Virus genome (UHGV): UHGV-1369770
Length of the DNA: 38,283 bases
From: a virus
Reading direction: 5' to 3' (one strand)
The translations under genes and the position numbers were made by a program. This document shows positions 1 through 38,283 of this stretch, piece after piece. Numbering within the stretch: the stretch's first letter is position 1; each line of letters begins with the position of its first letter. A model generated the notes under the pieces. It was not told where the DNA came from. It searched no databases and saw only the letters and a list, made by a program, of their open reading frames with translations.

Positions 1-44
1 AGGAGTAAAGAATTCTTTGTGGTCGACCAAACCTCCACTCCCTT

Positions 45-251
45 CTATAAATTCATTGGTTCGTTTTTATAACCAGCATCAATCAAAATTCCCTCAATCA
101 CATAAAGGTCCGTTTTCTGCTTTAAACTAGCCTTAAATTTCTTCGCAATATTTCTAGCTTTGTCTAAAGAAACGATCTCATATTTTCTAGCCAATGCATC
201 CGCAATAATAGCGGATGTTGGCGTGTAATAAATCTCCAGCAACATGAACAC
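45..251 (-). CDS. hypothetical early protein (about 66-68 aa)
   Basis: ORF in the operon frame directly downstream of the 311..598 ORF. The listed first codon is GTG; an in-frame ATG two codons later is the more likely start. No recognisable motif. Confidence 0.35.
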   Translation of the reverse strand: MFMLLEIYYTPTSAIIADALARKYEIVSLDKARNIAKKFKASLKQKTDLYVIEGILIDAGYKNEPMNL

Positions 252-310
252 TCGCTTTCACTTCATAAACCTAATTTAAATGTTCAGCTTTATATTCCCA
301 AAATTTGTTT

Positions 311-598
311 CTAGGCATTCCTAACGCTTCTATGATTGCATTCACTGAATATCCTCCATTGCAAATACAAATATTCTTGAATGGTGAACTTGTCTTTATC
401 AATTGAGCTGATTGGTTTAGATTTATCCATTGTTTGCTCACCAATATCCTTACCAAGTATTTTAATTTGACGATAGACCATGCTTTTTGGATGTCTATAC
501 CAATCTGGGTTTTCATTCATTAACTTAAGCATTTCTTTTCGCTTTTGCTTTTTCTCAGCTTGAATACGTGCTATATCTTCAAAAATTACACTGTTCAT
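311..598 (-). CDS. hypothetical early protein (95 aa)
   Basis: ORF preceded by AGGAGG about 6 nt upstream of its ATG. This SD overlaps the ssb stop, suggesting translational coupling. Confidence 0.5.
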   Translation of the reverse strand: MNSVIFEDIARIQAEKKQKRKEMLKLMNENPDWYRHPKSMVYRQIKILGKDIGEQTMDKSKPISSIDKDKFTIQEYLYLQWRIFSECNHRSVRNA

Positions 599-609
599 TT
601 TTTAACCTC

Positions 610-1137
610 CTAAAAAGGCAGATCATCATCGCTAATGTCGATTGAATTACCTGCGCCTGCGAACGGATCTACATCTCCACCAAACGACATTTGTTGGCTG
701 TTATTTTGTTGATTTAAGCCTTTATTTTGATTTGTGGCATAATTACTCTCAAAATTATTTTGAACGCCTGTACCGTCATTCTGTGACGTCTGAATGCTAT
801 TTCTATTCTCATTGGCGCTTTTTGGCTCTAATAATTGGAAACTCTCGCAAATAACTTCAGTCACATAGACACGTTGGCCTTGTTGGTTGTCATAATTACG
901 AGTTTGAATTCTGCCAACAACTCCTAATAATGTTCCTTTACGAGCATAATTAGCCATTGTTTCAGCAGGCTTACGCCAAATTACACAGTTGATAAAATCC
1001 GCTTCTCGTTCGCCGTTTTGGTTTGTAAAGTTACGGTTCACAGCAAGAGTAAAGCTTCCAACTGCAGAACCACTTGCGGTGTAGCGTAAATCTATATCTT
1101 TCGTTAAACGTCCAACTAACACAACTTGGTTTATCAT
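610..1137 (-). CDS. ssb: single-stranded DNA-binding protein
   Basis: OB-fold N-terminus (MINQVVLVGRLTKDIDLRYTASG...). Gln/Asn/Gly-rich linker and the acidic C-terminal tail DDDLPF typical of bacterial and phage SSB. Confidence 0.9.
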   Translation of the reverse strand: MINQVVLVGRLTKDIDLRYTASGSAVGSFTLAVNRNFTNQNGEREADFINCVIWRKPAETMANYARKGTLLGVVGRIQTRNYDNQQGQRVYVTEVICESFQLLEPKSANENRNSIQTSQNDGTGVQNNFESNYATNQNKGLNQQNNSQQMSFGGDVDPFAGAGNSIDISDDDLPF

Positions 1138-1141
1138 ATTG

Positions 1142-1999
1142 TCACTCTCCTAATAATTCTTGTTTTTGTCGTTCTAATTCAGCTAATTCTTCAGGTGATA
1201 AAGGTACATCTTCTTGCATCCCATTCCAATTTGGTAACTGCTCTTGTCTCACTGGCGCCTTAGAATACGCAGGCTGTTTATTTGTTTGAGATAAATCATA
1301 TTCATCGTTATAACGATCATCACGGATCCAACGAAACAATTCTTGTGGATGGTACCAATCGTTTAATTTAATATACGCAAGATAGTCTTTATATCCTTTT
1401 TTGAACGACTCTAAATCTTCTTCCGTCTTGAACTTCTTTAAAAATTGTTCTCTAGCTTTTTTCTTGTTGGTTTTCTTTGGATAAGTTTTCCAAACTTTTT
1501 CGAATAGTTCGGGCATAGTTGAGCTTGGCTCAACACTATTCTTTTTTTTATCCTTAACTAACCTATCCTTACCTAACCTAACCTGTGTATCCATTTGGTA
1601 TCCCATGCGGTTGTCATCTGGTATACCAAGATGGTTTTCACTCTCTATAGCCTCGGTTTTAAAGGTATATGCCTTACTATTTTTCTCAGCTAATTCAGCC
1701 TTTTCTTCTTGATATAGAGTTGGTTTGTATCGATCATTTCGGATATAGTTATGAATTTTCCAATGCTTGATAACAATAACTCCGCTATCAAAAACTAAAA
1801 TAAATCTTTTGGCCATTAATAGCTTTAAATCATCATCTCCACATCCAACCATACGTTGGATTTTCTTAGGATTATTAATAAATCCATCATCATCCGCTCG
1901 CATTGATAAATGAAAGTACAGAGATTGAGTTGACAGCGGCATGTCTAAAAATGCATCGCTATCAATGATGGTCTTTGCAAACATTCTTCTTTCAGCCAC
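1142..1999 (-). CDS. phage replisome organiser / replication initiation protein (Phage_rep_org_N-like N-terminus)
   Basis: The N-terminus MAERRMFAKTIIDSDAFLDMPLSTQSLYFHL... matches the replisome-organiser N-domain pattern of Firmicute phages. It sits between ssb and the recombination genes. Confidence 0.65.
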   Translation of the reverse strand: MAERRMFAKTIIDSDAFLDMPLSTQSLYFHLSMRADDDGFINNPKKIQRMVGCGDDDLKLLMAKRFILVFDSGVIVIKHWKIHNYIRNDRYKPTLYQEEKAELAEKNSKAYTFKTEAIESENHLGIPDDNRMGYQMDTQVRLGKDRLVKDKKKNSVEPSSTMPELFEKVWKTYPKKTNKKKAREQFLKKFKTEEDLESFKKGYKDYLAYIKLNDWYHPQELFRWIRDDRYNDEYDLSQTNKQPAYSKAPVRQEQLPNWNGMQEDVPLSPEELAELERQKQELLGE

Positions 2000-2003
2000 C
2001 GTT

Positions 2004-2645
2004 CTATCCTCCTATGTTTAACTTCTTACGTTCTTCGATGTTTAATTTCACTGGTTTAATTTGATACTTATTCAAGAAGTTCTTAGTGCCTATTTGGTGC
2101 TCCTCTTGATGGTGCTGACGGCAACCAGCATAAAATGTGAATGTCTCATGATTAATTTTTTTGCGATTTCGCCCCATGCCAACAACTTCTATATGGCAAA
2201 TATCAGCATGTTTACCACAAATACAGCACTTACGATATTTCAGGCAGTAATAAAACCATTTGTTATTTTCAAGCAAGTATTGGTATCTTTTTTCCAGTGG
2301 TATATCGTTTTTCAAAATGAACTCAATCAAGAAACCAATCCACTCAGTCGCTTCATTCTTGGTAGCTCGACTATGTTCAAAATAAACACCACTCTTAGCC
2401 TCGTAGTAGTATTTCAAGACACTTTCAATCCATTTAGGTTCGTCATAGCTCCAACGTGCCACATCGGCTATTAGAACGTGAGAAAGTGCATTCTGTTTTT
2501 GAGACATCTGTCGATTATCTAAGAATTCAACTTTCGCTAAATTATCATCGTTATTAGCCAGAAGTTCGAGAAAATTTGAATTTATTTCATCCTCAAATTC
2601 GATGGCCAACATATTTCCTTTATGTTTTATGATTTTCCCAATCAT
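2004..2645 (-). CDS. HNH-motif nuclease-like protein (213 aa)
   Basis: The C-terminal third carries CxxCGK..AD.CHIE ... NRKKINH ... CRQHH. This is the Cys and His/Asn spacing of HNH zinc-finger nucleases. Confidence 0.45.
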   Translation of the reverse strand: MIGKIIKHKGNMLAIEFEDEINSNFLELLANNDDNLAKVEFLDNRQMSQKQNALSHVLIADVARWSYDEPKWIESVLKYYYEAKSGVYFEHSRATKNEATEWIGFLIEFILKNDIPLEKRYQYLLENNKWFYYCLKYRKCCICGKHADICHIEVVGMGRNRKKINHETFTFYAGCRQHHQEEHQIGTKNFLNKYQIKPVKLNIEERKKLNIGG

Positions 2646-3580
2646 TCAATCACTTCCACCATAATGCCACTATCAACTATAAACTCATTAAGTGCTGTCA
2701 ATTGACTGTGCGAACCTGAAAGTCGTAATGTTACTGTATTTTTATTTGTATCTTTTACTTCCGCTTTTGGTGATAGTTCACTGACTATTTCTCCTGTATT
2801 TTTGTCAATTACTTTATCTTCTACGACTGTTTCATTTAATTCTCGCATTGCTGCTTCATATTCTTCATGTGCTTTCTGTTGTTCTATAGCCCTTTCTTCA
2901 GCGGCTTTTTTCTTTGCTAGTGCAGCATCAATCTCAATCATCAATTCTGCAGCTGTTTTTCCGTTATCAATTTGACTTAACCACGAGTAAGGCTCTAATC
3001 CTAATGCCTTTACATAATTTTCTATAATCGCTTTTTCTCCTATAACTCGCTCTTTTTCTTTAAAAATCATTGTCATATCGGCAGCAATTTCTTCTAAAGT
3101 TTTTTTATTTATTTCTCCTTTTGCAGTAAAAGAACTCTTATTTAACCAGTTATTTCTAATACCTACTTCTTCTACCTCAACGCTATAGTTTTCTGACATT
3201 TCTTTAATAGTATCTTTGATTTTTTCAAGCCTCTTAGAACGTTCTGTTTCTTCATATAATTGGATACTTTCGTTGATGCCATCACTTACTAACTTAATTT
3301 GTCCAACATAAGTTTTAATTTTGTCTTCAAACGATTTCAAGGGTTTGTTATACTCGTTTTTTATTGCTTTGCGCTCATTATCTAAAAGTGTCGCCACTTT
3401 ATTTAAATCCGCTTTTGCTTGCTTGGCTTCTGGAATATTCGCATCTGTAAAAATCATACTTGAGTAATGATTTACTGCTTTATCAACCATTTCTTTTAGT
3501 TGCGATTCGTTCTGAATTGTTATTTCACTGGCTTTAAAATCTACTTTAAACTGCACATTTGTTGTTAATTCATTTGTCAT
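2642..3580 (-). CDS. DUF1351-family phage protein (partner of ERF/RecT-type annealases)
   Basis: A 312 aa acidic coiled-coil-rich protein immediately downstream of the ERF gene. This is the typical position and composition for DUF1351. The family assignment is made from memory. Confidence 0.5.
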   Translation of the reverse strand: MTNELTTNVQFKVDFKASEITIQNESQLKEMVDKAVNHYSSMIFTDANIPEAKQAKADLNKVATLLDNERKAIKNEYNKPLKSFEDKIKTYVGQIKLVSDGINESIQLYEETERSKRLEKIKDTIKEMSENYSVEVEEVGIRNNWLNKSSFTAKGEINKKTLEEIAADMTMIFKEKERVIGEKAIIENYVKALGLEPYSWLSQIDNGKTAAELMIEIDAALAKKKAAEERAIEQQKAHEEYEAAMRELNETVVEDKVIDKNTGEIVSELSPKAEVKDTNKNTVTLRLSGSHSQLTALNEFIVDSGIMVEVIE

Positions 3581-4323
3581 TACCTTTGCCCCCAGTTAAT
3601 ATTTTTTACTTGATCATTTGTATTGTTTTTATTGATCTCTATTTCATAGTTACTTTTCCACTTATTTAACTGTCTCATTGCTTCTGGATACTGTTTATCT
3701 GTCATACTGTCTAATGTTTGTGCACCAACATGTTGCAACAATCCATTTCTAACAACTTGCATATCGCTTGAGCTTAGTTCCGCTACTTTTCTTATTAAAT
3801 CGTTCATCTCTGATATTTGTTTACCATTAACCAAATTTATTGGTTCTTTAGCATCAAGCTTCTTTTGAAATGAATCAGGATCATCTTTATCTGTTGCAAT
3901 ATTAAAAAATTTCAATAAAAAATATTTTTCTGCATAAGTTAATGCTTTACCTACACCCTTCTCGCCAGCAATATCAACACCTTGTGCATACCACTTTGAT
4001 TCCAAAAAATCTTCTGGATTATCAATATTAATCCAGCGCATAGTCATCTCAAGTTCAGTAAAATATGTTATTCTTTGTTTCTGTTCTGTCTGTTTCGTGT
4101 ACTTATTGTATTGATTTATAATCTCTATCTGGTCCTTAACTTTATGGCCTGTAATTGCTGGTTGTAATAACAATCCCATTTCATTAATTTTTGAATGTAA
4201 AGCTCCTAGGACATCACTTGACCCAACATAATTAAATTGACTTCCTGATTGTTCTTTTTTTAAATAAGATACTTTTTTTCTTACTTCTGCTAATCTTTGA
4301 TAAACATTTAGTTGTTCAGCCAT
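3580..4323 (-). CDS. erf: ERF-family single-strand annealing protein (essential recombination function)
   Basis: N-terminus MAEQLNVYQRLAEVRKKVSYLKKEQSGSQFNYVGSSDVLGALHSKINEMGL matches the conserved ERF core. A GAGGT SD lies upstream. Confidence 0.75.
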   Translation of the reverse strand: MAEQLNVYQRLAEVRKKVSYLKKEQSGSQFNYVGSSDVLGALHSKINEMGLLLQPAITGHKVKDQIEIINQYNKYTKQTEQKQRITYFTELEMTMRWINIDNPEDFLESKWYAQGVDIAGEKGVGKALTYAEKYFLLKFFNIATDKDDPDSFQKKLDAKEPINLVNGKQISEMNDLIRKVAELSSSDMQVVRNGLLQHVGAQTLDSMTDKQYPEAMRQLNKWKSNYEIEINKNNTNDQVKNINWGQR

Positions 4324-4523
4324 TTAACAAGACCTCATTTCTGTGATATAATTTTTCTTGTATAATTTTTGTATGCGACTTATTGCTTGCCGGCTTAAGT
4401 CGCTTTTTTGTCGTCATGCGACACCTCTGCGCTCTTTTTGCTGCGCAATGTATATTTTATTTTTTTGTTGCTGGTACCATAAATCAGCAAGTTTTTTCGT
4501 TTGCTGTAATTTTTCTTTCCTTG

Positions 4524-4697
4524 TCATTTATTTACCTCTCTATCTTCAAGTGCCAGATCATAAAACAGTGTCCAAATGATGAATAAGCCGATATATACAT
4601 TTTGGATAATCGGATTAAAATTTCCGCCTACTATCAACCCCAATCCGAAAACGATTAGCAACACTGCAATTCTTCTTAAGTTATAAATTTTTCTCAT
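4524..4697 (-). CDS. small predicted membrane protein (58 aa), not in the supplied ORF track
   Basis: By eye: ATG at 4697 with AGGAGA 6 nt upstream. Translates to MRKIYNLRRIAVLLIVFGLGLIVGGNFNPIIQNVYIGLFIIWTLFYDLALEDREVNK, with two hydrophobic segments. The TGA stop overlaps the next ATG (ATGA). Confidence 0.35.
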   Translation of the reverse strand: MRKIYNLRRIAVLLIVFGLGLIVGGNFNPIIQNVYIGLFIIWTLFYDLALEDREVNK

Positions 4698-4708
4698 TTC
4701 ATTTCTCC

Positions 4709-4894
4709 TTAAATATGCATTCTATTTTGAATCTCTAAGTATCTTAAAAATTCGAGTTCTTTTTCAATTTGATATGCTTTTCCTTCGGTCAGTTGTTCTG
4801 ATTGTCTAAGCGCTGCTCTATCGTCTTGTAGCTGTTTACGCTCTTTTTTGATTTGGTTGAGTATCCAACTTTCTTGTTCAGTTGTATAAGCCAT
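4709..4894 (-). CDS. hypothetical small coiled-coil protein (61 aa)
   Basis: ORF in operon context; its stop lies 12 nt from the next downstream start. Confidence 0.4.
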   Translation of the reverse strand: MAYTTEQESWILNQIKKERKQLQDDRAALRQSEQLTEGKAYQIEKELEFLRYLEIQNRMHI

Positions 4895-4904
4895 AATATT
4901 CTCC

Positions 4905-5615
4905 CTACGCTATGTCGTTTAAGTCTAAACTCATTTGTCTTACAACTGTTTTTGTTGCTGTGGACGGCTCCCAGTCATTGATATATTCAATTACGATTGG
5001 ATAATGTTTTTCTCTTAATTGTGATCGGGTCCCCACGCCTGTAATTTGCTTAATACCTGAATTAATATCTTTGTATAACTTTCCACGCTGTTCCTTTGTG
5101 ATTTTCCCAAATCCTCTTGCTACTTCTGCTACTCGTTGATGAACTCGACGTGATAAGTAGCCATAATCATCTGCACCGATTTTTTGATTGTCTTTTAAGT
5201 CGGCTACTTCTTTTTCAATTACATCTACACGCTCATTTGTTTCTTCATTTGCTGATAAAGCAAGCATCGCCAATTGTCTTTGCGAGGTTGGAAGTTTAGG
5301 CTGTTGAATTTCTTTTTCCATTTGATTAAAAGCTTCAATATATTTCAATTTAAATTGCAAAGCTTTTTGACCAGTGAACCCCATTGCTAACAAAGTGAAG
5401 CCGTCGCGATTCATAATAACTTGGCGATAAGATTGTTTGTTTTGTGGATGAATGTAGGTATCTTCGTAAAATAGGTCGGCATAATTTTGTGCCACCCCCT
5501 CTTTTAATTCATCAATGGCTTTTAGAACAACTTTGTGTTCTTTTCCGAAAGTTTCTGCAACTTGTAAACTACTTGTTACTGCTTGCTGGTTTTTCATAAT
5601 TACTAAATTTGTCAT
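4905..5615 (-). CDS. phage antirepressor / regulatory protein (Rha-like N-domain plus ORF6C-like C-domain)
   Basis: N-terminal segment MKNQQAVTSSLQVAETFGKEHKVVLKAIDEL matches the Rha/pRha pattern. The C-terminal segment KIGADDYGYLSRRVHQRV... matches the ORF6C domain. AAGGAAG SD. Confidence 0.75.
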   Translation of the reverse strand: MTNLVIMKNQQAVTSSLQVAETFGKEHKVVLKAIDELKEGVAQNYADLFYEDTYIHPQNKQSYRQVIMNRDGFTLLAMGFTGQKALQFKLKYIEAFNQMEKEIQQPKLPTSQRQLAMLALSANEETNERVDVIEKEVADLKDNQKIGADDYGYLSRRVHQRVAEVARGFGKITKEQRGKLYKDINSGIKQITGVGTRSQLREKHYPIVIEYINDWEPSTATKTVVRQMSLDLNDIA

Positions 5616-5668
5616 TTGGTTTACTTCCTTTCTGGTATAATTATTTTGAAAGCGTGGTGAAAAATATT

Positions 5669-5887
5669 ATGTTTACTTATATTTGTAACAAACAAGCAGA
5701 CGAAAAGGGGTTACACGAAGTGCATGTTTCAACATGTAAATACCTACCATCTACAGAACGACAATTGGTAGTGGGCGAATATTCTTCTTGCCATGCAGCT
5801 ATTCAGTCGCTTGAAGAAGCCAACGCTGGCAGAGGGTTTAAGTTCGATGGTTGTTATTATTGTTGTAAACCTTGTCATCACGGTTAG
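5669..5887 (+). CDS. small Cys/His-rich protein (72 aa) on the opposite strand with its own promoter
   Basis: ATG at 5669 preceded by GGTGA 8 nt upstream and an extended -10 (TGGTATAAT) at 5632-5640. The protein ends ...GCYYCCKPCHHG. Confidence 0.4.
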   Translation: MFTYICNKQADEKGLHEVHVSTCKYLPSTERQLVVGEYSSCHAAIQSLEEANAGRGFKFDGCYYCCKPCHHG

Positions 5888-6099
5888 TTTTTTTGAGGAG
5901 TAGTTACAGTTACTTCTCTATTTTTTCGGACTGTATCACGATAATTTTCTACTGAATGATAAACAATCACTTGCTCTAAATGCTTTTTGTATTCATTTTT
6001 TATCGCATCAATAATTAGAAGTTCCTGATGTTGATGCTCAATTATTTTGATTAACTCTTCTTTAGACATTTCTGCATAGTATGGTTTTAATTCACCCAT
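5884..6099 (-). CDS. hypothetical early protein (72 aa from the ATG at 6099; the ORF track extends it to a TTG at 6138)
   Basis: AAAGGAA SD 8 nt upstream of ATG (MGELKPYYAEMSKEE...). The upstream TTG start has no SD. Confidence 0.5.
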   Translation of the reverse strand: MGELKPYYAEMSKEELIKIIEHQHQELLIIDAIKNEYKKHLEQVIVYHSVENYRDTVRKNREVTVTTPQKN

Positions 6100-6175
6100 T
6101 TGTTTATTTCCTTTCTGGTATAATTTTCTTATCAGCAAATGGTCTGCTGAAATAATTCATAAGGTGGTGAAAATA

Positions 6176-6388
6176 TTGGAACAGACTAATAAAAGAAAAA
6201 ACGAATTAGCTGTTGACCTTGTAGTCGCATGGTTAGCACATAATTCTGAAATATCAAATGAAATTGGCCGAACTTCTGTGAAAGGTAATCCTGTTACAAC
6301 TAAAGAAGTTGCTCAAGCCTATCTAGACTTTTTCAAGACTATTACAAATAACGAATTGCCTGAAAATTTAACAAATGAAAATCAATAA
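6176..6388 (+). CDS. small opposite-strand protein (about 70 aa), second copy of the promoter/RBS cassette
   Basis: Same TTTCTGGTATAATT element (6107-6120) and GGTGGTGAAAATATT leader as the 5669 gene. A TTG start at 6176 sits at the equivalent spacing; the ORF track used the GTG at 6164. Confidence 0.35.
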   Translation: MEQTNKRKNELAVDLVVAWLAHNSEISNEIGRTSVKGNPVTTKEVAQAYLDFFKTITNNELPENLTNENQ

Positions 6389-6552
6389 CTTTTCAAAATC
6401 TCTGCAATGGCTGCAACCATTGTGGAGTTTTTCTCTTTTATAGCCTGGTCAAGCGCTTTTTCTAATTGTTGTAAAATTCCAAGTTTGATTTCCATAATCA
6501 ATTTTGCAATTTCTTGAGTGGTTAAGTCTTGCTTTACATTATTTTTATTCAT
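6382..6552 (-). CDS. small hypothetical protein (57 aa), not in the ORF track
   Basis: By eye: GGAGG 6 nt upstream of ATG at 6552. Translates MNKNNVKQDLTTQEIAKLIMEIKLGILQQLEKALDQAIKEKNSTMVAAIAEILKSY. Confidence 0.35.
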   Translation of the reverse strand: MNKNNVKQDLTTQEIAKLIMEIKLGILQQLEKALDQAIKEKNSTMVAAIAEILKSY

Positions 6553-6593
6553 GTTCTGCCTCCTTATCTAGTTAAAGTTCTTTCTTAGCAGCA

Positions 6594-6878
6594 TTAAATT
6601 TCAAAAGTTTCTTTTAAAAATCGTTGCAACTCAGATCGTTCTATTCGTATATCCTGGCCGCTCCATTGCTGCACTTTTAAGCCTTTTGAAATCCAGCTAC
6701 TTAATTTCCCATCACCAATTTCTAAAATCTTCCTCACCTGCGTTTTGTTTGGATAAGGTGGTAATTCAATAGTTTTAGTCAATAAATTCAAACGATTTTC
6801 AATTTCTTTTAATACTATGAAAGTAATGTTATTTGCTAATTCGCTTTGAACCATTTCATCAGGAATGTTTAGCTGCAT
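6594..6878 (-). CDS. small DNA-binding protein, candidate excisionase-like (HTH)
   Basis: Segment PYPNKTQVRKILEIGDGKLSSWISKGLKV resembles excisionase or MerR-type HTH_17. It is the first gene after cro in the lytic direction. Confidence 0.35.
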   Translation of the reverse strand: MQLNIPDEMVQSELANNITFIVLKEIENRLNLLTKTIELPPYPNKTQVRKILEIGDGKLSSWISKGLKVQQWSGQDIRIERSELQRFLKETFEI

Positions 6879-6881
6879 AAG

Positions 6882-7073
6882 TTACACCTCCTGTTTTGTT
6901 TCTAATTTAATATCAAGAAGCTCTTCAATTTGTTTTAAACGTTCAACTGGCTTACGATTTTCTAATAAAATATCTTGAAGATATGCCATCGAAATATCCA
7001 TTTGACGTGCCAGTTCTCGTTGACTCCAATCTTTATCAATCAGAGCGTGTGCGACTTGTTTCTTTAGTGACAT
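6882..7073 (-). CDS. cro: Cro-like HTH (XRE-family) repressor
   Basis: 63 aa with HTH (WSQRELARQMDISMAYLQDI). Divergent from the cI-like gene. GGAGGG SD. Confidence 0.7.
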   Translation of the reverse strand: MSLKKQVAHALIDKDWSQRELARQMDISMAYLQDILLENRKPVERLKQIEELLDIKLETKQEV

Positions 7074-7099
7074 TTGTGGTTCCCTCCTATCGATTGAAT

Positions 7100-7345
7100 A
7101 TTTTCTCCACTTATATTCTTTTTACGCTTGACACAAAAAGGAATATAAGCTAACATGTAAGCATAAGAAATACAGCACACAAAAAGCGAGCTTTACTGAT
7201 GTCCGGGAAGACTATTTAGTTTATGCTTACGATTTTTGTATGCCATAAATAGCTTGCTTACATGAATACTATAACGGAATAAATTCCTTATGTCAACTAA
7301 TTTTTAGTTTTTTTTCCTTATTTTATTTTGTAAAGCTGTGAAAGG
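7100..7345. promoter_or_regulatory. genetic switch region: divergent promoters plus three copies of a GTAAGCAT-core operator
   Basis: Rightward promoter: TTGACA (7128-7133), 17 nt spacer, TAACAT. Leftward candidate -10 TATAAG near 7100-7112. Operator copies near 7153-7167 (ACATGTAAGCATAAG), 7221-7233 (TTATGCTTAC, inverted) and 7254-7266 (TTGCTTACATGAA, inverted). Confidence 0.5.
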
Positions 7346-7354
7346 TTGATAATA

Positions 7355-7789
7355 ATGGGTTTAGTACAAAGAATAAAATTGTTATCTGATGAAAAAAAGA
7401 TGTCGTTTGCTGAGTTAGAACGAAAACTAGGTTTTGCCAATAGCTCAATCAGAAAATGGGATGAACGGACTCCAGGTATCGATAAGATTCAAAAAGTAGC
7501 CGATTATTTCGATGTGTCGACAGACTATCTTCTAGGGCGTACCGAAAAACGTCGTTATTATGATTTAACAGAGAAGGACGAACGTGATATACAAAAAGAA
7601 TTAGAAAAAATTATTGAAGACATGGGTAATTCAGAATCTATCGCTTTCTCAAAAGACACAGAAGAACTATCTCCAGAAGCACGCGCTGCTATTATTTCTT
7701 CTATAGAGGAATCTTTACGTATTGGCAAAGCTCTTGCGAAGAAAAAGTTCACTCCGAAAAAATATCGTGATGATTCCACGGTAGATTAG
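7355..7789 (+). CDS. cI-like lysogeny repressor (XRE HTH, no S24 peptidase domain; ImmR-type)
   Basis: HTH at N-terminus (MSFAELERKLGFANSSIRKWD). No Ser/Lys autopeptidase domain. Followed by an ImmA-type protease gene. ATG at 7355 with GAAAGG SD. Confidence 0.75.
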   Translation: MGLVQRIKLLSDEKKMSFAELERKLGFANSSIRKWDERTPGIDKIQKVADYFDVSTDYLLGRTEKRRYYDLTEKDERDIQKELEKIIEDMGNSESIAFSKDTEELSPEARAAIISSIEESLRIGKALAKKKFTPKKYRDDSTVD

Positions 7790-7802
7790 GAGGTGTCTTC
7801 TC

Positions 7803-8231
7803 ATGCTTTTATCTGATGTACCCTATGCTATTGAAGAATTAAAACAGAAATATGGAACCAATGATCCGTTTGAAATAGCCGAGAAAAAAGGAATCATTAT
7901 TCTCTATGGCTATTTTGGGAATGAAGTGTATGGGTTTTATAATAAATTCCGTAGACAAAAGTTTATTCATTTAGATGCTGAATTAGATGATAATGAACAA
8001 AATTTTGTCTGCGGCCATGAGTTATTTCATGCTGTCTTTCATCCAGATGAAAACACGGCAAAAATGACAGCAAACAGTTTTTGCTCGACTTCAAAAATAG
8101 AAGCACAAGCAAATTGTGGTTCTACTTATCTTCGAATTGATGGCACCCATATGAATGAGTTGTATATTCCGACTAAACAAGACATACTAAACTTTTATGG
8201 TCTCCCTCCAGAAATGGAAAGGTACTTATAA
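7803..8231 (+). CDS. ImmA/IrrE-family zinc metallopeptidase (anti-repressor protease)
   Basis: HEXXH motif (CGHELFHAV). 142 aa. Directly downstream of the HTH repressor. AGGAGGTG SD. Confidence 0.75.
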   Translation: MLLSDVPYAIEELKQKYGTNDPFEIAEKKGIIILYGYFGNEVYGFYNKFRRQKFIHLDAELDDNEQNFVCGHELFHAVFHPDENTAKMTANSFCSTSKIEAQANCGSTYLRIDGTHMNELYIPTKQDILNFYGLPPEMERYL

Positions 8232-8277
8232 TTTTTTGAATGTAGACGAACATGAGTTTTTGAAAGGGGTTTTATAC

Positions 8278-9423
8278 ATGGCAATGATAAAACAGTATCA
8301 AAAGAAAAACGGGGAGAAAGCATGGTATTTTAAGACGTACCTTGGAATTGATCCATTAACTGGAAAAAAGAGGTATACAACTAAGAGAGGTTTTCGAACG
8401 CAGAAAGAGGCAAAAATTGCCCTTGCGAGACTAGAAGTTCTAGCTACAGATAAAGAGTTATTGAAAGAGACTAGTTATACTTTTGCGCAGGTAAAAGATA
8501 TGTGGATGGAACAATACAAGCCTACGGTAAGAGAAAGCACCTATTTACGTGTTAAGTTTTTATTTGATAAAAACATTTCAGTTTATTTCGGAAATAAAAA
8601 AATCCAAAGCTATAACATAGCTTACTGCCAAGAAACTATTAATAAATGGAAAGAGCAATATTCTACCTACAAAGCTTTAAAGAGTTATACATCTGCAGTT
8701 TTTGATTATGCGAAAAAGATGAAGCTTATTAAAGATAATCCCATGAAAGAAGTGACTTTTTCAAAAGGTGATCGAAAACGTAAAAAAGATAAAATAAAGT
8801 ACTTCGAAAAAGAAGAATTACAAAATTTTCTTAAATGCTGCCAAAAAGACAAATTTCCTTTAACTTATCCTTTATTCAGGATTCTAGCTTTTACTGGAAT
8901 GCGAAAAGGAGAAGCTTTAGCTTTAACTTGGGACGATGTGGATTTTTTTAATAAAACGATTGAGATTAATAAAACAGTCGTAAGAAATTCAGATAATAAA
9001 TTAGTCACCACGCCCCCTAAAACAGATACATCTAACCGAAAAATTTCACTGGATGATGAAACGCTTAATACTTTGAGGGATTGGCAAACTCAACAAAAAA
9101 GATATTTACTTATACATGGTCAACATGTTAAAACAAAGGAACAAATAATTTTTTCTTCTAAAAATAATAACTACATCGATATAACCCGACCAAATACCGT
9201 TTTGTCTCGGATCTGTAAAGAATATGATTTTAACGACATTACAATACACGGATTTCGGCATACACATTGTAGTTTATTATTTGAAGCTGGCTTATCTGTC
9301 AAAGAAGTACAGGAAAGACTAGGACATTCAGATATTCACACAACAATGAATATTTACACACATGTAACTAAAAAACAAAAAGAAAGGTCTGCCGATAAAT
9401 TTGCAGCCTATTTAAATTTTTGA
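8278..9423 (+). CDS. int: tyrosine integrase (phage integrase family with N-terminal arm-type DNA-binding domain)
   Basis: N-terminus MAMIKQYQKKNGEKAWYFKTYLGIDPLTGKKRYTTKRGF is the AP2-like arm-binding domain. C-terminal catalytic box HGFRHTHCSLL....LGHSDIHTTMNIYTHV carries the conserved R..HxxR..Y residues. The likely start is ATG 8278 with an AAAGGGG SD; the ORF track starts at 8197. Confidence 0.9.
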   Translation: MAMIKQYQKKNGEKAWYFKTYLGIDPLTGKKRYTTKRGFRTQKEAKIALARLEVLATDKELLKETSYTFAQVKDMWMEQYKPTVRESTYLRVKFLFDKNISVYFGNKKIQSYNIAYCQETINKWKEQYSTYKALKSYTSAVFDYAKKMKLIKDNPMKEVTFSKGDRKRKKDKIKYFEKEELQNFLKCCQKDKFPLTYPLFRILAFTGMRKGEALALTWDDVDFFNKTIEINKTVVRNSDNKLVTTPPKTDTSNRKISLDDETLNTLRDWQTQQKRYLLIHGQHVKTKEQIIFSSKNNNYIDITRPNTVLSRICKEYDFNDITIHGFRHTHCSLLFEAGLSVKEVQERLGHSDIHTTMNIYTHVTKKQKERSADKFAAYLNF

Positions 9424-9452
9424 AAAGTATGGTCAAAAGTATGGTCAATAAA
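9424..9452. repeat. tandem pair of the 10-mer AGTATGGTCA (copy 1 of 2 loci)
   Basis: aaAAGTATGGTCAaaAGTATGGTCAat starts directly after the int stop codon. Confidence 0.6.
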
Positions 9453-9625
9453 ATAAAAAAAGACTAAAAACCTTTTGTATCAAGGTTTTCAGCCTATTAA
9501 AAATCGATATAATTATTTTACTGTTATGATTTTTGTACTTTTTGACGAACTCTAATTCTTTCTAGACGCTTTAATACCGGTATTTCTTTAGTTTATTTTT
9601 TTCTGACAAGTTCCACTTTTTCATA

Positions 9626-9655
9626 AAAAGTATGGTCAAAGTATGGTCATTTTAT
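9626..9655. repeat. tandem pair of the 10-mer AGTATGGTCA (copy 2), 200 bp from copy 1 and about 40 bp upstream of the moron promoter
   Basis: aaAAGTATGGTCAaAGTATGGTCAtt. Candidate arm-type Int binding sites or regulator iterons. Confidence 0.6.
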
Positions 9656-9731
9656 TAAAATAATACTTTTCTTTATAAAATCTTTATTAAGTGATAGAAT
9701 TAACTTAAATTAATAAGCAGGAGTGTATGTA

Positions 9732-10280
9732 ATGGATTGGAAAAAAATAGGTAAAAAAGCTTTCGACATTAGTAAACAGGCAACTGAAAAAGGTACGAAT
9801 TCATTCCAAGATTGGAGAAATGACCCTGAACGAATTGAGCAAAATAGATTGAAAAAAGAGTTAAAAAACTATACCCCTATAGAAAGTGATAACATTTTAT
9901 TTAATGAATTAACTAACCAATGGAATTTCAAGAAAGATAAAAAAAGTATCTACTCAAAAGATGATTTGCTCGCTTTTGAATATGTAGAAAACGACATTAG
10001 TATAACTAAAGGAGGAGCTTCGCTAGGAAGAGCTGCATTGGGTGGAGCTTTACTTGGAGGCGCTGGTGCAGTTTTAGGAGGGCTTTCTGGTAAAAAAAAG
10101 ACAAAAGAAAAAGTTAAGGGTATGAAAACCGTCGTCACTTTTAAGGTTAAAAATAAAGTTAAGACCGAGACTATTTACTACTCTACAGGATCAATTGATA
10201 AATCCAGTTTTGCTTATCAAGGATTCTTAGAAAAAGCACAAAACGATTTAGCTCTCTTAAATCTTATTTCTGATAATTAA
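9732..10280 (+). CDS. moron: glycine-zipper membrane protein (about 182 aa), candidate superinfection-exclusion or lysogenic-conversion factor
   Basis: Own promoter: TTTATA, 17 nt spacer, TAGAAT at about 9670-9699. AGGAG SD 8 nt before ATG 9732. Central GGASLGRAALGGALLGGAGAVLGGLSG glycine zipper. Own terminator. Sits between int and the att tRNA. Confidence 0.5.
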   Translation: MDWKKIGKKAFDISKQATEKGTNSFQDWRNDPERIEQNRLKKELKNYTPIESDNILFNELTNQWNFKKDKKSIYSKDDLLAFEYVENDISITKGGASLGRAALGGALLGGAGAVLGGLSGKKKTKEKVKGMKTVVTFKVKNKVKTETIYYSTGSIDKSSFAYQGFLEKAQNDLALLNLISDN

Positions 10281-10320
10281 AAAAAGGCTACCTCTCGAAA
10301 TTTGAGAAGTAGCCTTTTTA
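10279..10320. terminator. bidirectional rho-independent terminator
   Basis: AAAAAA GGCTACCTCTC GAAATTT GAGAAGTAGCC TTTTT. It ends the moron transcript on the plus strand and lies just downstream of the tRNA 3' end on the minus strand. Confidence 0.75.
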
Positions 10321-10324
10321 GCTA

Positions 10325-10398
10325 TGGACCATACAGGACTCGAACCTGTGACCTAACCGTTATGAGCGGTTGGCTTTAACCAACTGAGCTAATGGTCC
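10325..10398 (-). tRNA. tRNA-Met (anticodon CAT), 74 nt, no encoded CCA
   Basis: Folded by eye: acceptor GGACCAT/ATGGTCC, D arm GCTC..AAGC, anticodon stem AACCG/CGGTT with loop CTCATAA, T arm ACAGG TTCGAGT CCTGT. The 3' end faces the integrase, as in the 3'-end tRNA insertion pattern. Confidence 0.85.
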
Positions 10399-10428
10399 TG
10401 AAAAAAAGTAATCTTTTTAATAATTCAC

Positions 10429-10824
10429 TTAGTTCGTACCTTCGTAGTTAATATTTTCATAAATATTTAAATTGCGCGGCAAATTTAACATATCAGATAA
10501 CAATAACGATAAAGTATTTGAGGCTTTATTAATTAACGGCTCAGATAAATCTTGGAGATTTATTTTAGTATATTCAGTTAAATTTAGGTCTGCTTCTTCT
10601 TCAGCTTTTTCTAACACATGAATTGTGCCAATAACCTCAATCTCCATCAGAATATTAGTATCAACCATATAGACTTCTACTTTTACATTAACCCTATCAT
10701 TTTCTTTAAATAATATTTCATCTTCTTGTATTGATACTGCAACTTTATTTAAGTCTTCTTTATCAACATTTTCTGCATGCAATCTATTTATAACTATATT
10801 ATCTAACCGATACATATTTTTCAT
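10429..10824 (-). CDS. SecB-like chaperone of a TAC module (131 aa)
   Basis: Alternating hydrophobic beta-strand pattern (YRLDNIVINRLHAENV; VNVKVEVYMV; MEIEVIGTIHV) followed by a helix LINKASNTLSLLLSDMLNLPRNL. This resembles the SecB fold. The start overlaps the antitoxin 3' end. Assignment made by eye, not by search. Confidence 0.45.
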   Translation of the reverse strand: MKNMYRLDNIVINRLHAENVDKEDLNKVAVSIQEDEILFKENDRVNVKVEVYMVDTNILMEIEVIGTIHVLEKAEEEADLNLTEYTKINLQDLSEPLINKASNTLSLLLSDMLNLPRNLNIYENINYEGTN

Positions 10825-11275
10825 TCATTGAAACCCCATTTCTTGGTTTGAATACCGAATGCCTGATGTTCTTATTTTTTTTACAACCTGATTTATGAGT
10901 TCTAGTAGTTTTATTTTCTTCTGTTTTCAATAATACATGAAACGATAATTCGCTAGGATTAAATTCTTTTACTGATTCAAATTTTTTTGTTTCCTTATTC
11001 ATTTTTGCTTCAAATAATTCTAATATACCAAGGTTGTCTATCTTATTCATCAACTCATTATAATCCGAAAGTTTCAACTCTGCTTTTCCATACTCATAAC
11101 ATAAATATTCCTCGGGAGTTAAGTTTAGCACACGTGAAAAATCATATACATCTAATTCTTTTTCCATTCTTTTTTTTATAATTTCGATAGATAACTGTCT
11201 TGTATTTGTATACAACTCGTCATAAATTTTAGGCTGGTGTTTTTTTAATAGAGTTTCATATTTAACATAACTCAT
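10799..11275 (-). CDS. HigA-like XRE-HTH antitoxin with a long low-complexity C-terminal extension (candidate chaperone-addiction segment)
   Basis: HTH (LSIEIIKKRMEKELDVYDFSRVLNLTPEEYLCYEYGKAEL). A Lys/Asn-rich tail of about 70 aa follows it. The likely start is ATG 11275 with GGAGAG 7 nt upstream. Overlaps the toxin gene by 14 nt. Confidence 0.55.
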   Translation of the reverse strand: MSYVKYETLLKKHQPKIYDELYTNTRQLSIEIIKKRMEKELDVYDFSRVLNLTPEEYLCYEYGKAELKLSDYNELMNKIDNLGILELFEAKMNKETKKFESVKEFNPSELSFHVLLKTEENKTTRTHKSGCKKNKNIRHSVFKPRNGVSMNEKYVSVR

Positions 11276-11762
11276 GATGATTCTCTCCAATCCAAAATTT
11301 CATTTTTTCTATACTTTCTTGCATCTCGTTATCAATAAATACACTCTCTCCAGAAGCTACATTGGTAACATCGGATTCTTTTCGTCCGTCTTTTGAAAAA
11401 CCATAGGACAAAAAATATGTATTTTCTAAACAACTATTTACAAAAAATAGAATTCTATGTTTTAGGTATTCTTCATTCAATCTAATTTCATAAATACCTT
11501 CATATCCTTTGATTTGTTTTACAATTAAGGTCTCTCTGCACATTCCCATTCTATCAAACGTAGGTATTTTGATTGGGAATAAAGCTTGATTACCATTTAT
11601 ATCTATTATCGTTTTATTGTCAGAGGAATATAAAGATAAATTTTTTATAATTTGATCTAAGGTTTTGCTTACATGGTCGTCAAACTTTATTTGCGTTGAA
11701 ACAAATTTTTCAGCCAATACTAACTCATTTCTTTTGTTATTTATAATAAATATACCTTGCAT
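11262..11762 (-). CDS. HigB/RelE-superfamily (Gp49/DUF891-like) toxin (166 aa)
   Basis: C-terminal half has GIYEIRLNEEYLKHRILFFV....TYFLSYGFSKDGRK. This matches the HigB/Gp49 pattern G.YElR..g.yRi.f........lL.aF.KK. AAGGAG SD 6 nt upstream. Gene order is toxin first. Confidence 0.55.
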   Translation of the reverse strand: MQGIFIINNKRNELVLAEKFVSTQIKFDDHVSKTLDQIIKNLSLYSSDNKTIIDINGNQALFPIKIPTFDRMGMCRETLIVKQIKGYEGIYEIRLNEEYLKHRILFFVNSCLENTYFLSYGFSKDGRKESDVTNVASGESVFIDNEMQESIEKMKFWIGENHHELC

Positions 11763-11799
11763 AGGTTACTCCTTACAAATCTTTTATCATAATACCTAT

Positions 11800-11880
11800 T
11801 ACTATTAAAAATATAACACTCAACCATTTTCTATGCAATAAAAACATCGCCTACCGCCATTTGAAAAATGGCATAAAAAC
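11800..11880 (-). promoter_or_regulatory. promoter of the TAC operon plus a 17-bp perfect palindrome (candidate antitoxin operator)
   Basis: Minus strand: TTGCAT, 17 nt spacer, TATATT about 45 nt upstream of the toxin ATG. Palindrome GCCATTT-GAA-AAATGGC at 11863-11879, just upstream of the -35. Confidence 0.35.
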
Positions 11881-11968
11881 AAGTTTAAGAAGATTATTTT
11901 GCTTACAAATAAGTAAATAAGCCTAATCATAAGCTAGTTATCATATTTATTAAGTTTAATTAAATAAC

Positions 11969-11999
11969 AAAAAAAGAGCCACCTTGGGGAAGGTGACTC
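11969..11999 (-). terminator. rho-independent terminator ending the late/lysis operon
   Basis: Minus strand: GAGTCACCTT CCCC AAGGTGGCTC followed by TTTTTTT. Located 60 nt downstream of the endolysin stop. Confidence 0.7.
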
Positions 12000-12059
12000 A
12001 AGAGAAATTTAATAAGTGTAAGTTTATTCTAAACTAAGGACTAAAGAAAGACAAGTCTT

Positions 12060-13145
12060 TTAATACCCAGTACCCCACGTGTTGGTTGGGTTGCCGTCGT
12101 TTGGACCAACTGGGATATAAATCCGAGTTCCGTTTGAATCAGAACCACCTAGCCAAACATAGCCGTCTGACACATGAACCGAATCATATCTAAATTGAGA
12201 CCCCTTCGGCCATACTCCGTAAATTGGCGCATACAAACTAGATGATCCAGTACGCAACACAATGCCTTCATTTACACCAATAGTGAATGTTTTAGCTGGT
12301 GCTGGTTTACTGTTTTTCCAAAGCTCCGCAATATCGCCATCGTTCGCATAACCTAAAAGTTTACCGCTATTTTCAACACGATATAGGTTTTTACGGCCAT
12401 TTAGTTTTTGCGTAATGGTTCCAACTTGCGTCCACAGTGTATCTGCGTTGATATGCTGTGAAATTGGTGCGTCTGGATTTTTGTATATAGTAGTGAATCG
12501 GATATTTTGCCCAACTTTATATTTTGGTGCGTTCGGCTTGCCAGGGTTTACAATAACATCCGAGCCATCTTCTGGAAGTCCTGTTTGTAAATCTTGTGCA
12601 AACTGTGCCTTACTAATCCCCCAAGATGCCAAATAGCCATAAGGGTCTGTGTGATTTCCACCTAAATTGTTTGTCACCCACAAATGAGTTTTTATGCCGT
12701 AGCCTGTCGGATCGTCTAAATCAAACGTCACATTAATTTGACGTGCTAAATCACGTAATAAGTTAACGTAAGCTGCATAGTCTTTCTTAAACATAGCTTT
12801 ATCTGAAGTATTGGCTAATTCGACTTGTGCATAAGCATAAGGGTTTGCATCTCCTGCTCCCCAAGCTATACGACCGTTTTCCGCTACCTGAAGCACACGC
12901 CCCCCTCCACCTACAACATATTGCGTAAACGCTTCTTGTCGTTGCCAGTTGTTAAGCATGTTATTGGCTTCGTTTTCTACACCAGCGTCCATATTTGCAG
13001 TATCATGCGCAATGATGTATCGATTAACTGTTGATGGCCAACCTGCGTTAATATTTCCGCGGGTTTCTACTTGGTAAGCATCTACATTGATTGCGGGCAT
13101 AAAAAATAGAGCGACAAGCGCTCCAACTAAAATTTTCTTTTTCAT
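12060..13145 (-). CDS. endolysin: N-acetylmuramoyl-L-alanine amidase (Amidase_2/PGRP) with N-terminal secretion signal and C-terminal SH3-like wall-binding repeats
   Basis: MKKKILVGALVALFFMPAINVDAY signal-like N-terminus. Amidase_2 core (YIIAHDTANMDAG...GRIAWGAGDANPYAYAQVELA). C-terminal GYVWLGG...RIYIPVG SH3b-like motifs. Confidence 0.8.
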   Translation of the reverse strand: MKKKILVGALVALFFMPAINVDAYQVETRGNINAGWPSTVNRYIIAHDTANMDAGVENEANNMLNNWQRQEAFTQYVVGGGGRVLQVAENGRIAWGAGDANPYAYAQVELANTSDKAMFKKDYAAYVNLLRDLARQINVTFDLDDPTGYGIKTHLWVTNNLGGNHTDPYGYLASWGISKAQFAQDLQTGLPEDGSDVIVNPGKPNAPKYKVGQNIRFTTIYKNPDAPISQHINADTLWTQVGTITQKLNGRKNLYRVENSGKLLGYANDGDIAELWKNSKPAPAKTFTIGVNEGIVLRTGSSSLYAPIYGVWPKGSQFRYDSVHVSDGYVWLGGSDSNGTRIYIPVGPNDGNPTNTWGTGY

Positions 13146-13379
13146 TTATTTGTCTCCTTTTCTATCTGATAATCCAGGCGTTGTATGGTCTGTCACAATT
13201 CCTAAAATAGTTAATACAACAAACACTGCATTGACAACATCTAACAGCTGCTGATTAATCACATCAATTTGAAATTTATACCCAAAAGGGACTGCAACTA
13301 CTTGAACAAGTAGCAAAACTGCAGGAATAAGAGACAACCAGAATTGTTTATTTTTTATTCTTGATTTCCAATCAATCAT
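13146..13379 (-). CDS. holin (phage_holin_1 / LL-H-type), about 78 aa from the internal ATG
   Basis: MIDWKSRIKNKQFWLSLIPAVLLLVQ... matches the N-terminus of lactococcal phiLC3-type holins. GGAGG 8 nt upstream of ATG 13379. The ORF track extends to 13448, but that longer form lacks an SD. Confidence 0.65.
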   Translation of the reverse strand: MIDWKSRIKNKQFWLSLIPAVLLLVQVVAVPFGYKFQIDVINQQLLDVVNAVFVVLTILGIVTDHTTPGLSDRKGDK

Positions 13380-13596
13380 TTTTATTTCCTCCAATTCCTC
13401 GAAAGAGGGTTTTATTTTGTTCTTCCAATCGACTAATGCGCACTTCATGGTTATTTAATCGGTCAACAGCCTGTTTTAGTTCTTTCATGCTATCTTCTAA
13501 TTGAGAGAAGACATGATAGAATTTCATTAATGCGAAGATAATTCCGCTTAAAAATGTAATCACCGCTAACCATTGTTCTAGTGTTAAGTTCATCAT
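13372..13596 (-). CDS. small membrane/coiled-coil protein (XhlA-like holin-associated), 74 aa
   Basis: N-terminal TM (LEQWLAVITFLSGIIFALMKF) plus C-terminal coiled coil. Directly upstream of the holin. Confidence 0.4.
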   Translation of the reverse strand: MMNLTLEQWLAVITFLSGIIFALMKFYHVFSQLEDSMKELKQAVDRLNNHEVRISRLEEQNKTLFRGIGGNKND

Positions 13597-13616
13597 GCAC
13601 CTACTTTCTACTTACA

Positions 13617-13644
13617 ATAAAACCGCCTAGCTTTCGCTAAACGG
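13617..13644 (-). terminator. weak rho-independent terminator after the receptor-binding protein gene
   Basis: Minus strand: CCGTTTAGC GAAA GCTAGGCGG then TTTTATT. The stem has a 2-nt internal mismatch. Confidence 0.4.
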
Positions 13645-13666
13645 CTATATTTGTATTATTCATTAA

Positions 13667-15457
13667 TTATGCTAACGATCCATCAGGCAATCTGTTAAGA
13701 ATTGAAACAGAACCGCCATTTAAAGAACCTTCATTCGGGAAAGGATCTTTAGTCAGCCAAGAACCTTGTACATAAGTATTTCCATTGTGTGCACTACCAA
13801 ACCGGATATCTTGTGGAGATCCCTCTACAATTGCCATGTAATTTTTAGCTGCTGATTGTGCGAATGACCATTGTGATACTGACAAGCTATTATTAAAATA
13901 CGTATTTGAGATTAAATCGCCAAGCGTTCTAAAACCCATTGGCAAATCATAAATAACCGGCATATCATTACCAAATTTAGTATAATCATTAACATTTATA
14001 CGCATATTGAAAAATACCGTATTTCCTACTCTAAAGATGTCTACTTTACTTTCCGTTGCATTGATCGCATCTTTTGCTGCCTGAACTTTATTAGACAAAT
14101 CCAAAGAAGTTCGTAAATAACGATAAACTTTGTTTTCTGCTAGTATATCTTCAGTCGATGCAATTTTTGTCCAATTAGTCCAGGTTGCAGGACTTCCTTG
14201 ACGACTACGGGTATACGTTTCGCCTTTATAGATATAAGTTTGATTGATGAACGTATTATCTGCATATACAACAAGTACACCGTACACAGCCCCGTCATAA
14301 GGCCTATTAATTCCTGAAGCACCAAACACTGTGTAAATACCTTTATCTAAAATCTCATTCCAATTTTGCGCTTTAATTACTGTCTTTTTAGAAACTAATG
14401 CTCCATTTTCTATATCAGTTAAGTTTACAACACTGTCTGTAGTAGCCAAAATTTTGAACGGACTATTTTGAGAAGAATTAGGAGAAGTCGTTCTAAATGC
14501 AATTAAAGGTGTTGTTAACGAATTCATTCTAATTTCTTGATACATAGATCCTGCAGTGCCCGCAATGGCATGTTGATAAACATATAGAGCAGAATATTTA
14601 AATTCAGGTGGCAAATCTGCTTTGTCAGTCATTGTTCCCGCAACTATAGCATTTAGATAATAAAAACCAGCATAACCTGATAATTCTTTAAATGAAGTTA
14701 CTCCCTTTGGCAAAGGCAGACCTGAACCATCATCATTAGTTAGCTTTTTATTTTGAATGTCAAGGTTTTCCGTCTTACTTAAAAATCTATTATCAGCTTC
14801 CTGCTTCGTATAGAAGTTTCCCTCTTTAAACTTTTCAAGTGCTGCATCAACTTCATCTGTTACTGACTTCCCAATGGCTGAAATGCGACCTTCTGCATCT
14901 ACCAATATATCTGTTATTTGTTTTTTTAGCGTATTTAAATCTACCTTGATCGCTTCAATACGTTTTTCAACATCATCATAGTCAGTATTCATTTTATTTA
15001 GTGCAGCTTGATATGCTTCATTCAAAGCTTTTACAAGTTTATTGTATTCAGTAATAATTGTTTCAGCTTCTCCGGCATCAATGTCAGCATTTCCTTTAAC
15101 AATGATTTTAAAGTCTCCCGTAGTGTCTCTTTTCCCGTCTTTTTGAAACGAAAAATATGCCCTTTTGTACGTCCCTTCTACGCTAAACGCTGCACTAGGA
15201 AACGTGTATTCAAATGTTCCTTTTTGCAATCCAGCGTTATTGGAAGAAACGTTTTCAGAATCAAAAACTTTCACTTTTCCGCCTGCAGGTTCTCCCTCAA
15301 AGGTGATGATTCCACCCGATAAATCTGCTATCTCATCTCGTCGAGAAATTTTCACAGTAATTGTTTGCATTTTTTCATCGCCAACACGACCATAAATAAT
15401 TGGTGGCATGATTGGATCCTTTGAAAAATCGAGATTTAATATCTTATTCGCCATCAA
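13667..15457 (-). CDS. receptor-binding / baseplate upper protein (BppU-like N-terminal domain) tail fibre
   Basis: 596 aa. The N-terminus MMANKILNLDFSKDPIMPPIIYGRVGDEKMQTITVKISRRDEIADLSGGIITFEG matches the BppU_N pattern of TP901-1-type baseplates. It is the last tail gene before lysis. Confidence 0.6.
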   Translation of the reverse strand: MMANKILNLDFSKDPIMPPIIYGRVGDEKMQTITVKISRRDEIADLSGGIITFEGEPAGGKVKVFDSENVSSNNAGLQKGTFEYTFPSAAFSVEGTYKRAYFSFQKDGKRDTTGDFKIIVKGNADIDAGEAETIITEYNKLVKALNEAYQAALNKMNTDYDDVEKRIEAIKVDLNTLKKQITDILVDAEGRISAIGKSVTDEVDAALEKFKEGNFYTKQEADNRFLSKTENLDIQNKKLTNDDGSGLPLPKGVTSFKELSGYAGFYYLNAIVAGTMTDKADLPPEFKYSALYVYQHAIAGTAGSMYQEIRMNSLTTPLIAFRTTSPNSSQNSPFKILATTDSVVNLTDIENGALVSKKTVIKAQNWNEILDKGIYTVFGASGINRPYDGAVYGVLVVYADNTFINQTYIYKGETYTRSRQGSPATWTNWTKIASTEDILAENKVYRYLRTSLDLSNKVQAAKDAINATESKVDIFRVGNTVFFNMRINVNDYTKFGNDMPVIYDLPMGFRTLGDLISNTYFNNSLSVSQWSFAQSAAKNYMAIVEGSPQDIRFGSAHNGNTYVQGSWLTKDPFPNEGSLNGGSVSILNRLPDGSLA

Positions 15458-17739
15458 ATCCCTCCTCTATGATATTTTCTTCTATTCTTGTTAGGCTTGT
15501 TTATTTTTTTTTCTAATTGTTCAATTTTTTCAATAAGCTGTTTATTAGTTAAACTGTTAAGCATCACTTGTTTATTCATATCTAAACTTAAATAGTGGTC
15601 TTCATTATGTTTAACACTTAAAAATGGTGAATATTGAGCAATTAGCCCAAGTTCTCTTTTATTAGAAGGCTGTTCTATTGGATTATTACTTTTATAGTTT
15701 TGCTTTCTATCAAATTCCACAAAGTTTAACTTTTTGGTTTCTTTGATACCATCAATCTTCGTATCTGTTATATTCTCCTTTAGCCGAACATCTGATTGAT
15801 TTAGAATTGAAAAACCATTCATGTTTAAATTAGAGTAAAATCCTAAGTTAACATTGTTATTCACTGTAAATTTTGTACTAACACTAGTATTTACCAATGT
15901 TGAATTTTTTATTTCTCCAGACCCTCCAACATAACTTCCACCCATGTTTAAATTTGATATTTGAACCCCTGCGTCAAAAACTGTAAAGTGTCTCTCAACA
16001 TCGTTCCCTGAGACTTTTTTTGCTCCGACACTTGCTAACACTCCTGGTTCAGAATAAATATGGATTTCTTCTTTGCCTAAAGAAGTAGAAAATGCTCTAC
16101 CCAGACCTCCTAACTTATTTAAAGTACCTTCTTTGTTAAATCGCACACCATCAGAGTTTAGTTGCATCAATTCAATTTCTCTAGAATCATATATTGAAAA
16201 TTTGTTAGCATCCATTGTTGATTTTAAAACATTATTATTGTAGTTCTTGATAGCTCCCTTTGACATTATAATTTTGTTATAGCCACTTTCACTTGTAATG
16301 TCACTACCTGTAATTGTCACACCTATAATGTTAATAGCTCTCAATGTTCCTGTAGCCATCCTGTCTGCAACAATTAGCCCATTATTTGTCATTGCTAACT
16401 CATAGTTACCGTTATATCCAGTTGAGCTAAATCCCATCCCTCCAACATTCCACCGCCAGACTTTTCTAGCAGTATTTATACTTGTCGTATCCATAATTAA
16501 TAGTTCTTGAGGATCTGCAAGCGACGGATATATGAGCACATGACCTTTTCCTGGATTTTTGATAATATCAGATGCTTCTTTTTGCGCTTGTTCAAGCCAA
16601 TCTATTTTGTCTGACAAATCATTAATATTTTCTTTTGAGTCTTCAATTACTTTAGCAAAATCAGTTCTCGCTTCACCTAATTCGATTGACTCATATTGAT
16701 CTAAAGAAATATTCCACACAGTTTTTACAATTTGTGCCGTTGTATTAATGTTTAGTTGATTAAACGCAACCGTTACCCAATCACATAAATCTACAACCTC
16801 AAGGCTTTTAAGTTGTTCATCTGAGACGGAACTCGCTAAGTCTACATAACTAGCTTTTATACTTACACGAGGAATCCCCACATTATTAGACTTAATAAAC
16901 GATTTAACCATGCCGCGTAAAGCTTCAACATCTTTTGGCTCTTTATCACTAAAATCAACCATTTGTATTCTACGTTCCGTATAATTACTGACATAGTCAC
17001 TATCAATATATATTTCTGGTAGAGTGATTACTTTTTCATCATCGCCATTACCGATTTTAGCCCAGCCATATATTGAAGTATACGTATTTTCAATGGATTC
17101 CTCTTGATTAATATCTGTTAAATTTTTACCGTAGGCAATGACTACATTCGTATCGGTACCGGCTTTTGCTAACAAGCGAACTTGATTATTATTAAAAAGA
17201 TATTCCCCACCGAAATTATCTAAAATTGAACCAGCGACACCGCCTAAAACTTCTTGCGCATTTTTATATTTTGCGGGGTCTGTAAAATCAATTGAAGATG
17301 TAGTCCCCACATCACTGTAAAAAGTAAAATCACTTTTAGGCTCCATCTGACTTCTTAATTGATTCAATGCTGTTTGTGCCGAAATATTAGAATATTTGGA
17401 ACCGATTTTTACCATTGTGCGCAACAATTTATAGCGATAATGCTCACAGTAAACAGTGACAATCCCTTTGATTGGTTTTGTAATTTGTGCAATTTCAAAC
17501 CGTTGACTTTTAGCGACCAATGTCGGTCCAGTATCAGCGACTATCCATCTTCCTACTTTCAGCTCATGAAACAAATTCCCTACCACTGGATACTGGAATG
17601 TCATATCATAAATACCATTACGTTCCCTTGTAGAAAGAGGATTTATTGCATCTTGTAAAGGACCTATGCCTAGGGAGTTCCAATTGTTATTTTTCTTATC
17701 ATGTAAAATAATCGTGCTCATACGGCTAAAGTCCTCCAT
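15454..17739 (-). CDS. tail-associated lysin / prophage tail endopeptidase (Tal)
   Basis: 761 aa, immediately downstream of Dit. MSTIILHDKKNNNWNSLGIGPLQDAINPLSTRERNGIYDMTFQYP... resembles the N-terminus of siphovirus Tal proteins. Confidence 0.65.
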   Translation of the reverse strand: MEDFSRMSTIILHDKKNNNWNSLGIGPLQDAINPLSTRERNGIYDMTFQYPVVGNLFHELKVGRWIVADTGPTLVAKSQRFEIAQITKPIKGIVTVYCEHYRYKLLRTMVKIGSKYSNISAQTALNQLRSQMEPKSDFTFYSDVGTTSSIDFTDPAKYKNAQEVLGGVAGSILDNFGGEYLFNNNQVRLLAKAGTDTNVVIAYGKNLTDINQEESIENTYTSIYGWAKIGNGDDEKVITLPEIYIDSDYVSNYTERRIQMVDFSDKEPKDVEALRGMVKSFIKSNNVGIPRVSIKASYVDLASSVSDEQLKSLEVVDLCDWVTVAFNQLNINTTAQIVKTVWNISLDQYESIELGEARTDFAKVIEDSKENINDLSDKIDWLEQAQKEASDIIKNPGKGHVLIYPSLADPQELLIMDTTSINTARKVWRWNVGGMGFSSTGYNGNYELAMTNNGLIVADRMATGTLRAINIIGVTITGSDITSESGYNKIIMSKGAIKNYNNNVLKSTMDANKFSIYDSREIELMQLNSDGVRFNKEGTLNKLGGLGRAFSTSLGKEEIHIYSEPGVLASVGAKKVSGNDVERHFTVFDAGVQISNLNMGGSYVGGSGEIKNSTLVNTSVSTKFTVNNNVNLGFYSNLNMNGFSILNQSDVRLKENITDTKIDGIKETKKLNFVEFDRKQNYKSNNPIEQPSNKRELGLIAQYSPFLSVKHNEDHYLSLDMNKQVMLNSLTNKQLIEKIEQLEKKINKPNKNRRKYHRGGI

Positions 17740-18479
17740 TTTGGCTTAATTTTAAAATCAGTGATATAGGTATAATTGATAATGCTTTCGCCTGGGGGCA
17801 GAGTGATTGGGTTATAACCATCTGTATTTAAAAAGCAATATTTTGTGATATTAAGGCCACCATCTTTATAAGCAATGCCTTCTTCGCAATCTAGCGTAAT
17901 TTTTCCTGTTCCAGCTTCTTTTGCAATCCTGAATTGTTGGCCATTAATATAAATATTACTATCTTGTGTACTACTAGTTTTATTGAAAGTTATAATTGGC
18001 AGACTAGAAAAAGCTTCTGGATTCCTAATACCACCTCCACTTTTTATATCTCTTTCATCATCACCATCAAGACGAAAAACGAACGGCTGGCACTTAAAAA
18101 CAAAATCAACATCTAACCAACTTCTTGTTTTGTCTGCTGCATCTACTTTGCTGTAGCCTAGCGCTTTATAATAGTACTCGCTGTATTCACTAAAAATAAG
18201 TGGGGCATAATCTTTCGATAAATAAAGCCACGCAGCTATATCCCTTAACTGCGCAGCAATGGTTGTATCTGGTTGTTTATAAAGTCTTACCGGAAAGACT
18301 TTCTCAATGTCGTTATATTTTCCTTTATCGTATATGACATCGGAATTTCTTCCGTCAATTTCTGTAAACTGCAGAGCGGCTTCTGGAATAGTAAACGTCA
18401 TTTCGTTTCTTATTCGCATAGCGAATTCATTCGATTTTTTTCCTCTAAATTGAAAATATGGATAATTCGTTAAATCCAT
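17718..18479 (-). CDS. distal tail protein (Dit)
   Basis: 253 aa, directly after TMP. Typical Dit position and size. Overlaps the Tal start. Confidence 0.65.
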   Translation of the reverse strand: MDLTNYPYFQFRGKKSNEFAMRIRNEMTFTIPEAALQFTEIDGRNSDVIYDKGKYNDIEKVFPVRLYKQPDTTIAAQLRDIAAWLYLSKDYAPLIFSEYSEYYYKALGYSKVDAADKTRSWLDVDFVFKCQPFVFRLDGDDERDIKSGGGIRNPEAFSSLPIITFNKTSSTQDSNIYINGQQFRIAKEAGTGKITLDCEEGIAYKDGGLNITKYCFLNTDGYNPITLPPGESIINYTYITDFKIKPKWRTLAV

Positions 18480-21400
18480 TATAGCCGCCCCCTTGTTTGT
18501 CGTTCTGTGAGTGTTGCCAATTGTTGAGAAGTTTCTTCAATTGATTTCTCATTAGAAAGATCTGCATGTTCAATGTTTATATTGATTGTAGGATTGTAGG
18601 TTTTCGCAAAGTTGCTATTATTTACAATTTGGCTACCCAAATTAGCAGCGCCCATCATATTTGTGTTTAATGCTAATTCTGGACTAGTAAAGTTAAAATT
18701 TGAAAAAGCATTGTCAAATGAGAGTTCCTTAGAAATAGAATCTGCCATATTAGAAGTAAGATGTTTAACATTATCAAATCCTGCTATTATTCCCTTTTCT
18801 AAACCAAACATTAGTGCAGAACCATTATCAATTAAAACTTTTTTATCATATGGAATTGGACCTTTTAAACTAGCGATAGTATCTGCGATACCACTAACAA
18901 AGCCTTTAACTTTTTCAAATCCCCATTTTATTCCTTTTAGTAATCCACCCATTAAAGATGTACCTGCATCCCATAGTTCATCTCCAACAATTGCAGAACC
19001 TAAACTATTTACTAATCTTTTTACTGCCTCTCTAGCCTCTTCTTTATTATTATCAATACCCTCTGCTAAACCATTAATTAATCGTATAGCTGCTTTCCAC
19101 ATTCTATCTGAGAAATTAATAATATTCTCAACTAATTTATCGACTAAATCAGCGGCTGCATTTACTAATCGGTATAAATTATTTCCAATTCCTTCTATAC
19201 ATTTCACTACTAAATCCATACCTGCATCAACGATTCGTGATAGATTATTAGAAATACCTTGTAGTACGCTAACGATTAACGTCACTCCGGCATCAATGAT
19301 ATCAGGCATTCTAGAAGATAATCCATTTAAGAAATTAATCATCAAATTAACAGCTGCATCGATAATATCTCCCATTCTATTACCGATTGCATTAACAAAA
19401 TTAACGATAATACTAATTGCTTCATTAGTGACTCTGCCAATATTATTTGCAATTCCACGAAGAAAATTAACCAGCAAATTGAAACCAGCTTGCAAAATAT
19501 CTGGCAAATGTTTATTCAACTCTGAAAGCCACGTGATAATTAATGTAGCCATATTTTGCACTACTTTAGGTAATTGTTCTGTTATACCTTGAAGCAATGC
19601 ATTTATTAAACTAGCTCCAGCTCCTAACAACTTTGGTAATGCTTCAGTAAGTGAACCTAAAAAAGTAGTAATAATCGTCGTTGCTGATTCTATGATAGTC
19701 GGCATAACTAATAAGATACCGTTAGTCAGTGCATTGATTATTTGTACTGCAGATTGAGCAATGATAGGCAACAGCGTGACTATTCCATTAGTAAACGCCA
19801 TTATCAGTTCTCCCGCAGATACTACAATGCTTGGCAATCCTTGTGCGATACCAGAAATAAAACCAGACACTACTTGTAAAGCTCCAGTAATAATACCTGG
19901 TAAAGCATTGGCAATCGCACCTAAAATTCCTTGTAGCGCTGTACCAAAATTTGTACCTAATTGTGGCCCATAAGTTTTGATTCCTTCAGCTAATCCTTTA
20001 AAAGAATTCATAATTGTATCAATACCTTTATTTACATCTCCGCCACCCAGAGCTTTTGCTAGTAATTCAAAAACTTTTATAAAAAGACCAACGGGACCCA
20101 TCATTCCTAGGATAACCATTTTAAGAATTTTTAAACCTACACCAACTATATCAAATGATTTTCCAACTCTCTCAGTTGGGTTTATAAGTTTTTTTAGAGA
20201 ATCTATCACATTTTTTATTGCTTTACCGATTTTCATGATATTTTGCTCACCTTTGACGGTGAATGCTCCTTCAAGAAAATTACTTAATTCGCTCATATTT
20301 TTAATTGAACCAGACATTATTTTTCCGATTGCCTTTATCCCAAGTTTCATATCATTAATTTTTCCAGTAAAATTAATCATTCCTTGCCAAAGACTTTCAG
20401 GAAATAGCTTAATAAATTGAGACCTTAATTCCGCGATTTTCTCTCCTGGACCATTGGTTAGCATTTCAACAAAGCCTTTACTTAAAAGCTTTAATCCTTT
20501 AAATACTTGATCAATGGGTTTCATGAACGATTTTAAAGTCGACACCATTCCATCAACCTTATTCCTAAAAGTATCTGAAGTTTTATAAAAATAGATGAAA
20601 GCTGCGATTAATGCACCAATTCCAGCGATAACTACAGCAAAAGGATTTGCCATCATAGCCACTTTCATTAATGAGAAAGCCGTTTTGACACCATTAATTG
20701 CTGTTTTAACACTGTTCATAATTCCGATAGTTGCTTTGAAAGCAATAAAGCCTGCTATAGCACCAACAATAACAGAACCTAGAAATTTAATTATTTGAGC
20801 ATTTTTACTAATAAGTTCAAACAATTTATCAAAAATAGGAAATTTATCGCCAATTGAGTCTAATAGTTCTGCAAATGCCGCTTTTACATGAGGAATAGAA
20901 GCTTTGACAAAAGTAACAATCGCTCTTGGTAATGCTTTTAATATATTTCCAATCATGGGAATAAAGTTACCGAAAAGAAATGTGGCCGTTGTTTCTGCTA
21001 ACTGATTTAAAGAAGGTTGGATATCTTGTCCAAGAGCCATTTTACCAAGTACATTAGATAAAGAAGCTTTCATAGCTGCGAATGAACCGCTAAGTGTCTC
21101 TGCCGCTTCTTTTGCTGTAGTTCCTGTGATATCAAGATTTTCTTGTATTGCGTGAATGGCATTGTATACATCACTTAGGTTACTAATATCATATTTAACG
21201 CCTGTAAGTTTTTCGGCATCAGAGAGTAGTCGTTGCATCTCTTCTTTTGTACCACCGTAACCTAATTTCAAGTTATCAAGCATTGTATAGTTTTGCTTTG
21301 CAAAACCTTGATAGGCATTTTGAATATCTTGCATATTTGTACCCATTTTGTTGGCGTTGTCAGACATATCAATCATAGCCATATTTGCAACATCTGCTGC

Positions 21401-21799
21401 TTTTTCTGTATCGCCACCAACAGATTGTAGTAAACTAGCGCTAAAACTTGTTACGTTTTCCATATATGCATTCGCTGATAACCCAGATGTTTTATACGCT
21501 TCATCTGCATACTTTTTTACTTTGTCCGCACTACCTTTGAATAATGTTTCAATCCCACCGAGGGATTGTTGTAGATTTGCTCCTTCTGAAATTGCGGTAG
21601 AGAATGCAGTTTTAATTGATGAAATAGCTTTGCCTACAACTGCAGAAGCAACTTTTACTAATCCCATTGAGATAGCTAAATTTTTTATAGAAAAACCAGC
21701 TTTGTCACTACTGCCTTCCAATTGATCTAGCTGGCTGTTAAGCCCAGCTACACTTTTACCATTAACATCAACATCAATTACAACTTGCCCATCAGCCAT
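18479..21799 (-). CDS. tape measure protein
   Basis: 1106 aa with repetitive Gly/Ala/Ile-rich helical repeats (GNIL...NALPGII...). The longest gene in the tail module. Confidence 0.85.
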   Translation of the reverse strand: MADGQVVIDVDVNGKSVAGLNSQLDQLEGSSDKAGFSIKNLAISMGLVKVASAVVGKAISSIKTAFSTAISEGANLQQSLGGIETLFKGSADKVKKYADEAYKTSGLSANAYMENVTSFSASLLQSVGGDTEKAADVANMAMIDMSDNANKMGTNMQDIQNAYQGFAKQNYTMLDNLKLGYGGTKEEMQRLLSDAEKLTGVKYDISNLSDVYNAIHAIQENLDITGTTAKEAAETLSGSFAAMKASLSNVLGKMALGQDIQPSLNQLAETTATFLFGNFIPMIGNILKALPRAIVTFVKASIPHVKAAFAELLDSIGDKFPIFDKLFELISKNAQIIKFLGSVIVGAIAGFIAFKATIGIMNSVKTAINGVKTAFSLMKVAMMANPFAVVIAGIGALIAAFIYFYKTSDTFRNKVDGMVSTLKSFMKPIDQVFKGLKLLSKGFVEMLTNGPGEKIAELRSQFIKLFPESLWQGMINFTGKINDMKLGIKAIGKIMSGSIKNMSELSNFLEGAFTVKGEQNIMKIGKAIKNVIDSLKKLINPTERVGKSFDIVGVGLKILKMVILGMMGPVGLFIKVFELLAKALGGGDVNKGIDTIMNSFKGLAEGIKTYGPQLGTNFGTALQGILGAIANALPGIITGALQVVSGFISGIAQGLPSIVVSAGELIMAFTNGIVTLLPIIAQSAVQIINALTNGILLVMPTIIESATTIITTFLGSLTEALPKLLGAGASLINALLQGITEQLPKVVQNMATLIITWLSELNKHLPDILQAGFNLLVNFLRGIANNIGRVTNEAISIIVNFVNAIGNRMGDIIDAAVNLMINFLNGLSSRMPDIIDAGVTLIVSVLQGISNNLSRIVDAGMDLVVKCIEGIGNNLYRLVNAAADLVDKLVENIINFSDRMWKAAIRLINGLAEGIDNNKEEAREAVKRLVNSLGSAIVGDELWDAGTSLMGGLLKGIKWGFEKVKGFVSGIADTIASLKGPIPYDKKVLIDNGSALMFGLEKGIIAGFDNVKHLTSNMADSISKELSFDNAFSNFNFTSPELALNTNMMGAANLGSQIVNNSNFAKTYNPTININIEHADLSNEKSIEETSQQLATLTERQTRGRL

Positions 21800-22373
21800 C
21801 TTCTTCCTCCTCTCCTAAGTCAGTATTAGGTAAGGCATATTTCCTTTTTAACTCTCGCATTCGACGTTTTTCTTTACTTGATTCCCCTTTTTGAGGTTCC
21901 CAATTCCTAATCTGAATAATCCTCTGCATAATACAATTATCTGGTAGACTCTCTAAAAGTGCTTGAAACTCTTCCCAACTCATTTTTCCTTGTTCTTCGA
22001 AAAGATTAATACCAATTTGACGAAAAGAAGCATAGATATACTTGGCATCATAAACCAAATCTATATCTTTACTATTTATTTTAGTTGGTAATTCATTGCC
22101 TAATTCATCAGTTTCAACTTCGGAATGTTGACCTAAAAGCAGGTATTCATCATAAACGTATTTAAACATTTCAAATTTTTGTAGTATATCTAAATCAACT
22201 TCCCCAACTAAGATTAGAATCGAAAGTTCAATCTTATCTTCTAATATCAAACTCTCATCTTGTATTATTTCAAAAACATCAAGGACATGATCAAACGCTA
22301 AGTTTATTGGAAATTCTTTGCCCAAAAACGAAAAGGATGTAGTCAGCGGATTATTCAACCGCATAATACTCAT
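21792..22373 (-). CDS. tail assembly chaperone, downstream (gpT-like) ORF
   Basis: Position between the G-like chaperone and TMP. The start overlaps the upstream stop (ATGA). Confidence 0.5.
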   Translation of the reverse strand: MSIMRLNNPLTTSFSFLGKEFPINLAFDHVLDVFEIIQDESLILEDKIELSILILVGEVDLDILQKFEMFKYVYDEYLLLGQHSEVETDELGNELPTKINSKDIDLVYDAKYIYASFRQIGINLFEEQGKMSWEEFQALLESLPDNCIMQRIIQIRNWEPQKGESSKEKRRMRELKRKYALPNTDLGEEEEDG

Positions 22374-22789
22374 CCTTTCTTTTTGCTAACTTTTTTTAGA
22401 TATTCTTGTTTTAATTTTTTTGATTTTTTACCACGCTCATCTAATAATTCAGTCTGTTTCTTAGTGTATTCTTCAATAGATTCACTAATACCTACTGATA
22501 AATCGTAAAAGGCGTTTAGCCATGCGATTATGTCTGGGATGTCTTTATACAAAATTGCAAACGTACCTTCACCAAGTACGGAATCATACCCTTTTGTCAA
22601 CACAGAAATATATAATTCATCACTCATTTCCTCAGAATTTTCATCTAAGTCTTTCAGTTCTTGTACGACTTTATCGTACGTTTCTTCATATTCTTTTATA
22701 TGCTCTAATGAACAATCAAAGAAAAATTCGTGCCCAGCAATTTTCACTGGAAAACCAGTACGCTCTACTTTAATCTCTAATGCTTTCAT
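22370..22789 (-). CDS. tail assembly chaperone (gpG-like)
   Basis: 139 aa acidic protein between the major tail/Ig gene and TMP. Confidence 0.55.
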   Translation of the reverse strand: MKALEIKVERTGFPVKIAGHEFFFDCSLEHIKEYEETYDKVVQELKDLDENSEEMSDELYISVLTKGYDSVLGEGTFAILYKDIPDIIAWLNAFYDLSVGISESIEEYTKKQTELLDERGKKSKKLKQEYLKKVSKKKG

Positions 22790-22841
22790 TTAATTACCTC
22801 CATAAATAAGGACAGCCAAATAGCTGCCCTTATTTTCGTAT

Positions 22842-23294
22842 TTATGCTTGATTATTAAGTGTTAAGGTATGTTGTGCTGTTTTCTTACCATCCTCTGTTT
22901 CGCCTTCGGTAACATAAGTACCAACTGGTACCGTTTCTGTCCAAGTAATATTACCTGTTTCAGAGACAGCAAGGCCTTCTGTTACAGGCGTAATAGAATA
23001 GTTTACTTTTTTATTTGTAGCATTTTCAGGCAAAACAGTTGCTGTGATTTGTCGGCTACCTGCAGTACCCGCATTTGCTGTGGACGTTTTAGGAGAAAAC
23101 TCTAAGCCTGTTACAGCAATTGGCGATGTTTTAAATGACGGTACATCTACTTTTTCGCCGCCGTCTGCAAAACCTACTTTGTATGTTCCTGATGGAACGT
23201 CGGTGTTTGGCTCAATACCTGTAATTTCTAGAGGGCTTGGACTAGCCGGAACAATGACTTCCTCACCTTTATAAACAATATACTCTCTAGCCAT
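22842..23294 (-). CDS. Ig-like (Big_2-type) domain protein
   Basis: SRQITATVLPENATNKKVNYSITPVTEGLAVSETGNITWTETVPVGTYVTEGET matches the Big_2 fold pattern. AAAGGAG SD. Confidence 0.6.
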   Translation of the reverse strand: MAREYIVYKGEEVIVPASPSPLEITGIEPNTDVPSGTYKVGFADGGEKVDVPSFKTSPIAVTGLEFSPKTSTANAGTAGSRQITATVLPENATNKKVNYSITPVTEGLAVSETGNITWTETVPVGTYVTEGETEDGKKTAQHTLTLNNQA

Positions 23295-23296
23295 TC

Positions 23297-23377
23297 TTAT
23301 TCTCCTTTCTCCATTTCAATGATTACCCCAGTTTTAGTCGGAGTCATTTTACCGATTACTGGGGTTATACTTTTGGG
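23297..23377 (-). other. candidate -1 programmed ribosomal frameshift cassette at the 3' end of the major tail gene (slippery C CCA AAA, 6-nt spacer, hairpin; 24-codon -1 extension)
   Basis: mRNA: ...ATC ACC CCA AAA GTA TAA CCCCAGU[25 nt]ACUGGGG... The -1 frame reads SITPVIGKMTPTKTGVIIEMEKGE and stops 2 nt before the next ATG. Confidence 0.55.
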
Positions 23378-23844
23378 GTGATATTAGGTAAGGTATCAAA
23401 GGTAATCGTGCAGCTGAAATCTTCATACTCTGTCGCATCTCCTGCACCAGCGACAATATCTGTTACTGTTGCACGCCCTACATAAGTATCGCCATTCGTC
23501 ATAATAATTTTATGCCAAATCTTACGATTTTCTCCAATTTTGTATTTTTTACTTGCAATTAATTTTTGTGCGGGATCTTCTGGGTCATAAAATCCTTCAG
23601 GACTATAAGCACCAGAAACAGAAGTCACTGTAGTTTCTGGTGTACCATCGCCATCATAGAAACCTGCATCGTCCGTTTCTTCATCGGTATCATCGCCAAT
23701 TGAACTAATGTACTTGGCAAGACGTTTCCACTCTAACTCGGTAGTTGGTGCTGTTTCTTTCCCAGGTACATACTCAGCAATAAAATGCTGCCGTTTTGCA
23801 TTTTTGTTCCGTGCAAACAATTGAATATTCATTTTTAATAACAT
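23365..23844 (-). CDS. major tail protein (zero-frame product)
   Basis: 159 aa at the canonical position upstream of the chaperones. It ends ...NITPKV. Confidence 0.7.
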   Translation of the reverse strand: MLLKMNIQLFARNKNAKRQHFIAEYVPGKETAPTTELEWKRLAKYISSIGDDTDEETDDAGFYDGDGTPETTVTSVSGAYSPEGFYDPEDPAQKLIASKKYKIGENRKIWHKIIMTNGDTYVGRATVTDIVAGAGDATEYEDFSCTITFDTLPNITPKV

Positions 23845-24242
23845 TAATTTTCCTCCTTAAATGTGGTTAATTTTGCTTGAAAATCTAATAAAAAAACGAA
23901 CCAACCTTGTTCATCAGCTTCATTAATGAACGGTTTGCTCGTTATCATTAAATTATTACACTCAAAAGAGCCATCTTTACTTGATAATTCTTCAATACTT
24001 TCTAATACATCTGAAAGAAGCCACAACGTATGCTCTAACTTATTACCGTCTTTTGATTTCATGGCAATTTCATAGTTTAACAACTCGTCTTTGATTCCGT
24101 CATAATATTCGGTTTCTACCTTACCGCCCGGTAATGAGTAAATCACTAAACTTTCTAGTGCTGAAAGGTATCCTTTCCGGATATTTAACGGCAAATTTGG
24201 AATCTGATTTATCCTTTCGTTTAAACAATCAAGAAAATCCAT
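23844..24242 (-). CDS. tail completion / tail terminator-like protein
   Basis: 132 aa; position between the head-tail joining genes and the major tail gene. Confidence 0.45.
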   Translation of the reverse strand: MDFLDCLNERINQIPNLPLNIRKGYLSALESLVIYSLPGGKVETEYYDGIKDELLNYEIAMKSKDGNKLEHTLWLLSDVLESIEELSSKDGSFECNNLMITSKPFINEADEQGWFVFLLDFQAKLTTFKEEN

Positions 24243-24568
24243 TATTTAATACCCGCTCCTTTCAAAAAGGCACGTTCCCACGAATTCATATAAGCACCTT
24301 TTGCTTTTAAATCCCACCGTGGTCCAGTCCCAGGCGTAGTATATTTTTTTCCATTTAGATAAAATTGGCGTTTCGCATATTTTGTACCATAAATAATCTT
24401 TTCACCTTCACTTGATAAATGAGCGCTTTGCCTTAAACTATTATTTTTTCGTGGTACAAATTGATTCATATCTGCCATCGCTTGATTACCAAGCGCATAT
24501 CTGCCTCGTCTCATTGCCTCAGGGCTTACTTTGGTTCTTACACCGCTTAAATTCACCTTAATCCCCAT
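24242..24568 (-). CDS. head-tail joining protein (HK97 gp10-like position)
   Basis: 108 aa in the connector block. Confidence 0.45.
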   Translation of the reverse strand: MGIKVNLSGVRTKVSPEAMRRGRYALGNQAMADMNQFVPRKNNSLRQSAHLSSEGEKIIYGTKYAKRQFYLNGKKYTTPGTGPRWDLKAKGAYMNSWERAFLKGAGIK

Positions 24569-24909
24569 CAGACTACCTCAATCTCATACGAGTAGACATC
24601 ATTCGAATAGGCTTCAATTACGGTATCAACTTTAGTGATTACGTGTTCTTTGTCATCGTAAATAACTACTGATTGTTCTTTGAACTCAGGCAAAGGCGTA
24701 GTCAATTCGTGATAACAGAAAATCAATCCGTTATAAAGCAATTGTTTGCCACTTGATGAAAAAGTATATTGGCTTCCTCTGTCAATTCGGCAATACTCAA
24801 TAAGGATCGGTTCCTTGTATACTGGCTTGTTCCAATCGCCCTCCCCTAAGTACTCTTTATACTCAAAGGAATCAACTAAGAATTTTTTGGGTGGCTTTGG
24901 CATTAGCAT
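24568..24909 (-). CDS. head closure / head-tail adaptor protein
   Basis: 113 aa in the connector block. Confidence 0.45.
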   Translation of the reverse strand: MLMPKPPKKFLVDSFEYKEYLGEGDWNKPVYKEPILIEYCRIDRGSQYTFSSSGKQLLYNGLIFCYHELTTPLPEFKEQSVVIYDDKEHVITKVDTVIEAYSNDVYSYEIEVV

Positions 24910-25307
24910 GACGAAACACCTCGATATAACAAACCTGTACCTTCCAGATACAAATAAACGTCTTCGGCAGTTAACGACTTACTTTCGTTATTTCCAGAAG
25001 GATTGTAGCGACTGGCATTAGAAATACTCGTACGGCCTGCTGAAAAGCTTTGAGGGGCATTGTTGATACTTTCATACGTATCCGCACCAACATCGACAAA
25101 ATACATTATTTGTGCACACAGAGCGAGTTTAAACTGTTTCACTCTAAATTGCCTAGAATCTTTCATTATATCATTGAACTGATAAAAGTAATTCGTTACG
25201 TTATCAATCGCTGCGGCGGCTTTTACTAAATATTTTTCAAAGTTATCTTTATATTCATCTGTGGCGCCTGTAAGCTCTTTAAACTCTTCAAAATCAATAT
25301 AGGACAT
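24903..25307 (-). CDS. head-tail connector (gp6/gp15-like DNA packaging) protein
   Basis: 134 aa, first gene after the capsid gene. AGGAGG SD. Confidence 0.55.
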   Translation of the reverse strand: MSYIDFEEFKELTGATDEYKDNFEKYLVKAAAAIDNVTNYFYQFNDIMKDSRQFRVKQFKLALCAQIMYFVDVGADTYESINNAPQSFSAGRTSISNASRYNPSGNNESKSLTAEDVYLYLEGTGLLYRGVSSC

Positions 25308-25321
25308 CTTAGATTCCTCCT

Positions 25322-25350
25322 AAAAAAAGAAGGAGACTAAGCTCCTTCTT
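25322..25350 (-). terminator. rho-independent terminator after the major capsid gene (attenuator)
   Basis: Minus strand: AAGAAGGAG CUUAGU CUCCUUCUU followed by UUUUUUU. Immediately before the connector gene SD. Confidence 0.65.
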
Positions 25351-25417
25351 CCATTTCAATAACTACCCCGCTTGTTGTCGGCGTTAGTTTACCAACTTTC
25401 GGGGCTACACTTTTGGG
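25337..25417 (-). other. candidate -1 PRF cassette at the 3' end of the major capsid gene (same heptamer C CCA AAA, 6-nt spacer, hairpin CCCCG...CGGGG; 24-codon extension)
   Basis: mRNA: ...GTT GCC CCA AAA GTG TAG CCCCG... The -1 frame reads SVAPKVGKLTPTTSGVVIEMEEGA, homologous to the tail extension. Confidence 0.55.
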
Positions 25418-26271
25418 GCAACACCTTTAATAATCGCTTTAGCATTTTTTTCAGGGATATATTTGCCATACTTACCTGCCGCTTGTAACGCTGTGCCTGC
25501 GAAATCTTCTGAATCCATAGCACGTGCTACTTGAATACCTACGCCAGCTACACCTACGTTATCAGCTGAAAAAATTGCTACCTCATTTGGTTGAAATTTT
25601 TCATCTGGTAACTCTTCTAAAACAAACCCTTTAAATTTGTATAAAGTTTGTTCATCAACATTAGCGGATGAATTTTTAGAAGTTGTTGCAAGTTTTGAAT
25701 CAATTAATAAGTCGTAAACGTCTGAATTAACATAGGCAACCCATGCAACGTTTTGAGAAACATTGTTATTAACAAATTTCTTATGAGCATTAGAAAATAG
25801 TTTTGTAATACCAGCTTCATCTAATGTAGTGGTTAGTTCTTCACTTGCATTGTCAGATAATGCTTTGCCTAACAAGTTATCCACATGTTGCGCCCAGGCA
25901 ACAGCATGCAAAGCTAAGCGCTCTGCTACAACTTGATCAGGAATATCATTTACAGTAAACTGATCGACACCTTCATGAATTGAAAGTGGCGCTTCATATT
26001 TAACTTGTTTATTGACTGATTTAACTTCTTTACGTTTACCAAAACGGCTTGAGCTGCCTGTCCCTGTTCCAAATCCTACATTTTCATCTGTCGAATATGC
26101 TTGAATAACAACGTCCGTATCTGTAACTTTCAAATCTAGAAATGTATCGTTTTGAGAGACTCCGTCTTTTGTCTGTAAAGTACCTCCGAAAGCACGTAAA
26201 AATACTGCTTTTTTAGCAAACAGTTCTGGCAAAATACCTGCATATTGTTTAGTGTAATATTTGATTGACAT
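25405..26271 (-). CDS. major capsid protein
   Basis: 288 aa after the scaffold gene. It ends ...KGVAPKV. Confidence 0.8.
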   Translation of the reverse strand: MSIKYYTKQYAGILPELFAKKAVFLRAFGGTLQTKDGVSQNDTFLDLKVTDTDVVIQAYSTDENVGFGTGTGSSSRFGKRKEVKSVNKQVKYEAPLSIHEGVDQFTVNDIPDQVVAERLALHAVAWAQHVDNLLGKALSDNASEELTTTLDEAGITKLFSNAHKKFVNNNVSQNVAWVAYVNSDVYDLLIDSKLATTSKNSSANVDEQTLYKFKGFVLEELPDEKFQPNEVAIFSADNVGVAGVGIQVARAMDSEDFAGTALQAAGKYGKYIPEKNAKAIIKGVAPKV

Positions 26272-26287
26272 AATTTATTTCTCCTTC

Positions 26288-26884
26288 TTAAATATATTTT
26301 TCAACTGCTGCTGCAAACACGTCTGTGTTTCCTTTATCATTTTTAGGATTTCCAGGGTTAACGATTTGCGGCGTTGAAGCTGGGTCTTTATCGGTTTGAA
26401 ACAAAAAGGCTTTATTTTCTTGTAGTCCCTTTAATTGTTCCTCAAAACCTTGTAAATTACCGTCGACAACTTTAATAGTGTCTTTATCTAGTTGACCAAG
26501 TAAGATTTCTTCATCAAGCGCATTCGCTTCTTTTAATGCTAATTTAATTGCGAAATCTTTTTGTTGTTCAGCTAACTGTTTTTCAGAATTATTTTTCGCT
26601 TCATCAAACTTTGTTTGTAAATCAGCTAATTTTTGCGTTAAATCATCGTTTCCTTGTGCTGATTCTTTTAAGGCCGTCAATTCTTCTTGGTTAGCTTCTA
26701 GTTCTTGCTTAGCGCTGTCACGTTCACTCTCTGCAGTAGCAACTTGCGCATTTAGTTGCGTGACCGTCTTACCATGTAAAGCCATGATAGACTTCGCTGT
26801 TTCTTCCTCAATGCCTAATGCGATTAAATCCTCTTTTTTCATAAATCTGTTCCTCCTAAGTGTTTTTTGAGTGGCAACTCCCAC
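26288..26884 (-). CDS. scaffolding protein
   Basis: 198 aa coiled-coil acidic protein between the minor head and capsid genes (AQVATAESERDSAKQELEANQEELTALKES). Confidence 0.7.
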   Translation of the reverse strand: MGVATQKTLRRNRFMKKEDLIALGIEEETAKSIMALHGKTVTQLNAQVATAESERDSAKQELEANQEELTALKESAQGNDDLTQKLADLQTKFDEAKNNSEKQLAEQQKDFAIKLALKEANALDEEILLGQLDKDTIKVVDGNLQGFEEQLKGLQENKAFLFQTDKDPASTPQIVNPGNPKNDKGNTDVFAAAVEKYI

Positions 26885-26923
26885 TGTGAGCCGTCTTTTT
26901 GAGACTTCCGAGCAGGTCTAGGT

Positions 26924-26953
26924 ATAAAATAAAAAGCCTAACATTTGTTAGAC
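26924..26953 (-). terminator. rho-independent terminator after the 110-aa gene
   Basis: Minus strand: GUCUAACA AAUG UUAGGC followed by UUUUUAUUUU. Confidence 0.5.
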
Positions 26954-27280
26954 TTTAATTGCCTTATTTTCCCATTTTTTATATGCATCAAAATAAATCT
27001 CTTGCTTATCGCCGTTTAGGGTTAATTCATAATACATACCATCAAGCAAAGTAGTACTTAATAGCGCTTTGTTATTTTGCAATGTTTTACAGCTCCAAAC
27101 CACAAAGACATCTTTTTCAGTAATTTCTTTTCGGTCTGATTTATCCAAGTGTTTGTTTGCATAATTTAATACAATTTCTTTACAATTATCAATAAACTTT
27201 TGTGAATTCATCTTTTTGCCCTCTTTTCTTAAATATTCTTCATAATCAGCGTCTAAATAGTCATAAGGATCGTCATTCAT
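26948..27280 (-). CDS. hypothetical acidic protein (110 aa) inserted in the head module
   Basis: ORF between the Mu-F-like gene and the scaffold gene, followed by its own terminator. Function unknown. Confidence 0.4.
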   Translation of the reverse strand: MNDDPYDYLDADYEEYLRKEGKKMNSQKFIDNCKEIVLNYANKHLDKSDRKEITEKDVFVVWSCKTLQNNKALLSTTLLDGMYYELTLNGDKQEIYFDAYKKWENKAIKV

Positions 27281-27294
27281 AAAATAACTCCTCT

Positions 27295-28452
27295 CTAAAA
27301 ATCATCATAGCGAAAATCTTTTAGCAACGTATTAACTGGGGTGTAAACTTTTTCACGGGCATAATTTCTGCCTAAATACTCATTAGAATCTACTAGTTCT
27401 CGTAGTTTCGCTTGGTTTGCTCTTACTTTCTGTTTCCATTGCTTGGCATTGTCAGTATGATCTAATGCTTCGGAAACCATTTGATTCTTTTTAAATTTGA
27501 CTACTTGGCGCTCTAATTGCCGTTGACGTTTCGTCAATTCGGCAACTTTTTCATTTTCCTTTGCATCAATTTTAGGTTGATTATTTGTATTGATACCAGG
27601 GATAAAAGGAATGTGTAAATGATTGCAGTTAATCCCTCTATGCCCGCCAGCAGTTCCATATTCTGCGCCCCAATAAGGGTCGTAAATACTCTTATACTTT
27701 TCATTACTTGAAACAGATTCACGTAAATCGGCAACGTGTCCTTGAATCTTAGAACAAGCTTTTCTAGCCCCCATATGGCTAGTGACCAGTACCGTGTGAA
27801 CGTCATACTCGCTCATACGGTCTTTTCGTAACTTATCATAGGTGTTACCTAATGTAGACTTTAAAACGGTTCGAACGTAACGTTCCAAGCTCCACGTATG
27901 ACCGCCTTTATCTACAAATGTTGACTTAATCCCTTTCTGTGCCCAACTTTGTATAGTACGTTCTAACGCTTCGTCAAATGTAAATAACCCGCTGTTAAAT
28001 GCAGCGACTGTCTTATTAATGATTTCATTGTACATTTGGCTGGTGGCTGTTCCATAACCGAAGTTAGTGGATAACAACGTTTGATTTACATAGTTGTTAA
28101 TATCAGACCACACTTGGTCGTGATAGGCTTTCATAATATTGTCTAAATCTGTTGGCATAGGCTTTGGATCATAAGGTAATTCTTTATCAATATCTTTTAC
28201 AATTTTTTGCCCGGTACTTTCAAACATTCGCTCTATTTCAGATTCAGCAATTCCTGTTACTTGAGAAATGACTTTTGCGGTTTCTTTGTTAAACAAATGT
28301 AACTCTTGAAGCTTTTCTCTTTGCCAATCTAAAATATTCTCGTTACCGTTTTTTAAACGCTTAGCGATGATTCGTATTAATTCGCCCTCTAACGATTGGT
28401 AGAGGTGTGACATATTAGAGGACCATAAATCTAATTGATGAGGCGTAATCAT
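27295..28452 (-). CDS. minor head / head morphogenesis protein (SPP1 gp7 / Mu F-like)
   Basis: 385 aa immediately after portal. The start overlaps the portal stop (ATGA). Confidence 0.7.
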   Translation of the reverse strand: MITPHQLDLWSSNMSHLYQSLEGELIRIIAKRLKNGNENILDWQREKLQELHLFNKETAKVISQVTGIAESEIERMFESTGQKIVKDIDKELPYDPKPMPTDLDNIMKAYHDQVWSDINNYVNQTLLSTNFGYGTATSQMYNEIINKTVAAFNSGLFTFDEALERTIQSWAQKGIKSTFVDKGGHTWSLERYVRTVLKSTLGNTYDKLRKDRMSEYDVHTVLVTSHMGARKACSKIQGHVADLRESVSSNEKYKSIYDPYWGAEYGTAGGHRGINCNHLHIPFIPGINTNNQPKIDAKENEKVAELTKRQRQLERQVVKFKKNQMVSEALDHTDNAKQWKQKVRANQAKLRELVDSNEYLGRNYAREKVYTPVNTLLKDFRYDDF

Positions 28453-29951
28453 TATTCCTCATCTCCTAGTTCATTTTCCGCCGATATTCTTTCTTGTTCT
28501 GGGTAGTCCATTTCTAACGTTTCTGCTCTAATCTCGTAAACTATTTTTTTGGCCTCTTTTTCAGTCACACCCGTTAATTTCTGAATAGCGCTTAGTTTTG
28601 ATGAAAGACCAGCTGTAACTAATTTAGAGTAATAATCAGCTTTGGCATCTTGAGATTGAAAAACACCGTCATCAAAATCTATATTAATGCCTAGTTCTTT
28701 TGAATATTTGAATAGATTAAATGCTGCGGCCAATTCGAATATAGTTGTAATTAATTCTTTTAATGCTTCTTCCACAATTAAGACATTATCTGAACGGGTA
28801 GAAAAAGTCTCAGAATTTTCGCTGATGATTTCCGTAGCTGTTTTGACTGATTGTCCATCAAAGCTAAATGTTCCACTTGAAAAACCGGTTTGTAATTCAA
28901 CAATTCGTAAAATAAAATTGATTGTCTCAATAAATTCCTGTGACCGTAACGTAGGAACAAATTCACTAATAAAAGGATCGTCTGATTTCAACCGTTGATA
29001 TACAGATGTCTTACTGTCAAATCGTTTTATAGGATTCCCTTTTTCATCATATCTAACTTTGAAGAAATGATCTGAAGCTAATATTTTTCTTCTCGCTTCT
29101 TCAACTTCATTCATAAATTCATCGTATTTTTCGTTAATATCAATCAATTGGCGCTTCGCGTTGTCAATAATACCTAAACTCAATGGACTATCGATATCTA
29201 TGTTGTTTTTTCCAGCTAGTTTTATATAGACAAATAATGGTCGAGTAAATCCGACTAAAGCAGACTCTTCTTTTAGTTCCTTGTACTTGTCTAATGTCGG
29301 TAATGGTACCCTAACACCTGTTTGAGATTGTTCTTCTGAACGATACAATTCGTTTCTGATATAGTAAGTGCTATTTTCCCACTCATGAAATTCTAAAAGT
29401 GTGTAATAAACATTTTTCTTACCTTCATTCTGTTGTGTAATCGTAGCAATAGCTGCTTCAGATATATCATTAGTGTTGGACTGTAAAGGGTAAAAAGTAT
29501 CAGCTCGGCAAAAGGATATTTTTATTTTGTTTGTCTTTGTGTCTACATAGGGACGTAGGACAAGCCCTCCTATTGCATATCCTGCTTCCAGCTCTTCACC
29601 AAAGTTCTTACGAAACTTATTATCGTTAAAAACTGATTGTAAAAACTGGTCCGCTTCATCATTATCAATGCTTATCGCACACCCGTCATTAAAGACTAGC
29701 TTAGCTAATTTGCGAGAAACTACTTTTGATACATTTAATGAATGAAAAGCCCTGTGCATACGCATACCATCACTATTAACGTAGCTCACATCAGGAAACT
29801 TATTTTTATATATGCGTTTGTTGTCCATTATTCTATCGATTTCAGCAGTATTTACTCCGATTTTTGGATGATCTGTAATTCTATTAAGTGTTTCTACCAT
29901 ACCTATTTTTGCACCTCCAATCCTGAACATCGCTTTTAATTTGTCAAACAT
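28452..29951 (-). CDS. portal protein
   Basis: 499 aa immediately after TerL. Acidic C-terminus. Confidence 0.85.
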   Translation of the reverse strand: MFDKLKAMFRIGGAKIGMVETLNRITDHPKIGVNTAEIDRIMDNKRIYKNKFPDVSYVNSDGMRMHRAFHSLNVSKVVSRKLAKLVFNDGCAISIDNDEADQFLQSVFNDNKFRKNFGEELEAGYAIGGLVLRPYVDTKTNKIKISFCRADTFYPLQSNTNDISEAAIATITQQNEGKKNVYYTLLEFHEWENSTYYIRNELYRSEEQSQTGVRVPLPTLDKYKELKEESALVGFTRPLFVYIKLAGKNNIDIDSPLSLGIIDNAKRQLIDINEKYDEFMNEVEEARRKILASDHFFKVRYDEKGNPIKRFDSKTSVYQRLKSDDPFISEFVPTLRSQEFIETINFILRIVELQTGFSSGTFSFDGQSVKTATEIISENSETFSTRSDNVLIVEEALKELITTIFELAAAFNLFKYSKELGINIDFDDGVFQSQDAKADYYSKLVTAGLSSKLSAIQKLTGVTEKEAKKIVYEIRAETLEMDYPEQERISAENELGDEE

Positions 29952-29966
29952 GTAAACACCTCTTTT

Positions 29967-31256
29967 CTAGGCGATATAGGTTTTATAAAAGTAATTATTA
30001 CCATACCTTGCTTCATCAAGTGCATGATTATATTTATCTACGGGCAATCCATTGTCATTTCTCACATACATAGAGATTTCTTTTTCAAAATTATAGTGGT
30101 CAAATTCTTCTCCACATTCTAAAACTATAAATTGGCCACTTATCATGGTGTTTTGTAGTCGTTCTATTCCAACCTCTATCTTTAAACCATTACTTGAAAC
30201 TTTATCGGAGCTATTGTTATCAGCTTTATCTGTAATAATCCCTATTAAGTCAAGCTCAGAACGTAACGTTTTACAGGCAGGATCGACAAAGAAATAATTC
30301 CAGTGTGGCAAATGGTTCCATTTTGTATAACACCACTCAACAAACTGTTTAATCTCTTTTGCATAAATTGACATCGCTTTTGTTTCTCCCGTATCCGTTC
30401 CACTATGATAGTAGTTTGCTAAACGATACAGATAAAATTTCCCAGCATAGAAGGTGACAACCCAAAATGCACAGGTAGTTGCATCAGCTTGGCCACCATC
30501 AGCAGTAAAAAACGTTTCAATGATGTTTCCTTTTATTTCGGTTGCCTTGTTGTTCTTACCGAACATCGAGTAAATAACACCTTGTGGTAGCACTCTATGA
30601 CCATACCAGTCACGGTCTAAAAGATATTCGCTACTTGATAACTCATCGTATAACTGCTGCTTTCTTGATTCACTTAAGATTGGATTATCATCTGGTGTCC
30701 AATGACGAAATAAAAAACGTCCTGATTTCTCAAAACGTTCTAACAATTCTAAATTAGGGTGATTCGGTGCTGGCGGATTCTGTTCGCCTAAATGATAGCG
30801 CCATTCTGCAGCAAAAGTACGTCTAAAGCACTCATTAATGAAATCTTTATGCAGCAAGTTAAATTCTAAGAAAGTAACTGAGCCTAACGACATACCCGTA
30901 ATAGCACCAACCGAATTGATTTTGCCGCCGCCTTTGTAATAAATCTTTTTTTCTCCGTTAGGTGCATATAAAAGCAAATGGTCCCCATGCTCATCATGTC
31001 GAATATCTGAAACACCATCAAAGATATGCATTAAGCCTAAACCGTCACCGTCCATAAACATTCGGAAAGCTTGTTCTTGATTATAAGCAGTCACAAGATG
31101 GTTCTGGTCTGGTGAGCGTAAATAGAAGTCTGCCATTTTAAATATATCACTGGTGGTTTTTCCGCTACGAGGAGTGCCTTCGTTTAGTTCAAAGGTTACT
31201 TTACTTGTATCATAATTGATATTTGCCACTTGCTTATCACTAAAATTAATTGCCAT
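29967..31256 (-). CDS. terL: terminase large subunit
   Basis: Walker A GTPRSGKTT near the N-terminus. 429 aa. Overlaps terS by 11 nt. Confidence 0.9.
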   Translation of the reverse strand: MAINFSDKQVANINYDTSKVTFELNEGTPRSGKTTSDIFKMADFYLRSPDQNHLVTAYNQEQAFRMFMDGDGLGLMHIFDGVSDIRHDEHGDHLLLYAPNGEKKIYYKGGGKINSVGAITGMSLGSVTFLEFNLLHKDFINECFRRTFAAEWRYHLGEQNPPAPNHPNLELLERFEKSGRFLFRHWTPDDNPILSESRKQQLYDELSSSEYLLDRDWYGHRVLPQGVIYSMFGKNNKATEIKGNIIETFFTADGGQADATTCAFWVVTFYAGKFYLYRLANYYHSGTDTGETKAMSIYAKEIKQFVEWCYTKWNHLPHWNYFFVDPACKTLRSELDLIGIITDKADNNSSDKVSSNGLKIEVGIERLQNTMISGQFIVLECGEEFDHYNFEKEISMYVRNDNGLPVDKYNHALDEARYGNNYFYKTYIA

Positions 31257-32091
31257 CGCTCACACCTCGTGATTTTACTTCTAACAAGGCTTCTAGCAAT
31301 TCATTAGCTTTACCTCCAGCGGTTAACTTATCAGCCTTATTCGTAAGTATTTTCGCTTCTGCTTGAGCTTTTTCAGTTTGCGCTTGTTTTAATTCATCAG
31401 TAGCAATATACTTCATCAACTCACTCATAGCCTTTTGCTTATCGTAAAGCTTAACTGATACACCGTCTTTACCTTTTTTAACTTCCTGAATCAATGTACC
31501 GTCAACCTCGTTCGAATCTTTAAGAGAGACATTTGAAACTTTGTATGTTTTTACTTCGCCTGTTTCTTCGTCTATAACCTCTTCACCATTAATATCTTTA
31601 AACGGATATTCATCATAACCAAATTCTGTAAAATCGGTAATATCGGCAAATGCTTGCTTAACATACTCTTGTATCAAGTCTTTAATATCCACAAACACAT
31701 CTTGTTGCAACTCTGCTTTTAAACGGTGCAACTCTTTTTTTATGCGATCTTTTGCTAGCAACCTAATGCTATTGGCTCTAGCTGAATTATAGCCACATCC
31801 GTATGCTTGTTGATATGCCTTAGTGGCGTTAAAATGCTGTAAATAAAATAAACAGAACATTTTCTGTTGCTCTGTTAAAGCATCATTCTCTATAACGGGT
31901 TGCGACTCTTTTTTGTGTGCAACCTTTTTCTTTTTGGTTGCAACCTCTTTAGGAGTCGCGTTCCATTTGCGAGATTTCCAAGACTTCACGGTGTTAATAG
32001 ATACATCGTATTTATCTGCTATATCTTTATACTTCATACCATTTTTATAATTCTCATATGCTAAGTCCCATTTCTGCACACCCAACGCCAC
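31246..32091 (-). CDS. terS: terminase small subunit (HTH N-terminus)
   Basis: N-terminal HTH (KYKDIADKYDVSINTVKSWKSRKW). 281 aa directly upstream of terL. The start is ambiguous (GTG 32091 overlapping the AGGAGG SD, or TTG 32085). Confidence 0.75.
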   Translation of the reverse strand: MALGVQKWDLAYENYKNGMKYKDIADKYDVSINTVKSWKSRKWNATPKEVATKKKKVAHKKESQPVIENDALTEQQKMFCLFYLQHFNATKAYQQAYGCGYNSARANSIRLLAKDRIKKELHRLKAELQQDVFVDIKDLIQEYVKQAFADITDFTEFGYDEYPFKDINGEEVIDEETGEVKTYKVSNVSLKDSNEVDGTLIQEVKKGKDGVSVKLYDKQKAMSELMKYIATDELKQAQTEKAQAEAKILTNKADKLTAGGKANELLEALLEVKSRGVSDGN

Positions 32092-32227
32092 CTCCTAATT
32101 AATTTTATGTAAATGTGCGACAGATACATTAATACCTGTTATACTCTTTATATGGTAGTACTCCTTTTTTAAAAGCTTGAGTTCAGAGATTACAATCTAT
32201 CTTAATTTTGACACTAACGCTACCTAG

Positions 32228-32257
32228 CCACTAGACCCATAATCTAGTGGTTTTTTT
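32228..32257 (+). terminator. plus-strand rho-independent terminator
   Basis: CCACTAGA cccataa TCTAGTGG followed by TTTTTTT. Confidence 0.6.
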
Positions 32258-32263
32258 ACGTAC

Positions 32264-32296
32264 AAAAAAAGACCACTCATTTTTATTGAGTAGTCT
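32264..32296 (-). terminator. minus-strand rho-independent terminator separating the ncRNA/early region from terS
   Basis: Minus strand: GACTACTCA AUAAAAA UGAGUGGUC followed by UUUUUUU. Confidence 0.6.
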
Positions 32297-32468
32297 AAAG
32301 ATTTATATTAGACTGCCTAGCCAATCTAACACTTATTTAACAATACTAGGTTGCTAGCCACTTTATCCTGTTTCCGCAGGCTGGCTAATTCTGAAAGGAG
32401 GTGAACCGATCGTTAAAGTAAGAAACATTTATTGACGATTTTTTTATTTAAGTAGCTATGCTACCTAT

Positions 32469-32540
32469 TGGCGTGACAGGATTCGAACCCGCATCTTATC
32501 TCACACGAAGTAAGTTGCATTACCACAATGCTACACGCCA
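32469..32540 (-). ncRNA. tRNA-like element (possible degenerate tRNA-Arg, UCG anticodon)
   Basis: Minus strand: TGGCGTG TA GCAT TGTGGTA ATGC ... GCGGG TTCGAAT CCTGT CACGCCA. Perfect 7-bp acceptor stem, D arm with GG, canonical T loop. The anticodon arm is weak (4 bp plus mismatch, loop CTTCGTG) and the T stem has two G.U pairs. Confidence 0.4.
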
Positions 32541-33117
32541 AACCAGAAGGAGCGACCTTCTAGCAATTGCTAATAAATCAAATTAACCTTTACACACTCT
32601 CGTCAGAATGTTTTCCCTTCAGGACGTAGCTTTCGCAGACTTTCACGGCTAAAATGATTATGTCACTGGCAAGGATTTGCACCTTGTATGGTCTATATTC
32701 CACCACAGTGACCAATCAATCAAACACCAGCAAAAACAATTGATTAAGTTTATCCTAAACGTACCTAGCTGCTACTCTATGAGTTTAGGAATTGCTCTCG
32801 TGCATAAGCAGCTGCCGCAGAGTTCTGGTTAGTGTCATATCTTCAGATGCTGGGCTAAAATACCGCGCCTAGCCTCGCTTACTACGCTTTACCTTGCGTA
32901 AGGTAGTTACTGCATCTCTAGTAACTATTTGTCACTTGCAAACCTGTAGAAAAAAAGAGAAGGCTCTTCACCTCCCCTCTAAGAGAACGTATCAGTTTGC
33001 GAGTGATAGTGTGATCAGTGTTAGCAACGAGATAATATTTATTTTTGATTTCCTTACACTTCTCACACTACTAATTTACCATGTGAAATAACCTCGATAG
33101 TGCACAAATAGTGCAAA
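32541..33117 (-). ncRNA. candidate large structured non-coding RNA (about 580 nt, ROOL/GOLLD-like) between the ArpU-like gene and the tRNA-like element
   Basis: No ORF of 60 aa or more on the operon strand. GC visibly elevated (about 45-50% against about 35% flanking). Many local hairpins, e.g. TAGTTACT-loop-AGTAACTA, GTCACTG...CAGTGAC, CAAGG...CCTTG, and AGAAGG tcgct CCTTCT directly abutting the tRNA-like 5' end. Confidence 0.35.
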
Positions 33118-33537
33118 TTATATATCTAAATTTAATTCTTTTGCGATTTCTTCAAAAAATATTCTTTGTAATTCGAAGGCCTTTCTTCTACTACAAAATA
33201 TTTTTCCTTGATCAATTAATCCTTGCATAGTGAATCTAGGCCGTTTTTTAAAATGAAGCTCTTGAATGATAGTGATGGTATCCTCACACGATTCACTAAG
33301 CACTTTGTCAATGATGCGTTTATTCCGTTCTAAGCTTGCTAGCCGCCTGTCTTGTTCAATCGTAATAAGTAAATTGGCAGCAGCTTCATTATTTCCGTGT
33401 GATCCTTTAATGCCACTGTTCAAATCACTTTCTCTAAATGGATAACGTAATTCTTCTTCGCGTTGCCGAATATAGTCATCGGTTTTATAATAGTCTCCTA
33501 AGATATCTTTGATATAGTTAAATGTTGATGTCCGCAA
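33118..33537 (-). CDS. late-gene transcriptional activator (ArpU/RinA-like family)
   Basis: 139 aa basic protein at the canonical position upstream of terS in Firmicute siphoviruses. Family assignment from memory. Confidence 0.5.
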   Translation of the reverse strand: MRTSTFNYIKDILGDYYKTDDYIRQREEELRYPFRESDLNSGIKGSHGNNEAAANLLITIEQDRRLASLERNKRIIDKVLSESCEDTITIIQELHFKKRPRFTMQGLIDQGKIFCSRRKAFELQRIFFEEIAKELNLDI

Positions 33538-33747
33538 CTAATCATCATCTCCTAATACTGTTATTGGTCTACCATATTTCAAAATTTTCCATTCGCCATC
33601 TTTCATATTGGTTTTATTCATATGATTTCTTTCATCACGAGCTATCGTATAATCGAAAAATAAATCGGCTTGCTCTGCTCCATGTAAGTACTCAACATAC
33701 ACTCCATCAACTTGCCTTCCTAAGATAAAAACTTCTGGATAACTCAT
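33538..33747 (-). CDS. hypothetical protein (70 aa from ATG 33747)
   Basis: The likely start at MSYPEVF overlaps the upstream stop (ATGA). The ORF track's longer version overlaps the upstream gene by 52 nt. Confidence 0.4.
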   Translation of the reverse strand: MSYPEVFILGRQVDGVYVEYLHGAEQADLFFDYTIARDERNHMNKTNMKDGEWKILKYGRPITVLGDDD

Positions 33748-33929
33748 ACGCTGGAACCCCCTAAATATAGCCCTAATCCCAAAATAAACGAGCATGAAAG
33801 GAAATAAACGAGATCACTGCTTGTTATGTCATTTCCACACACGAAATGGCTCACGGTTGCTTTTGCTACAAGAATCATTAATGCAATACCACTAAATTTA
33901 TTTATTGCTCTTTTCCAGTTGCGTTTCAT
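33744..33929 (-). CDS. small membrane protein (61 aa)
   Basis: Hydrophobic segments FSGIALMILVAKA and FILGLGLYLGG. Starts right after the DUF1642 stop. Confidence 0.35.
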   Translation of the reverse strand: MKRNWKRAINKFSGIALMILVAKATVSHFVCGNDITSSDLVYFLSCSFILGLGLYLGGSSV

Positions 33930-34445
33930 TTATTCACCTTCTACCTTCACAGCAAACGGCCAATATCGCTCGTCAATTGATTTGATTACTGATTCAGTAA
34001 GTTTATATGCTGAATCGTGCCAATTTGTTAGTTCTTCATACTCAACAAGTCTAGCATCAGTTCTACCACTAAAAAGTTGCACTAAATATTTATGGTCAAT
34101 AACTACTTTATACAATTGATCTTTCTCGACTTCGTAGCCGTTAGCTAATGCATTAACAAATAAATTTCTATTCGACTTAAACCACAAAGAAAATTCATCA
34201 TTTGGCATTGCTCTTGCGAAAGAAATTGCTGAATCAATAATATCAACTTTATCAGAACCTAGGCCTTCGCCTTCTTTGATAAAGTCATCGGCCTTTTTGG
34301 GCAATACAGTTTTTTTCGGTTCGTCTAGTTGTTTCACTGCAATCAAACAGTCACGAACTGCTTGATCATATCCTTCGTTGTACTTTTCGATGAATGAATC
34401 ACCTTCTAAACCTTCTAAAATACCAATCAATTCTTGTTTATTCAT
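33930..34445 (-). CDS. DUF1642-family phage protein
   Basis: 171 aa. The composition and position (early region near YopX) are typical of DUF1642 proteins in Listeria, Enterococcus and Streptococcus phages. Family named from memory. Confidence 0.45.
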   Translation of the reverse strand: MNKQELIGILEGLEGDSFIEKYNEGYDQAVRDCLIAVKQLDEPKKTVLPKKADDFIKEGEGLGSDKVDIIDSAISFARAMPNDEFSLWFKSNRNLFVNALANGYEVEKDQLYKVVIDHKYLVQLFSGRTDARLVEYEELTNWHDSAYKLTESVIKSIDERYWPFAVKVEGE

Positions 34446-34675
34446 CTGTAACCCTCCATAAAAGGACTTTGAGCTATTGCTCTTATATCCCTTAATTGCT
34501 TCTCAAGCATCTCGTCCTTTACATTGTATCTGTCAATTACTATTGGGGCGGCCAAATCTTTGATATAACTCTGGCGTATTACTACTGGTTCATCGTTTAC
34601 TTCTTTAGTTACTTTACGACCGTTGATGATACTCTGAATATCAGCATCGCTTAATACTATTACTGGTTTATTCAT
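34442..34675 (-). CDS. hypothetical protein (77 aa)
   Basis: ORF in a tightly packed operon. Its stop overlaps the downstream gene's start by 4 bp. Confidence 0.4.
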   Translation of the reverse strand: MNKPVIVLSDADIQSIINGRKVTKEVNDEPVVIRQSYIKDLAAPIVIDRYNVKDEMLEKQLRDIRAIAQSPFMEGYR

Positions 34676-34686
34676 CGCTGTTCCTC

Positions 34687-34935
34687 CTAAAATTTCAGAC
34701 TGTCGCCTATCATTTTATTTAATTCATAAAGGACCTCGTGTGGTAACACCGCTTGTACATTGACGCCAGTTTCATCACATTTAATGTCTAATGTGTAATC
34801 AACACCCGTCTCCCCATTTTTACAATAGGCTTCTTTTTCAAGATGAACCTTGTATAAATGCCTACCATTGAATACAATATTCTTTTGTTGCACATTATTG
34901 CTGACGTTCTCGTCATACGTTACTTCATAACTCAT
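34687..34935 (-). CDS. hypothetical protein (82 aa)
   Basis: ORF in a tightly packed operon. Confidence 0.4.
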   Translation of the reverse strand: MSYEVTYDENVSNNVQQKNIVFNGRHLYKVHLEKEAYCKNGETGVDYTLDIKCDETGVNVQAVLPHEVLYELNKMIGDSLKF

Positions 34936-35324
34936 TCCGATCCCTCCAATAACTCACTATTCTCGTAGATATTACCAACAATCTCAATATCGTCGGTAGC
35001 TTCAAATAAATCCTCAGATATATTTTCCCACTCATATTTAAATGCACCATTTTCAAAAATTACTTGTCCGTGCACTTCTTGATGGTCATCCCAGCCAATA
35101 TCACCCTCAAAACTTTCAACGCCGTTCTTGTCTTTCAAGCCTGTTGATTGCATGAGAACATACTTATCAATCATTCCCCACATGCCATTTCCTAGATTGA
35201 TAAGAGGCGCTATAAATCCTGTATCATCATCAATAGTCCATTCTACATTTTTATCTTCATCAGGATAATACATTATGTTTTCTTTTACTGAATATGCTCT
35301 AAACTTTGGAATCATTTTCTTCAC
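34932..35324 (-). CDS. YopX-family protein
   Basis: N-terminus MKKMIPKFRAYSVKENIMYYPDED is the YopX signature. Confidence 0.65.
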   Translation of the reverse strand: MKKMIPKFRAYSVKENIMYYPDEDKNVEWTIDDDTGFIAPLINLGNGMWGMIDKYVLMQSTGLKDKNGVESFEGDIGWDDHQEVHGQVIFENGAFKYEWENISEDLFEATDDIEIVGNIYENSELLEGSE

Positions 35325-35871
35325 TCGCTTTCAACTCTTGTTTGCTTAAATATTCTTGGAATCTCACTTTATCTTGCACATTCCAAACGTGGTTACCATA
35401 GTTTTTATACTCAGTTCTAGGCATTTTTTTATAAGGGATTTTTTCACGTTGGCAATGTGCGATTAGAGACGACATCTTAATGTTTAATTTTGTGCATATT
35501 TGGCTGAGGTAGTAATCTTCGTCAATCAAACGTCGGATTTCTGTATCTAGCTCTTTAATCTTCTTGTGCTTTGTCAGCCCTAATTTTTTAGCCCTAAACT
35601 CAACAGCTCCAACTGTACGATTTAACCTATCAGCTATATACTTATTTTTCATAGATAAATAGTGCTTTTTTAAGAACTCATCCTCTTTTTCAGACCATAG
35701 ACGGTGCATGTAGCATCTAAAATTATCTTCTTTTCGCATTTTGCACAATTTTTTTCTAATCGCATTGATGCTTCTATTCAAGTACTTAGAAGCTTCAATT
35801 AGCTGAGTATCGTTTTCAAAAACGAAATACTCTAAATACACTAGTTCGTCTTCTGTCCATTTTCTATACAT
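35299..35871 (-). CDS. SANT/Myb-like double HTH DNA-binding protein
   Basis: Two W-containing repeats (WTEDELVYLEYF...; WSEKEDEFLKKHY...). GGTGA SD. Confidence 0.4.
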   Translation of the reverse strand: MYRKWTEDELVYLEYFVFENDTQLIEASKYLNRSINAIRKKLCKMRKEDNFRCYMHRLWSEKEDEFLKKHYLSMKNKYIADRLNRTVGAVEFRAKKLGLTKHKKIKELDTEIRRLIDEDYYLSQICTKLNIKMSSLIAHCQREKIPYKKMPRTEYKNYGNHVWNVQDKVRFQEYLSKQELKASEENDSKV

Positions 35872-35883
35872 GAAATCACCACA

Positions 35884-36828
35884 CTAGGAAAGTTGCATCA
35901 ATGCACCAAGAATCTTTTCATCATCTTTACTCTGCAATTCATCAATGATATGCATGTATGTTTCTTGAGTAGTAGTCACGCTTGAATGACCTAGACGTTT
36001 AGCTATGCTATGAGTTGACACCCCGTCAGCGAGTAAAATACTTGCATGTGTATGTCTAAGTCCGTGCATTGTGATGACAGTGATTCCTGATTCTTTGCAT
36101 TTTCTGATCAGGTGGGAATTGTATGTTGAATTGAAAATTCGTTTATATTTGCCTGTCTTTTCATCTCGATTTACAAAAATCAATTCATCTTGAGGTAAAT
36201 TTTCAATGAGCGGTTTAAACTGACCAACTATTTGCCAATCGATGCTTATCGTTCTAACAGAACTTTTGTTTTTCGTATCCTGAAAAAACATTGTAGAATT
36301 TTTGTAGTTCAATGTTTTATTAATGCTGACGGTATTTCTGGTCCAATCAAAATCAGCTGGTGTTAACGCAATGGCTTCCGCAAAGCGCATTCCTGTTTTT
36401 GCAACCAGTAAAATGAACCAATCCATATTTATCCCTTCGCCAAGTTCTAGTGATCTCAACAGCTTTTGTAGTTCGCCTTTTTGCAGGAATTTTTTCTTTT
36501 TTGGTCTCGGCGGTATTCCTTTGATAATCGCTTTGTAGGTTGGATCACGTTTAATTAGTCCTTCGTGATACATATCTCTTACACAGCTGCCAATTTGGTG
36601 ATGAAAATCCATTGTTGTCTGCCGCTCATGTGTCAGAGCGTATTCATTAAGGATGCTTTGATAAGCCTTTCTATCTAATTTATCTATCGTTAAATCAGGG
36701 CAAATTTCAGTAAGGTGTTTGTGGGCTATATAATATTTACTAACTGAGATATCTCTAATTGCACCGACTTTGTAAGTTTCAATCCATTCTAAAAAATAGC
36801 CAGCAAAAAGTCTGGGACGTTTGCTCAT
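35884..36828 (-). CDS. tyrosine site-specific recombinase (second, 314 aa) embedded in the early operon
   Basis: C-terminal catalytic region HGLRHTHASILLADGVSTHSIAKRLGHSSVTTTQETYMHI carries the R..HxxR..Y pattern. An earlier box (ARTGMRFAEAIALTPADFD) supplies the first Arg. No arm-binding N-domain. Overlaps the upstream gene by 4 nt. Confidence 0.85.
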   Translation of the reverse strand: MSKRPRLFAGYFLEWIETYKVGAIRDISVSKYYIAHKHLTEICPDLTIDKLDRKAYQSILNEYALTHERQTTMDFHHQIGSCVRDMYHEGLIKRDPTYKAIIKGIPPRPKKKKFLQKGELQKLLRSLELGEGINMDWFILLVAKTGMRFAEAIALTPADFDWTRNTVSINKTLNYKNSTMFFQDTKNKSSVRTISIDWQIVGQFKPLIENLPQDELIFVNRDEKTGKYKRIFNSTYNSHLIRKCKESGITVITMHGLRHTHASILLADGVSTHSIAKRLGHSSVTTTQETYMHIIDELQSKDDEKILGALMQLS

Positions 36829-37517
36829 TCGTTTTCTCCTCCTAACACGCTGGGACTTTCGATGTGATCAATAGCTTCTTCCAGCCATTCTCTGACTTGA
36901 AACTCTCTTGTGACCACATCGCTGTGCGGCATAACATTTACATCGCTAAAAGCCAACGAATCATCTTTTGAATTTTGTAAAAAGTAAATCTGTTTTATTT
37001 TTCTGTCTAGCGAATCACCGTGGACTACGGTGGCATTCATCCCACGAATAGCAAGATTGAACAGCAGGAACGGAATGGTTCTATCAGATAACTCCTCTAA
37101 ATCGTAAAAAGTCATTGATGGTTTATATTCAAAAAAACCAATAGATAGTCTGTCTGCTCGCCATTTTTGTATGATCATTCCACCTGTCCCAGAAGCTACT
37201 TCATGTGTCAACCCACTTCCAGGCCCTACGATTTTTGCAATCACTTCCCCAATTGAATTTGGCGTAAAATCTTGCTTCTTAACTTTCCGATCAGCATGTT
37301 CGTCTTGAAAATATTCGTGAAACCAATCGAAAGTTAAATCTTTTTCTATTTCTAAAAATTTGTTAAACACGATTTCTCGTTTATCGCGACTTAGTAATAT
37401 ATTCATGAGCGCTTCTGGCGCTTTGTAGGCATCATCAACATCTAGCAATTCATTTATTTTTTCTGTTGTTAGTTTCATCGTTTTTAAAGGAGCAAAAAGC
37501 TTTTTATGCGGCCGCAA
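36825..37517 (-). CDS. N6-adenine DNA methyltransferase-like protein, N-terminal half only (HsdM/gamma-class motifs X, I, II-III present; no NPPY/F catalytic motif)
   Basis: DFTPNSIGEVIAKIVGP (motif X), EVASGTGGMII (motif I), LLFNLAIRGMNATVVHGDSL (HsdM-like ...mN..lhG....GDsL). The ORF ends 60 aa later with no (D/N)PP(Y/F). Confidence 0.45.
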   Translation of the reverse strand: MRPHKKLFAPLKTMKLTTEKINELLDVDDAYKAPEALMNILLSRDKREIVFNKFLEIEKDLTFDWFHEYFQDEHADRKVKKQDFTPNSIGEVIAKIVGPGSGLTHEVASGTGGMIIQKWRADRLSIGFFEYKPSMTFYDLEELSDRTIPFLLFNLAIRGMNATVVHGDSLDRKIKQIYFLQNSKDDSLAFSDVNVMPHSDVVTREFQVREWLEEAIDHIESPSVLGGENE

Positions 37518-37534
37518 ACTCCACTCCTTTCTAT

Positions 37535-38275
37535 TTATTTTTTCTCTAGAACCTTTTTAAATATGTCATCCACTAATTTTTCTGGAATATTTGATCGTTC
37601 ATTATAGCTTTTGGAAAAATTCCCCCAAGCAATTTCTTGTTTAATAACTTTATTTTTCAATCCCAAATGGATATTACTAGCAAATTTCGTGGGCTTCTGT
37701 AATGGATAATCATAATTGTTATACCTGGTTAAATTTTTAAATGGCAGTTTAAAATTCAAGACATCTTCGATATATTCCCAAATTTTGCCACTAGCGGGGT
37801 TCTCAATGATGAAATATTTTGGTTGGTACTTTTTTATAATTTTTATAGTATTAAAAACCGTTAACTCTCCATTCACTCTTTTTAAAAATTGCCTTTCATA
37901 AACATAATTAGTATCTTCGTAATCTATTGTGGTTCTTATAGTAAACGGGCTTGGTAATATCTGTGGTGCAAATAAATTATCTGTTACATCTTCTCTTTTC
38001 CAACAAGCATTACCATTTTTCATTGCACTAGCTACTGACCAGCTTTCACATGGTGGGCTTGCAATGATTAAATCTGGCTTTGGTAATTTGTCTAAAACTT
38101 TGAATAATTTATTATCATTAAACATATAAGAATAGTCCGCTAAATTCAGATGAATAAAATGGTCATTCTTATTTTCAATATCCAAACCTATGCTGTATAT
38201 TTCTATATCTTCAAACTTTTGTGCAGAACGCTTATAACATCCGTTCCCACTATCAAATAGTGCCCATACTATCAT
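37535..38275 (-). CDS. C5-cytosine DNA methyltransferase-like protein, atypically short (246 aa; motifs I, IV, VI present, degenerate motif VIII, no obvious target-recognition domain)
   Basis: LFDSGNG (motif I-like), DLIIASPPCESWSVAS (motif IV PC dipeptide), PKYFIIENPASG (motif VI ENx), YDYPLQKPTKF against the canonical QxRxR. Confidence 0.4.
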   Translation of the reverse strand: MIVWALFDSGNGCYKRSAQKFEDIEIYSIGLDIENKNDHFIHLNLADYSYMFNDNKLFKVLDKLPKPDLIIASPPCESWSVASAMKNGNACWKREDVTDNLFAPQILPSPFTIRTTIDYEDTNYVYERQFLKRVNGELTVFNTIKIIKKYQPKYFIIENPASGKIWEYIEDVLNFKLPFKNLTRYNNYDYPLQKPTKFASNIHLGLKNKVIKQEIAWGNFSKSYNERSNIPEKLVDDIFKKVLEKK

Positions 38276-38283
38276 AATTTCAA

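What the first reader, a model, noticed from the sequence alone, without database searches (positions are those of the whole stretch)
10429..11880. Predicted tripartite toxin-antitoxin-chaperone (TAC) module at the lysis-to-att hotspot
Three overlapping minus-strand genes with their own promoter follow the late-operon terminator, immediately 5' of the att tRNA. The first is a HigB/RelE-like toxin (GIYEIRLNEEYLKHRILFF...TYFLSYGFSKDGRK). The second is a HigA-like XRE-HTH antitoxin with an unusually long disordered Lys/Asn-rich C-terminal tail of about 70 aa. The third is a small protein whose strand/helix pattern resembles SecB. Toxin-antitoxin-SecB order, plus a chaperone-addiction-like extension on the antitoxin, is the architecture of TAC systems, best known from the M. 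tuberculosis HigB1-HigA1-SecB-like system. A phage-borne TAC in the cargo position next to attP would be a candidate abortive-infection, prophage-stabilisation or anti-defence module. A 17-bp perfect palindrome (GCCATTT-GAA-AAATGGC) sits just upstream of the -35 as a likely autoregulatory operator.
Basis: partly seen in the sequence, partly recalled or inferred. Interest (0 to 1): 0.7.

Follow-up and report, generated by a model that had tools for sequence, protein, structure and literature searches.

The report
Phage toxin–antitoxin–chaperone module in Enterococcus
An Enterococcus faecalis temperate phage carries, right after its lysis genes, a three-gene cassette that looks like a very divergent toxin–antitoxin–chaperone (TAC) system, a kind already known from Mycobacterium and E. 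coli prophages but not yet described in enterococcal phages.

Summary
The three overlapping minus-strand genes, the upstream terminator, the palindrome and the tRNA are all at the stated coordinates.

- **Toxin.** Gene 1 (11262-11762) belongs to the Gp49/HigB branch of RelE toxins. A profile-profile match to real Gp49 sequences gives probability 92%, E 6e-7, and all controls score far lower.
- **Antitoxin.** Gene 2 (10799-11275) has a weakly supported XRE-type HTH domain. It is followed by a 71-aa basic, polar, poorly conserved tail studded with aromatic residues.
- **Chaperone.** Gene 3 (10429-10824) models as a four-strand plus long-helix fold. Its best solved matches are only SecB-like proteins, including the M. 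tuberculosis TAC chaperone Rv1957.
- **Context.** The gene-3 family is rare. Its members sit third in such operons behind prophage lysis genes, once behind an MqsA-family antitoxin with a 130-aa extension.

The TAC reading is supported, on computational evidence only. Standard HMM libraries miss all three proteins. Two details are not supported. The palindrome is not conserved as an operator. The tRNA-Met is not the attachment junction of this phage, although it travels with the trio.

I rate it a new member of a known kind, of moderate interest.

The parts
11976..11999 (-). Intrinsic-terminator-like hairpin that ends the late/lysis operon, 60 nt after the endolysin stop
   Evidence: 10-bp stem with 5 GC pairs, followed by a T-run. 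The endolysin is identified.
11856..11872 (.). Perfect 7+3+7 palindrome GCCATTT-GAA-AAATGGC. Candidate operator, unproven.
   Evidence: Searches show it is unique in the window. One search shows modest significance. It is not conserved upstream of the related module.
11810..11838 (-). Candidate sigma-70-type promoter: -35 TTGCAT (11833-11838), 17-nt spacer, TG-extended -10 TATATT (11810-11815). The spacer contains a third AAAATGG half-site (11824-11830).
   Evidence: Read from the sequence. The half-site repeat is (I5). The consensus scan did not flag it.
11262..11762 (-). p1, 166 aa: Gp49/HigB-type RelE-superfamily toxin candidate. The core is residues about 79-137 (nt 11352-11528), with an internal insertion and a C-terminal extension relative to the 103-121-aa Gp49 proteins.
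   Evidence: The RBS AAGGAG lies at 11769-11774.
10799..11275 (-). p2, 158 aa from the ATG (163 from the TTG at 11290): antitoxin candidate with an XRE-like HTH N-terminal domain and a C-terminal tail.
10802..11014 (-). Region encoding the 71-aa p2 tail, the candidate chaperone-addiction (ChAD) element. It is basic and polar, with aromatic patches SFHVLL, RHSVFKPR and KYVSVR.
   Evidence: One search gives composition and aromatic positions. One search shows the tail is the variable part of the family.
10429..10824 (-). p3, 131 aa: SecB-like fold chaperone candidate.
10325..10398 (-). tRNA-Met(CAT), same strand, with no terminator between it and p3. It is linked to the trio in three diverged Enterococcus lineages. 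Its role is unknown.
10281..10319 (-). Strong terminator-like hairpin (16-bp stem) that closes the trio+tRNA unit.

Best explanation
The trio is a tripartite toxin-antitoxin-chaperone (TAC) module of the HigBA-SecB type, carried as lysogen-expressed cargo between the lysis genes and the integration module of an E. faecalis temperate phage.

Proposed working, with every step inferred from known TACs:
1. p1 is a Gp49/HigB-type, ribosome-dependent mRNA endonuclease.
2. The N-terminal XRE-like domain of p2 binds and neutralises p1 and probably represses the operon.
3. The 71-aa aromatic/basic tail of p2 makes it aggregation- and protease-prone unless p3, a SecB-like holdase, holds that tail.
4. 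If p3 is diverted, p2 is lost and p1 shuts down translation. In the E. coli HigBAC and CmdTAC systems the diverting agent is unfolded structural protein of an infecting phage.
5. The result would be abortive infection or superinfection exclusion that protects the lysogen population. Stabilisation of the prophage would be a by-product.

Shown here: gene order and overlaps, family assignment of p1, the SecB-like predicted fold of p3, the domain-plus-variable-tail build of p2, and the conserved genomic context.

Inferred: toxicity, neutralisation, chaperone dependence, the trigger and the biological role.
For: **p1 (toxin)**
- The profile of 7 family members against an alignment of 9 real Gp49/HigB proteins (N15 gp49 and phage homologues) gives hhalign probability 92%, E 6.4e-7, over 95 columns spanning p1 residues 3-137.
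- Reversed sequences, unrelated alignments and 30 column shuffles score at most 16.4, against 34.6-45.4 for the real comparison.
- Five of six family members give Pfam Gp49 as their best match or only match, in the same register. The family consensus scores 21.5 bits, E 2.5e-4.
- Five of the seven invariant Gp49 residues (E, R, R, F, K) fall on invariant p1-family residues E92, R94, R103, F122 and K124.

**p3 (chaperone)**
- The AF2 model has pLDDT 75.5 and pTM 0.69, with four strands and a long helix.
- The top 11 Foldseek PDB hits are all SecB-like. Phage proteins named SecB rank 2 and 3 in the viral library.

**p2 (antitoxin)**
- The conserved N-terminal domain of about 90 aa gives weak HTH_19/HTH_3 hits in 4 of 7 members, at the same residues.
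- hhalign against HigA/XRE proteins scores 26-28, against 16 or less for controls.
- The tail is the variable part of the family, 66-116 aa long. It carries basic/aromatic patches like the SecB-binding motifs described for ChAD elements (PMC5105189; 10.1101/2024.02.24.581848).

**Context**
- In 8 lineages the p3 homologue is the last gene of a p1-p2-p3 operon with overlapping starts, mostly just after prophage holin/endolysin genes.
- In another lineage it follows an MqsA-family antitoxin (TIGR03830, 66.7 bits against a cut-off of 61.8) that has a 130-aa C-terminal extension. A chaperone shared among TA families is the TAC hallmark (PMC5105189).
- The depositors of phage EH-TP1 reached the same three labels.
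Against: - No protein reaches a curated threshold in Pfam, NCBIfam, PHROGs or PADLOC.
- The p1 structure prediction failed (pLDDT 39), so its RelE fold rests on sequence profiles only.
- The p3 family shows no sequence-level similarity to SecB. No member hits Pfam SecB at E of 1 or less, the PDB profile search is empty, and hhalign against 9 proteobacterial SecBs scores 14.0, within the control range.
- The p3 model comes from a 4-sequence alignment and has only moderate confidence.
- The HTH assignment of p2 is weak (probability 24-36%).
- Disorder of the tail and its binding to p3 were not computed.
- The palindrome is not conserved in the 57-82%-identical sister module.
- There are no experimental data of any kind.
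Confidence: 0.75

Rival explanations
1. The locus is an ordinary two-component HigBA-like toxin-antitoxin pair, and the third gene works on something else, for example as a general or phage-morphogenesis chaperone. The long antitoxin tail would then have another role.
For: - The link between p3 and the p2 tail is inferred, not shown.
- The closest structural matches of p3 are stand-alone SecB-like proteins of streptococci (2o2a, 2hng), which are not known to be TA-linked.
- One family member (P0039) is solitary and fused to an HTH domain.
Against: - p3 homologues are translationally coupled to the tailed antitoxin gene in every operon seen.
- They reappear behind an unrelated MqsA-family antitoxin that also carries a long extension.
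- That pattern is hard to explain unless p3 works on the antitoxin.
Confidence: 0.1
2. The locus is an anti-defence (Acr/Aca-type) or other regulatory cargo locus. p2 would be an Aca-like HTH repressor, and p1 and p3 would be inhibitors of host immunity rather than a toxin and a chaperone.
For: - The position is a classic cargo (moron) hotspot with an HTH gene.
- None of the proteins hits a defence-system model.
Against: - p1 aligns over its whole length to Gp49/HigB toxins and keeps their invariant E/R/R/F/K residues.
- Toxin-then-HTH order is the HigBA arrangement (PMC3581621, PMC11980606).
- p3 has a SecB-like fold.
- Aca genes usually follow small, unrelated acr genes rather than a RelE-family gene (my own knowledge).
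Confidence: 0.05
3. The trio is a degenerate or domesticated RelE-like module. p1 would no longer be a nuclease, and the trio would act as a transcriptional or lysogeny-control device.
For: - p1 is 45-60 aa longer than canonical Gp49 proteins, with an insertion and a C-terminal extension.
- It scores below the Pfam threshold.
- Two Gp49-invariant positions (the second K and the T of the KKTQKT motif) are not kept.
Against: - The p1 family is conserved across genera, with invariant residues at five Gp49 invariant positions.
- The complete three-gene operon is maintained in hundreds of E. faecalis assemblies.
Confidence: 0.08

Closest known systems
M. tuberculosis TAC: HigB1-HigA1-SecB^TA (Rv1955-Rv1956-Rv1957)
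   Same: - Same gene order: toxin, antitoxin, chaperone.
- The toxin is of the Gp49 Pfam family (PMC11980606).
- The antitoxin is an XRE-HTH protein with a C-terminal extension carrying aromatic/basic motifs (PMC5105189).
   Different: - No detectable sequence similarity for any of the three proteins.
- p1 is about 40 aa longer.
- The tail is 71 aa here, against about 45 aa.
- The host is a Firmicute phage rather than a mycobacterial chromosome.
- A tRNA-Met gene is attached to the operon.
E. coli prophage HigBAC (strain NT1F31) and CmdTAC anti-phage systems
   Same: - Prophage-borne TACs located in variable cargo/defence loci.
- A long ChAD (96 aa in HigBAC) with spaced aromatic residues.
- The chaperone acts as the sensor of incoming phage structural proteins (10.1101/2024.02.24.581848; PMC11618068).
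- This is the mechanism proposed here.
   Different: - Those chaperones are recognisable SecB homologues.
- The hosts are Enterobacteria.
- The HigBAC locus lies next to cI rather than after the endolysin.
- CmdT is an ADP-ribosyltransferase, not a RelE-type toxin.
Enterococcus phage EH-TP1 gp4-gp3-gp2 (PQ571301.1)
   Same: - Homologous trio: 33%, 31% and 24% identity to p1, p2 and p3.
- Same position after the endolysin, with a tRNA-Met nearby.
- Already annotated as RelE/ParE toxin, XRE regulator and SecB.
   Different: - It is annotation only. No paper was found in the library searched.
- The sequences are very diverged, and the toxin is annotated as 192 aa.
Phage N15 gp49-gp48 (chaperone-less HigBA prototype)
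   Same: The toxin family and the toxin-then-HTH order match. The p1 family aligns to a Gp49 alignment headed by N15 gp49.
   Different: - No third gene, and no antitoxin tail (gp48 is 95 aa).
- gp49 is 103 aa.
SP1558 / gbs1413 (PDB 2hng, 2o2a): stand-alone SecB-like fold proteins of streptococci
   Different: - No sequence similarity was detected.
- They are deposited as proteins of unknown function, and no TA link is known to me.

Membership tests
TAC (toxin-antitoxin-chaperone) system | Three co-oriented genes in one operon: a type II toxin, its antitoxin and a SecB-like chaperone. | tested here: met
   - The ORFs overlap by 14 and 26 nt.
- The same order recurs in 8 lineages.
TAC (toxin-antitoxin-chaperone) system | The antitoxin carries a C-terminal extension (ChAD) that is variable in length and sequence and contains aromatic/basic SecB-binding-like motifs. 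| tested here: met
   - The tail is 71 aa beyond the conserved domain.
- Family tails are 66-116 aa and poorly conserved.
- Aromatic/basic patches are present.
- The criteria come from PMC5105189 and 10.1101/2024.02.24.581848.
TAC (toxin-antitoxin-chaperone) system | The same chaperone family is associated with more than one TA family (HigBA, MqsRA, HicAB). | tested here: met
   The p3 homologue P0028 follows an MqsA-family antitoxin (TIGR03830, 66.7 bits against a cut-off of 61.8) that has a 130-aa extension.
TAC (toxin-antitoxin-chaperone) system | Toxin neutralisation requires the chaperone, and removing the ChAD abolishes that dependence. | not testable with these tools
   This needs expression assays.
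Gp49/HigB toxins (Pfam PF05973, RelE/ParE superfamily) | Score above the Pfam gathering threshold (23.9 bits). | tested here: not met
   - p1 scores 13.3 bits.
- Family members score 12.3-19.1 bits.
- The family consensus scores 21.5 bits.
Gp49/HigB toxins (Pfam PF05973, RelE/ParE superfamily) | Profile-level homology to bona fide members, with the conserved ExR...R...FxK motif residues. | tested here: met
   - hhalign gives probability 92%, E 6.4e-7, over 95 columns.
- Controls score at most 16.4.
- E92, R94, R103, F122 and K124 are invariant.
Gp49/HigB toxins (Pfam PF05973, RelE/ParE superfamily) | RelE/BECR fold. | tested here: inconclusive
   The AF2 model of p1 has pLDDT 39 and is unusable.
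HigA-type XRE-HTH antitoxin | A helix-turn-helix domain of the XRE (HTH_3/HTH_19) type. | tested here: inconclusive
   - Sub-threshold HTH_19/HTH_3 hits occur in 4 of 7 members at the same residues.
- hhalign gives probability 24-36%, score 26-28, against 16 or less for controls.
- p2 itself and the family consensus give no HTH hit.
SecB / SecB-like chaperones | Sequence membership in Pfam SecB (PF02556), or profile similarity to SecB. | tested here: not met
   - None of the 16 family members hits it at E of 1 or less.
- hhalign against 9 SecBs scores 14.0, within the control range.
- E. coli SecB also fails to find Rv1957 by phmmer, so this test is insensitive.
SecB / SecB-like chaperones | SecB fold: a four-stranded antiparallel sheet followed by a long helix. 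| tested here: met
   - The model has strands at 5-19, 27-33, 44-55 and 58-70 and a helix at 82-113.
- The top 11 Foldseek hits are all SecB-like.
SecB / SecB-like chaperones | Tetramer (dimer of dimers) that binds unfolded clients. | not tested
   No multimer prediction was available.
Acr/Aca anti-CRISPR locus | Small acr gene(s) followed by an Aca HTH repressor, with no toxin-family gene. | tested here: not met
   The gene upstream of the HTH gene is a Gp49/HigB-family protein.

The most novel reading that the evidence does not exclude
The module is a four-part unit rather than a standard TAC. Two ideas make up this reading.

- **The tRNA as a component.** The co-transcribed tRNA-Met(CAT) travels with the trio in three diverged Enterococcus lineages. 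It shares the trio's exact recombination boundaries, from the p1 RBS to the tRNA 3' end. It might buffer or tune the toxin's effect on translation.
- **Independent origin of the chaperone.** The chaperone lineage may have arisen from the Lactobacillales' own SecB-fold proteins (SP1558/gbs1413 type) rather than from proteobacterial SecB. That would mean chaperone addiction evolved independently in Firmicute phages.
Probability: 0.12. Interest if true: 0.7.

Novelty: new member of a known kind. Interest (0 to 1): 0.45.

Why it matters
TAC systems are known from M. tuberculosis and were recently shown to be prophage-borne anti-phage sensors in E. coli. I found no description of one in enterococci or their phages in the library searched.

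- **Hidden from standard tools.** This module is invisible to Pfam, NCBIfam, PHROGs and PADLOC. It is nevertheless present in several hundred E. faecalis contigs and moves between prophages that carry three unrelated endolysin types.
- **Practical relevance.** If it works like HigBAC, it is a superinfection-exclusion determinant that could limit therapeutic phages against E. faecalis.
- **Broader picture.** It would extend chaperone addiction to a very divergent SecB-like lineage in Gram-positive bacteria, which lack a canonical SecB export pathway.

Tried and rejected
- **Direct HMM scans.** Scans of the three proteins against Pfam, PHROGs, PADLOC and NCBIfam gave nothing significant.
- **PDB sequence searches.** Profile searches with all three family alignments returned only chance hits.
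- **p1 structure.** The AF2 prediction from a 3-sequence alignment gave pLDDT 39 and was discarded. No fold search was run on it.
- **p1 against a single Gp49.** hhalign of the p1 family against N15 gp49 alone found nothing. The match appeared only with an alignment of 9 Gp49 proteins.
- **p3 against SecB.** hhalign of the p3 family against 9 housekeeping SecBs gave no signal above controls.
- **Related loci.** A genome scan with P0029 found nothing. The afdb50 library was not available.
- **Operator test.**
  - Inverted repeats upstream of distant homologous operons show no shared motif.
  - The sister module, which has a nearly identical predicted recognition helix, has an unrelated upstream region with different palindromes such as ACAATATATTGT.
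  - The operator idea is therefore left unsupported.
- **tRNA as attachment site.** This is rejected for this phage on the lysogen junctions.
- **L002 toxin.** The 118-aa gene upstream of the MqsA-like antitoxin in L002 could not be assigned by Pfam, NCBIfam or PDB. Its MqsR-like C-terminus is my own recollection only.
Full report
**What is in the sequence**

The window is a circularly permuted temperate siphophage genome of Enterococcus faecalis.
- Its late genes run on the minus strand and end with a holin (13146-13448) and an Amidase_2/SH3_5 endolysin (12060-13145).
- A cI-like repressor, an ImmA-like peptidase and a tyrosine integrase (8197-9423) lie on the plus strand.

After the endolysin the minus strand carries, in order:
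- a terminator-like hairpin (11976-11999);
- a 210-nt AT-rich spacer;
- three overlapping ORFs: p1 11262-11762 (166 aa), p2 10799-11275 (158 aa from ATG; 163 aa from an upstream TTG) and p3 10429-10824 (131 aa);
- a tRNA-Met(CAT) 30 nt later (10325-10398);
- a strong hairpin terminator (10281-10319).

p1/p2 overlap by 14 nt and p2/p3 by 26 nt, and each gene has a plausible Shine-Dalgarno sequence. The 17-bp palindrome is at 11856-11872 and is unique in the window.

**The proteins are invisible to standard libraries**

Pfam, PHROGs, PADLOC and NCBIfam give nothing significant. The only hint is Gp49 (PF05973) at E 0.088 on p1 residues 79-126. Word-indexed homology searches found only Enterococcus proteins.

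An exhaustive HMMER search with a p3 profile found only 16 cluster representatives at E of 1e-3 or less among 1.84 billion proteins. The chaperone-like family is therefore rare. The module itself is common in E. faecalis: the exact p1 cluster is recorded on 204 contigs, and exact p3 variants on 65, 102 and 37 contigs.

**A homologous, already-labelled trio**

tblastn found one phage relative, Enterococcus phage EH-TP1. It has the same three genes directly after its endolysin. Identities to p1, p2 and p3 are 33%, 31% and 24%. Its depositors annotated them as RelE/ParE toxin, XRE regulator and SecB, the last from a structure alignment. I found no paper on this phage.

**p3 has a SecB-like fold**

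An AF2 model from a 4-sequence alignment reached pLDDT 75.5 and pTM 0.69. It has four strands (5-19, 27-33, 44-55, 58-70) and a long helix (82-113).

Fold searches gave these results.
- The first 11 Foldseek hits are SP1558, gbs1413, SecB and Rv1957.
- In the viral structure library, phage proteins named SecB rank second and third.

Sequence-level tests are negative. However, E. coli SecB does not find Rv1957 by phmmer either, so that negative carries little weight.

**p1 is a Gp49/HigB-type toxin homologue**

The p1 structure prediction failed (pLDDT 39), so I used profiles instead.
- I collected p1 homologues from the neighbourhoods of p3 homologues (alignment A8).
- I built an alignment of real Gp49 proteins: N15 gp49 and eight phage or prophage relatives.
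- hhalign gives probability 92%, E 6.4e-7, with 95 aligned columns over p1 residues 3-137.
- Reversed sequences, unrelated alignments and 30 column shuffles never exceed score 16.4, against 34.6-45.4 for the real pair.
- The Gp49-invariant E, R, R, F and K coincide with p1-family invariants E92, R94, R103, F122 and K124.
- Five of six family members have Gp49 as their best match or only match in Pfam, in one register. The family consensus reaches 21.5 bits, against a cut-off of 23.9.
- Relative to the Gp49 alignment, p1 has a roughly 20-aa insertion and a 30-aa C-terminal extension with a conserved WIG motif.

M. tuberculosis HigB1 belongs to this same Pfam family, whose members are ribosome-dependent mRNases (PMC11980606).

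**p2 is a domain plus a variable tail**

The family shares an N-terminal domain of about 90 aa, followed by a 66-116-aa tail that barely aligns.
- The domain gives sub-threshold HTH_19/HTH_3 hits at the same residues in 4 of 7 members.
- It aligns in the correct register to HigA/XRE proteins: score 26-28, probability 24-36%, controls 16 or less. I regard the HTH as likely but not proven.
- The window's tail is 71 aa, 24% Lys+Arg and 27% Asn/Ser/Thr/Gln.
- The tail has aromatic patches at F117 (SFHVLL), F147 (RHSVFKPR) and Y159 (KYVSVR).
- This is the character reported for ChAD elements: variable, with aromatic/basic SecB-binding-like motifs. Examples are WHRLSSYR and WARHISVR in Mtb HigA1 and spaced aromatics in E. 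coli HigA (PMC5105189; 10.1101/2024.02.24.581848).
- Disorder of the tail and its binding to p3 were not computed.

**Genomic context supports a TA-dedicated chaperone**

- p3 homologues from other Firmicute-type contigs are the third gene of p1-p2-p3 operons. They usually sit just after a prophage holin/amidase and sometimes next to an integrase.
- Partial contigs show the p2-family gene upstream.
- One lineage (P0028) instead follows a bona fide MqsA-family antitoxin. That protein scores 66.7 bits on TIGR03830 (cut-off 61.8) over residues 8-128 of 258, which leaves a 130-aa extension. A 118-aa gene precedes it.
- One member is a solitary HTH fusion.
- A chaperone family shared by different TA families whose antitoxins carry extensions is how TACs were defined (PMC5105189, PMC3581621).

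**Mobility and the tRNA**

- The identical trio follows different tail and holin genes in different E. faecalis prophages.
- A 77%-identical sister cassette follows two other endolysin types.
- Similarity between the window and the sister cassette runs exactly from the p1 RBS (11774) to the tRNA 3' end (10323).
- A tRNA-Met(CAT) also follows the trio in EH-TP1. The trio and the tRNA therefore behave as one unit in Enterococcus. The non-Enterococcus loci lack the tRNA.
- The tRNA is not the att junction of this phage. Lysogens L012 and L015 remain 99.6-99.9% identical to the window down to 9496, between the integrase and ORF 9723-10280. Two other prophage types lose similarity at the tRNA 3' end.

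**Promoter and palindrome**

- A TG-extended -10 (TATATT, 11810-11815) with a weak -35 (TTGCAT, 11833-11838) can be read 18 nt downstream of the palindrome. The consensus scan gives no statistical support for it.
- The palindrome is modestly unusual.
- The sister module's p2 has an almost identical putative recognition helix, yet its upstream region is unrelated and carries different palindromes. Distant operons share no motif.
- The operator idea stays a hypothesis.

**Verdict**

I put 0.75 on a HigBA-SecB-type TAC.

The most likely role is chaperone-sensed abortive infection or superinfection exclusion, by analogy with the prophage-borne E. coli HigBAC and CmdTAC (10.1101/2024.02.24.581848; PMC11618068). 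Prophage stabilisation is a secondary possibility.

TACs, including prophage-borne defensive ones, are established, and a homologous trio already carries these labels in GenBank. This is therefore a new, very divergent member of a known kind. The tRNA linkage and the streptococcal-type SecB-like affinity are its unusual features.

Noticed in passing
window 10325-10398 (also L025 5403-5476; L001 5634-5709): A tRNA-Met(CAT) gene follows the trio on the same strand with no terminator in between. This holds in three diverged Enterococcus lineages. Window-versus-sister-cassette similarity ends exactly at the tRNA 3' end, so the trio and the tRNA move as one block. Whether it is an elongator tRNA-Met or a lysidine tRNA-Ile2 was not determined.
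   Followed up: partly
window about 9424-9500: The phage/host junction (attP core) of this phage appears to lie just downstream of the integrase gene. Two lysogen contigs lose identity with the window at position 9496. The tRNA and ORF 9723-10280 are therefore phage cargo.
   Followed up: partly
window 9723-10280 (+): This 185-aa ORF has a glycine-zipper-like segment (GGASLGRAALGGALLGGAGAVLGGLSG). Its copy in L012 carries a precomputed Pfam PH_gly_zipper hit. It lies between the attachment region and the tRNA, and its function is unknown.
   Followed up: no
L026 3425-3498: A decayed tRNA-like copy sits upstream of the sister cassette, behind a different prophage's GH25/LysM endolysin. This suggests repeated recombination or tandem insertion at tRNA-like sequences.
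   Followed up: no
L030 3501-4181 (protein P0039): Here a p3-like SecB-fold domain is fused to an N-terminal HTH_28-type domain. The gene is solitary in a chromosomal context, with no toxin gene beside it. This is a different architecture for the same fold family.
   Followed up: partly
L002 1172-2685: This is a second TAC-like operon type that uses the same chaperone family. It consists of a 118-aa unassigned gene, a 258-aa MqsA-family antitoxin with a 130-aa C-terminal extension, and then the p3 homologue P0028.
   Followed up: partly
window 32467-32541 (-): A second phage-borne tRNA gene, tRNA-Arg(TCG), lies among the early genes.
   Followed up: no
L013, L014, L025, L026 versus window 12060-13145: The same or a closely related trio sits behind three unrelated endolysin types (Amidase_2+SH3_5; a 277-aa Amidase_2; GH25+LysM) and behind different tail modules. 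This shows cassette exchange among E. faecalis prophages.
   Followed up: partly

Follow-up and report, generated by a model that had tools for sequence, protein, structure and literature searches.

Ribosomal frameshifting can lengthen the structural proteins of phages at their C-termini. The closest described system is that of phage A2. Frameshifting by −1 into Ig-like extensions has been published for this phage, as reviewed by Atkins (2016), and yields the pairs gp5A/gp5B in the head and gp10A/gp10B in the tail (Garcia 2004; Rodriguez 2005). Our account of the A2 experiments follows that review and the references of the phiEf11 paper, and the A2 heptamers were read from the genome (NC_004112): both genes end xCC CCA AAA GCG TAR, with the heptamer 3 nt before the stop. 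Recoding of Cps and Tsh is described for the Listeria phages A118, A500, and PSA (Zimmer 2003 and Dorscht 2009, as cited by Atkins 2016). In SPP1, frameshifting adds an FN3 domain to the tail tube protein to give gp17.1*, in a 3:1 ratio. A2 gp5B and gp10B, SPP1 gp17.1*, and the T3 10B class are whole-domain extensions; in the known cases of capsid or tail proteins lengthened at the C-terminus by frameshifting, the addition is always an entire Ig-like domain, fused to the structural protein.

Short extensions are a puzzle and have so far gone unannotated. In phiEf11, a 21-aa −1 extension of the major capsid protein (MCP), ORF10, was proposed and called speculative by the authors, who made no link to ORF16 or to the C-terminus of the major tail protein (MTP). 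In the virions, the MCP runs as two bands that differ by about 3 kDa; both were assigned to ORF10, and mass spectrometry did not find the extension peptide (PMC5221750).

Here, we analyze a prophage of Enterococcus faecalis, represented by a 38,283-nucleotide stretch of DNA (the window). A sequence-only reading of this DNA had proposed that two homologous −1 frameshift cassettes tag the MCP and the MTP alike; comparative evidence from A2, relatives, and hairpin covariation supports that core reading. We discuss the cassettes, the 24-aa tag that they encode, and the relation of this tag to a 150-aa Ig-like protein, the decorator, whose gene directly follows the MTP gene.

Cassettes at the ends of the capsid and tail genes

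Both genes and both cassettes lie on the minus strand. The features are as follows.

25405..26271, minus strand: MCP gene, 288 aa, zero frame (phrog_840 major head protein, E = 1.5e-135)
25411..25417, minus strand: capsid slippery heptamer C CCA AAA, followed by GTG TAG (X XXY YYZ register; heptamer and position as in phage A2 orf5)
25365..25405, minus strand: capsid stimulating hairpin, outer stem GCCCCG/CGGGGU (25400-25405 with 25365-25370), inner stem within 25377-25396 (MFE fold, z = -2.58)
25337..25411, minus strand: capsid −1 frame tag ORF, SVAPKVGKLTPTTSGVVIEMEEGA plus TAG (24 codons open)
25322..25350, minus strand: putative terminator-like hairpin AAGAAGGAG-CUUAGU-CUCCUUCUU, followed by a U-run (MFE and centroid fold, 9-10 bp stem)
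23365..23844, minus strand: MTP (tail tube) gene, 159 aa, zero frame (phrog_820 major tail protein, E = 1.6e-60)
23371..23377, minus strand: tail slippery heptamer C CCA AAA, followed by GTA TAA (X XXY YYZ register; kept in the MTP relatives L061, L062, L072, and L075-L078)
23325..23365, minus strand: tail stimulating hairpin, outer stem ACCCCAGU/ACUGGGGU (23358-23365 with 23325-23332), inner stem UCGG/CCGA within 23338-23355 (MFE fold, z = -2.32)
23297..23371, minus strand: tail −1 frame tag ORF, SITPVIGKMTPTKTGVIIEMEKGE plus TAA (24 codons open)

The MCP shares 80% identity with its counterpart in Lactococcus phage ul36 and 79% with that of the S. thermophilus 987 group. The MTP belongs to the Listeria A118 Tsh-like family and lies in a module with Minor_capsid_1, Minor_capsid_2, and Phage_Gp15. 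The genes end ACC CCA AAA GTA TAA (MTP) and GCC CCA AAA GTG TAG (MCP), and a register check bears out the in-frame X XXY YYZ heptamer claimed for each. The 17-nt signal CCCAAAAGTNTARCCCC occurs twice, against 0.00 occurrences expected from 100 shuffles. Identity between the two elements, put at about 75% beforehand, is 77% over 77 nt; with a spacing of 2040, they form the top direct-repeat family of the whole window. Near-identical cassettes follow various MCP and MTP genes in ~16 IMG/VR contigs, and in such contigs the capsid tag also stands behind two different MCP C-termini.

The locus resembles A2 in its twin MCP and MTP cassettes, in the identical C CCA AAA, and in the single sense codon before the stop; both are Firmicutes siphophages. 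The A2 extensions differ in being complete Big_2-type domains (87 and 82 aa) within a single polypeptide, whereas those of the window are 24 aa long, and the A2 stem does not have the initial CCCC. With phiEf11 the window shares the host species, a homologous tag (IEAPKVESVIPTTDGASIVLS), the same CCCCG...CGGGG hairpin, and a homologous decorator, ORF16 (85% nucleotide identity). It differs in that phiEf11 ORF10 has the slippery site A AAA AAA, in that its MCP and MTP come from families unrelated to those of the window, and in that its MTP tag lies in frame, with no frameshift needed. The Listeria phages are alike in their A118-like MTP family and structural module, and in the recoding of capsid and tail genes at their 3' ends; their tsh uses +1 at CCC_UGA, whereas the two window genes would shift by −1 at C CCA AAA and give short products. 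An A118/PSA-type +1 shift at the tail gene was considered and rejected: the end reads CCA AAA GTA TAA, with 6 codons in the +1 frame before it closes. The relative L081 has CCC TGA, of the A118/PSA +1 type.

Relatives keep the slippery site, the stop, and the CCCC...GGGG hairpin, and vary in what the −1 ORF encodes: Big_2 domains (86-90 aa), fn3 domains (91-115 aa; that of L063 is a full fn3, E = 8e-10), HeH-like extensions, or short tags. Extension modules are thus variable, and some MCPs have no extension; in L134/L079, a natural 1-nt insertion shortens a 31-aa extension to 5 aa. An extension of this recoded type also accounts for phiFL4A gp40, an annotated gene product that is part of one. 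On these comparisons of sequence, the −1 frameshift reading is well supported.

The hairpins CCCCAGU/ACUGGGG and CCCCG/CGGGG, claimed earlier, were confirmed by folding, which added an inner stem to each (UCGG/CCGA in the tail, GUUGGU/GCCGAC in the capsid), giving two-tier hairpins with a heptamer-to-hairpin spacer of 5-6 nt in both cassettes. Across lineages, 88% of cells are paired, versus 23-59% in slid controls, and 4 pairs show compensatory changes; the covariation score was matched by 1 of 500 shuffles. The sequence-only reading had also suggested a pseudoknot with compensatory changes. Pairings of 5 bp are present in each copy; they lie in different registers and therefore do not represent compensatory changes. 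Over 10 cassettes, the candidate pseudoknot helix is paired in 64% or 42% of cells, versus 85-92% for the two stems, and an H-type pseudoknot stimulator is not supported.

Both tags had been described as stopping within the SD of the next gene. This holds for the tail tag, whose last codons contain that SD and whose TAA is 2 nt before the ATG. It does not hold for the capsid tag, which stops upstream of the real SD of the next gene (25305-25321), in the loop of the terminator-like hairpin; this hairpin overlaps the last codons of the tag. We regard the terminator-like hairpin (25322..25350) as tentative, since a consensus terminator scan made no call at this hairpin 3' of the capsid cassette.

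The tag as a peptide and as a candidate part of an FN3-like domain

The −1 translations recover the 14 of 24 identical tag residues reported before. That differences in the −1 frame are mostly conservative, another claim from the sequence alone, is upheld by BLOSUM permutation tests (p ~0.0004-0.002 under a random-placement null) and by further variants. Split by codon position, the differences between the two window copies number 7/4/10, a weak bias taken alone; those between the capsid copy and L113 number 4/2/10. The region 3' of the stem is likewise conservative in the −1 frame. Within the stems, CCCC, GGGG, and CCGAC alone dictate AP, G, and PT in the peptide. As to whether the −1 frame stays open in homologues, a check proposed earlier, no tag of the genuine genes has an internal stop codon. 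Tags of 21-24 aa with the same pattern are found from Enterococcus to Halalkalibacterium and Oceanobacillus, always read through the hairpin. The phiEf11 MTP carries the tag in frame, and the S. equorum MTP reaches it by a +1 shift at CCC_TAA, without the stem. These comparisons support the view that the tag is under selection as a peptide. Candidate junction and tag peptides of the extended MCP and MTP are SITPVIGK, TGVIIEMEK, and LTPTTSGVVIEMEEGA; the extended species are predicted to be ~2.5 kDa heavier.

The decorator gene has two parts.

23121..23294, minus strand: N-terminal adaptor, ~residues 1-58, FN3-like without strands A-B (homologue fn3 matches and the P0056 alignment)
22842..23120, minus strand: C-terminal Big_2 Ig-like domain, ~residues 59-150, plus stop

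All 46 database homologues of the 150-aa decorator begin M..YK(I/V)YKG, and an exhaustive search found ~60 small relatives, all with a match that starts at residue 1-6. Residues 3-55 of the homologue P0037 match positions 30-83 of the 84 in the Pfam fn3 profile (27.2 bits, cut-off 25). The protein P0056 has complete, unsplit repeats, and the tag aligns to their first ~20 residues. When tag and adaptor are fused in silico, the window fusion aligns colinearly with the P0056 repeats through the junction (E = 8e-10), as does the phiEf11 fusion (E = 7e-15 and 6e-10). An AF2 model of the covalent fusion has a mean pLDDT of 94, with the tag strands (residues 6-11 and 16-20) at 88-96, the tag being covered by 2 of 29 alignment rows; both halves of the model are Ig-like. 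AF2 with a single sequence was uninformative (pLDDT 31).

Other searches gave little. Pfam fn3 matched neither the window fusion nor the window decorator; the fusion profile found among PDB sequences only fibronectin E-F strands and neurexin, at E ~0.2-0.9; hhalign of this profile with P0056 returned only the match of the adaptor to the N-terminus; and BLASTP of the L063 full-fn3 extension against the fusion was not significant. P0046 was rejected as a tag-bearing protein: it is unrelated or chimeric, and contains an adaptor fragment.

By computation, tag and adaptor are homologous to two halves of a single FN3-like domain, strands A-B and strands C-G. The tag matches the first two strands of such a domain, so its description as a short tag rather than an Ig domain is not supported. 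SPP1 gp17.1* is similar as an FN3-type decoration of a siphophage tail tube, placed sub-stoichiometrically via recoding. It differs in that the whole FN3 is fused covalently, whereas the 24-aa extension of the window corresponds to strands A-B only.

Gene order links the two halves. In the window, L001, L002, phiEf11, L226, L229, L080, L086, L078, L227, and the L119 group, a tag of ~20 aa closes the gene that precedes the decorator; this gene is always tagged, by four different routes, and the MCP and MTP families involved are unrelated. Tags on both MCP and MTP occur in the window, phiEf11, L078, L080, L086, L226, L229, and L119/L127. The order tag-stop-SD-ATG-adaptor is conserved, with 1-33 nt from tag stop to decorator ATG across lineages (1-2 nt in the window group), an SD for each decorator, and a frame relation of −1, +1, or 0 depending on the lineage. 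Adaptor genes accompany 14/21 of the loci with short tags, compared with 1/41 of those with long extensions (Fisher p = 5e-8). The other 7 of the 21, among them the 'AAKVG' class, have no adaptor gene in the DNA examined, and this class may work differently. The protein P0040 and the L219 group are decorators with a C-terminal tag of their own, which could chain or self-complete.

Competing explanations

Could the tag be made and act alone? It might serve as cement or by beta-augmentation between neighboring subunits of the MCP or the MTP, or might signal assembly, and the FN3 likeness and the adjacent decorator would then be what evolution has left of an ancestral MTP-FN3-Big_2 extension after its division. 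Such a role would suit the short tags that have no adaptor gene in the DNA examined (L141, L198, L213, and L214 of the AAKVG class, and also L208 and L218) and the capsid copy, which adjoins no decorator gene; complementation in trans is, moreover, something that we infer from sequence. We nevertheless consider a tag that acts alone unlikely. Every member of the decorator family starts exactly at strand C, and an isolated five-strand FN3 fragment would lack completeness without a partner. In addition, the conserved gene order spans the four ways of attachment and the unrelated MCP and MTP families, and short tags go together with the adaptor gene (p = 5e-8). Quite improbable, in our judgment, is decay of the cassettes, in which Ig-like extensions would have disappeared or been disrupted by indels, the site and hairpin would persist by inertia, and the 24-aa product would be rare and without function. 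Gain and loss of modules among relatives, MCPs without an extension, the truncation in L134/L079, and the dispensability of Ig-like extensions in SPP1 speak for it. Against it stand the near-identical cassette behind different genes in ~16 contigs, the conservative −1-frame substitutions, and the recurrence of 21-24 aa tags that read through the hairpin, from Enterococcus to Halalkalibacterium and Oceanobacillus, with no internal stops in genuine genes.

The peptide pattern is kept where there is neither stem nor frameshift (phiEf11 MTP, in frame; S. equorum, +1), which speaks against the cassettes being mainly RNA or regulatory elements for mRNA stability, termination, or translational coupling, in which, for instance, shifted ribosomes might terminate 2 nt before the decorator ATG and re-initiate, or might melt the terminator-like hairpin. 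The proximity of tail-tag stop and decorator ATG in the window group, with the SD within tag codons, the end of the capsid tag in a terminator-like loop, and the residues forced by the stems all suit such a role. Set against these are the 1-33 nt between stop and ATG across lineages, each with its own SD, and the conservative −1 frame 3' of the stem; coupling could be an added layer, and it leaves the FN3 A-B homology unexplained. We rate this explanation as highly improbable. A second recoding event at the tag stop, by double frameshift or readthrough, would fuse MTP-tag to decorator in a long MTP-FN3-Big_2 protein like SPP1 gp17.1* or A2 gp10B. It has some appeal, in that tag and adaptor together make one domain and in that the phiEf11 decorator is in frame with the MTP, with one stop and five codons between. 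We rejected it, as scarcely credible, because frames (−1, +1, 0) and spacings (1-33 nt) between tag and decorator vary between lineages; the decorator also has its own SD and ATG, no slippery motif lies between the tag stop and the TGA upstream of it, the capsid cassette has no decorator ORF downstream, and the phiEf11 MTP band runs at 28-30 kDa, versus the 38 kDa expected of a fusion (PMC5221750).

Proposed split-domain docking and its significance

The explanation that we find probable, taken as a whole, combines A2-type −1 cassettes with a split FN3 domain that docks one decorator on head and tail. A fraction of ribosomes would slip by −1 on C CCA AAA, one codon before the stop, with the two-tier hairpin supplying the stall. 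In the products of slippage, the terminal Val would be replaced by a 24-residue tail, the predicted A-B beta-hairpin of an FN3-like domain; the remaining five strands, C-G, would be the N-terminal adaptor of the 150-aa protein, which joins this adaptor to Big_2. Tagged MCP and MTP subunits would show a half-domain that the decorator completes, anchoring the same Big_2 on head and tail, and frameshift efficiency would set decorator occupancy. By analogy with proposals for other phage Ig-like domains, Big_2 may act in surface adhesion. The tag probably clips the decorator onto both head and tail; among the three functions offered by the sequence-only reading (a decoration-binding handle, a glue between capsid and tail lattices, or a protease or assembly signal), we favor the decoration-binding handle.

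Completion of an Ig-like sandwich that lacks strands by another chain is familiar from chaperone-usher pilins, SpyTag/SpyCatcher, and engineered split FN3. The principle proposed here is the same: a strand-lacking sandwich completed by another polypeptide. The differences are several: there is no homology, two strands would be donated and not one, no isopeptide chemistry is indicated, and the donor would arise from ribosomal frameshifting. A limited search of the literature found nothing relevant on strand or fragment complementation in phage decoration, which is weak evidence of absence. Frameshifting at this locus seems to be an event of a known kind, and split-domain docking seems to be undescribed.

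The arrangement may extend well beyond this prophage. We see the case as evenly balanced for a two-piece tag and catcher in many Firmicutes siphophages, in which a ~20-aa FN3 A-B hairpin, carried by a fraction of capsid and tail-tube subunits (through −1 frameshifting, through +1 frameshifting, or in frame), completes the adaptor of a decorator. One decorator gene would then serve both structures, and the efficiency of frameshifting would determine its occupancy. Under the same arrangement, and with the arguments again about equal on either side, decorators would be modular, with an adaptor that stands alone or is joined to a Big_2 domain, to two of them, or to larger domains.

If the split-domain reading is true, it would account for the short extensions and for the identical tag on head and tail, and would give a role to widespread genes annotated as 'phage tail protein' or 'major tail protein' that are really decorators. 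It would represent a new mode of decoration attachment, by domain completion as opposed to surface-patch binding, and would provide a compact natural pair of peptide and domain to display cargo on phage heads and tails. Whatever the mechanism, the survey identifies C CCA AAA NNN TAR CCCC as a recoding junction open to reuse, one that annotation pipelines overlook.

Twin cassettes at the ends of the capsid and tail genes

The genes for the major capsid protein (MCP) and the major tail protein (MTP) lie on the minus strand of the window, among the features listed here.

Structural genes and slippery sites of the window (PHROG/Pfam scans; slippery sites from the sequence)
26288-26884, minus strand: scaffold protein
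25405-26271, minus strand: MCP (phrog_840)
25411-25417, minus strand: capsid slippery CCCAAAA in X XXY YYZ register
24903-25307, 24568-24909, and 24242-24568, minus strand: three connector genes
23844-24242, minus strand: tail terminator
23365-23844, minus strand: MTP, A118 Tsh-like (phrog_820)
23371-23377, minus strand: tail slippery CCCAAAA in X XXY YYZ register
22842-23294, minus strand: 150-aa protein, the decorator (weak Big_2 match)
22370-22789 and 21792-22373, minus strand: two chaperone-like genes (DUF6673, Phage_Gp15)
18479-21799, minus strand: tape measure protein

The MCP gene ends GCC CCA AAA GTG TAG and the MTP gene ACC CCA AAA GTA TAA; each opens a -1 frame of 24 codons that encodes a C-terminal tag, SVAPKVGKLTPTTSGVVIEMEEGA in the capsid and SITPVIGKMTPTKTGVIIEMEKGE in the tail, followed by a stop. 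Predicted tryptic peptides are TPK-SITPVIGK, MTPTK, and TGVIIEMEK for the tail and APK-SVAPK and LTPTTSGVVIEMEEGA for the capsid; the tag peptides are short. The 77-nt elements are the top direct repeat of the window (77% identity, spacing 2040), which holds no third copy, and two copies of the 17-nt signal stand against 0.00 expected. In each RNA, a two-tier hairpin begins 5-6 nt downstream of the heptamer (z = -2.3 and -2.6). In-register heptamers, open frames, and hairpins together confirm the twin candidate -1 frameshift cassettes described in the sequence-only reading.

Across 10 short-tag cassettes from different lineages, 88% of hairpin cells pair, against 23-59% with partner columns slid; compensatory changes occur at 4 hairpin pairs, and the covariation score is matched in 1 of 500 shuffles. 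By computation, the signals are present, conserved, and covarying; we infer that ribosomes slip on the window cassettes in vivo. The pseudoknot that had also been proposed is not borne out: its two 5-bp pairings lie in different registers and are paired in 64% and 42% of cells across lineages.

Directly 3′ of the capsid cassette is a terminator-like hairpin (25322-25350, minus strand), not called in the consensus terminator scan, that sequesters an SD-like GAAGGAG. This motif is homologous to the real SD of the tail cassette, which suggests that the capsid copy may derive from a tail-type cassette. Outside the structural region, the prophage has a 32-nt direct repeat (5616-5647 and 6099-6130; 88% identity, 483 nt apart).

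The junction and its extensions among relatives

Comparison provides the strongest argument for the candidate frameshift signal. According to a review (Atkins 2016), phage A2 extends both its head and its tail protein with Ig-like sequence by -1 frameshifting. Its genome carries ACC CCA AAA GCG TAA and GCC CCA AAA GCG TAG; the -1 ORFs behind them are 87 and 82 aa long. The twin MCP/MTP design, the exact heptamer, and its position are common to A2 and the window and so have proven precedent. It is chiefly A2 and the relatives that support the core of the earlier reading, a short tag shared by MCP and MTP through -1 frameshifting; frameshifting in the window varies a theme known from A2, SPP1, and A118.

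Relatives of the MCP (Lactococcus P335 phages such as ul36, the S. thermophilus 987 group, and IMG/VR contigs) carry A AAA AAA G, ACA AAG, or C CCA AAA at the equivalent junction, then a stop and CCCC...GGGG. Their -1 ORF is a Big_2 domain of 86-90 aa, and a few lack the extension altogether. Relatives of the MTP carry C CCA AAA or A AAA AAA and then varying modules: a full fn3 domain of 91-115 aa (Pfam fn3 E = 8e-10 for locus L063) or peptides of 21-31 aa; one, L081, has a Listeria-type CCC TGA +1 site. An IMG/VR scan for CCCAAAAGNNTARCCCC returned more than 119 stretches; among the matches listed, the -1 modules behind MCP- or MTP-sized ORFs are Big_2 (86-90 aa), SAP/HeH-like (43-72 aa), and short tags (16-24 aa).

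Short extensions were already hinted at by phiEf11. Its MCP gene has A AAA AAA TAG ahead of the CCCCG...CGGGG stem also seen in the window, with a -1 frame that would add 21 aa, IEAPKVESVIPTTDGASIVLS; its MTP (ORF15, L116 3743-4336), of a family unrelated to the window MTP, ends in frame with SPSVESVTPTFDGASTELS. In phiEf11 virions, two MCP bands lie ~3 kDa apart, the MCP extension was looked for by mass spectrometry and not detected, and the MTP ran at 28-30 kDa against 21.5 kDa predicted, for which the authors gave no explanation (PMC5221750).

Several loci extend this diversity. The SAP/HeH-like extensions of 43-72 aa, a third and non-Ig module class, follow many MCP genes with a C CCA AAA cassette among the matches listed (L129, L136, L144, L149, L154, L157, L188, and others) and end …TVDQIKAYLDA..I.Y....KADLL.LV. 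At the MTP 3′ end of L134 and L079, a natural 1-nt insertion cuts the 31-aa extension seen in L072, L075, and L076 to LAPSD and a stop, a ready-made natural knock-out. In phiFL4A (NC_013644, 4640-4960), MCP gp39 ends GTA AAA AAA GCG TAA and leads into an Ig-like extension of 97 aa in the -1 frame; gp40 (50 aa), annotated as a "hypothetical protein," corresponds to the C-terminal part of this extension, and so is probably a mis-annotated frameshift product. In Bacillaceae and other prophages, the CCCC...GGGG hairpin and 21-aa tags recur behind a non-canonical site, (U/C)CG GGG GAG TAR (L226 2415-2485 and 4885-4960; L229 2415-2485 and 4930-5005; also L080, L086, L087, and L089). From this sequence, the -1 shift would be made by tRNA-Gly on G GGG rather than by tandem slippage of the X XXY YYZ type.

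Tag, adaptor, and the halves of an FN3 domain

The gene directly upstream of the decorator gene ends in a ~20-aa tag, followed by SD-ATG, in the loci tabulated here.

Gene upstream of the decorator and origin of its tag
Window, L001, L002: MTP; -1 at C CCA AAA
phiEf11: MTP; in frame
Halalkalibacterium L226, Oceanobacillus L229, L080, L086: MCP; -1 at G GGG GAG TAA
L078: MCP; -1 at C CCA AAA
S. equorum L227: MTP; +1 at CCC_TAA
L119/L127 group: MCP; -1 at C CCA AAA, the next gene encoding an 82-85-aa adaptor-only protein

In the window, the tail-tag stop sits 2 nt ahead of the decorator ATG. A second structural gene is tagged too in the window, phiEf11, L078, L080, L086, L226, L229, and L119/L127, and the two tags of one genome resemble each other; one decorator gene, after MCP or MTP, therefore goes with two tagged proteins. 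Among loci fetched by generic signal, with no selection for tag type, the adaptor gene is present in 14 of 21 short-tag loci vs 1 of 41 long-extension loci (Fisher p = 5e-8). Gene order and the co-occurrence of tag and adaptor gene are conserved. The S. equorum tag, which directly precedes the decorator homologue P0043, uses a Listeria-type shifty stop for the same purpose. A second class of twin short tags, SLAPTVGAAKVGTAKLGGK and SVTPTVGSAKVGDATL, occurs in L141 (5566-5640 and 7965-8030), L012, L198, L213, and L214; no adaptor gene was found in the locus sequence examined for this class.

The decorator family is widespread; in annotations it is usually called "phage tail protein" or "major tail protein." Enterococcus faecalis supplies the closest homologues of the 150-aa protein (95% identity); all 46 of 46 database homologues, from Enterococcus, Oceanobacillus, Halalkalibacterium, and Staphylococcus, begin M..(Y/F)K(I/V)YKG. 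Among these, P0037 (44% identity) aligns with Pfam fn3 from residue 3 at profile positions 30-83 of 84 only (27.2 bits vs a cut-off of 25), so the family starts at FN3 strand C, without strands A and B. Decorators are modular: the adaptor stands alone or with one Big_2, two Big_2, or a larger domain plus HeH.

Searched exhaustively as a profile, the 60-residue adaptor matched 1314 representatives. The best 150 of these include ~60 small proteins with a match starting at residue 1-6 and a group of giant repeat proteins, each matched internally 4-32 times. The two groups are linked by P0056, where a truncated adaptor precedes two complete repeats whose segments ahead of the adaptor-like part, LTAPVVEMTSNMYNGTAFELT and YPPEVESVVPTDTTATITMIS, are tag-like. 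An artificial fusion of the phiEf11 tag and adaptor is colinear through the junction with one P0056 repeat (38% identity, 88 columns, E = 7e-15) and with the other (E = 6e-10), as is a window tail-tag and adaptor fusion with a complete repeat (36%, 84 columns, E = 8e-10). Tag and adaptor are homologous to two halves of one domain. The AF2 model has the halves covalently fused, with the tag covered by 2 alignment rows only.

Tag-like A-B segments also occur at the C-termini of some adaptor proteins themselves (APAPTNLVVTPTADGATIAAG; APSNVNVEPSETTATITV), in 98-99-aa ORFs of L219, L152, L171, L136, and L149 and in P0040, an arrangement that suggests either circular permutation of FN3 or decorators chained head to tail. 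P0046 (E. faecalis, 160 aa), otherwise unrelated to the decorator, holds a 30-residue adaptor fragment, EYIVYKGEEVIVPASVPSPLEITGIEPN; it probably arose as a chimera, through assembly or recombination.

Alternatives and the proposed mechanism

We consider it most likely that -1 frameshifting would give a fraction of MCP and MTP subunits an FN3 A-B hairpin, that the separately made decorator would complete this domain with its strands C-G, and that the completed domain would anchor Big_2 on head and tail. We infer both the association of the tag and adaptor halves in trans and the biological role of the Big_2 domain.

That the cassettes are instead an RNA or coupling element is quite improbable. 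Read in the -1 frame, the stem arms CCCC, GGGG, and CCGAC alone dictate AP, G, and PT, so the similarity between tags is partly RNA-driven; despite this, four observations point to selection on the tag peptide. A tag-specific pattern finds ~16 IMG/VR contigs, most with twin copies ~2040 nt apart behind differing MCP and MTP C-termini. The tag also has diverged forms, SVAPEVEKLTPTTTGVVVEMKEGA and SVAPVVDKITPTTTGVIIDMKEGI. Amino acids of the -1 frame are better conserved than under a random-placement null (p = 0.0004-0.002). Across codon positions, the capsid copy differs from L113 by 4/2/10; the two window copies alone are weak evidence (7/4/10). The tag pattern also occurs without frameshifting or stem, in frame in the phiEf11 MTP and by +1 in S. 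equorum, whose MTP (PF04630; L227/L228 2395-2470) ends ACA CCC TAA and shifts at CCC_TAA into a 20-aa tag, KVPQKVEVSANSKSASISAE.

We regard a decaying relic as unlikely, and give a somewhat larger, still small, chance to independent action of the tag. A double recoding event, fusing tagged protein and decorator, is highly improbable, because the spacing from tag stop to decorator ATG varies across lineages from 1 to 33 nt and falls in all three frames.

A limited literature search, itself weak evidence of absence, found no description of a short extension as half a domain, of the other half as the N-terminus of a separate decorator family, or of head and tail sharing one decorator in this way. 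A short extension that is half a domain, with its other half on a separate decorator common to head and tail, is apparently new, and the split-domain mechanism is both testable and fairly surprising.

What the first reader, a model, noticed from the sequence alone, without database searches (positions are those of the whole stretch)
32469..33117. About 580-nt GC-rich non-coding block fused to a tRNA-like element upstream of terS: candidate ROOL/GOLLD-class large structured RNA
A 1 kb gap between the ArpU-like gene and terS contains no credible ORF on the operon strand and has visibly higher GC than all flanking coding DNA. It carries numerous local helices and ends (in the minus-strand sense) in a 72-nt tRNA-shaped element. 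That element has a perfect acceptor stem, D and T arms but a degenerate anticodon arm. Back-to-back terminators at 32228-32296 isolate the block from terS. Large ornate RNAs of the ROOL and GOLLD classes are about 500-800 nt, occur in prophages of low-GC Firmicutes, are characteristically found next to tRNA genes, and are induced during lytic growth. This block matches them in size, location and tRNA linkage. If it is neither, it is an unclassified structured RNA in the same niche.
Basis: partly seen in the sequence, partly recalled or inferred. Interest (0 to 1): 0.7.

Follow-up and report, generated by a model that had tools for sequence, protein, structure and literature searches.

The report
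Modular phage late-leader RNA, ROOL slot
The non-coding stretch before the packaging genes of this Enterococcus phage is not a ROOL or GOLLD RNA but a patchwork of late promoter, terminator, a 219-base optional insert sitting exactly where sister phages carry ROOL, a stripped-down copy of a widespread unannotated tRNA-shaped RNA, and a weak tRNA-Arg.

Summary
The gap between the late-activator gene and terS is real, ORF-free and conserved at 80-88% in Enterococcus faecalis phages. It is not ROOL or GOLLD: Rfam finds only the tRNA, even at E<=10. It is also not one large RNA but a set of modules: activator repeats plus an extended -10 promoter; a terminator (t1); a 219-nt cassette (32931-32713); a 52-nt tRNA-like element (32712-32661); a 119-nt spacer; a tRNA-Arg-like gene with a drifting anticodon stem. 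The cassette shows no sign of an ornate fold (MFE z=+0.79, SCI 0.49, one compensatory pair) and has no homologues outside E. faecalis phages. However, its slot is empty in 5 sister loci, holds this cassette in 65, and holds genuine ROOL (263 bits) in others. The 52-mer is an insert-less member of a tRNA-Leu-derived scaffold family. In that family the acceptor, D and T stems covary strongly and the anticodon arm is replaced by a hypervariable 40-270-nt insert. It is widespread in Firmicutes phages and absent from Rfam 15. The likely role of the tRNA shapes is as RNase P/Z processing points in the late leader; this is inferred.

The parts
33118..33537 (-). Late-gene activator gene (Ltr superfamily; Alt-like/phrog_36 type, not a close ArpU homologue)
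   Evidence: phrog_36 at 4e-15, phrog_2198 'Alt-like' at 5e-6, Pfam DUF722 weak. No significant BLASTP match to phiFL2A ArpU.
33097..33115 (-). Two direct repeats TGCACTAT, 11 bp apart: putative binding site of the activator
   Evidence: These are the only two exact copies in the window. They sit in the same position as the three 7-nt repeats of phiFL2A, which bind ArpU and are required for terS expression (PMC3753634; alignment).
33073..33081 (-). Extended -10 (TGgTAAATT) of the inferred late promoter; transcription start about 33066
   Evidence: Read from the sequence. Relatives have TGcTAATAT at a similar distance after their own, different repeats. This is an inference.
32949..32980 (-). 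Intrinsic terminator t1 (11-bp hairpin plus U7)
   Evidence: Terminator scan and fold. Variation in relatives keeps the pairing. Strand-specific SCI is 0.82 against 0.27. A working terminator was shown in the phiFL2A intergenic region.
32932..32953 (-). Conserved anchor TTTTCTACAGGTTTGCAAGTGA, the left border of the cassette slot
   Evidence: It is shared by loci whose slot is empty, holds this cassette or holds ROOL.
32713..32931 (-). 219-nt optional cassette with a ~130-nt invariant core; function unknown
   Evidence: Found only in E. faecalis phages. No Rfam hit. z=+0.79, SCI 0.49, one compensatory pair, no conserved ORF, no similarity to ROOL.
32661..32712 (-). 52-nt insert-less member of the tRNA-like scaffold family (7-bp acceptor stem, damaged D arm, T arm with UGCAAAU loop)
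   Evidence: Scaffold model R1 scores 50.8 bits, E about 1e-12. Folds alone with z=-2.62.
32541..32660 (-). 119-nt spacer with small hairpins, including AGAAGG-UCGCU-CCUUCU just before the tRNA
   Evidence: Conserved with the scaffold/tRNA module; replaced by a different sequence in phiFL3.
32468..32540 (-). tRNA-Arg(UCG)-like gene with a weak anticodon stem (type A body)
   Evidence: Rfam 46 bits; ARAGORN call.
32263..32296 (-). Intrinsic terminator t2, back-to-back with a plus-strand terminator at 32226-32252
   Evidence: Terminator scan. Fold z=-5.3.
31246..32091 (-). terS, the first late gene
   Evidence: Pfam Terminase_2 at 6.5e-36 and phrog_2606 at 5e-83.

Best explanation
The interval is the modular 5' leader of the late operon of an E. 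faecalis temperate phage, not a single large RNA. The late activator binds the two direct repeats just after its own gene and fires an extended -10 promoter. The transcript then runs through, in order: terminator t1; a 219-nt accessory cassette; a 52-nt tRNA-shaped element; a spacer; a tRNA-Arg-like gene; terminator t2; and terS. The two tRNA-shaped modules most likely act as processing points. RNase P would cut at their 5' ends (G32712 and U32540) and RNase Z or exonucleases would trim their 3' ends. That would release the cassette RNA, the mini-scaffold, the spacer and the tRNA as separate molecules and detach them from the terS mRNA. The cassette is an optional, exchangeable module. Sister phages have nothing, this cassette or ROOL at the same point. 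Its own function is unknown. It behaves like a sequence-constrained, modestly structured accessory RNA. What is shown: the anatomy, the conservation, the slot polymorphism, the scaffold fold, and (for phiFL2A, in the literature) activator binding at the repeats, terS expression across this region, and a working terminator. What is inferred: the exact promoter, the RNase P/Z processing, and that the cassette acts as an RNA.
For: Module borders and conservation. The repeats are unique in the window and phased 11 bp apart. In phiFL2A, ArpU binds its repeats, the repeats are needed for terS-reporter expression across the ~800-nt intergenic region, and a terminator blocks read-through without ArpU (PMC3753634). 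Terminators. Slot states, measured as distance from anchor to scaffold: 10-15 nt (5 loci), 219-230 nt (65 loci), 607 nt with ROOL. ROOL scores 260-263 bits and ends 11-14 nt before the scaffold; 7 of 61 ROOL loci show this arrangement. Scaffold fold: 91 of 93 motif-anchored loci have at least 6 of 7 acceptor pairs, with 45 different 5' strands; 97.9% of cells pair, all 7 acceptor pairs change on both sides, and 0 of 500 shuffles reach the observed score; the D stem covaries. The window copy scores 50.8 bits. Scaffolds sit in tRNA arrays with tRNA-like spacing. The block is shared by phages with different activators and different TerS families. In Listeria, rliG occupies the same activator-terS gap next to the scaffold, is transcribed, and is dispensable for virions. 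From established knowledge: bacterial RNase P accepts acceptor-stem/T-arm minihelices.
Against: There are no transcript or end-mapping data for this phage. The promoter call rests on consensus and analogy. A late promoter upstream of two good terminators needs read-through or antitermination, which is unexplained. Alternatively the RNA island could have its own promoter, since Listeria rliG is expressed in lysogeny. The window's scaffold copy has lost the D-loop GG, has an A.C at the sixth T-stem pair and has no insert, so it may be a relic rather than a working processing site. The cassette's near-invariance is not explained by a processing model.
Confidence: 0.55

Rival explanations
1. The block is a member of the ROOL or GOLLD class of large ornate RNAs.
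For: Prophage context, linkage to a tRNA, and raised GC.
Against: No ROOL or GOLLD hit at gathering score or at E<=10, while the same tool finds ROOL at 260-263 bits in sister loci. No sequence similarity to ROOL. The cassette is 219 nt. z=+0.79 and SCI 0.49.
Confidence: 0.02
2. The 219-nt cassette is an independent, functional non-coding RNA that stands in for ROOL. It would be a new RNA class with the same biological role, released from the leader and acting in trans.
For: It sits in exactly the same slot as ROOL, between the same anchor and scaffold. It has a ~130-nt invariant core across phages with different flanking modules. GC is raised. One compensatory pair and several G.U-only changes fit the operon strand. 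It has no ORF.
Against: It has no stable fold and no real covariation. Its distribution is very narrow. The slot can be empty, so neither occupant is essential. Sharing a position does not show a shared function.
Confidence: 0.25
3. The cassette is functionless filler: a recombination scar or a recently spread hitch-hiking sequence. Its invariance would then reflect recent common descent rather than selection.
For: The slot is empty in some phages. All known copies come from one host species and are very similar. There is no fold signal.
Against: The 3' 130 nt are invariant, while the 5' 90 nt of the same cassette, the terminator, the tRNA and the neighbouring genes all vary within the same set of phages. 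That unevenness points to constraint.
Confidence: 0.13
4. The block works at the DNA level, as a pac/cos packaging site, an activator operator or a recombination site.
For: It lies just upstream of terS, where cos sites often lie. Its primary sequence is strongly conserved.
Against: It is shared by phages with unrelated TerS families (phrog_2606 versus phrog_309), by phiFL3 where a methylase module follows it, and by phages with different activators and repeats. It is absent from sister phages with an empty or ROOL-filled slot.
Confidence: 0.04
5. The block hides a small protein gene or a decayed gene, for example an HNH endonuclease pseudogene.
For: A 38-42-codon stop-free stretch persists on the opposite strand in all variants.
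Against: Every frame on both strands stays open across the invariant core, so persistence says nothing. There is no start codon with a ribosome-binding site. Indels of 1, 2, 3 and 10 nt occur among variants. No homologue has an intact gene here.
Confidence: 0.01

Closest known systems
ROOL RNA (Rfam RF03087)
   Same: Carried by phages of Lactobacillales next to tRNA-type genes. In sister Enterococcus phages it occupies the very same slot, between the same anchor and the same tRNA-like scaffold.
   Different: No covariance-model match and no sequence similarity. The cassette is 219 nt against about 580 nt. It has no multi-junction or pseudoknot fold supported by energy or covariation.
ArpU/RinA (Ltr) late-promoter region of phage phiFL2A (Quiles-Puchalt et al. 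2013, PMC3753634)
   Same: Same layout: direct repeats right after the activator gene, a terminator, and a long intergenic region before terS. phiFL2A carries this same block at 88% identity.
   Different: The window has a different activator type and different repeats: 2 x TGCACTAT instead of 3 x TTGGCGG. The paper did not describe the RNA modules inside the intergenic region.
MALAT1/mascRNA and MHV68 tRNA-miRNA (TMER) units: tRNA-like structures used as RNase P/Z processing signals
   Same: This is the proposed logic: a tRNA-shaped module placed directly 3' of another RNA defines that RNA's 3' end and is itself released. Here it sits 11-14 nt after ROOL and immediately after the cassette.
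   Different: Those systems are eukaryotic or herpesviral and share no homology with this one. Processing here is inferred, not shown.
tmRNA tRNA-like domain and bacterial Y RNA-like YrlA
   Same: An acceptor/T-arm/D-loop tRNA mimic in which the anticodon arm is replaced by another RNA domain.
   Different: ARAGORN makes no tmRNA call and Rfam gives no match. There is no G3.U70 and no tag ORF. YrlA has the opposite topology, with a closed acceptor stem and its ends at the anticodon side (from memory). The D arm here is of tRNA-Leu type and the T loop is UGCAAAU.
Listeria sRNA rliG (Rfam RF02415) in A118-like prophages
   Same: It lies in the same gap between the ArpU-like activator gene and terS, directly upstream of a full-size scaffold. 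It is transcribed, has no known function and is dispensable for virions.
   Different: It has no sequence similarity to the window's cassette. The Rfam rliG model overlaps the scaffold's first 42 nt in L046.

Membership tests
ROOL RNA (RF03087) | Match to the Rfam covariance model at or above 99.1 bits | tested here: not met
   No hit at gathering score on the whole window or at E<=10 on 32100-33250. Positive controls score 260.7 and 263.1 bits in L027, L041 and L107.
ROOL RNA (RF03087) | An RNA of about 580 nt with six multistem junctions and pseudoknots supported by covariation | tested here: not met
   The cassette is 219 nt. MFE z=+0.79, SCI 0.49 on both strands, RNAalifold covariation term -0.87 with one compensatory pair.
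ROOL RNA (RF03087) | Prophage or phage context next to tRNA genes | tested here: met
   It lies in a phage late leader, next to a tRNA-like scaffold and a tRNA-Arg-like gene, in the same slot as ROOL in sister phages.
GOLLD RNA | Match to the Rfam covariance model (conserved 3' domain) | tested here: not met
   No hit (all 4227 Rfam 15 families searched).
tRNA (RF00005), for 32540..32468 | Cloverleaf scoring at or above 29 bits and an ARAGORN call | tested here: met
   46 bits; ARAGORN calls tRNA-Arg(UCG).
tRNA (RF00005), for 32540..32468 | Anticodon stem-loop kept by selection (needed for a decoding tRNA) | tested here: inconclusive
   The window has 4 of 5 pairs and U at position 37. Relatives of the same body type have 3 of 5 pairs because only the 5' strand changes. 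Type C has no anticodon stem. Type B is a good tRNA-Glu/Lys.
tRNA-like scaffold family (defined here; model R1) | 7-bp acceptor stem closing the element | tested here: met
   GUCACUG/CAGUGAC gives 7 of 7 pairs.
tRNA-like scaffold family (defined here; model R1) | 6-bp T stem with a UGCAAAU loop, stacked on the acceptor stem | tested here: met
   The loop and 5 pairs are identical to the family consensus. The sixth pair is A.C in the window; it is G-C or A-U in close relatives.
tRNA-like scaffold family (defined here; model R1) | tRNA-Leu-type D arm, GCGG-AAUAGGUAGA-CGC | tested here: not met
   The window has GUGG-AAUAUAGA-CCAU. The loop GG is deleted and the model's stem pairs are broken, although a 4-bp substitute stem can form.
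tRNA-like scaffold family (defined here; model R1) | Variable insert of 40-270 nt in place of the anticodon arm | tested here: not met
   The window has no insert. 51 of 59 loci in the window's group are insert-less, and 8 carry four unrelated inserts.
tRNA-like scaffold family (defined here; model R1) | Overall covariance-model score | tested here: met
   50.8 bits, E about 1e-12. The next best hit in the window scores 8.6 bits.
Ltr/ArpU-dependent late promoter | Direct repeats immediately after the activator gene, bound by the activator | tested here: inconclusive
   Two unique repeats phased 11 bp apart are present at the right place. Binding cannot be tested with these tools; it is shown only for phiFL2A's different repeats.

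The most novel reading that the evidence does not exclude
The tRNA-Leu-derived scaffold may be a new class of phage RNA carrier. In this reading, tRNA enzymes recognise it (RNase P/Z, the CCA-adding enzyme, perhaps LeuRS, which ignores the anticodon), and it displays hypervariable inserts. It would also form the 3' end of co-transcribed partner RNAs such as ROOL, rliG and the window's cassette. The 219-nt cassette would then be a functional alternative to ROOL, giving natural empty/cassette/ROOL phage sets with which to find out what ROOL does.
Probability: 0.15. Interest if true: 0.8.

Novelty: new variant of a known kind. Interest (0 to 1): 0.5.

Why it matters
ROOL and GOLLD are abundant phage RNAs that form nanocages, and their function is still unknown. 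This locus contributes three things.

- **Context for ROOL.** In Enterococcus phages ROOL sits in the leader of the late operon controlled by an ArpU-type activator. It sits as an optional cassette that nature has also left empty or filled with an unrelated 219-nt sequence. That offers near-isogenic comparisons.
- **A testable route to ROOL's 3' end.** ROOL there is followed within 11-14 nt by a tRNA-shaped element, which suggests RNase P cleavage forms its 3' end.
- **A new RNA family.** The tRNA-shaped element belongs to a widespread family in Firmicutes phages, with strong covariation and a hypervariable insert. It is missing from Rfam 15 and is not called by tRNA finders.

For annotation, the result warns against calling such gaps a 'large structured RNA' from GC content and tRNA linkage alone.

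Tried and rejected
- **Rfam search** at gathering score and at E<=10 gave only tRNA. The weak hits (FMN 15.7 bits, TLS-PK5, SpF41 and others) are noise.
- **ROOL or rliG remnant:** only 8-9-mers match by blastn-short, and nhmmer finds nothing.
- **More diverse homologues of the cassette:** nhmmer over 180 loci, a gapped-pattern scan of the genome collection (0 hits) and of metagenomes (13 hits, 11 identical to known variants). Diversity stayed too low for a real covariation test.
- **RNAalifold structure of the cassette:** weak. It includes an implausible long-range helix that competes with the scaffold's acceptor stem. The apparent A-U/G-C covariation in the hairpin before the scaffold proved consistent with two independently varying sites (A-U 17, A.C 8, G-C 4, G.U 3). 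My motif-anchored registers for the terminator, H3 and H5 were off by one base and were not used.
- **Small ORFs:** uninformative.
- **A sigma-70 promoter between t1 and the cassette** (TTGCAA-N15/17-TAGRGA) was considered. The would-be -10 is poor, is not conserved in loci with a ROOL-filled or empty slot, and was not found by the scan.
- **Is ROOL followed by the scaffold everywhere?** No. It holds in only 7 of 61 ROOL loci.
- **Literature searches** for the scaffold, by keywords and by its literal sequence, found nothing relevant.
- **Correction:** an early note gave the scaffold coordinates as 32703..32652. The correct coordinates are 32712..32661.
Full report
**1. The observation**

All genes in this part of the window run on the minus strand. 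The activator gene spans 33537..33118 and terS spans 32091..31246 (Terminase_2, 6.5e-36; phrog_2606, 5e-83), followed by terL. The 1026 nt between the activator gene and terS hold only a 41-aa TTG ORF on the operon strand.

GC reaches 0.45 at 32700-32999, against 0.30-0.40 in the flanks. The first ~170 nt after the activator gene are AT-rich.

Rfam and ARAGORN both find a tRNA at 32540..32468: 46 bits, tRNA-Arg(UCG). Terminator-like hairpins are enriched, 6 found against 0.8 expected. They include t1 at 32980..32954 and the back-to-back pair at 32296..32270 (minus) and 32226-32252 (plus).

They do not form one 580-nt unit.

**2. Not ROOL or GOLLD**

cmscan against all 4227 Rfam 15 families returns only tRNA for this region. 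That holds at gathering score on the whole window and at E<=10 on 32100-33250. The test works, because the same tool finds ROOL at 260.7 and 263.1 bits in sister loci L027, L041 and L107.

**3. Relatives and experimental anchor**

Sequence from 33006 to 32410 is 80-88% identical in E. faecalis phages phiFL2A/B, phiFL3A/B, IME197, VEsP-1, Efs 1-1-1 and others. There it is unannotated, or only the tRNA is annotated.

The block always follows the late-activator gene, while the downstream genes vary: a different TerS family in phiFL2A, a methylase module in phiFL3.

The relatives have three TTGGCGG repeats 11 bp apart right after arpU, followed by TGcTAATAT. The window has two TGCACTAT repeats 11 bp apart, the only exact copies in the window, followed by TGgTAAATT. 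The window's activator is a different Ltr type (phrog_36, Alt-like) with no significant similarity to phiFL2A ArpU.

Quiles-Puchalt et al. 2013 (PMC3753634) showed the following for phiFL2A:
- ArpU binds the three repeats.
- The repeats are required for expression of a terS reporter placed after the whole intergenic region.
- That region contains a terminator that blocks read-through when ArpU is absent.

So in a phage that carries this same block, the block lies within the activator-dependent late transcription unit.

**4. Anatomy (minus strand)**

| Coordinates | Module |
|---|---|
| 33115-33097 | Activator repeats |
| 33081-33073 | Extended -10 |
| 32980-32949 | Terminator t1 |
| 32953-32932 | Conserved anchor TTTTCTACAGGTTTGCAAGTGA |
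| 32931-32713 | 219-nt cassette |
| 32712-32661 | 52-nt tRNA-like element |
| 32660-32541 | Spacer |
| 32540-32468 | tRNA-Arg-like gene |
| 32296-32263 | Terminator t2 |
| from 32091 | terS |

**5. The second tRNA-like element and its family**

VEsP-1 has a ~150-nt insertion in the middle of the block. The sequence flanking that insertion looked like a tRNA without an anticodon arm.

A scan of IMG/VR with its T arm (CAAGGTGCAAATCCTTG) returned more than 119 loci. In them the layout is: [7 nt]-UG-GCGG-AAUAGGUAGA-CGC-[40-270 nt, unrelated between groups]-(G/A/C)CAAGG-UGCAAAU-CCUUG(C/U/G)-[7-nt complement].

I then tested the fold without selecting on acceptor pairing, anchoring only on the D-arm and T-arm motifs.
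- 91 of 93 loci have at least 6 of 7 acceptor pairs, with 45 different 5' strands. Shuffled partners reach that level in 11.5% of cases.
- On an insert-excised alignment, 97.9% of cells pair and all 7 acceptor pairs show changes on both sides. The covariation score is 0.613 against 0.140 for shuffles (0 of 500 reach it). Slid registers drop to 33-48% paired.
- The D stem covaries: GCG/CGC, ACG/CGU, GUG/CAC, AUG/CAU, GAG/CUC, CCG/CGG.
- The sixth T-stem pair covaries: G-C, A-U, C-G, G.U.

ARAGORN and Rfam do not call these elements. The D-arm half alone matches true tRNA-Leu genes.

The scaffold occurs in temperate and 150-kb lytic Enterococcus phages and in phages of Listeria, Lactobacillus, Brochothrix, Bacillus, Weissella and Leuconostoc. 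It is never annotated as an RNA. About 29 species-representative genomes of Firmicutes carry the complete scaffold at 46-65 bits. I found no description of it in the held literature.

A covariance model of the scaffold (R1) hits the window once, at 32712..32661, with 50.8 bits and E about 1e-12. That copy has no insert, lacks the D-loop GG and has an A.C at the sixth T-stem pair. It still folds alone into acceptor stem, short D-like stem and T arm (z=-2.62).

Among 59 loci of the window's phage group with identical flanks, 51 are insert-less (six micro-variants). Eight carry four unrelated inserts together with an intact D arm.

**6. The cassette slot**

I measured the distance from the post-terminator anchor to the scaffold.
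- 10-15 nt in 5 loci: the slot is empty.
- 219-230 nt in 65 loci: the slot holds the window's cassette.
- 607 nt in L041 and L107: the interval is a full ROOL (263 bits).

L041 matches block-bearing phages through the terminator and the anchor. Homology then breaks, and ROOL begins 12 nt later and ends 11 nt before the scaffold. Seven of 61 ROOL loci fetched with ROOL core motifs show this direct adjacency, and about eight more have a scaffold within 0.15-4 kb on the same strand.

In Listeria phages the scaffold directly follows rliG and rli62. There rliG lies in the gap between llgA (ArpU-like) and terS, is transcribed even in lysogeny, and is dispensable for virions (PMC7397523). Other Enterococcus-type loci add rli28-like and RatA-like RNAs downstream. 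The gap is therefore a variable island of non-coding RNA genes.

**7. Is the cassette a structured RNA?**

The evidence is weak.
- The 234-nt core has MFE z=+0.79 on the operon strand and -1.51 on the other strand.
- SCI is 0.49 on both strands. Terminator t1, by contrast, is clearly strand-specific (0.82 against 0.27).
- RNAalifold gives a covariation term of -0.87.
- A motif-anchored table shows one true compensatory change (UACGC/GCGUA to UAUGC/GCAUA, with one G.U intermediate) and single G.U-compatible transitions in three other helices. The apparent covariation in the hairpin before the scaffold fits two independently varying sites.
- No frame is distinguished as coding.
- There is no similarity to ROOL, rliG or rli62.
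- Homologues exist only in E. faecalis phages and are nearly identical to one another.

What does stand out is a ~130-nt core that is invariant across phages whose activators, repeats, tRNA type and TerS all differ. I cannot explain that invariance.

**8. The tRNA-Arg-like gene**

Three body types share one acceptor stem and T arm at this position.
- Type B is a good tRNA, with anticodon UUC (Glu) or UUU (Lys), scoring 58-63 bits.
- Type A is the window's type. Its 5' anticodon-stem strand drifts (ACUUA, ACUGA) against a fixed UGAGA, leaving 3-4 of 5 pairs. It scores 37-46 bits.
- Type C has no anticodon stem (31.9 bits).

Selection here keeps the acceptor/T/D shape more strictly than it keeps decoding ability.

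**9. Mechanism**

Shown:
- the modular anatomy;
- the slot polymorphism;
- the scaffold fold;
- for phiFL2A, activator binding at the repeats, terS expression across this region, and a working terminator.

Inferred:
- the late promoter at 33081-33073;
- RNase P cleavage at 32712 and 32540 and 3' trimming, which would cut the leader into a cassette RNA, a mini-scaffold, a spacer and a tRNA, and would uncouple them from the terS mRNA. By the same logic this would form ROOL's 3' end in sister phages.

Open:
- how transcription passes t1 and t2;
- whether the island also has its own promoter;
- what the cassette and the scaffold inserts do.

**10. Verdict**

ROOL/GOLLD membership is rejected. The fallback of 'an unclassified RNA in the same niche' is right about the niche and unproven about structure.

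The most valuable results are two. The first is the ROOL/cassette/empty slot in the activator-controlled late leader. The second is the widespread, unannotated tRNA-Leu-derived scaffold family, of which the window carries a stripped-down copy.

Noticed in passing
window 33073-33115, 32949-32980 and 32263-32296 (minus strand): The inferred activator-dependent late promoter lies upstream of two good intrinsic terminators (t1 and t2). Yet in phiFL2A the same layout drives a terS reporter only when ArpU is present (PMC3753634). Either Ltr/ArpU-dependent transcription resists termination, as with lambda Q, or the terminators leak.
   Followed up: partly
window 32392-32406 (minus strand): The leader RNA reads GGUUCACCUCCUUUC, a copy of the anti-Shine-Dalgarno 3' end of 16S rRNA. 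It is complementary to the terS ribosome-binding site AGGAGGUG about 300 nt downstream. IME197 and phiFL3 have CCCUCCU at the same place. This may be an element that masks the ribosome-binding site.
   Followed up: no
window 10325-10398 (minus strand): The phage has a second, good tRNA gene: tRNA-Met(CAU), 65 bits.
   Followed up: no
L003/L006 versus L051/L133/L101, the tRNA at the position of the window's tRNA-Arg: One tRNA body appears with anticodon UUC (Glu) in some phages and UUU (Lys) in others. The two differ by two bases in the anticodon arm, so this is an anticodon shift on a fixed body.
   Followed up: partly
L125 234-413; L163 1820-1999 and 1685-1772: Matches to Rfam rli28 (143-145 bits) and to the RatA antitoxin RNA (55 bits) lie just downstream of the scaffold/tRNA module in sister phages. 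The island can therefore also carry RNAs like those of type I toxin-antitoxin systems.
   Followed up: no
L046 3553-3738 against 3697-3847; L078 935-1096 against about 1101-1231: The Rfam rliG model overlaps the first 42 nt of the tRNA-like scaffold in L046 and ends 4 nt before it in L078. The curated rliG family seems to include part of the scaffold.
   Followed up: partly
L167 1853-2121 and L041 7230-7514: The same scaffold insert of about 240 nt occurs in a cassette-bearing phage and in a ROOL-bearing phage. Inserts and slot occupants therefore assort independently.
   Followed up: partly
L051 11553 and 12222: The post-terminator anchor occurs twice, with about 650 nt of unknown content between the copies. 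This may be a fourth state of the slot.
   Followed up: no
scaffold family: The T stem has 6 bp, so the acceptor stem plus T stem form a 13-bp stack (12 bp in normal tRNAs). The T loop has G where tRNAs have pseudouridine 55. 62% of members have A as discriminator base and two encode ACCA. The invariant tRNA-Leu-type D arm raises the question of LeuRS recognition.
   Followed up: no
window 32949-32980 (minus strand): The terminator t1 hairpin pairs a perfect Shine-Dalgarno-like string (GGAGGUGA) with CCUUCUC/CCUCC, and this is conserved in all variants. No start codon follows it.
   Followed up: no

Follow-up and report, generated by a model that had tools for sequence, protein, structure and literature searches.

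The window is the whole stretch of DNA analyzed, 38,283 nucleotides in length. Its ends join up, thus it represents a complete, circularly permuted phage genome (38 kb). The locus of interest in this Enterococcus phage consists of two separate things, a C5 cassette and a conserved three-gene module. Three of the open reading frames, at positions 37535–38275, 36825–37517 and 35884–36828, are co-oriented on the minus strand. The features of the locus are:

1–52, continuing across the junction to 38276–38283, minus strand: copy 1 of a leader element, upstream of the C5-like gene
37535–38275, minus strand: compact orphan C5-cytosine-methyltransferase-like gene, 246 aa, phrog_2882, an optional cassette outside the conserved module
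37476–37534, minus strand: copy 2 of the leader element, upstream of the half-methyltransferase gene, with a 12-bp stem, inner palindromes and a 13-codon mini-open reading frame
36825–37517, minus strand: HsdM-derived half-methyltransferase, phrog_1071, 230 aa from TTG and 217 aa from Met14
35884–36828, minus strand: arm-less tyrosine recombinase, 314 aa, of a phage sister clade of hsdS invertases
35299–35871, minus strand: multi-HTH protein, 190 aa, phrog_323 ("transcriptional regulator, D5-like"), the third module member

The stop codon of the 230-aa open reading frame overlaps the ATG of the recombinase in the ATGA at positions 36825–36828, an arrangement of translational coupling. The original prediction described this coupling, the lack of an arm domain in the 314-aa recombinase and the motifs of all three proteins, and Pfam and motif checks bear it out. 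It also distinguished a separate integrase; this lysogeny integrase is at positions 8197–9423, in the lysogeny module, and carries Arm-DNA-bind_4. A complete NPPY- or TRD-containing partner, which had been allowed for just outside the window, is not there: the genes upstream of the C5-like gene are a 68-aa open reading frame, a 95-aa open reading frame and SSB, and since the ends are contiguous and the genome complete, no gene is concealed just beyond the window. Neither hsdS nor hsdR is present anywhere in the complete phage genome.

The 246-aa open reading frame matches phrog_2882 over its full length (E-value = 6e-128) and Pfam PF00145 weakly. The sequence displays FDSGNG, PPCE, IENP and QKPTK. 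There are 738 homologues, and 119 of the best 120 have a chain length of 247–275 aa. Residues F7, G10, G12, P74-P75-C76-E77, E158-N159-P160, K194 and T196 are invariant in the family, and the C5-methyltransferase motifs FDSGNG, PPCE and IENP are invariant or almost so throughout it. The best PDB folds for the AF2 model (pLDDT 75.9) are M.HaeIII (E-value = 2e-5) and DNMT3A/B. The protein thus has in common with orphan phage C5 methyltransferases and eukaryotic DNMT3 catalytic domains the C5 fold and the invariant catalytic Cys (PCE) and Glu (ENP), and its position in the early/replication module is like that of other phage orphan methyltransferases. It differs from the orphan C5 enzymes and DNMT3 in three respects. 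Motif VIII QxRxR is not found and QKPTK, with its invariant K194 and T196, is in its place. The chain of 246 aa has no separate TRD, as just ~30 aa lie between motif VIII and a C-terminal motif-X-like NIP helix. A long conserved loop after motif IV (residues 78–113) is poorly modelled and disordered. The orphan phage C5-cytosine methyltransferase SpSL1 cds15 methylates RCGRC (PMC6755750); the protein has no homology to it beyond the motifs. The C5 cassette probably encodes an active enzyme with a putative function in self-protection.

Among sibling E. faecalis prophages the C5-like gene is present, absent, or swapped for a variant with 26% identity. The two methyltransferase-like genes had been taken as a pair; instead, the C5-like gene is an independent cassette, and an unrelated, optional add-on to the neighbouring module. 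Two copies of a ~55-nt leader hairpin bracket the cassette as an imperfect direct repeat, and the leader motif GGAGTGGAGNTTTG has only these two occurrences in the genome. The 12-bp stem of copy 2 sequesters the RBS and its inner palindromes are GCGGCCGC and AAAAAGCTTTTT. As RNA, copy 2 folds at -14.4 kcal/mol and copy 1 at -17 kcal/mol (z -2.3). Of the 12 pairs in the consensus helix, one is compensatory (U-A / C-G). Three leader variants exist in sibling phages, and only one leader is present in prophages that lack the C5-like gene. Recombination between the two hairpin copies is probably the means by which the cassette is gained and lost between sibling phages.

The half-methyltransferase matches the Pfam N6_Mtase model (PF02384) only at model positions 9–120 of 311, and NPPY/F is found nowhere in the 230-aa open reading frame. 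Residues 14–224 however correspond to positions 1–210 of the 223-position phrog_1071 profile (E-value = 1e-99), and PADLOC identifies the sequence as a Type I methyltransferase (E-value = 1e-10). The number of homologues is 1316, and the best 120 are all 198–245 aa in length. Thus the kinship to methyltransferases and recombinases proposed for the three proteins stands after HMM searches and, for the two methyltransferase-like proteins, structure searches, but the proposed truncation does not: rather than incomplete or decayed, the two methyltransferase-like open reading frames are full-length members of the large conserved phage families phrog_2882 and phrog_1071.

The invariant sequences of the phrog_1071 family are QDFTP, G.G, EE..D..PFL.FN, HGD, Y..QN and N..P. 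SAM-binding motifs X, I, II and III are kept, where QDFTP, the G.G of AAGTGG (G110, G112), EE(L)SD and HGD are invariant. The position of motif IV reads QN(D)xDD in the family and not NPPY/F, thus the protein cannot be an adenine methyltransferase of known kind. The chain ends ~50 aa past motif III and the seven-stranded fold is incomplete. Full-length relatives align to query residues ~14–195 only. The layout is a phage-type helical N-domain, motifs X/I/II/III, and a family-specific C-terminal ~55 aa that replaces the catalytic half. The top PDB matches of the AF2 model (pLDDT 84.6) are Type I HsdM subunits. With HsdM, a gamma-class N6-adenine methyltransferase, the protein shares motifs X, I, II and III, and its SAM-binding half has the same fold. 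Unlike HsdM, it shows no Pfam match to HsdM_N (PF12161), which the bacterial HsdM of loci L094 and L099 has; it has no motif IV, no strands past ~beta-4/5 and no C-terminal HsdS-binding helices, and displays the conserved family-specific tail instead. The HsdM-like half had been proposed as a decoy or as a partner of the recombinase. The idea can be upheld as possible, but a simple HsdS-sequestering decoy is unlikely, since the C-terminal helices that HsdM uses on HsdS are not there.

The family-wide start is Met14 (ATG at positions 37476–37478). The 13 codons before it are the leader mini-open reading frame, which is by chance in frame in this phage; its counterpart in sibling phages is a distinct uORF with an ATGA overlap at its end. 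The same slot in sibling phage L026 encodes a 424-aa NPPY HsdM-like enzyme with an N-terminus near-identical to the half-methyltransferase. The full-length phage HsdM matches the PADLOC Type I methyltransferase with an E-value of 2e-94. Members of the half-size family are also frequent among Streptococcus and Lactococcus phages that are without any recombinase, including the virulent 936 phages.

The recombinase displays the Pfam PF00589 domain (E-value = 1e-24) and a weak SAM-like core-binding domain. Pfam detects no arm-binding domain in its 314 aa, thus it is not of the lambda integrase type. None of the catalytic residues R148, K186, H255, R258, H281 and Y291 varies among 26 phage-clade sequences. 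These residues are also invariant in 52 sequences of the R-M clade described below, except for one sequence each at H281 and Y291. The two clades share 58 invariant columns, of which the N-terminal core-binding domain contains 24. By these residues the recombinase looks active, with its DNA-binding domain retained. The two clades are ~51% identical and differ at 13 clade-discriminating positions, and for this reason the specificity of the recombinase may have diverged.

The multi-HTH gene starts 12 nt downstream of the recombinase. Its product matches phrog_323 (E-value = 9e-31) and has a weak Sigma70_r4_2 match. The original prediction overlooked this gene, and also the kinship to phase-variable Type I R-M loci. 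An HTH gene adjoins the phage-clade recombinase in Listeria phages B025 (gp44) and B054 (gp65) and in E. faecalis prophages. When viral loci are centred on the recombinase, an HsdM-like gene is adjacent in 37 of 39 and an HTH gene in 35 of 39. When they are centred on the half-methyltransferase, the order half-methyltransferase, recombinase, HTH is found in all E. faecalis and Listeria prophages. The position had been considered non-standard for such genes, yet the trio is the norm there in many Enterococcus and Listeria prophages. It recurs across phages of these two genera in at least four gene orders. The order is HTH, full HsdM, recombinase in L186/L187 and HTH-like, recombinase, half′ in L140, with the HTH gene on the opposite side of the module in both cases. 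In L026/L045 the half-methyltransferase is replaced by the full-length NPPY HsdM. The true unit is the half-methyltransferase, the recombinase and the multi-HTH gene, without the C5-like gene. B054 and L193 have the recombinase and the HTH gene and no methyltransferase-like gene, and in phage EJ-1 the HTH family member is found alone. Together with the half-methyltransferase found alone in Streptococcus and Lactococcus, these cases suggest that the three genes may have separable functions.

Bacterial relatives of the recombinase are of a different context. The recombinases of 66 bacterial loci across phyla are 50–56% identical to it over the full length (in place of E. faecalis EfiA, the comparison draws on other Enterococcus species), and most of these homologues are 1–3 kb from hsdM, hsdS or hsdR. 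HsdM, HsdS or HsdR is encoded within 4 kb in 47 of 59 R-M-clade loci, and the remainder are mostly short contigs. L094 and L099 have the Pfam-verified organization hsdM-hsdS-rec-hsdS′-hsdR. The full-length phage HsdM is 36–65% identical to the HsdM of inverton loci, and its C-terminal region is 53–65% identical to that of HsdM from hsdS-containing loci. An NJ tree gives a clean split of the phage and R-M recombinase clades, and no hsdS or hsdR is found in any phage-clade recombinase locus.

The hsdS invertases EfiA of E. faecalis and PsrA/CreX/IvrR of S. pneumoniae are, like the phage recombinase, arm-less proteins of ~305–319 aa (PMC7672463, PMC7096588, PMC7394358). Inversion of hsdS has been catalysed in vitro by PsrA (PMC7096588). 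Among REBASE strains, invertons are found in 24 of 34 E. faecalis and 60 of 123 L. monocytogenes (PMC7394358), and many multi-hsdS Type I loci are without an invertase of their own (PMC7672463). The catalytic hexad is identical in the inverton invertases and the phage protein, with strong conservation of the N-terminal core-binding domain as well. On the strength of these alignments the recombinase is a close relative, or sister, of the EfiA/PsrA type of hsdS invertase. It differs from them in that it forms a separate clade, is encoded in an early phage operon instead of an R-M locus, is not flanked by hsdS, and has a multi-HTH neighbour, which R-M loci do not have.

The inversion sites differ as well. 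The 15-mer TGGGAACAGYGTAAG has been mapped experimentally as an E. faecalis inversion site (PMC7672463), and it is found in inverted orientation around the recombinase in 37 R-M loci. It has no match in the ~170 prophage and viral loci examined, nor, when up to 3 mismatches are allowed, in the window. A shorter core of the inverton repeat gives one match at 2 mismatches in the window, where 2.3 are expected by chance. The flanking inverton repeats (TGGGAACAGYGTAAG; CATCAGCGTAAGTT), including those of IR1 type, are not found beside the phage recombinase; no copy of TGGGAACAGYGTAAG or of an IR1-type repeat is present elsewhere in the phage either.

The reading we favour, at a probability of about 45%, is that the locus combines an optional and probably self-protective C5 cassette with a trio that is a phage-borne derivative of an inverton and acts in trans on the host Type I system. 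The action in trans is a function that we infer and propose. Expression of the module would fall early in lytic growth. The targets of the recombinase would be the inverted repeats of host hsdS genes, and its action would scramble or diversify specificity in the infected cell. The HsdM-derived protein would hinder the host's Type I complex or re-tune it, serving as a subunit decoy or as a factor that binds SAM. The full-length HsdM of sibling phages may borrow the host HsdS, such that phage DNA is pre-methylated. The outcome would be evasion of the bet-hedging restriction barrier. A more specific form of the proposal we regard as doubtful: that host hsdS is flipped in trans by the phage invertase during lytic growth while the HsdM-derived protein blocks restriction or boosts modification, with progeny methylated for several host phase variants and bet-hedging defeated. 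Counting against the favoured reading as a whole, hsdS flipping within a single lytic cycle offers no obvious immediate protection for incoming DNA. As a corollary of action in trans, prophages could supply an invertase to multi-hsdS Type I loci that have none.

Phage counter-measures against Type I systems include the DNA mimics Ocr/ArdA, the T3 SAM lyase and lambda Ral. Like them, the module is placed in an early expression context and is presumed to target a SAM-dependent Type I enzyme, and by analogy it is conceivable that the half-methyltransferase acts by Ral-like re-tuning of HsdM or by SAM depletion. We know of no sequence or fold kinship between the module and these systems and, to our knowledge, neither a recombinase nor a subunit-derived fragment plays a part in any of them.

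An unlikely alternative is that the trio is not one machine. The half-methyltransferase would work by itself, as an anti-restriction or SAM-binding factor (it might lower the SAM available to SAM-dependent Type I/BREX defences, for example, or poison HsdM assemblies). The function of the recombinase and HTH gene would be unrelated to it, and the genes would be adjacent through common descent from a captured R-M fragment. Consistent with this, the half-methyltransferase is found alone in 100+ Lactococcus/Streptococcus phage records, among small unrelated open reading frames, all its SAM-contacting motifs are invariant with motif IV replaced, and B054 and L193 dispense with it. However, adjacency of the HsdM-like gene and the recombinase outlasts changes of order and the exchange of half for full-length forms in several phage lineages, and the neighbour is kept in nearly all recombinase-bearing phage loci (the 37 of 39 above). 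Quite unlikely is action of the recombinase on the phage's own DNA, in dimer or concatemer resolution or segment inversion, with the HTH protein as an accessory. The residues of its active site are intact, it is in an early/replication operon, and arm-less recombinases of ~300 aa typically act on simple core sites (Cre, Xer). Cre/loxP of P1 and Xer/dif are likewise based on arm-less tyrosine recombinases of this size on a mobile element. But the comparison is with a plasmid lifestyle, whereas this phage is temperate, integrates, and encodes an Int and a lysogeny module of its own. The search for a candidate site was negative: the 38-kb genome has no significant long inverted or direct repeats, no intergenic space adjoins the gene, and no inverted 11-mer flanks it in three or more of 10 phage lineages, in a test that recovers the inverton motif in 8 of 10 R-M loci. 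The only 11–12-mers common to at least five phage lineages are A-rich coding words. The recombinase also scores far below the NCBIfam cut-offs for XerA (71.8 vs 220), XerD (44.1 vs 329.6) and tyrosine-type invertase (24.7 vs 222). The dimer-resolution role suggested in the original prediction for a plasmid prophage is thus disfavoured, and the repeat search suggested with it yielded no recombinase sites.

The full-length NPPY HsdM-like variants, which have the same neighbours, the HTH gene included, and no hsdS, could be read as an orphan modification system complete in itself, where the multi-HTH protein takes the place of HsdS as targeting subunit and the half-size forms are regulatory or inactive derivatives. 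This is very improbable. The full-length variant retains the C-terminal region noted above, which argues that it still uses HsdS; the half-methyltransferase of the window is without motif IV, and no role is given to the recombinase. The recombinase might otherwise be an integron-like enzyme that moves methyltransferase cassettes in and out at the leader repeats, as two structured leaders bracket the C5 cassette and it is exactly there that sequences are present, absent or exchanged. Yet the leader is confined to the E. faecalis phage group and is not in Listeria or other phages of the same recombinase clade, the repeats are long enough for homologous recombination, and the NCBIfam integron-integrase scores are 48.8 vs a cut-off of 265 (IntI, TIGR02249) and 38.5 vs 435 (NF011946); we consider this extremely improbable. 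That the genes are decayed, functionless remnants of a captured modification locus is hardly tenable. One protein lacks NPPY and the other the QxRxR arginines and an obvious TRD, but the families of both are large and uniform in length, have many invariant residues, and are spread across genera and across virulent and temperate phages, and the open reading frames are intact and translationally coupled. The family data effectively refute decay.

In hundreds of dairy, streptococcal, listerial and enterococcal phages, members of the ~220-aa half-methyltransferase family routinely carry the annotation "DNA methyltransferase" or "N-6 DNA methylase". Since the family is without the catalytic half, these annotations, and methylation motifs deduced from them, are probably wrong.

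Phase-variable Type I R-M is regarded both as a bet-hedging defence and as an epigenetic switch in pathogens, among them E. faecalis, L. monocytogenes and S. pneumoniae. A full-text literature search found no phage counter-measure aimed at Type I switching itself. The module resembles a stripped-down copy of the host's switchable Type I restriction system and may interfere with that defence. Formed from the two non-specificity parts of an inverton, an HsdM derivative and an invertase, and conserved among phages, it is a concrete and cheaply testable candidate. If action in trans is true, it would represent a new class of anti-restriction strategy and would account for inversions at loci that have no invertase of their own. 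Prophage carriage would then influence switching of the host methylome and hence virulence phenotypes.

By Pfam, the 230 aa half-MTase aligns to the 311-position N6_Mtase model over positions 9-120 and no further, which agrees with the HsdM-like motifs read in it by the original prediction. The gene and its surroundings are as follows (the leader is a repeated element of ~55 nt):

1-52 joined to 38276-38283, minus strand, leader copy
37535-38275, minus strand, C5-like gene, 246 aa
37476-37534, minus strand, leader copy
36825-37517, minus strand, half-MTase, 230 aa (217 aa from Met14)
35884-36828, minus strand, recombinase, 314 aa, Pfam PF00589, arm domain absent by Pfam
35299-35871, multi-HTH protein, 190 aa, phrog_323 (E 9e-31)

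The half-MTase had also been taken to be incomplete. However it matches phrog_1071 from end to end (E 1e-99), and the best 120 of its 1316 homologues (E <= 1e-5) are all 198-245 aa. An unbiased HMMER scan was run on 1.8 billion cluster representatives. Relatives whose alignment takes in the C-terminal tail usually have 210-280 aa, and those of 400-600 aa align to residues ~14-195 alone, i.e. up to motif III. A search for fusion partners found no Pfam domain in the extra region of 340-390 aa relatives. An alignment of 42 sequences shows invariant SAM-binding motifs (QDFTP, G110/G112, E141/E142 and H166-G167-D168) and a conserved QN(D)xDD in place of motif IV; the tail that follows has a conserved FS..N(V/I)(M/L)P and then W...E. 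AlphaFold models the half-MTase confidently (pLDDT 84.6), with a four-helix N-domain, strands beta1-beta3 of a Rossmann fold and two further strands; its best PDB matches are Type I HsdM subunits. The uniform length, the invariant motifs and the confident model thus define a stable family with predicted SAM binding rather than a truncation product, and one that cannot be an adenine methyltransferase of a known kind. In three E. faecalis prophages (L022, L023 and L024) the match covers residues 1-145 of the 230 aa ORF and no recombinase follows; here a recombination breakpoint lies inside the half-MTase gene.

The 246 aa ORF displays a weak match to the Pfam C5 DNA_methylase model, in line with its earlier C5-type reading, but it is not the fragment that had been supposed. 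It is a full-length member of phrog_2882, matched end to end (E 6e-128). Of its 738 homologues, the best 120 include 119 with a length of 247-275 aa, at 67-83% identity across genera. The catalytic residues Cys76 (PCE) and Glu158 (ENP) are invariant in the family, and the fold search ranks M.HaeIII and the compact DNMT3 catalytic domains highest. The protein is probably a compact orphan C5 methyltransferase, predicted to be active. Some sibling E. faecalis prophages have the gene, some lack it and others have a 26%-identical variant in its place, and the downstream genes are unchanged. The C5-like gene forms a cassette of its own and is optional.

The leader has exactly two genome copies, one on each side of the C5-like cassette; phages without the cassette have a single copy. 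The leader folds into a 12-bp stem that buries the ribosome binding site and has one compensatory pair. Its inner palindromes co-vary among three sibling-phage variants: GCGGCCGC/GGTCGACC/GTGGCCAC and AAAAAGCTTTTT/AAAGAATTCTTT. The leader encodes a 13-codon mini-ORF (uORF), which is in frame with the half-MTase here and has an ATGA overlap at its end elsewhere. The half-MTase length of 230 rather than 217 aa is due to this in-frame mini-ORF. The leader is confined to this E. faecalis phage group, and an Rfam search with it gave nothing above threshold.

The window represents the whole genome, in circularly permuted form, of a temperate siphovirus of Enterococcus faecalis, and its megablast matches are E. 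faecalis phages. When base 1 is joined to base 38283, the sequence matches sibling prophages in 204 of 204 aligned columns, and the junction is continuous in alignment to the sibling prophages L014, L020 and L024. Because the ends are contiguous, the gene upstream of the C5-like gene is the 68-aa ORF listed below, and the methyltransferase partner that had been thought possible just outside the window does not exist. The layout is:

45-251, 68-aa ORF directly upstream of the C5-like gene
~7000 down to 1, minus strand, replication genes
6882-7073, Cro-like gene of the lysogeny module
7346-7789, cI
7803-8231, ImmA
8197-9423, arm-type integrase
~32100 down to ~10400, late region

There are two tRNA genes. 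A tRNA-Arg(TCG) at 32467-32541 lies between an ArpU/DUF722-like late regulator (33118-33537) and the small terminase, and a tRNA-Met(CAT) at 10325-10398 lies between an integrase-side moron (9723-10280) and the lysis end. A Cys-rich 92-aa ORF with CxxC-type motifs (5609-5887, plus strand) is on the opposite strand to the early operon and adjoins an antirepressor-like gene. A 77-nt direct repeat, 77% identical, is found 2 kb apart in the head/tail block (23302-23378 and 25342-25418) and may represent similar ends of two structural genes.

The reading of the 314 aa protein as a tyrosine recombinase without an arm domain, coupled by ATGA, holds: the half-MTase stop and the recombinase start overlap in this manner. 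The multi-HTH gene starts 12 nt after the recombinase and was absent from the original gene list; PADLOC had no match for either protein. Listeria phage B025 has the same trio in the same order (gp42-gp43-gp44), with a recombinase of 59% identity, and Listeria phage B054 has the recombinase and HTH pair. Of 80 viral loci found via the half-MTase, those in E. faecalis and Listeria prophages carry the trio without exception, and Streptococcus and Lactococcus phages carry the half-MTase without the rest of it. Small unrelated ORFs adjoin the streptococcal copies, and a general neighbour pattern around the half-MTase was therefore dropped. A search based on the recombinase gave 39 loci, with an HsdM-like neighbour in 37 and the HTH gene in 35.

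The order of the trio is permuted in independent lineages. Loci L186 and L187 have the order HTH, full-length HsdM, recombinase. In Listeria ilorinensis (L140:3359-10081) an HTH-like gene, the recombinase and a half-MTase with a third type of C-terminus lie between a family-A DNA polymerase and a VapE-like primase/helicase, i.e. in a different mobile-element backbone. In L026 and L045 a 424-aa NPPY enzyme that spans the whole N6_Mtase model stands in place of the half-MTase (L026:5001-6275); over the first ~105 residues it hardly differs from the window half-MTase. The full-length HsdM-like enzymes of L026, L045, L186 and L187 have the phage-type N-terminus and no hsdS, and presumably would need a host HsdS. 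As the adjacency survives both rearrangement and the exchange of half for full-length enzyme, there is good evidence that the trio is a functional module. A reversed gene order in Listeria phage vB_LmoS_P9 was rejected, since that record (L154, MZ361825.1) appears to consist of CDSs artificially joined head to tail with no intergenic DNA, and gene order in it is unreliable. Its sister record MZ361826.1 is labelled "Hydrogenophilus phage", yet is Listeria phage sequence.

Two published cases were considered as experimental parallels. Pneumophage SpSL1 has adjacent "C5" and "N6" methyltransferase genes, and m5C was detected but m6A was not (PMC6755750). Its cds15 and cds16 are non-homologous to the window ORFs, and the lead was therefore dropped. 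SpSL1_27 (L152:8402-8944), labelled "phage integrase family", has 180 aa and lies directly upstream of the packaging genes; this truncated recombinase-like gene is of another kind and occupies the late-regulator position. The 936-phage replication-module enzyme M.Phi15I was assigned CC(6mA)G (Murphy et al. 2014, PMC4190342), but is a 300-aa DPPY enzyme of a different family and was rejected as an activity-tested half-MTase. The true member in Lactococcus phage phi15 is the 220-aa Phi15_35 (L004:5187-5849), annotated "hypothetical protein", directly downstream of M.Phi15I. The labels "methylase" and "DNA methyltransferase" on this family in other records are probably incorrect.

A bacterial survey with one genome per species gave 66 loci that encode a recombinase with a full-length identity of 50-56%, in Firmicutes, Negativicutes, Bifidobacterium, Coriobacteriia, Pasteurellaceae, Moraxella and Mycoplasma. 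In most of them an HsdM homologue lies at a distance of 1-3 kb. Two loci dissected with Pfam display hsdM-hsdS-recombinase-hsdS'(inverted)-hsdR, the gene arrangement of phase-variable Type I R-M "invertons", where the hsdS genes are inverted by the locus's own recombinase. A neighbour-joining tree splits cleanly into a phage clade (half-MTase, HTH and C5 contexts) and an R-M clade (HsdM, HsdS and HsdR contexts), with a mean identity of 0.74 and 0.68 inside the respective clades and of 0.51 from one clade to the other. All phage-clade sequences have the same catalytic hexad; the R-M clade departs from it in one sequence each at H281 and Y291. In the two clades together 58 columns do not vary, and 24 of these fall in the N-terminal DNA-binding domain. 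The full-length phage HsdM shows 36-65% identity to its counterparts in the bacterial loci.

In the R-M loci the inverted motif TGGGAACAGCGTAAGTT flanks the recombinase, and the 15-mer TGGGAACAGYGTAAG was found in 37 of these loci. This 15-mer corresponds to IR2 (TGGGAACAGTGTAAG), the experimentally mapped inversion site of the E. faecalis inverton, whose invertase gene efiA is 930 bp (Huang et al., PMC7672463). The window has no copy with up to three mismatches, and a shorter core gives one 2-mismatch match vs 2.3 expected by chance; none of the ~170 prophage and viral loci examined has the motif. A flanking inverted-k-mer test recovered it in 8 of 10 R-M loci as positive control, whereas in 10 phage lineages no inverted word was common to at least three, and common k-mers gave no single conserved site. 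Repeats in the complete genome had been envisaged as recombinase sites; neither whole-genome direct and inverted repeats nor the gene junctions gave a candidate, and 13-mers common to the window and Listeria phages were noise.

Several other explanations have to be weighed. Decay of the methyltransferase-like genes would suit the partial Pfam match of the half-MTase, but is at odds with the uniform lengths of both families. A module acting as an HsdS-independent modification system would agree with the full-length NPPY enzymes that have the same neighbours and no hsdS; the replaced motif IV of the half-MTase does not favor it. The recombinase could be a cis-acting resolvase or invertase, as its intact hexad would permit, and the repeat searches speak against this. 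An integron-like cassette recombinase is suggested by the optional C5-like cassette between leader copies, a leader that the Listeria phages do not share. Finally, the three genes may have separable functions, as solitary half-MTases would allow, against which stands the persistent adjacency of the trio.

At the level of sequence comparison, it is established that the module is carried by phages and derives from a Type I inverton. Of that locus it retains an HsdM-derived protein with predicted SAM binding and an intact invertase-like recombinase; by the same comparison hsdS, hsdR and the cis sites have been lost and a multi-HTH partner has been gained. A full-text literature search found no description of phage-encoded hsdS-invertase relatives or HsdM-derived half proteins as a module, though this does not prove novelty. 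The pneumococcal member PsrA is able to invert hsdS in vitro (PMC7096588). Atack et al. (PMC7394358) report that 24 of 34 E. faecalis strains and 60 of 123 L. monocytogenes strains have invertons, all of which include an integrase, and these are the host species of the trio-bearing phages.

Action of the module in trans is weakened by the independent occurrence of the half-MTase and HTH families, by the divergence of the two recombinase clades and by the unproven selective logic of hsdS flipping within one lytic cycle. However, since the known substrates of this recombinase family are only in the host chromosome, trans action is the most economical hypothesis. The phage module would then work in trans on the host Type I system as a counter-defence, a role to which a probability of roughly 0.45 may be given.
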